The notes under the pieces: model-generated
What the model saw: only the letters and a program-made list of their open reading frames with translations
What the model was told of the DNA's origin: nothing
Databases searched by the model: none
Position numbers and translations under genes: made by a program
Shown here: one piece after another, positions 1-1,020 of the stretch
Numbering within the stretch: position 1 is the stretch's first letter
Layout of the letters: the number at the start of each line of letters is the position of its first letter
Sequence record: OR846541.1
Source: a phage
Length of the DNA stretch: 1,020 bases
Strand: one strand, 5' to 3'

Positions 1-551
1 GCCCTGCACTCTTCGACAGTCCAGCGATGGCGGTTATGGTTTGATTCGATTTCGTCTACCGCGGCCTGACCGATACGGTTAATAAGCTCGACGCGATACG
101 GAACGAGATTTCCGCTTTTGTGCTGGTTGCACACCACGCATTGCTTGTGAATATTGCGTTCATCAAATCGGAGTTGAGGTGCAGCAGCAGTTGTCCGGTA
201 ATGCCCGGCATCCCACTGAGCAGACGTGAGCGTTCCGCACGAGATACATGGTAAGTCGCGGTCTCTTTCTCTGATGAAGGCGTGTACGGCTTGTTGGGCT
301 TGTTTAATCCAGTAACTGCGGGGCTTTAAGGCGAGTTTTTGAATCTTAAGTTTATCTTTCTGTTTCTGCTCCTCTCGTCGTCGTTTCTTCTCTGCTGCTT
401 TTTCTGCTTTTTCGCGCTCTTTGCTTCGTCGTTCGAGTGCTATCTTGGTTCCACACTCTGGAGAGCACCACCACTGATTAGCGAATGCAGGGTGAAACCA
501 TTCCCGACATTCATCGTTTTTACATCGTCTTCGCGCTGGTTTAGCCATCAT
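1..551 (-). CDS. ninG: NinG / Rap recombination-associated structure-specific endonuclease, N-terminal 183 codons; 3' end lies beyond position 1
   Basis: Minus-strand frame opens with tandem ATG ATG at 546..551 and stays open to the window edge (183 codons plus 2 nt, no stop). Translation: [183 protein letters not shown]... This matches my recollection of lambda NinG (204 aa, begins [15 protein letters not shown]). GAGGA Shine-Dalgarno at 557..561, 5 nt upstream of the first ATG. Not in the supplied ORF track because it is edge-truncated. Confidence 0.92.
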
Positions 552-711
552 CTTTTTCCTCGTGCATCGAGCTATTCGAATCGCTCATCAGCTCTGCGCA
601 GCAGTGCTCACACACGTGAACTTCCAGCACATGCAGCTTCTGACCGCAGTTAGCGCACGTTAAAGCCCGCTCGACGCTTTCTTGTTCGTAACTTCGATTT
701 TGGTCAATCAC
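541..711 (-). CDS. ninF: NinF, small Cys-rich protein of unknown function (56 aa), GTG start
   Basis: Minus-strand frame from GTG 709..711 to TAA 541..543 (57 codons including stop). Translation: (V/M)[55 protein letters not shown]. Matches my recollection of lambda NinF in sequence, length (171 nt) and position between ninE and ninG. GAGGA at 719..723, 7 nt upstream of GTG. Missed by the ORF track because of the non-ATG start. Confidence 0.85.
557..561 (-). promoter_or_regulatory. Shine-Dalgarno (GAGGA) for ninG, embedded in the 3' end of ninF
   Basis: Minus-strand GAGGA followed by a 5-nt spacer and the first of two tandem ATGs (549..551). Confidence 0.55.
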
Positions 712-890
712 CTTGTTTTCCTCGCACGTTCTCTAAGCCACCTGATGTCCCACAGGTGAGCCGTGTAATTAAAGGTTTTTACGTCAGATTCTTTGGGGAT
801 TGGCTTGCGTTTATTTCTTGAGCGTTTCGTTGGAAGGTATTTGCAGTTTTCACAGATTATATCGGTGATACTTCGTCGCTGTCGTGCCAT
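708..890 (-). CDS. ninE: NinE, small basic protein of unknown function (60 aa)
   Basis: ORF given in the supplied track and confirmed by my translation: [60 protein letters not shown]. Matches my recollection of lambda NinE (60 aa, 183 nt). AGGAGG Shine-Dalgarno at 895..900, 4 nt upstream of ATG 888..890. Stop TGA 708..710 overlaps the ninF GTG start. Confidence 0.9.
719..723 (-). promoter_or_regulatory. Shine-Dalgarno (GAGGA) for ninF, embedded in the 3' end of ninE
   Basis: Minus-strand GAGGA followed by a 7-nt spacer and GTG at 709..711. Confidence 0.5.
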
Positions 891-894
891 ACGT

Positions 895-900
895 CCTCCT
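895..900 (-). promoter_or_regulatory. Shine-Dalgarno (AGGAGG) for ninE
   Basis: Minus-strand AGGAGG followed by a 4-nt spacer (ACGT) and ATG at 888..890. Confidence 0.6.
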
Positions 901-924
901 TCGTCTCTGGCCGCGGGAAATTAC

Positions 925-1020
925 CTACTGGCGACCGCTCACATCTGATACACCATTGGTGCCAATAAGGTTGATTTGGCCGGAATCGATAATCGTCTTT
1001 GCTTCATGCAACTCTCCCTG
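925..1020 (-). CDS. 3' end of an upstream ORF (C-terminal 31 codons plus TAG); product not identified, sits where ninD/ninC lie in lambda
   Basis: Minus-strand frame open from the window edge to TAG at 925..927: ...[31 protein letters not shown]. Ordinary codon usage, followed by a 34-nt spacer containing the ninE AGGAGG. I do not recognise the peptide. An alternative overlapping frame exists (see findings), so the call is tentative. Confidence 0.35.

Follow-up and report, generated by a model that had tools for sequence, protein, structure and literature searches.

The window analyzed here, a 1,020-nucleotide stretch of the phage record OR846541.1, is almost certainly an ordinary, already known piece of a lambda-like phage that carries ninD, ninE, ninF and ninG in minus-strand orientation. 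The long open reading frame (ORF) at 339..653 of the plus strand is not a gene but a chance by-product of ninG read backwards. A sequence-only reading of positions 1-890 had assigned their minus strand to ninE-ninF-ninG, and this assignment is borne out by Pfam matches to NinG (280 bits), NinF (47 bits) and NinE (150 bits) that lie far over the gathering score, with which the PHROGs calls (171, 672, 288/32968 and 8091) agree. Alignment of the reverse complement to the lambda nin region, the check called for in that reading, gave 92.8% DNA identity over 1006 nt to positions 41973-42979 of phage lambda (NC_001416 / J02459), and the lambda features under the aligned stretch are NinD, NinE, NinF and NinG/Rap. 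None of the results speaks against these gene identities. The two results that had been named in advance as speaking against the reading were also looked for; the minus-strand translations do match these families, and the plus-strand product matches none. The count of three real genes was right for ninE, ninF and ninG but incomplete, as a frameshifted ninD and the end of ninB are also present; the final 34 nt of the ninD frame fall inside 857..890, and the remainder of frameshifted ninD reaches 1007.

Read as its reverse complement, the window is a portion of a lambdoid (lambda/P22-type) ninR region, from a phage or a prophage, with the gene order ninB end, ninD (frameshifted), ninE, ninF and the first 90% of ninG/rap. 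Substitutions relative to lambda concentrate at the third codon positions of the minus-strand frames (12 of 19 differences in ninG and 10 of 16 in ninE). The best overall DNA matches are the P22-like Salmonella phages BTP1 and P6 (96.1%), followed by vB_ST415_1NRH (95.9% over 1000 nt); matches are held by 527 phage records and by 2216 of 5426 complete E. coli genomes, and none among the records searched matches the whole window above ~96%. A scan of the window against Rfam at E<=1 returned no non-coding RNA. The biology is textbook lambdoid ninR content; all that stands out is that ninD, which is non-essential, has a private deletion that shifts its frame.

The 5' part of ninG (rap) occupies 1..551 on the minus strand and amounts to 183 codons if the first of its two tandem ATGs (at 551 and 548) is taken as the start. 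The frame is open to base 1, in keeping with the earlier statement that the gene runs off the window edge, and with an expected length of ~204 codons its 3' end (~21 codons) lies beyond the window. The Pfam match (PF05766, E=1.2e-83, cut-off 25.4 bits) covers profile positions 1-177 of 193 and is limited solely by the window edge, while PHROG 171, 'NinG/Rap DNA junction specific endonuclease', is matched with E=1.3e-113. A search of solved structures with NinG gave nothing significant (best E-value 0.3). The gene lies directly after ninF, overlapping the ninF stop at 541-551, which agrees with its ninR-region placement in the records compared. Gap-free alignment to lambda NinG shows identity at 176 of 183 residues (96%), the substitutions (lambda residue first) being R71Q, N90H, N130D, S157N, E162A, I179V and K183R, and every Cys and His of lambda NinG 1-183 is retained. 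The Cys/His clusters of NinG, an N-terminal CX4C...CX2C and a CxxC...H...CxxC HNH-like region, are presumably metal or HNH sites. NinG (Rap) is described in PMC4118853, citing Sharples et al. 2004, as a DNA branch-specific endonuclease that resolves Holliday junctions, and the 96% identity to lambda Rap suggests that the NinG of the window would act on branched DNA and Holliday junctions in the same way.

Immediately upstream, ninF is complete at 541..711 on the minus strand (56 aa, TAA stop at 541-543), and its start codon, read at 709-711, is the GTG that had been proposed. Its length falls within the ~56-59 aa typical of the family, and it is recognized both by Pfam (PF05810, E=1.7e-12, 47.4 bits against a cut-off of 27.5) and by PHROG 672 (E=1.1e-34 over 55 of 58 positions). 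The protein is identical to lambda NinF at 54 of 56 residues and shares its length, position and GTG start; as in lambda, the gene sits between ninE and ninG with its start overlapping the ninE stop. NinF carries a CxxC...CxxCC pattern typical of a zinc ribbon and gives weak zinc-ribbon Pfam matches (E ~0.004-0.02), which suggests that it may bind zinc. In the assembly collection, 7351 blocks contain exactly this protein.

The third gene, ninE, is likewise complete, encoding 60 aa at 708..890 on the minus strand with an ATG start at 888-890 and a TGA stop at 708-710. The NinE Pfam profile (PF05322) is matched over its full length (positions 1-58 of 58, E=1.5e-44), and 57 of 60 residues are identical to lambda NinE. 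The assembly collection contains the exact NinE protein in 3681 blocks, and in each of the eight places shown it lies between ninD and ninF. Both exact proteins, NinE and NinF, recur on thousands of public assemblies, and the places shown have the gene order ninD-ninE-ninF or ninE-ninF-ninG; conserved ninD-ninE-ninF synteny is likewise noted in PMC4118853. A published listing (PMC3224144) gives the function of NinE and NinF as unknown; both are small, non-essential proteins.

Neighboring genes of the block overlap throughout. The ninD/ninE overlap is 34 nt, as in lambda; ninE ends and ninF begins within a GTGA at 708..711, in which the TGA stop of the one and the GTG start of the other have bases in common, the same 4-nt overlap that is present in lambda; and the ninG start, whichever ATG is used, falls within the last ninF codons in a ATGATGGCTAA overlap at 541..551 (all on the minus strand). 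The annotated ninG start is the first ATG in lambda (11-nt overlap) and the second in ST415_1NRH (8-nt overlap). A putative Shine-Dalgarno sequence, AAGGAGG at 895..901 on the minus strand, stands 4 nt upstream of the ninE ATG and is invariant in lambda and ST415_1NRH, and Shine-Dalgarno-like GAGGAA precedes both ninF and ninG. Taken together, these overlaps and Shine-Dalgarno sequences would lead one to expect translational coupling along the block. In lambda the nin genes lie between the replication genes (P/ren) and Q and are expressed from the rightward delayed-early transcript initiated at pR, and the viable nin5 deletion removes them. The nin genes also appear as non-essential in a published listing (PMC10695390).

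A scan for transcription signals gave counts near chance: two promoter-like sites in the window (one on the minus strand in ninE and one on the plus strand) against 0.6±0.7 expected, and one terminator-like site, on the plus strand, against 1.7±1.3 expected. The minus-strand promoter-like site is a sigma-70-like match at 885..856, in the 5' end of ninE, combining ACGACA and TATAAT across an 18-nt spacer (10/12). The record of phage O276 (NC_049951) annotates a 'tR3 terminator region' in ninE and a 'tR4 terminator region' in ninG, homologous to window positions ~790-820 and ~280-320, respectively. No hairpin was found in the window RNA homologous to tR3 and tR4 (z-scores of +0.7 and +1.7), and the terminator scan found nothing on the minus strand; if real, these regions are not intrinsic terminators.

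The ninR region of lambda shares the gene order, strand relation and overlaps of the window. It differs in carrying ninC (PAPS reductase) upstream of ninD, where the window has a P22-type ninB end directly upstream, and in having an intact ninD, to which the ninD segment of the window is ~81% identical. ST415_1NRH has the window's ninB-ninD-ninE-ninF-ninG arrangement, with no ninX between ninE and ninF. The nin regions of the P22 / ST104 / S149 type contain homologs of the window's ninD, ninE, ninF and ninG (95.8%), but in ST104 and S149 a ninX (DUF2591 family protein) is annotated under the match, which is split in two pieces, whereas the window lacks ninX. Different segments of the window also have different best matches. 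The ninB end and ninD are closest to Salmonella phage ST415_1NRH (99-100%) and ninE to locus L010 (98.3%); ninF (160 nt at 552-711) agrees at every base (100%) with the E. coli prophage loci L011-L018 but is only 91.9% identical to ST415_1NRH, as to the P22-like Salmonella phages in general; and the 5' part of ninG (339-551) matches the E. coli prophage locus L016 at 98.6% and lambda at ~98%. Such differing matches are the usual lambdoid mosaicism.

The 3' end of ninB (orf) lies at 1004..1020 on the minus strand and comprises the last four codons (...GRVA) and a TGA at 1004-1006. All 17 nt are the same in loci L004 and L006 and at the end of the ST415_1NRH gene that bears the annotation 'recombination protein NinB', and, as in ST415_1NRH, an ATGA joins the ninB stop to the ninD start. 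Since the ninB end abuts ninD, the arrangement is the ninB-ninD of P22/BTP1-like phages and not the ninC-ninD of lambda.

What follows ninB is a damaged ninD. A match to the NinD family (PF17466, E=2.3e-33) at 860..1003 covers profile positions 10-56 of 57, within a remnant that spans 857..1003 on the minus strand, ends with a TAA stop at 857-859 and is 99.1% identical to ST415_1NRH over 113 nt. This remnant lacks a start codon in its own frame, which is not that of the original ninD ATG. The cause is a 23-nt deletion directly after that ATG, with its junction at 1002..1005, where ACACTGCTACCGCTGCGGAGAAA is missing relative to P22-like phages and the end-points are ambiguous over an AA microhomology; in the alignment it appears as a 23-column gap in the window only, and ninD is intact and free of this deletion in BTP1 (NC_042346), P6 (OP265889), vB_ST415_1NRH (PP921804) and P22-like phages. 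The deletion removes the CYRCG codons, which hold the first CxxC of NinD, and shifts the frame, so that the ninD ATG now opens a 22-aa ORF (939..1007, minus strand) and the NinD-like frame is left without a start. The window thus has no intact 57-aa NinD with an N-terminal CxxC, and what it carries is a pseudogene or remnant derived from NinD, which does not count as an intact family member.

Given the frameshift, one or more of the genes in the block must be counted as damaged, and it is possible, if on the unlikely side, that the segment comes from a defective, decaying prophage whose nin genes are no longer expressed or functional. Besides the ninD frameshift, the related E. coli loci L011-L016 are consistent with such an origin, as they carry the block in a rearranged prophage in which exo and bet abut ninE and the immunity and replication genes are gone. 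Against it, there is no damage to ninE, to ninF or to as much of ninG as the window shows; their lengths, starts and Shine-Dalgarno sequences are typical of their families, and they differ from their relatives mostly by silent changes; moreover, the upstream neighbor in the window is a normal ninB end, unlike in L011-L016. In those loci, which lie at ~2100-2830 in sequences from E. coli chromosomes and have the same ninF as the window, exo (YqaJ) and a shortened bet (RecT) stand head-to-head with ninE, and ninD is missing along with the whole immunity and replication region. Their arrangement resembles that of a defective prophage after the loss of a large internal segment, and the window does not share the junction. 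A mosaic junction at ~1004, or a large bet-to-ninD deletion there as in L011-L016, was considered and rejected: those loci diverge from the window at 885, not 1004, and the 17 nt beyond the break are an exact P22-type ninB end.

The 23-nt deletion itself has one of two origins: a mutation private to this phage, in a gene that is non-essential, or a mistake in the source sequence. The second, an artefact of sequencing, assembly or cloning, in which case the real genome would carry an intact ninD with an intact ATGAAACACTGCTACCGCTGCGGAGAAAGC, is improbable without being far-fetched. In its favor, the junction is rare: a 34-mer across it has no match among the genome and viral contigs searched, and a 24-mer has none there or among the metagenome contigs; in the phage and E. 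coli collections no record has an alignment that crosses it, the matches listed in both beginning at query base 15-17; and ninD is intact in all 10 of the other ninD-bearing loci fetched. Conversely, a clean 23-nt loss with 2-nt microhomology is typical of spontaneous deletion, ninD is non-essential (PMC10695390), decay is common among prophage genes, and the collections searched sample the strains of one species thinly. It is very improbable that the deletion is real and that the 22-aa ORF or the loss of NinD has a functional effect (for example on the expression of the downstream ninE-ninF-ninG), or that the antisense ORF encodes a real small hydrophobic protein.

That ORF (339..653, plus strand, 104 aa, TTG start) is the sole plus-strand ORF of at least 60 aa. 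Opposite it on the minus strand are codons 1-73 of ninG and the 3' part of ninF, and its register matches that of ninG exactly, every codon in this stretch being the reverse complement of a ninG codon. Residues 1-70 of NinG include 12 Lys, 10 Arg and 10 Glu, and Lys/Glu/Arg codons read backwards give Phe/Leu/Ser, which accounts for the 20 Ser, 15 Leu and 15 Phe that make up 50 of the 104 residues of the product. An antisense stop requires a sense TTA, CTA or TCA, and the first such codon in ninG is codon 74, with none in 1-73. NinG was also recoded at random, each synonymous codon being chosen according to its frequency in 55 genes of the fetched loci; in 1484 of 5000 recodings (30%) the antisense frame remained open as far or farther, so the length of the ORF is within what chance allows. 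The substitutions within the overlap are equally one-sided. Over 339-548, the window differs from lambda at 4 nt, all at ninG third positions, changing no NinG residue and 4 antisense residues, and from ST415_1NRH at 7 nt, 6 of them at ninG third positions, changing 1 NinG residue and 6 antisense residues; selection acts on the minus-strand frame only. Searches of Pfam and PHROGs with the product gave no match even at E<=1. Register, composition and the absent family match thus concur with the initial view of the ORF as antisense to ninG/ninF, F/L/S-rich and spurious.

A real overlapping antisense gene for a small hydrophobic (Phe/Leu/Ser-rich) protein could point to its 104 open codons, to a frame that is also open over 339-548 in lambda, O276, ST415_1NRH, L003 and L016, and to an AAGG ~8 nt upstream of the TTG, but this reading is already close to refuted and next to impossible, given that the openness follows from NinG composition (of the first 70 residues, just 2 Leu and 2 Ser have the potential to yield an antisense stop) and recurs in the recodings, that the differences within the overlap fall on the antisense residues, that no family is matched, that the start is a TTG and that the annotated records inspected have no gene on that strand.

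How such an ORF came to stand in for the real genes is explained by the way the list was made. The ORF lister accepts ATG, GTG and TTG starts and leaves out ORFs running off the window. At its default 60-aa minimum it returns just 339..653(+) (TTG) and 708..890(-) (ATG), and at a 20-aa minimum it adds ninF ('541..711 - 56aa GTG'); the supplied track was probably made at the 60-aa setting, judging from the exact match of these two ORFs with the reader's description. The supposition that an ATG-only finder of complete ORFs would skip both ninG and ninF therefore holds in part: ninG is missing because it runs off the window edge, but the lister takes GTG and TTG starts and the 56 aa of ninF fall below the 60-aa minimum, and ninF is most likely absent through this length cut-off, not its GTG start. 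In dense phage regions, lists of complete ORFs of at least 60 aa mislead, in that a chance antisense ORF is reported and 56-aa and edge-truncated genes are missed. The value of the exercise is practical, as a correct and useful annotation check on biology long known. Lastly, ninE starts with ATG in the window and in the Salmonella phage and with GTG in lambda (42090), and an ATG-only finder would skip lambda ninE yet catch that of the window.

Follow-up and report, generated by a model that had tools for sequence, protein, structure and literature searches.

NinG/Rap of a lambdoid phage: a predicted zinc-stapled HNH nuclease core joined to a putative N-terminal zinc finger by a long charged helix

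The stretch of phage DNA analyzed here (1,020 nt of record OR846541.1; hereafter the window) is filled by a ninD-ninE-ninF-ninG block on the minus strand (Table 1). Its DNA is 96.1% identical to that of P22-like Salmonella phages such as BTP1 and is collinear with positions 41973-42979 of lambda at 92.8% identity. Over 2,200 complete genomes of E. coli contain related copies, with identities of at most ~93% among the full-length matches listed. The source of the window is a lambdoid (P22/BTP1-like) phage or prophage. The ninG gene starts with a tandem ATG-ATG (first codon 549-551, second 546-548), and the stop codon of ninF (541-543) falls within these first ninG codons; the resulting overlap of 8-11 nt suggests translational coupling. 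The ninE stop and the GTG start of ninF also overlap (GTGA, 708-711, minus strand), which links ninE, ninF, and ninG into a run of small genes that overlap one another. Residues of NinG are numbered throughout from the first ATG, as in lambda's annotated 204-aa Nin 204. The annotated start of this gene differs between databases, with 204 aa in the lambda record and 203 aa common among cluster representatives (e.g., P0001). Two plus-strand open reading frames, at 120-254 and 339-653, are antisense to the strongly supported ninG and were set aside.

The 56-aa NinF carries a cysteine cluster of its own, C19-x2-C22 ... C34-x2-C37-C38 (window 598-657, minus strand), and gave sub-threshold Pfam matches to double-zinc-ribbon and Cas12f TNB families (E 0.004-0.008). 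Judged by these sequence features, NinF is likely another small zinc-binding protein.

Table 1. Genes, predicted structural elements, and motif residues in the window. Conservation refers to the 128 aligned divergent relatives of NinG unless stated otherwise.
Feature	Coordinates	Strand	Conservation	Basis
ninD, 3' part, start outside window	857..1020	-		Coordinates carried from lambda Nin 57; ninD in matching records
ninE	708..890	-		Pfam NinE E 1.5e-44; lambda Nin 60
ninF	541..711	-		Pfam NinF E 1.7e-12; lambda annotation Nin 56
ninG (rap), 5' 183 codons, exits left window edge	1..551	-		Pfam PF05766, phrog_171, identity to lambda Nin 204
N-terminal zinc-finger-like cluster, C10-x4-C15-x13-C29-x3-C33	453..524	-		Codons, conservation, AlphaFold2
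C10	522-524	-	Cys 118/128, remaining 10 gaps	Translation
C15	507-509	-	Cys 118/128	Translation
C29	465-467	-	Cys 125/128	Translation
C33	453-455	-	C 113, H 10 of 128	Translation
Long charged K/E/R-rich alpha-helix, residues ~31-74, linking zinc finger to nuclease	330..461	-		AlphaFold2
Helix 78-96, packing on nuclease core, ends in I-R-x-R-D	264..320	-		AlphaFold2; R94/R96/D97 conservation
Zinc knuckle C102-x2-C105, first half of predicted CCCC site	237..248	-		Conservation
C102	246-248	-	126/128	Translation
C105	237-239	-	123/128	Translation
Predicted beta-strand 1, W113-D114-A-G-H117	201..215	-		AlphaFold2 strand; H117 conservation
D114			D 53, H 49 of 128	
H117	201-203	-	127/128; 94/94 in close relatives	Translation
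N133, putative central Asn, just before beta-strand 2, 9 residues ahead of N142	153-155	-	125/128	Translation; conservation
Predicted beta-strand 2 and core helix, I134-H135-K-Q-C138-V-V-C141-N142-Q-H144	120..152	-		AlphaFold2
H135	147-149	-	H 102/128, else N, W, A or R; close set H 54, W 27, Q 7, A 4 of 94	Translation
C138	138-140	-	119/128	Translation
C141	129-131	-	126/128	Translation
N142	126-128	-	128/128	Translation
H144	120-122	-	H 53/128, Y 22, F 10; H/Y/F/E/D across relatives	Translation
G147-N148, after core helix	108..113	-	G 116/128, N 112/128; invariant in close relatives	Conservation

Membership of the window protein in the NinG/Rap family is unambiguous. It matched the Pfam model PF05766 (NinG) with an E-value of 1.2e-83 and 280.1 bits against a cutoff of 25.4, over residues 1-182 and profile positions 1-177 of 193. 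In PHROGs, it matched phrog_171, 'NinG/Rap DNA junction specific endonuclease', with an E-value of 1e-113; none of the NCBIfam models matched. The NinF and NinE matches directly upstream, on the same strand, place the gene at its usual lambdoid nin-region position. The window holds 183 of ~204 codons, and the missing C-terminal ~21 residues fall outside the motifs discussed below. Between this fragment and lambda Rap (Nin 204), 175 of 182 aligned residues (96%) are identical, including every motif residue. One of the seven substitutions is at residue 90 (282-284, minus strand), which is His here, Asn in lambda and in 119/128 divergent relatives, and His in seven; it belongs to the helix packing on the predicted HNH core. 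Lambda Rap is reported to act as a structure-specific endonuclease on Holliday junctions and D-loops (PMC5714182, PMC4118853), and at 96% identity the NinG of the window presumably cleaves the same substrates.

Some relatives depart from the usual annotation or architecture. In at least one deposited record, that of phage O276, the gene is already labeled 'HNH endonuclease'. A 221-aa NinG variant (P0002) ends differently, its last ~45 residues having given way to a Gly/Ala-rich tail that carries a second Pfam domain (PF25688), and a Tyr occupies the position of H144. Two E. coli proteins (P0061 and P0062) are in-frame fusions in which the first ~66 residues of replication protein P (PF06992) precede a NinG that starts near residue 45 and so lacks the N-terminal zinc finger; these fusions presumably stem from prophage deletions spanning ren to ninF.

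A sequence-only reading of the window had described two Cys/His clusters in NinG, namely a ribbon-like four-cysteine arrangement near the N-terminus and an HNH-like metal-binding motif near the C-terminus. By translation, both clusters lie exactly at the codons it had given (453..524 and 120..248), and its residue numbers are correct except for one histidine, listed as H118, that is in fact H117; residue 118 is a tyrosine. It did not list N133, which proved to be among the best-conserved residues of the motif.

Conservation was assessed at two depths. A word-indexed search retrieved 1,403 relatives; the 120 listed were all at least 58% identical and, wherever named, were called 'recombination protein NinG', a few chimeric or unnamed entries aside. 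The deeper set came from an exhaustive HMMER scan covering 1.84 billion cluster representatives, which yielded 3,808 hits at E<=0.001; of these, 128 near full-length proteins, 35-62% identical to the window protein, were aligned as a divergent set. Mean column identity in this alignment is 20%. Conservation reaches 88-98% at the eight Cys positions (with either C or H accepted at position 33) and 98-100% at H117, N133, and N142. At H20, the 128 relatives show no conservation. In close relatives, C102 and C105 are invariant (91 sequences), position 33 is split between Cys (49) and His (44), and the first N-terminal pair is spaced either Cx2C or Cx4C. Beyond the two clusters, R94, R96, and D97, all conserved to 90% or more, belong to an I-R-x-R-D motif that lies just ahead of the first CxxC; their conservation, like that of Y152 and R153 after the core helix, matches that of the motif residues.

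We then turned to structure prediction. From the 182-residue fragment and an alignment of 91 relatives, AlphaFold2 produced a model with a mean pLDDT of 85.6, and residues 75-182 modeled alone gave the same secondary-structure elements with a pLDDT of 90.2 and a pTM of 0.78. In lambda numbering, the model contains strands at 113-117, ending in H117, and at 134-138, followed by a helix at 139-144 and further helices. The beta-beta-alpha fold that the sequence-only reading had anticipated around residues 102-144 is hence present in the model, and its proposal that the C-terminal CxxC...H...CxxCN block forms an HNH core is borne out by the predicted strand-strand-helix order and the conservation of H117, N133, and N142. 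The conserved cysteines C102, C105, C138, and C141 flank the predicted hairpin in two CxxC pairs, the pattern of a treble-clef zinc site. Near the N-terminus, two 2-residue strands flank C10 and C15.

Searches with the model and with profiles differed in what they recovered. Foldseek gave no significant E-value (best 0.41), but its list was dominated by HNH nucleases with modest scores, i.e., McrA, Gme HNH, Cap5, PtuB, and the HNH domain of Cas9. Modest scores are expected for so small a predicted domain, and the specificity of the list is clear. For the N-terminus, the weak neighbors were the GATA3 zinc finger, the DUF1470 protein 3h0n, and YacG; the Pfam family of DUF1470 includes a CGNR zinc finger. 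At the profile level, NinG alone was matched (280 bits): hmmscan of the window protein and of its isolated N- and C-terminal pieces found NinG and no HNH family above threshold. A Pfam scan of 129 relatives likewise detected HNH (PF01844) only below threshold, in 3 of 129 proteins with a best E-value of 0.005. Neither the protein sequence itself nor either of two NinG profiles retrieved a significant chain, or any HNH chain, from the PDB. This absence of an HNH profile match is a matter of HMM sensitivity rather than a defining structural feature.

In His-Me finger nucleases, a nearly invariant catalytic histidine at the end of strand 1 serves as the general base, the single catalytic metal is bound chiefly through core-helix residues, and many members are stabilized by a treble-clef zinc knuckle (PMC5714182). 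The predicted fold, the motif, and its conservation support membership of NinG in this superfamily. Our main reading, to which we assign a probability of roughly 0.86, is that residues ~78-183 form a His-Me finger (HNH) nuclease domain within a three-module protein whose residue roles can be assigned as follows. C102 and C105 of the knuckle, together with C138 and C141, where strand 2 ends and the helix begins, would coordinate a single structural Zn2+ and so staple this very small fold. The general base activating the water for attack would be H117, the last residue of strand 1, and the ligand of the one catalytic divalent metal would be N142, which immediately follows the second CxxC. As the central Asn of the motif, N133 would have a structural role, D114 (Asp or His in relatives) may help in metal binding, and H135 and H144 are probably peripheral. 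Based on the model, the HNH motif of NinG would take the variant form H-N-N, with the canonical N-x8-N spacing. The sequence-only reading had nominated three histidines for mutagenesis. H117, as an essentially invariant residue, retains its place; H135 and H144 vary across relatives and are therefore unlikely to be essential. By conservation, N133 and N142 appear better candidates for the catalytic core than these two histidines. That reading had rightly flagged its division of residues into catalytic and structural ones as inference. Our own data cover the sequence, its conservation, the predicted fold, and the neighbors of that fold; from these we likewise infer that zinc is bound, what the individual residues do, and what the N-terminal module contributes.

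Other explanations of the Cys/His clusters were weighed against this reading. Small nin proteins encoded next to NinG also carry CxxC pairs, and the spacing might simply have arisen by chance in a small Cys-rich phage protein that has no metal site. When 183 residues containing 9 Cys were shuffled 100,000 times with composition preserved, however, four C-x(2-4)-C pairs appeared in less than 1% of shuffles (0.9%). Chance is further contradicted by conservation across relatives, because the eight positions persist at 35-62% identity and one of them exchanges Cys for His; we give this explanation practically no weight. It is also conceivable, though in our view improbable, that the C-terminal block serves solely as a zinc finger, structural or DNA-binding, and that catalysis takes place elsewhere, for example at R94, R96, and D97 or at Y152 and R153. 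These residues are as strongly conserved as those of the motif, no HNH Pfam model matches the protein, and the His-Me fingers include proteins that bind DNA but are no longer catalytic (PMC5714182). Yet H117 and N142 are 99-100% conserved at precisely the canonical general-base and metal-ligand positions of the predicted core, the structural neighbors are active HNH nucleases, and Pfam, PHROGs, and NCBIfam revealed no further nuclease fold or family in it.

A closer comparison is with T4 endonuclease VII (gp49), another phage junction resolvase, in which two CxxC pairs make up a CCCC zinc site. The gp49 query matched T4-type records at 100%; the family profile was built from 12 sequences of annotated phage genes. 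NinG could in principle be a strict member of the endonuclease VII (DHHRN) family and a direct homolog, given that the order CxxC...His...CxxC-Asn, the CCCC zinc site (predicted in NinG), and junction resolution are common to both and that some phage endonuclease VII proteins also possess an N-terminal Cys cluster and a basic linker. An hhalign comparison of the diverse NinG profile with the endonuclease VII profile gave a probability of 3% and a P-value of 0.015, a score reached by 1 of 120 column-shuffled controls, and the motif residues fell in the expected register: C102/C105 on C23/C26, H117 on H41, and C138-x2-C141-N142 on C58-x2-C61-N62. The core-only comparison aligned just 14 columns with the first CxxC alone, at a probability of 1.4%, and the narrow NinG profile compared with the single T4 sequence returned nothing. 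In T4 endonuclease VII, zinc is bound by the two CxxC pairs and the catalytic metal by N62, the residue that follows the second pair; its histidine corresponds to the first His of HNH, and the central Asn is absent (PMC6083498). NinG instead has W-D-A-G-H in place of the DHDH block and keeps the central N133, leaving only the CxxC-Asn in common out of the family hallmarks, which also include a conserved Arg, and its placement in a separate group (group 24) by Jablonska et al. (2017) already suggests that it lies outside. Family membership, which we consider very unlikely, was rejected on the 3% probability, the negative core-only comparison, the lack of DHDH, and the retained central Asn. By analogy, NinG appears to work like endonuclease VII but to stand outside that family.

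Our reading of NinG as a zinc-stapled HNH nuclease can also be set beside enzymes of established structure. EcoKMcrA (6ghc), the phage GVE2 HNH protein (5h0o), and the HNH domains of Cas9 and IscB are solved zinc-containing HNH nucleases. NinG shares 10-16% identity with them and no HMM-level match, and its last motif residue is Asn rather than His. Unlike these nucleases, NinG acts on branched DNA and has two further elements, the N-terminal finger and the long helix. We know of no Cys/His clusters in RusA. RusA is the alternative lambdoid junction resolvase at the equivalent nin position, thought to be functionally equivalent to Rap but structurally distinct from it (PMC4118853, PMC3485210).

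The N-terminal cluster resembles a zinc site in that it is conserved and the putative fourth ligand exchanges Cys for His, as is typical of a metal ligand. To this extent the sequence-only reading holds; its designation as a zinc ribbon does not. A ribbon has two knuckles, each in a beta-hairpin, whereas C29 and C33 lie at the N-terminus of the long helix in the model, and the cluster looks treble-clef-like (pLDDT 76-87 in this region). The isolated N-terminal piece gave a sub-threshold Pfam match to zf-CGNR (E 3e-4). In our model, residues 10-33 would form a small zinc finger with three Cys and one Cys/His ligand, with a knuckle between two short strands and the remaining ligands at the helix N-terminus, and residues ~31-74 would form the long charged helix; finger and helix together probably supply branched-DNA recognition and/or oligomerization. 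The N-terminal cluster is absent from 17 of 113 representatives with an intact CxxC...H...N...CxxCN core (~15%), some of which are possibly truncated sequences, and phrog_5034 is a PHROGs NinG family that covers the C-terminal domain only. The finger therefore looks like an accessory module, and judging from these sequences the nuclease core can exist without it.

A broader possibility, which we put forward tentatively and consider doubtful, is that the CCC(C/H) finger and charged helix constitute a separable module for branch recognition or dimerization that has been repeatedly attached to different His-Me cores in phage junction nucleases. Two mycobacteriophage endonuclease VII proteins and one from a Pseudomonas phage (L010 242-709, L011 203-679, and L013 176-631) have an N-terminal CxxC...CxxC/H cluster and an Arg/Lys-rich linker between the cluster and the nuclease core, which is the module order of NinG; their cores are not detectably homologous to that of NinG. 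If this were true, the separable module, and not the HNH core, would set the preference of Rap for D-loops and junctions.

The zinc-stapled HNH architecture proposed for NinG/Rap holds up and has been in print as a prediction since 2017, when Jablonska et al. assigned PF05766 to group 24 of the His-Me fingers and predicted the same architecture (PMC5714182). They also predicted an HTH-like domain after the N-terminal finger (PMC5714182), where our AlphaFold2 model has one long helix. We found no experimental structure of Rap in the accessible literature and the PDB, and no zinc or mutagenesis data for Rap. What is added here is the ranking of candidates at the level of individual residues and the long helix in place of the HTH, and the conservation and structure prediction provide independent support for Rap/NinG as a zinc-stapled HNH nuclease. 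The choice of residues for mutation is sharpened to H117, N133, N142, and D114 over H135 and H144. The importance of these results beyond annotation quality is small; the residue-level map is nonetheless useful for designing separation-of-function mutants in work on lambda recombination and recombineering.

What the first reader, a model, noticed from the sequence alone, without database searches (positions are those of the whole stretch)
598..890. NinE and NinF: conserved small Cys-containing proteins with no assigned function
NinF contains C19-x2-C22-x11-C34-x2-C37-C38 (codons within 598..657), a spacing compatible with a small zinc-binding knuckle or ribbon. NinE is very basic (roughly 17 R/K in 60 aa) with a single C13-x2-C16 pair (843..854), suggesting nucleic-acid binding. 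To my knowledge neither has an experimentally established function in lambda despite wide conservation in lambdoid phages, so this is where undescribed biology in the window is most likely to lie. That they act as nucleic-acid-binding accessory factors is inference only.
Basis: partly seen in the sequence, partly recalled or inferred. Interest (0 to 1): 0.45.

Follow-up and report, generated by a model that had tools for sequence, protein, structure and literature searches.

The report
Lambda-type ninE and ninF genes
These are the long-known small ninE and ninF genes of lambda-like phages: NinF probably holds one zinc ion with four conserved cysteines, NinE's cysteine pair is not conserved, and neither has an assigned function, so the finding is correct but ordinary.

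Summary
The window is the minus strand of a lambdoid ninR region. It is 96% identical to Salmonella phage BTP1 and 92.8% to lambda. It holds a ninD remnant, ninE (890..708), ninF (711..541) and the start of ninG.

Both genes are real coding genes: pN/pS is about 0.21 in frame and 1-2 out of frame.

NinF: C19, C22, C34 and C37 are kept in both NinF subfamilies, down to about 45% identity. C38 only substitutes when C37 is Ser, and the histidines vary. A single 4-Cys zinc ribbon or knuckle is well supported by sequence. The AF2 model is weak and no fold matched.

NinE: C13/C16 become Met/Ile/Leu in relatives, including the E. coli K-12 DLP12 NinE. They lie on the hydrophobic face of a predicted helix and are not a metal site. 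NinE is a basic (+12), mostly helical mini-protein from a tiny family.

Context: NinE sits downstream of the Orf/NinB-type gene in every locus mapped. NinE occurs without NinF in about half of phage records. NinF is followed by NinG in only 71 of 122 cases. The two genes recombine independently.

No published function was found, and the genes are non-essential. This is a known unknown, not a new feature.

The parts
857..1007 (-). ninD remnant. The ATG is at 1007..1005. A 23-nt deletion follows and shifts the frame. The NinD-frame remainder 1003..860 has its stop at 859..857, overlapping ninE by 34 nt as in lambda.
   Evidence: DNA alignment with lambda and ST104. Pfam NinD PF17466 matches positions 10-46 of 57 in the start-less frame. 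BTP1 has no ninD CDS at this position.
895..901 (-). Shine-Dalgarno sequence AAGGAGG of ninE, 4 nt upstream of the ATG.
   Evidence: Read directly from the sequence (junction print). Its function is inferred.
708..890 (-). ninE: 60 aa, basic (+12). Predicted helix 8-15, basic linker 17-33, conserved ES-V-TF-Y motif, Arg-rich helix 34-59.
   Evidence: ORF. Pfam NinE 1.5e-44. pN/pS 0.208 in frame against 2.0 and 1.6 out of frame. AF2 pLDDT 70.6, pTM 0.27. Alignments.
843..854 (-). NinE C13-x2-C16, which is not conserved. It lies on the hydrophobic face of the predicted N-terminal helix.
   Evidence: Coordinates. Replaced by M/I/L/V/W and L/M/S/A/H in relatives. The DLP12 NinE has no Cys.
708..711 (-). 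GTGA overlap: the ninF start GTG (711..709) overlaps the ninE stop TGA (710..708).
   Evidence: In 143 of 146 loci the NinF match begins directly after the NinE match.
541..711 (-). ninF: 56 aa, acidic (-8). Variable N-terminus, 4-Cys core at residues 17-41, acidic tail.
   Evidence: ORF. Pfam NinF 1.7e-12. PHROG 672, unknown function. pN/pS 0.215 in frame against about 1 out of frame. AF2 pLDDT 66 overall and about 78-80 for residues 21-40.
598..657 (-). NinF putative zinc site: C19, C22, C34, C37, with C38 as an alternative fourth ligand.
   Evidence: Coordinates. C19, C22 and C34 are invariant in A1. C37 and C38 substitute for each other, and the subfamily-2 core is CAGC-x11-CAEC.
541..561 (-). 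ninF/ninG joint. GAGGA (561..557) and the ATGs (551..549 and 548..546) of ninG lie inside the codons of NinF's acidic tail. The ninF stop TAA is at 543..541.
   Evidence: The same joint precedes different downstream genes in other lambdoids.
1..551 (-). ninG (rap), N-terminal ~183 codons (182 translated from the ATG at 548); it runs off the window.
   Evidence: Pfam NinG PF05766 1.2e-83. Lambda and BTP1 annotation.

Best explanation
Shown. ninE and ninF are two genuine, purifying-selected, start/stop-interlinked mini-genes of the delayed-early ninR operon of lambdoid phages of Enterobacteriaceae. The four NinF cysteines C19, C22, C34 and C37 are conserved across both subfamilies. The NinE cysteine pair is not conserved. 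The two genes are not obligately linked to each other or to NinG.

Inferred from sequence. NinF is a roughly 25-residue single-zinc module (CxxC-x11-CxxC). C38 can serve as the fourth ligand when C37 is Ser. The module is flanked by a variable N-terminus and an acidic tail, and the tail codons also carry the ribosome-binding site and ATG of whichever gene follows. NinE needs no cysteine. It has a short amphipathic helix, a Lys/Arg-rich linker, a conserved P-x-ES-x-V-x-TF-x-Y motif and an Arg-rich C-terminal helix.

Inferred function, low confidence. Both act as dispensable, independently exchangeable accessory factors during lytic growth. NinE most likely binds nucleic acid or an acidic partner electrostatically. 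NinF most likely acts as a zinc-stabilised protein-binding adaptor. Their fixed place between the Orf/NinB recombination mediator and the Rap or RusA junction nucleases makes DNA recombination or repair the likeliest arena.
For: Identity. Coding selection: pN/pS 0.208 (ninE) and 0.215 (ninF) in frame, 1.0-2.0 out of frame. NinF Cys conservation, including the 44-52%-identity Salmonella/Cronobacter subfamily, while H27, H32 and H36 vary. CxxC-x(5-25)-CxxC appears in only 0.95% of shuffles. The weak similarities of NinF are to small zinc-ribbon proteins or modules: DZR, Cas12f TNB, ShdD, a CPxCG zinc finger and LysW. NinE helices and charge. NinE family conservation pattern. Synteny NinB/YbcN ... 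NinE-(NinX)-NinF-[NinG | antirepressor-YbcO-RusA | HNH-RusA]. Curtis et al. 2014 also note this synteny (PMC4118853). Non-essentiality: PMC10695390. Not expressed in a lysogen: PMC12922286. Overlapping signals.
Confidence: 0.55

Rival explanations
1. NinE (basic) and NinF (acidic) form a charge-complementary complex that works with the NinG/Rap nuclease. This develops the first reader's suggestion to model NinE and NinF as pairs with NinG.
For: NinE is followed by NinF in 116 of 128 de-duplicated cases, and NinF is preceded by NinE in 114 of 123. Net charges are +12 and -8. Start and stop codons overlap through ninE-ninF-ninG.
Against: NinE is present in 435 phage records and NinF in only 228. 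DLP12 has ninE-ybcO-rusA without ninF. NinF is followed by NinG in 71 of 122 cases and otherwise by antirepressor, HNH, YbcO/RusA or unknown genes. NinE and NinF identities are uncorrelated (r = -0.25); loci with 100% NinE carry 44-48% NinF. No NinE-NinF or Nin-NinG pair appears in the lambda two-hybrid map, where NinG gave no interactions at all.
Confidence: 0.15
2. NinE binds zinc through C13-x2-C16, for example as a dimer supplying four ligands.
For: A CxxC pair is present in the window, lambda and P22-type proteins.
Against: Both positions are hydrophobic non-Cys residues in the Enterobacter-type clade, the DLP12 NinE and distant representatives. The pair sits inside a predicted helix at i/i+3. 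A CxxC arises in 3.3% of shuffles.
Confidence: 0.03
3. The ORFs are not functional proteins. The DNA is kept for transcription-level signals of the nin region (Rho-dependent terminators, spacing before Q) or merely as linkers for translational coupling.
For: The nin region is deletable and carries terminators (cited in PMC10695390 and PMC5630979). The 3' end of ninF carries the SD and ATG of the next gene. ninD has decayed in this very window.
Against: There is clear purifying selection on the annotated frames only, with variable sites concentrated at third codon positions. The genes are retained in 2160 of 5426 complete E. coli genomes. No Rfam family and no terminator-like site lies on the coding (-) strand in 541..890.
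Confidence: 0.05
4. One or both are host-takeover or counter-defence factors. For example, acidic zinc-bound NinF could block a host DNA-binding or defence protein. That would explain their dispensability on laboratory K-12 hosts and their mosaic exchange.
For: They are non-essential in the laboratory yet under purifying selection. Their neighbours are variable accessory genes such as Dam methyltransferase, antirepressors and homing HNH. One cluster fuses a Lar restriction-alleviation domain to the C-terminal half of NinE. Being small, acidic and zinc-stabilised fits the general style of phage inhibitor proteins (established knowledge, not tested here).
Against: No similarity to any defence-related model above noise; the Cas12f hits are only the zinc ribbon at E about 0.01. 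No literature report was found. The Lar fusion is a single cluster and could be a deletion artefact.
Confidence: 0.17

Closest known systems
Lambda NinE (Nin 60; Pfam PF05322) and lambda NinF (Nin 56; Pfam PF05810)
   Same: Same genes, order, lengths (60 and 56 aa) and overlapping start/stop arrangement. About 93-95% protein identity to lambda.
   Different: ninE starts with ATG here and GTG in lambda. ninD upstream is a frameshifted remnant here, as in BTP1. There are a few substitutions, for example NinF S45 for P and K53 for E.
Small single-zinc ribbon or knuckle proteins (ShdD/VdcD subunit, archaeal CPxCG zinc-finger micro-proteins, LysW, the zinc ribbon of Cas12f/TnpB, Pfam DZR)
   Same: Two CxxC knuckles 11 residues apart in a protein of about 55 residues. 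In LysW, as in NinF, the module is followed by an acidic tail. Weak profile similarity.
   Different: All scores fall below family thresholds (E 0.004-0.5). There is no structural match. The second knuckle of NinF runs into a predicted helix (35-41) rather than a clear beta-hairpin. No functional relationship is implied.
DLP12 prophage NinE (b0548) of E. coli K-12 and the ybcN-ninE-ybcO-rusA module
   Same: Same family (NCBIfam PRK09689 hit; alignment). Same position directly downstream of the Orf-family gene and upstream of a junction nuclease.
   Different: About 35% identity, no cysteines, no ninF, and followed by YbcO/RusA instead of NinF/NinG.
Interlinked gene chain of the lambda ninR region (Kroger and Hobom 1982, cited in PMC10695390)
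   Same: GTGA and ATGATGG overlaps link ninE, ninF and ninG.
   Different: Nothing new. The only addition is that the same ninF 3' joint serves several unrelated downstream genes in other lambdoids.

Membership tests
Pfam NinE (PF05322) | Full-length match above the gathering score | tested here: met
   150.1 bits against a cut-off of 25, residues 1-58 of 58 model positions.
Pfam NinF (PF05810) | Match to the 25-residue core above the gathering score | tested here: met
   47.4 bits against 27.5, residues 18-42. PHROG 672 at 1.1e-34.
Zinc ribbon / zinc knuckle (structural class) | Two CxxC (or equivalent) knuckles giving four ligands, conserved across the family | tested here: met
   C19, C22 and C34 are invariant. 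C37 is kept except where C38 substitutes. The core is CAGC-x11-CAEC in subfamily 2.
Zinc ribbon / zinc knuckle (structural class) | Knuckles on beta-hairpins that bring the four sulfurs together; structural similarity to known ribbons | tested here: inconclusive
Zinc ribbon / zinc knuckle (structural class) | Stoichiometric bound zinc | not testable with these tools
   Needs metal analysis of purified protein.
Pfam DZR / DZR_2 / Cas12f1-like TNB | Score above the gathering threshold | tested here: not met
   16.8-17.7 bits against cut-offs of 26-27. PADLOC Cas12f E = 0.011.
LysW-type amino-group carrier proteins | Significant sequence similarity | tested here: not met
   PDB profile search gave E = 0.53. 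NinF ends in DDG or DDE. The LysW-specific C-terminal attachment residue and lysine/arginine-biosynthesis gene context were recalled from memory and not checked here.
   Replaced by M/I/L/V/W and L/M/S/A/H. The DLP12 NinE has no Cys.
Arginine-rich-motif RNA-binding peptides (lambda N, P22 N, Nun) | Demonstrated RNA hairpin binding by an Arg-rich helix | not tested
   The only link is compositional resemblance of NinE residues 50-60 ([11 protein letters not shown]). No homology test is possible and no RNA target is known.
Translationally interlinked ninR gene chain | Overlapping stop and start codons between successive genes on one strand | tested here: met
   ninE/ninF GTGA overlap. The ninF stop lies 8-11 nt inside ninG, with the SD inside ninF codons. 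Actual coupling was not tested.

The most novel reading that the evidence does not exclude
NinF (a zinc-stabilised acidic mini-protein), NinE (a basic helical mini-protein), or both, are host-directed inhibitors or counter-defence factors. Their targets would be absent from laboratory K-12, which would explain why genes present in about 40% of E. coli genomes and under purifying selection are dispensable in standard assays.
Probability: 0.15. Interest if true: 0.6.

Novelty: already known. Interest (0 to 1): 0.22.

Why it matters
NinE and NinF are among the last unassigned ORFs of phage lambda. ninE-ninF DNA is present in 2160 of 5426 complete E. coli genomes, in up to six places per genome. 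Assigning them a function would close a small, old gap in the best-studied phage.

This analysis does not do that. It narrows the hypotheses:
- For NinF, the four residues to mutate are C19, C22, C34 and C37.
- The NinE cysteines can be ignored.
- An obligate NinE-NinF-NinG complex is unlikely.
- The acidic tail of NinF should be interpreted with care, because it overlaps the next gene's translation signals.

Tried and rejected
- **PDB sequence-profile searches.** NinF gave sub-threshold hits, the best of them zinc-ribbon proteins. NinE gave nothing.
- **PHROGs, NCBIfam and PADLOC.** These returned only 'unknown function' or family names, with no defence-system similarity.
- **Exhaustive profile search for remote NinE relatives.** Only 61 representatives were found. 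All are NinE-like mini-proteins or truncation/fusion products.
- **Third homologue search with the divergent NinF.** It found 15 clusters, all Salmonella or Cronobacter NinF.
- **NinF-NinG linkage and a NinE-NinF co-adapted pair.** Both were rejected by the context counts and by uncorrelated divergence.
- **RNA or regulatory element in 541..890.** There is no Rfam match and no terminator-like site on the coding strand. One promoter-like hexamer pair lies inside ninE (885..856, -), a consensus match only.
- **Literature.** Six full-text searches found no functional study. The search on the word 'NinE' is swamped by the numeral nine. Cheng et al. 1995 on the nin terminators is not held.
- **Species-representative genomes.** NinF hits in non-enteric genomes look like lambda control-DNA contamination, not real distribution.

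Full report
**What is in the window.** All the genes lie on the minus strand. ninE is a 60-aa ORF at 890..708 with an ATG start. ninF is a 56-aa ORF at 711..541 with a GTG start. An ORF that runs off the left end starts at 551 or 548. Pfam assigns these to NinE (PF05322, 150 bits), NinF (PF05810, 47 bits) and NinG (PF05766, 280 bits). The DNA is 96% identical to Salmonella P22-like phage BTP1 and 92.8% identical to lambda 41973-42979. The lambda annotation gives the same order, NinD-NinE-NinF-NinG.

**Check of the observation.** The NinF cysteines C19, C22, C34, C37 and C38 occupy codons within 657..598. The NinE cysteines C13 and C16 lie at 854..843. NinE has 18 K+R and net charge +12. NinF has net charge -8. 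In 200,000 shuffles, a CxxC-x(5-25)-CxxC arrangement arises in 0.95% of NinF permutations. A single CxxC arises in 3.3% of NinE permutations.

**Are they real genes?** I collected 141 ninE and 118 ninF coding sequences from IMG/VR loci, giving 76 and 63 unique sequences. Mean pN/pS is 0.208 for ninE and 0.215 for ninF in the annotated frames. The same DNA read in the other two forward frames gives 1.0-2.0. Variable sites are concentrated at third codon positions. ninE has a strong AAGGAGG 4 nt upstream of its ATG. Both are genuine protein-coding genes under purifying selection. Translation itself was not observed here.

**NinF.**
- The word-indexed search found 103 clusters, all from Enterobacteriaceae. 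Hits labelled with other taxa are discussed below.
- Many of these clusters are truncated or chimeric prophage products.
- Among full-length members, C19, C22 and C34 are invariant.
- C37 is Ser in some proteins that keep C38 (CSDSC, CEASC). C38 is Ile or Val in others that keep C37 (CERCIY, CAECVN).
- A second subfamily from Salmonella and Cronobacter, 44-52% identical, has the core CAGC-x11-CAEC. It lacks the CC doublet and the histidines H27, H32 and H36.
- The conserved ligand set is therefore C19/C22/C34/C37, with C38 as a spare. The histidines are not ligands.
- NinF's weak similarities are to small zinc-ribbon proteins or modules, none of them significant: DZR and Cas12f-TNB (E 0.004-0.008, below threshold), ShdD (0.014), a CPxCG zinc finger (0.12), LysW (0.53) and Cas12f (0.011).
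- A single-zinc ribbon or knuckle is well supported by sequence. Structure does not confirm it, and metal binding is untestable here.

**NinE.**
- The CxxC is not a family feature. The Enterobacter-type clade reads IAMDNLIF where the window reads IICENCKY.
- The DLP12 NinE of E. coli K-12 (b0548) has no cysteine.
- Distant representatives have I, L, V, M or W at position 13 and L, M, S, A or H at position 16.
- AF2 (pLDDT 70.6, pTM 0.27) places both positions in a short helix at 8-15. A Lys/Arg-rich linker and a long Arg-rich helix at 34-59 follow. The cysteines are best read as hydrophobic-face residues.
- Across the family the conserved features are S7, T9, N15, the basic patch at 22-29, P-x-ES-x-V-x-TF-x-Y at 32-42, L46 and the R-x-R pattern at the C-terminus.
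- The family is tiny. An exhaustive HMMER profile search of 1.84 billion representatives found 61 proteins.
- Neither the PDB sequence search nor the fold search found a match.
- Nucleic-acid binding remains an inference from charge and helicity.

**Context.**
- In 160 IMG/VR loci the order is Orf-family gene (NinB or YbcN), then optionally NinC or a Dam methyltransferase, then optionally NinD, then NinE, then optionally NinX, then NinF. After NinF come NinG, or a KilAC/Rha antirepressor plus YbcO plus RusA, or an HNH_3 homing endonuclease plus a DUF968-like protein plus RusA, or unknown genes.
- NinE is followed by NinF in 116 of 128 de-duplicated cases, and NinF is preceded by NinE in 114 of 123. 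NinF is followed directly by NinG in only 71 of 122. These loci are the 80 best hits per query, so they are biased toward close relatives.
- In the GenBank phage collection NinE occurs in 435 records and NinF in 228. About half of NinE-carrying phages, many of them Stx phages, lack NinF, as does the DLP12 prophage.
- Across 146 loci that carry both genes, the identities of NinE and NinF to the window copies are uncorrelated (r = -0.25). Loci whose NinE is 100% identical carry a NinF of only 44-48% identity. A recombination joint therefore sits at the ninE/ninF boundary, and the two are not a co-adapted unit.
- These facts argue against an obligate NinE-NinF-NinG complex.

**Overlapping signals.**
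- ninE and ninF share GTGA at 711..708.
- NinF's last codons are GAG GAA AAA GAT GAT GGC TAA. They contain GAGGA (561..557) and two ATGs (551..549 and 548..546) for ninG.
- In other lambdoids the same ...GAGGAAGAAGA(C/T)GATG... joint precedes unrelated downstream genes, and homology ends just after the ATG.
- This is the 'chain of interlinked genes' described by Kroger and Hobom in 1982 (cited in PMC10695390).
- Part of NinF's acidic tail is therefore constrained at the nucleotide level. Tails encoded differently (TEEDDERCIK, LEEDDE, SNEDIQEQ) are also acidic, so some protein-level preference remains.

**Literature.**
- Full-text searches found no functional study of either protein.
- The lambda two-hybrid map lists NinF-A, NinF-M and NinF-U, and NinE-U. 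Most were seen in a single vector combination, and both proteins are classed as unknown (PMC3224144).
- CRISPRi shows ninF is non-essential once Q is supplied in trans. ninE was not testable, and the whole nin region is deletable (PMC10695390).
- Curtis et al. [quoted passage not shown]
- ninE and ninF are silent in a lysogen (PMC12922286).
- The library lacks most subscription-journal papers, so absence of a report is not proof that none exists.

**Most likely mechanism.**
- Shown: two selected, interlinked mini-genes, a conserved 4-Cys pattern in NinF, and a Cys-independent, basic, helical NinE that is independently exchangeable and non-essential.
- Inferred: NinF is a zinc-stabilised adaptor with flexible termini. 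NinE binds nucleic acid or an acidic surface electrostatically. Both act in lytic growth.
- Their invariant position between the recombination mediator and the junction nucleases makes recombination or repair the first place to look.
- An alternative I rate at about 0.15-0.17 is a host-directed or counter-defence role. That would fit dispensability on K-12 together with purifying selection and presence in 2160 of 5426 complete E. coli genomes.

**Verdict.** The NinF zinc site is likely. The NinE CxxC is not meaningful, and the NinG partnership is unlikely. The feature itself is already known and annotated, and nothing in this window departs from the lambda or P22 paradigm apart from a decayed ninD. 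Interest is low.

Noticed in passing
window 857..1007 (-): ninD is a decayed remnant. Relative to ST104 and lambda, 23 nt are missing right after ATGAA. This removes the first CxxC knuckle and shifts the frame. The start-less remainder still matches Pfam NinD positions 10-46. BTP1 shows the same gap and no ninD CDS.
   Followed up: yes
window 541..561 (-); L045, L032, L035 around 3343..3350: The codons of NinF's acidic tail carry the SD and ATG of whatever gene follows: NinG, a KilAC/Rha antirepressor, an HNH_3 endonuclease or unknown genes. Homology between phages ends just after that ATG, so a mosaic joint lies inside the gene overlap.
   Followed up: partly
L032, L049, L052, L055 (IMG/VR loci): These loci encode a NinE 100% identical to the window's but a NinF only 44-48% identical (Salmonella-type subfamily, CAGC-x11-CAEC). 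In L032 an unknown 78-aa protein and a 159-aa Cys/His-rich protein follow, instead of NinG.
   Followed up: partly
protein P0245 (105 aa): A Lar restriction-alleviation domain (PF14354, just below its cut-off) is fused to the C-terminal half of NinE. It is a single 50% cluster and may be a deletion artefact, or a hint of an anti-restriction neighbourhood.
   Followed up: no
L002-L022 (genome contigs): NinF matches in assemblies of Paenibacillus, Pseudomonas, Shewanella, Oceanobacillus, Bradyrhizobium and others. Three sit on 48.4-48.5 kb contigs with coverage near 1 or 10, and most of the rest on short, low-coverage contigs. This looks like lambda control-DNA contamination, not real host range.
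   Followed up: partly
L194 (NC_042346.1, BTP1): RefSeq gene names are shifted by one. 'ninD' labels the NinE protein, 'ninE' labels NinF, 'ninX' labels NinG, and 'ninF' labels the 74-aa CDS that sits where NinY does in ST104.
   Followed up: no
window 856..885 (-): A sigma-70-like hexamer pair (ACGACA-18-TATAAT, 10 of 12) lies inside the first codons of ninE. It is a consensus match only; 2 such sites occur in the window against 0.6 expected.
   Followed up: no
window 1..551 (-) and lambda NinD (L001 2478..2651): The neighbours are also Cys-rich. The NinG N-terminus reads CKNDEC...CSPEC, and intact NinD reads CxxCxxC...CxxC. Several adjacent gene products of the nin region thus carry CxxC-type Cys clusters.
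   Followed up: no
E. coli genome search with window 541..890: ninE-ninF DNA at 90% identity or more is present in 2160 of 5426 complete E. coli genomes, in up to 6 places per genome. None exceeds about 96.5% identity to the window, so the source is probably not among these E. coli genomes; the best phage matches are Salmonella BTP1/P22-like phages.
   Followed up: partly

Follow-up and report, generated by a model that had tools for sequence, protein, structure and literature searches.

A probable private frameshifting deletion directly after the ninD start codon in the nin region of a lambdoid phage

What precedes ninE in this phage? The window, by which we mean the whole 1,020-nt stretch analysed (record OR846541.1), offers two competing open frames upstream of this gene, both on the minus strand. 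Frame A (925..1020) is open from the window edge to a TAG at 925-927, with unremarkable codon usage. Frame B is open from 1003 to a TAA at 857-859. Its overlap with ninE, 34 nt, is that of lambda ninD with ninE (42090-42123), but the frame contains no ATG, GTG or TTG and is preceded by an in-frame TGA at 1004-1006. The first-pass annotation had read all of these features correctly, and had wavered between an absent or disrupted ninD and a different upstream gene, with a module boundary at 891-924. We find that disruption describes the locus best: judging from alignments, ninD has very probably been knocked out of frame by a 23-nt deletion just after its start codon, a reading to which we assign a probability of about 0.88. 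With the same high confidence, we regard ninD here as a known gene in a known arrangement that carries a private frameshifting deletion, in other words an ordinary inactivated accessory gene.

The window is the nin region of a lambdoid, P22-like phage or prophage and holds, on its minus strand (as do all window features described below), the 3′ end of ninB followed by ninD, ninE, ninF and ninG. The ninE gene (708..890, ATG at 888-890) is intact, encodes 60 aa and matches Pfam PF05322 (NinE) with 150.1 bits; the other ORFs match NinF (47 bits) and NinG (280 bits). The exact NinE protein is found on many contigs, and a NinD gene of 56–57 aa lies upstream of it in all ten places listed. The layout is that of the interlinked chain of nin genes (Kroger and Hobom 1982, cited in PMC10695390), with genes on the same strand, in the order ninB-(ninC)-ninD-ninE-ninF-ninG, and with overlapping stops and starts: ATGA at 1004-1007 for ninB/ninD, 34 nt for ninD/ninE, GTGA at 708-711 for ninE/ninF, and 8 nt at 541-548 for ninF/ninG. 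The last of these overlaps likewise measures 8 nt in phage BTP1 and 11 nt in lambda, a minor allelic difference at the ninG start.

Within this chain, Frame B (857..1003) occupies the place of ninD, directly upstream of ninE, and its TAA (857-859) lies beyond the ninE ATG, such that the first 34 nt of ninE overlap it. It comprises ninD codons 10-57 plus the stop codon and is 100% identical to ninD of the closest relative, L012 (contig AAICRQ010000001.1, assembly GCA_007494645.1). Both family profiles recognize the Frame B peptide as NinD: Pfam PF17466 with 114.5 bits (cut-off 35; E = 2.3e-33) and phrog_8091 with E = 8.7e-35. The Pfam match spans profile positions 10-56 of 57, whereas the intact NinD protein of L012 covers positions 1-56. 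What the window lacks, then, is a complete ninD ORF of ~57 codons with its own start: the ATG is out of frame and profile positions 1-9 are missing. Equally, ten out of ten intact NinD sequences carry the four cysteines C4, C7, C27 and C30 in the form CYRC ... C(I/L)RC, and the remnant keeps only CIRC. When ten distinct intact ninD genes are aligned, codon positions 1, 2 and 3 account for 14, 11 and 38 variable columns, a distribution that marks purifying selection acting on the frame of Frame B. Rare arginine codons had been held against this frame; the same codons occur in the intact ninD of L012, and they are therefore a property of ninD rather than evidence against Frame B.

Where does the gene break off? 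Direct alignment of the window with lambda, BTP1 and five NCBI contigs that carry its exact NinE protein revealed a single gap of 23 nt directly after the ninD ATG. All seven of these relatives retain the 23 nt, despite having four different upstream sequences between them. The junction lies at 1002..1005; its placement is ambiguous over 2 nt only (AA), and there is therefore no substantial direct repeat. The deleted bases, as present in L012, are AAACGATGTTACCGCTGCGGAGA; they span ninD codons 2-8, together with two bases of codon 9, and encode K-R-C-Y-R-C-G-E, including the first Cys-x-x-Cys. In the window the junction reads CATGAAGCAAAG, and the gap-free form is CATGAAACGATGTTACCGCTGCGGAGAAAGCAAAG. 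The start codon itself (ATG, 1005..1007) is preserved and overlaps the ninB stop as ATGA, within a GCATGA that is invariant in all relatives. Apart from the gap and position 819, L012 equals the window over 702-1020. The gap also explains why BLAST matches all end at window position 1004-1006. Collinearity of Frame B with a lambda-like ninD had been anticipated as a sign that the frame was misread; the collinearity, with lambda and with P22-like phages, is indeed there, and the frame had been read correctly.

The gene upstream of the deletion is very probably ninB, as judged from the 16 nt that the window holds beyond it (1005-1020). This segment, CAGGGAGAGTTGCATG, is identical to the 3′ end of P22-type ninB at 16 of 16 positions, and it yields the reading GRVA followed by a stop. 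The ninB 3′ ends of BTP1 and of contigs L004 and L012 are identical to the window, and their ORFs finish in ...EWSQRTGRVA*; the gene calls on both contigs carry PF05772 (NinB). In the window, the ninB 3′ end (1004..1020) reads ...GRVA with its stop TGA at 1004-1006, in Frame B. Since the TGA of P22-type ninB overlaps the ninD ATG as ATGA, the in-frame TGA that precedes Frame B is the ninB stop. The suspicion that the upstream gene differs from that of lambda was thus well founded, the neighbour being P22-type ninB and not ninC, but Frame A is not that gene.

What would this deletion mean for the phage? It would remove ninD codons 2-9, and with them two of the four conserved cysteines, those of the first Cys-x-x-Cys, and would shift the frame. 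Ribosomes entering at the ninD ATG would then make a 22-residue nonsense peptide and halt at the TGA at 939-941. The corresponding ORF (939..1007, 22 codons) corresponds to the +2 ninD frame of intact relatives, and had no match in Pfam or PHROG. Codons 10-57 would be left behind as an untranslated relic devoid of a start codon. Because 23 = 24 - 1, this relic falls into the ninB frame behind the ninB stop, hence the TGA at 1004-1006 in Frame B. As far as the sequence allows us to infer, ninD is a null allele here, with loss of function. The ninE gene, by comparison, is expected to be translated all the same, from a strong Shine-Dalgarno sequence of its own, AGGAGG at 895..900, which lies inside the ninD coding sequence and is invariant in all aligned relatives.

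Such a loss is likely tolerated, because nin genes are dispensable for plaque formation: ninD is among those listed as non-essential, and plaques still form after deletion of the whole nin region (PMC10695390). The four conserved cysteines of NinD presumably constitute a zinc-binding site. Searches for structural relatives returned only sub-threshold LIM and zinc-finger-like matches (E ≥ 0.025; Pfam LIM, E = 0.68), and neither these nor the Pfam searches turned up a solved NinD structure. In the literature we found NinD covered only by its non-essentiality (PMC10695390) and by unvalidated two-hybrid partners, namely Cro, K and Q (PMC3224144). The importance of the locus beyond annotation is therefore small, and it serves as a modest example of decay in a dispensable lambdoid accessory gene. 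Its correct annotation is a ninD pseudogene (23-nt frameshift) preceded by the ninB stop, rather than a novel ORF or an intergenic spacer. If the deletion is real, the phage carries a natural ninD-null allele with ninB and ninE intact, which might offer a ready-made mutant for addressing NinD function.

Is the deletion real? Alternatively, the gap might be a sequencing or assembly artefact, in which case the actual phage would possess an intact 57-codon ninD like that of L012. BLAST of 900-1020 did not recover the junction from phage records (where no match extends beyond window position 1005), complete E. coli genomes or PLSDB plasmids, and two exact patterns spanning it were absent from 185,579 species-representative genomes and from IMG/VR. 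The same two patterns gave a single match in JGI metagenomes and no genuine junction: this 21-nt match, at 3227-3247 of a metagenome contig (L022), sits inside an unrelated coding region and was discarded as chance. Found in none of the public collections searched, the junction is therefore either private to its source or an assembly error, and its absence from phage, E. coli, plasmid, species-representative, IMG/VR and JGI data fits a private mutation and an error equally well; the 100% identity of the remainder of 820-1020 to L012 would speak for an error. Private deletions are, on the other hand, common in dispensable prophage genes. Moreover, read or consensus errors do not typically take the form of a clean 23-nt loss in non-repetitive sequence with just 2 nt of microhomology, and for this reason we favour a real deletion as considerably likelier, and consider an artefact improbable.

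Setting the window, with its presumed deletion, against known phages helps to place the allele. P22-like Salmonella phages, among them P22, ST104 and BTP1, are close: window 5-1004 matches such phages, BTP1 for example, at 96%, and records of P22-like Salmonella phages are 99-100% identical to it over 900-1004. In these phages, as in the window, ninB and ninD join as ATGA, ninD and ninE overlap by 34 nt, and the Shine-Dalgarno sequence of ninE lies inside ninD; the difference is that the window is without the 23 nt after the ATG, and is thus frameshifted, with the N-terminal MK(R/H)CYRCGE and its first Cys-x-x-Cys gone. The BTP1 record LT714109.2 (our locus L002, 2204-2530) has its nin gene names shifted by one, with ninE called ninD, ninF called ninE and ninG called ninX, while the true, intact 57-codon ninD between ninB and ninE goes without annotation; in the RefSeq copy, NC_042346, the gene names are unchanged but the product names are correct.

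Lambda is more distant. Over window 1-1006, its match (lambda 41973-42979) reaches 92.8%, and the gene order ninD-ninE-ninF-ninG is the same. Lambda ninD (Nin 57, lambdap65, 41950-42123) is intact and its product belongs to PF17466, with the conserved Cys-x-x-Cys ... Cys-x-x-Cys. The gene upstream of it is ninC (PAPS-reductase family), and ninB is located further upstream still, whereas ninB abuts ninD directly in the window. The two ninD alleles have themselves diverged, nucleotide identity being ~58% in 901-960 and >90% elsewhere. A search for an identity breakpoint against lambda, as suggested by the first-pass annotation, hence does expose a steep fall from about position 900, but no junction at 891-924. 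The fall occurs because the ninD allele is of the P22/Salmonella type, and the alignments would have it as an older allelic divergence within ninD, with no change of gene.

Could Frame A nonetheless be the 3′ end of a genuine, non-lambda upstream gene, with 891-924 as the intergenic spacer where two modules of a mosaic meet? Three observations lend this proposal some appeal: the frame is open to the window edge with ordinary codon usage, identity to lambda drops sharply where the spacer would lie, and the upstream neighbour of ninD does vary among relatives, with two ninB alleles, ninC or an MT-A70 methylase found before the invariant GCATGA. Yet chance alone would yield 31 stop-free codons in a row about once in five (P ~0.21 from the base composition of the window), so that the openness of Frame A carries no weight. 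Past the deletion, Frame A is simply the +1 frame of ninD, closed on its 5′ side by the ninB or ninC stop in intact relatives, and without the deletion it would not continue through the junction. When the deletion was modelled on L012, BTP1 and L004, Frame A extended by just ~31 further codons, off-frame within ninB. Neither its peptide nor the modelled 62-residue extended version gave a convincing match in Pfam or PHROG (best E = 0.032, over a short stretch of the extension). Finally, the substitution periodicity described above follows the codons of Frame B and not those of a Frame A gene. Taken as a gene, Frame A is ruled out on these grounds (family matches, position off-frame in ninD and ninB, substitution pattern); it is an accidental open frame.

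The proposed spacer fares no better. Its length of 34 nt and its AGGAGG were correctly noted, but 891-924 is ninD coding sequence, lies inside the Pfam NinD match and holds the ninE Shine-Dalgarno sequence. Nor does identity to the nearest relatives break off here. L012 matches the window at 100% over the whole segment, with no mismatch over 820-1020 other than the gap; in BTP1, position 912 is the sole mismatch within 862-1020. A drop is seen only against lambda-type alleles. We therefore reject 891-924 as a module junction, and consider it exceedingly unlikely that Frame A and this segment represent a foreign gene and its spacer. By comparison of the relatives, the family-level junction sits instead at the ninD ATG, where the window appears to have its ordinary P22-type partner.

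With ninD most probably a frameshifted pseudogene, we find it barely conceivable that its remnant is still made, either by low-level read-through of the ninB UGA into a NinB-NinD′ fusion or by a +1 slip at AGA-CGA that takes ribosomes out of the frame of the ninD ATG and restores the NinD C-terminus, a way of expression that would be new for a nin protein: a single UGA does separate ninB from the remnant (...GRVA*SKDDYRF...), and the frameshifted ORF does open with ATG AAG CAA AGA CGA, featuring two rare arginine codons, but neither a read-through signal nor a slippery site was identified, a deletion has a one-in-three chance of creating such a frame relation, the remnant is without two of the four conserved cysteines, and the arrangement was seen in no other genome searched, so that nothing points to selection for it.

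The window is itself mosaic further downstream. An E. coli-type prophage contig (L013) equals it over 418-727, and L012 does so over 702-1020, save for position 819 and the deletion. To the left of ~676, L012 is unrelated, and L013 diverges to the right of 727. The interval shared by both, 702-727, thus makes the crossover coincide with the ninE/ninF boundary (708-711). In a widespread set of contigs that carry the exact NinF protein of the window (L013-L021), the homology stops at window position 885, two codons inside ninE, and oppositely oriented recT/exo-type genes, rather than ninD and ninB, precede ninE (at about 2822-2830 of these loci, equivalent to window 885-890). This suggests that, in those prophages, the start of ninE marks the junction of a large deletion or of a rearrangement.
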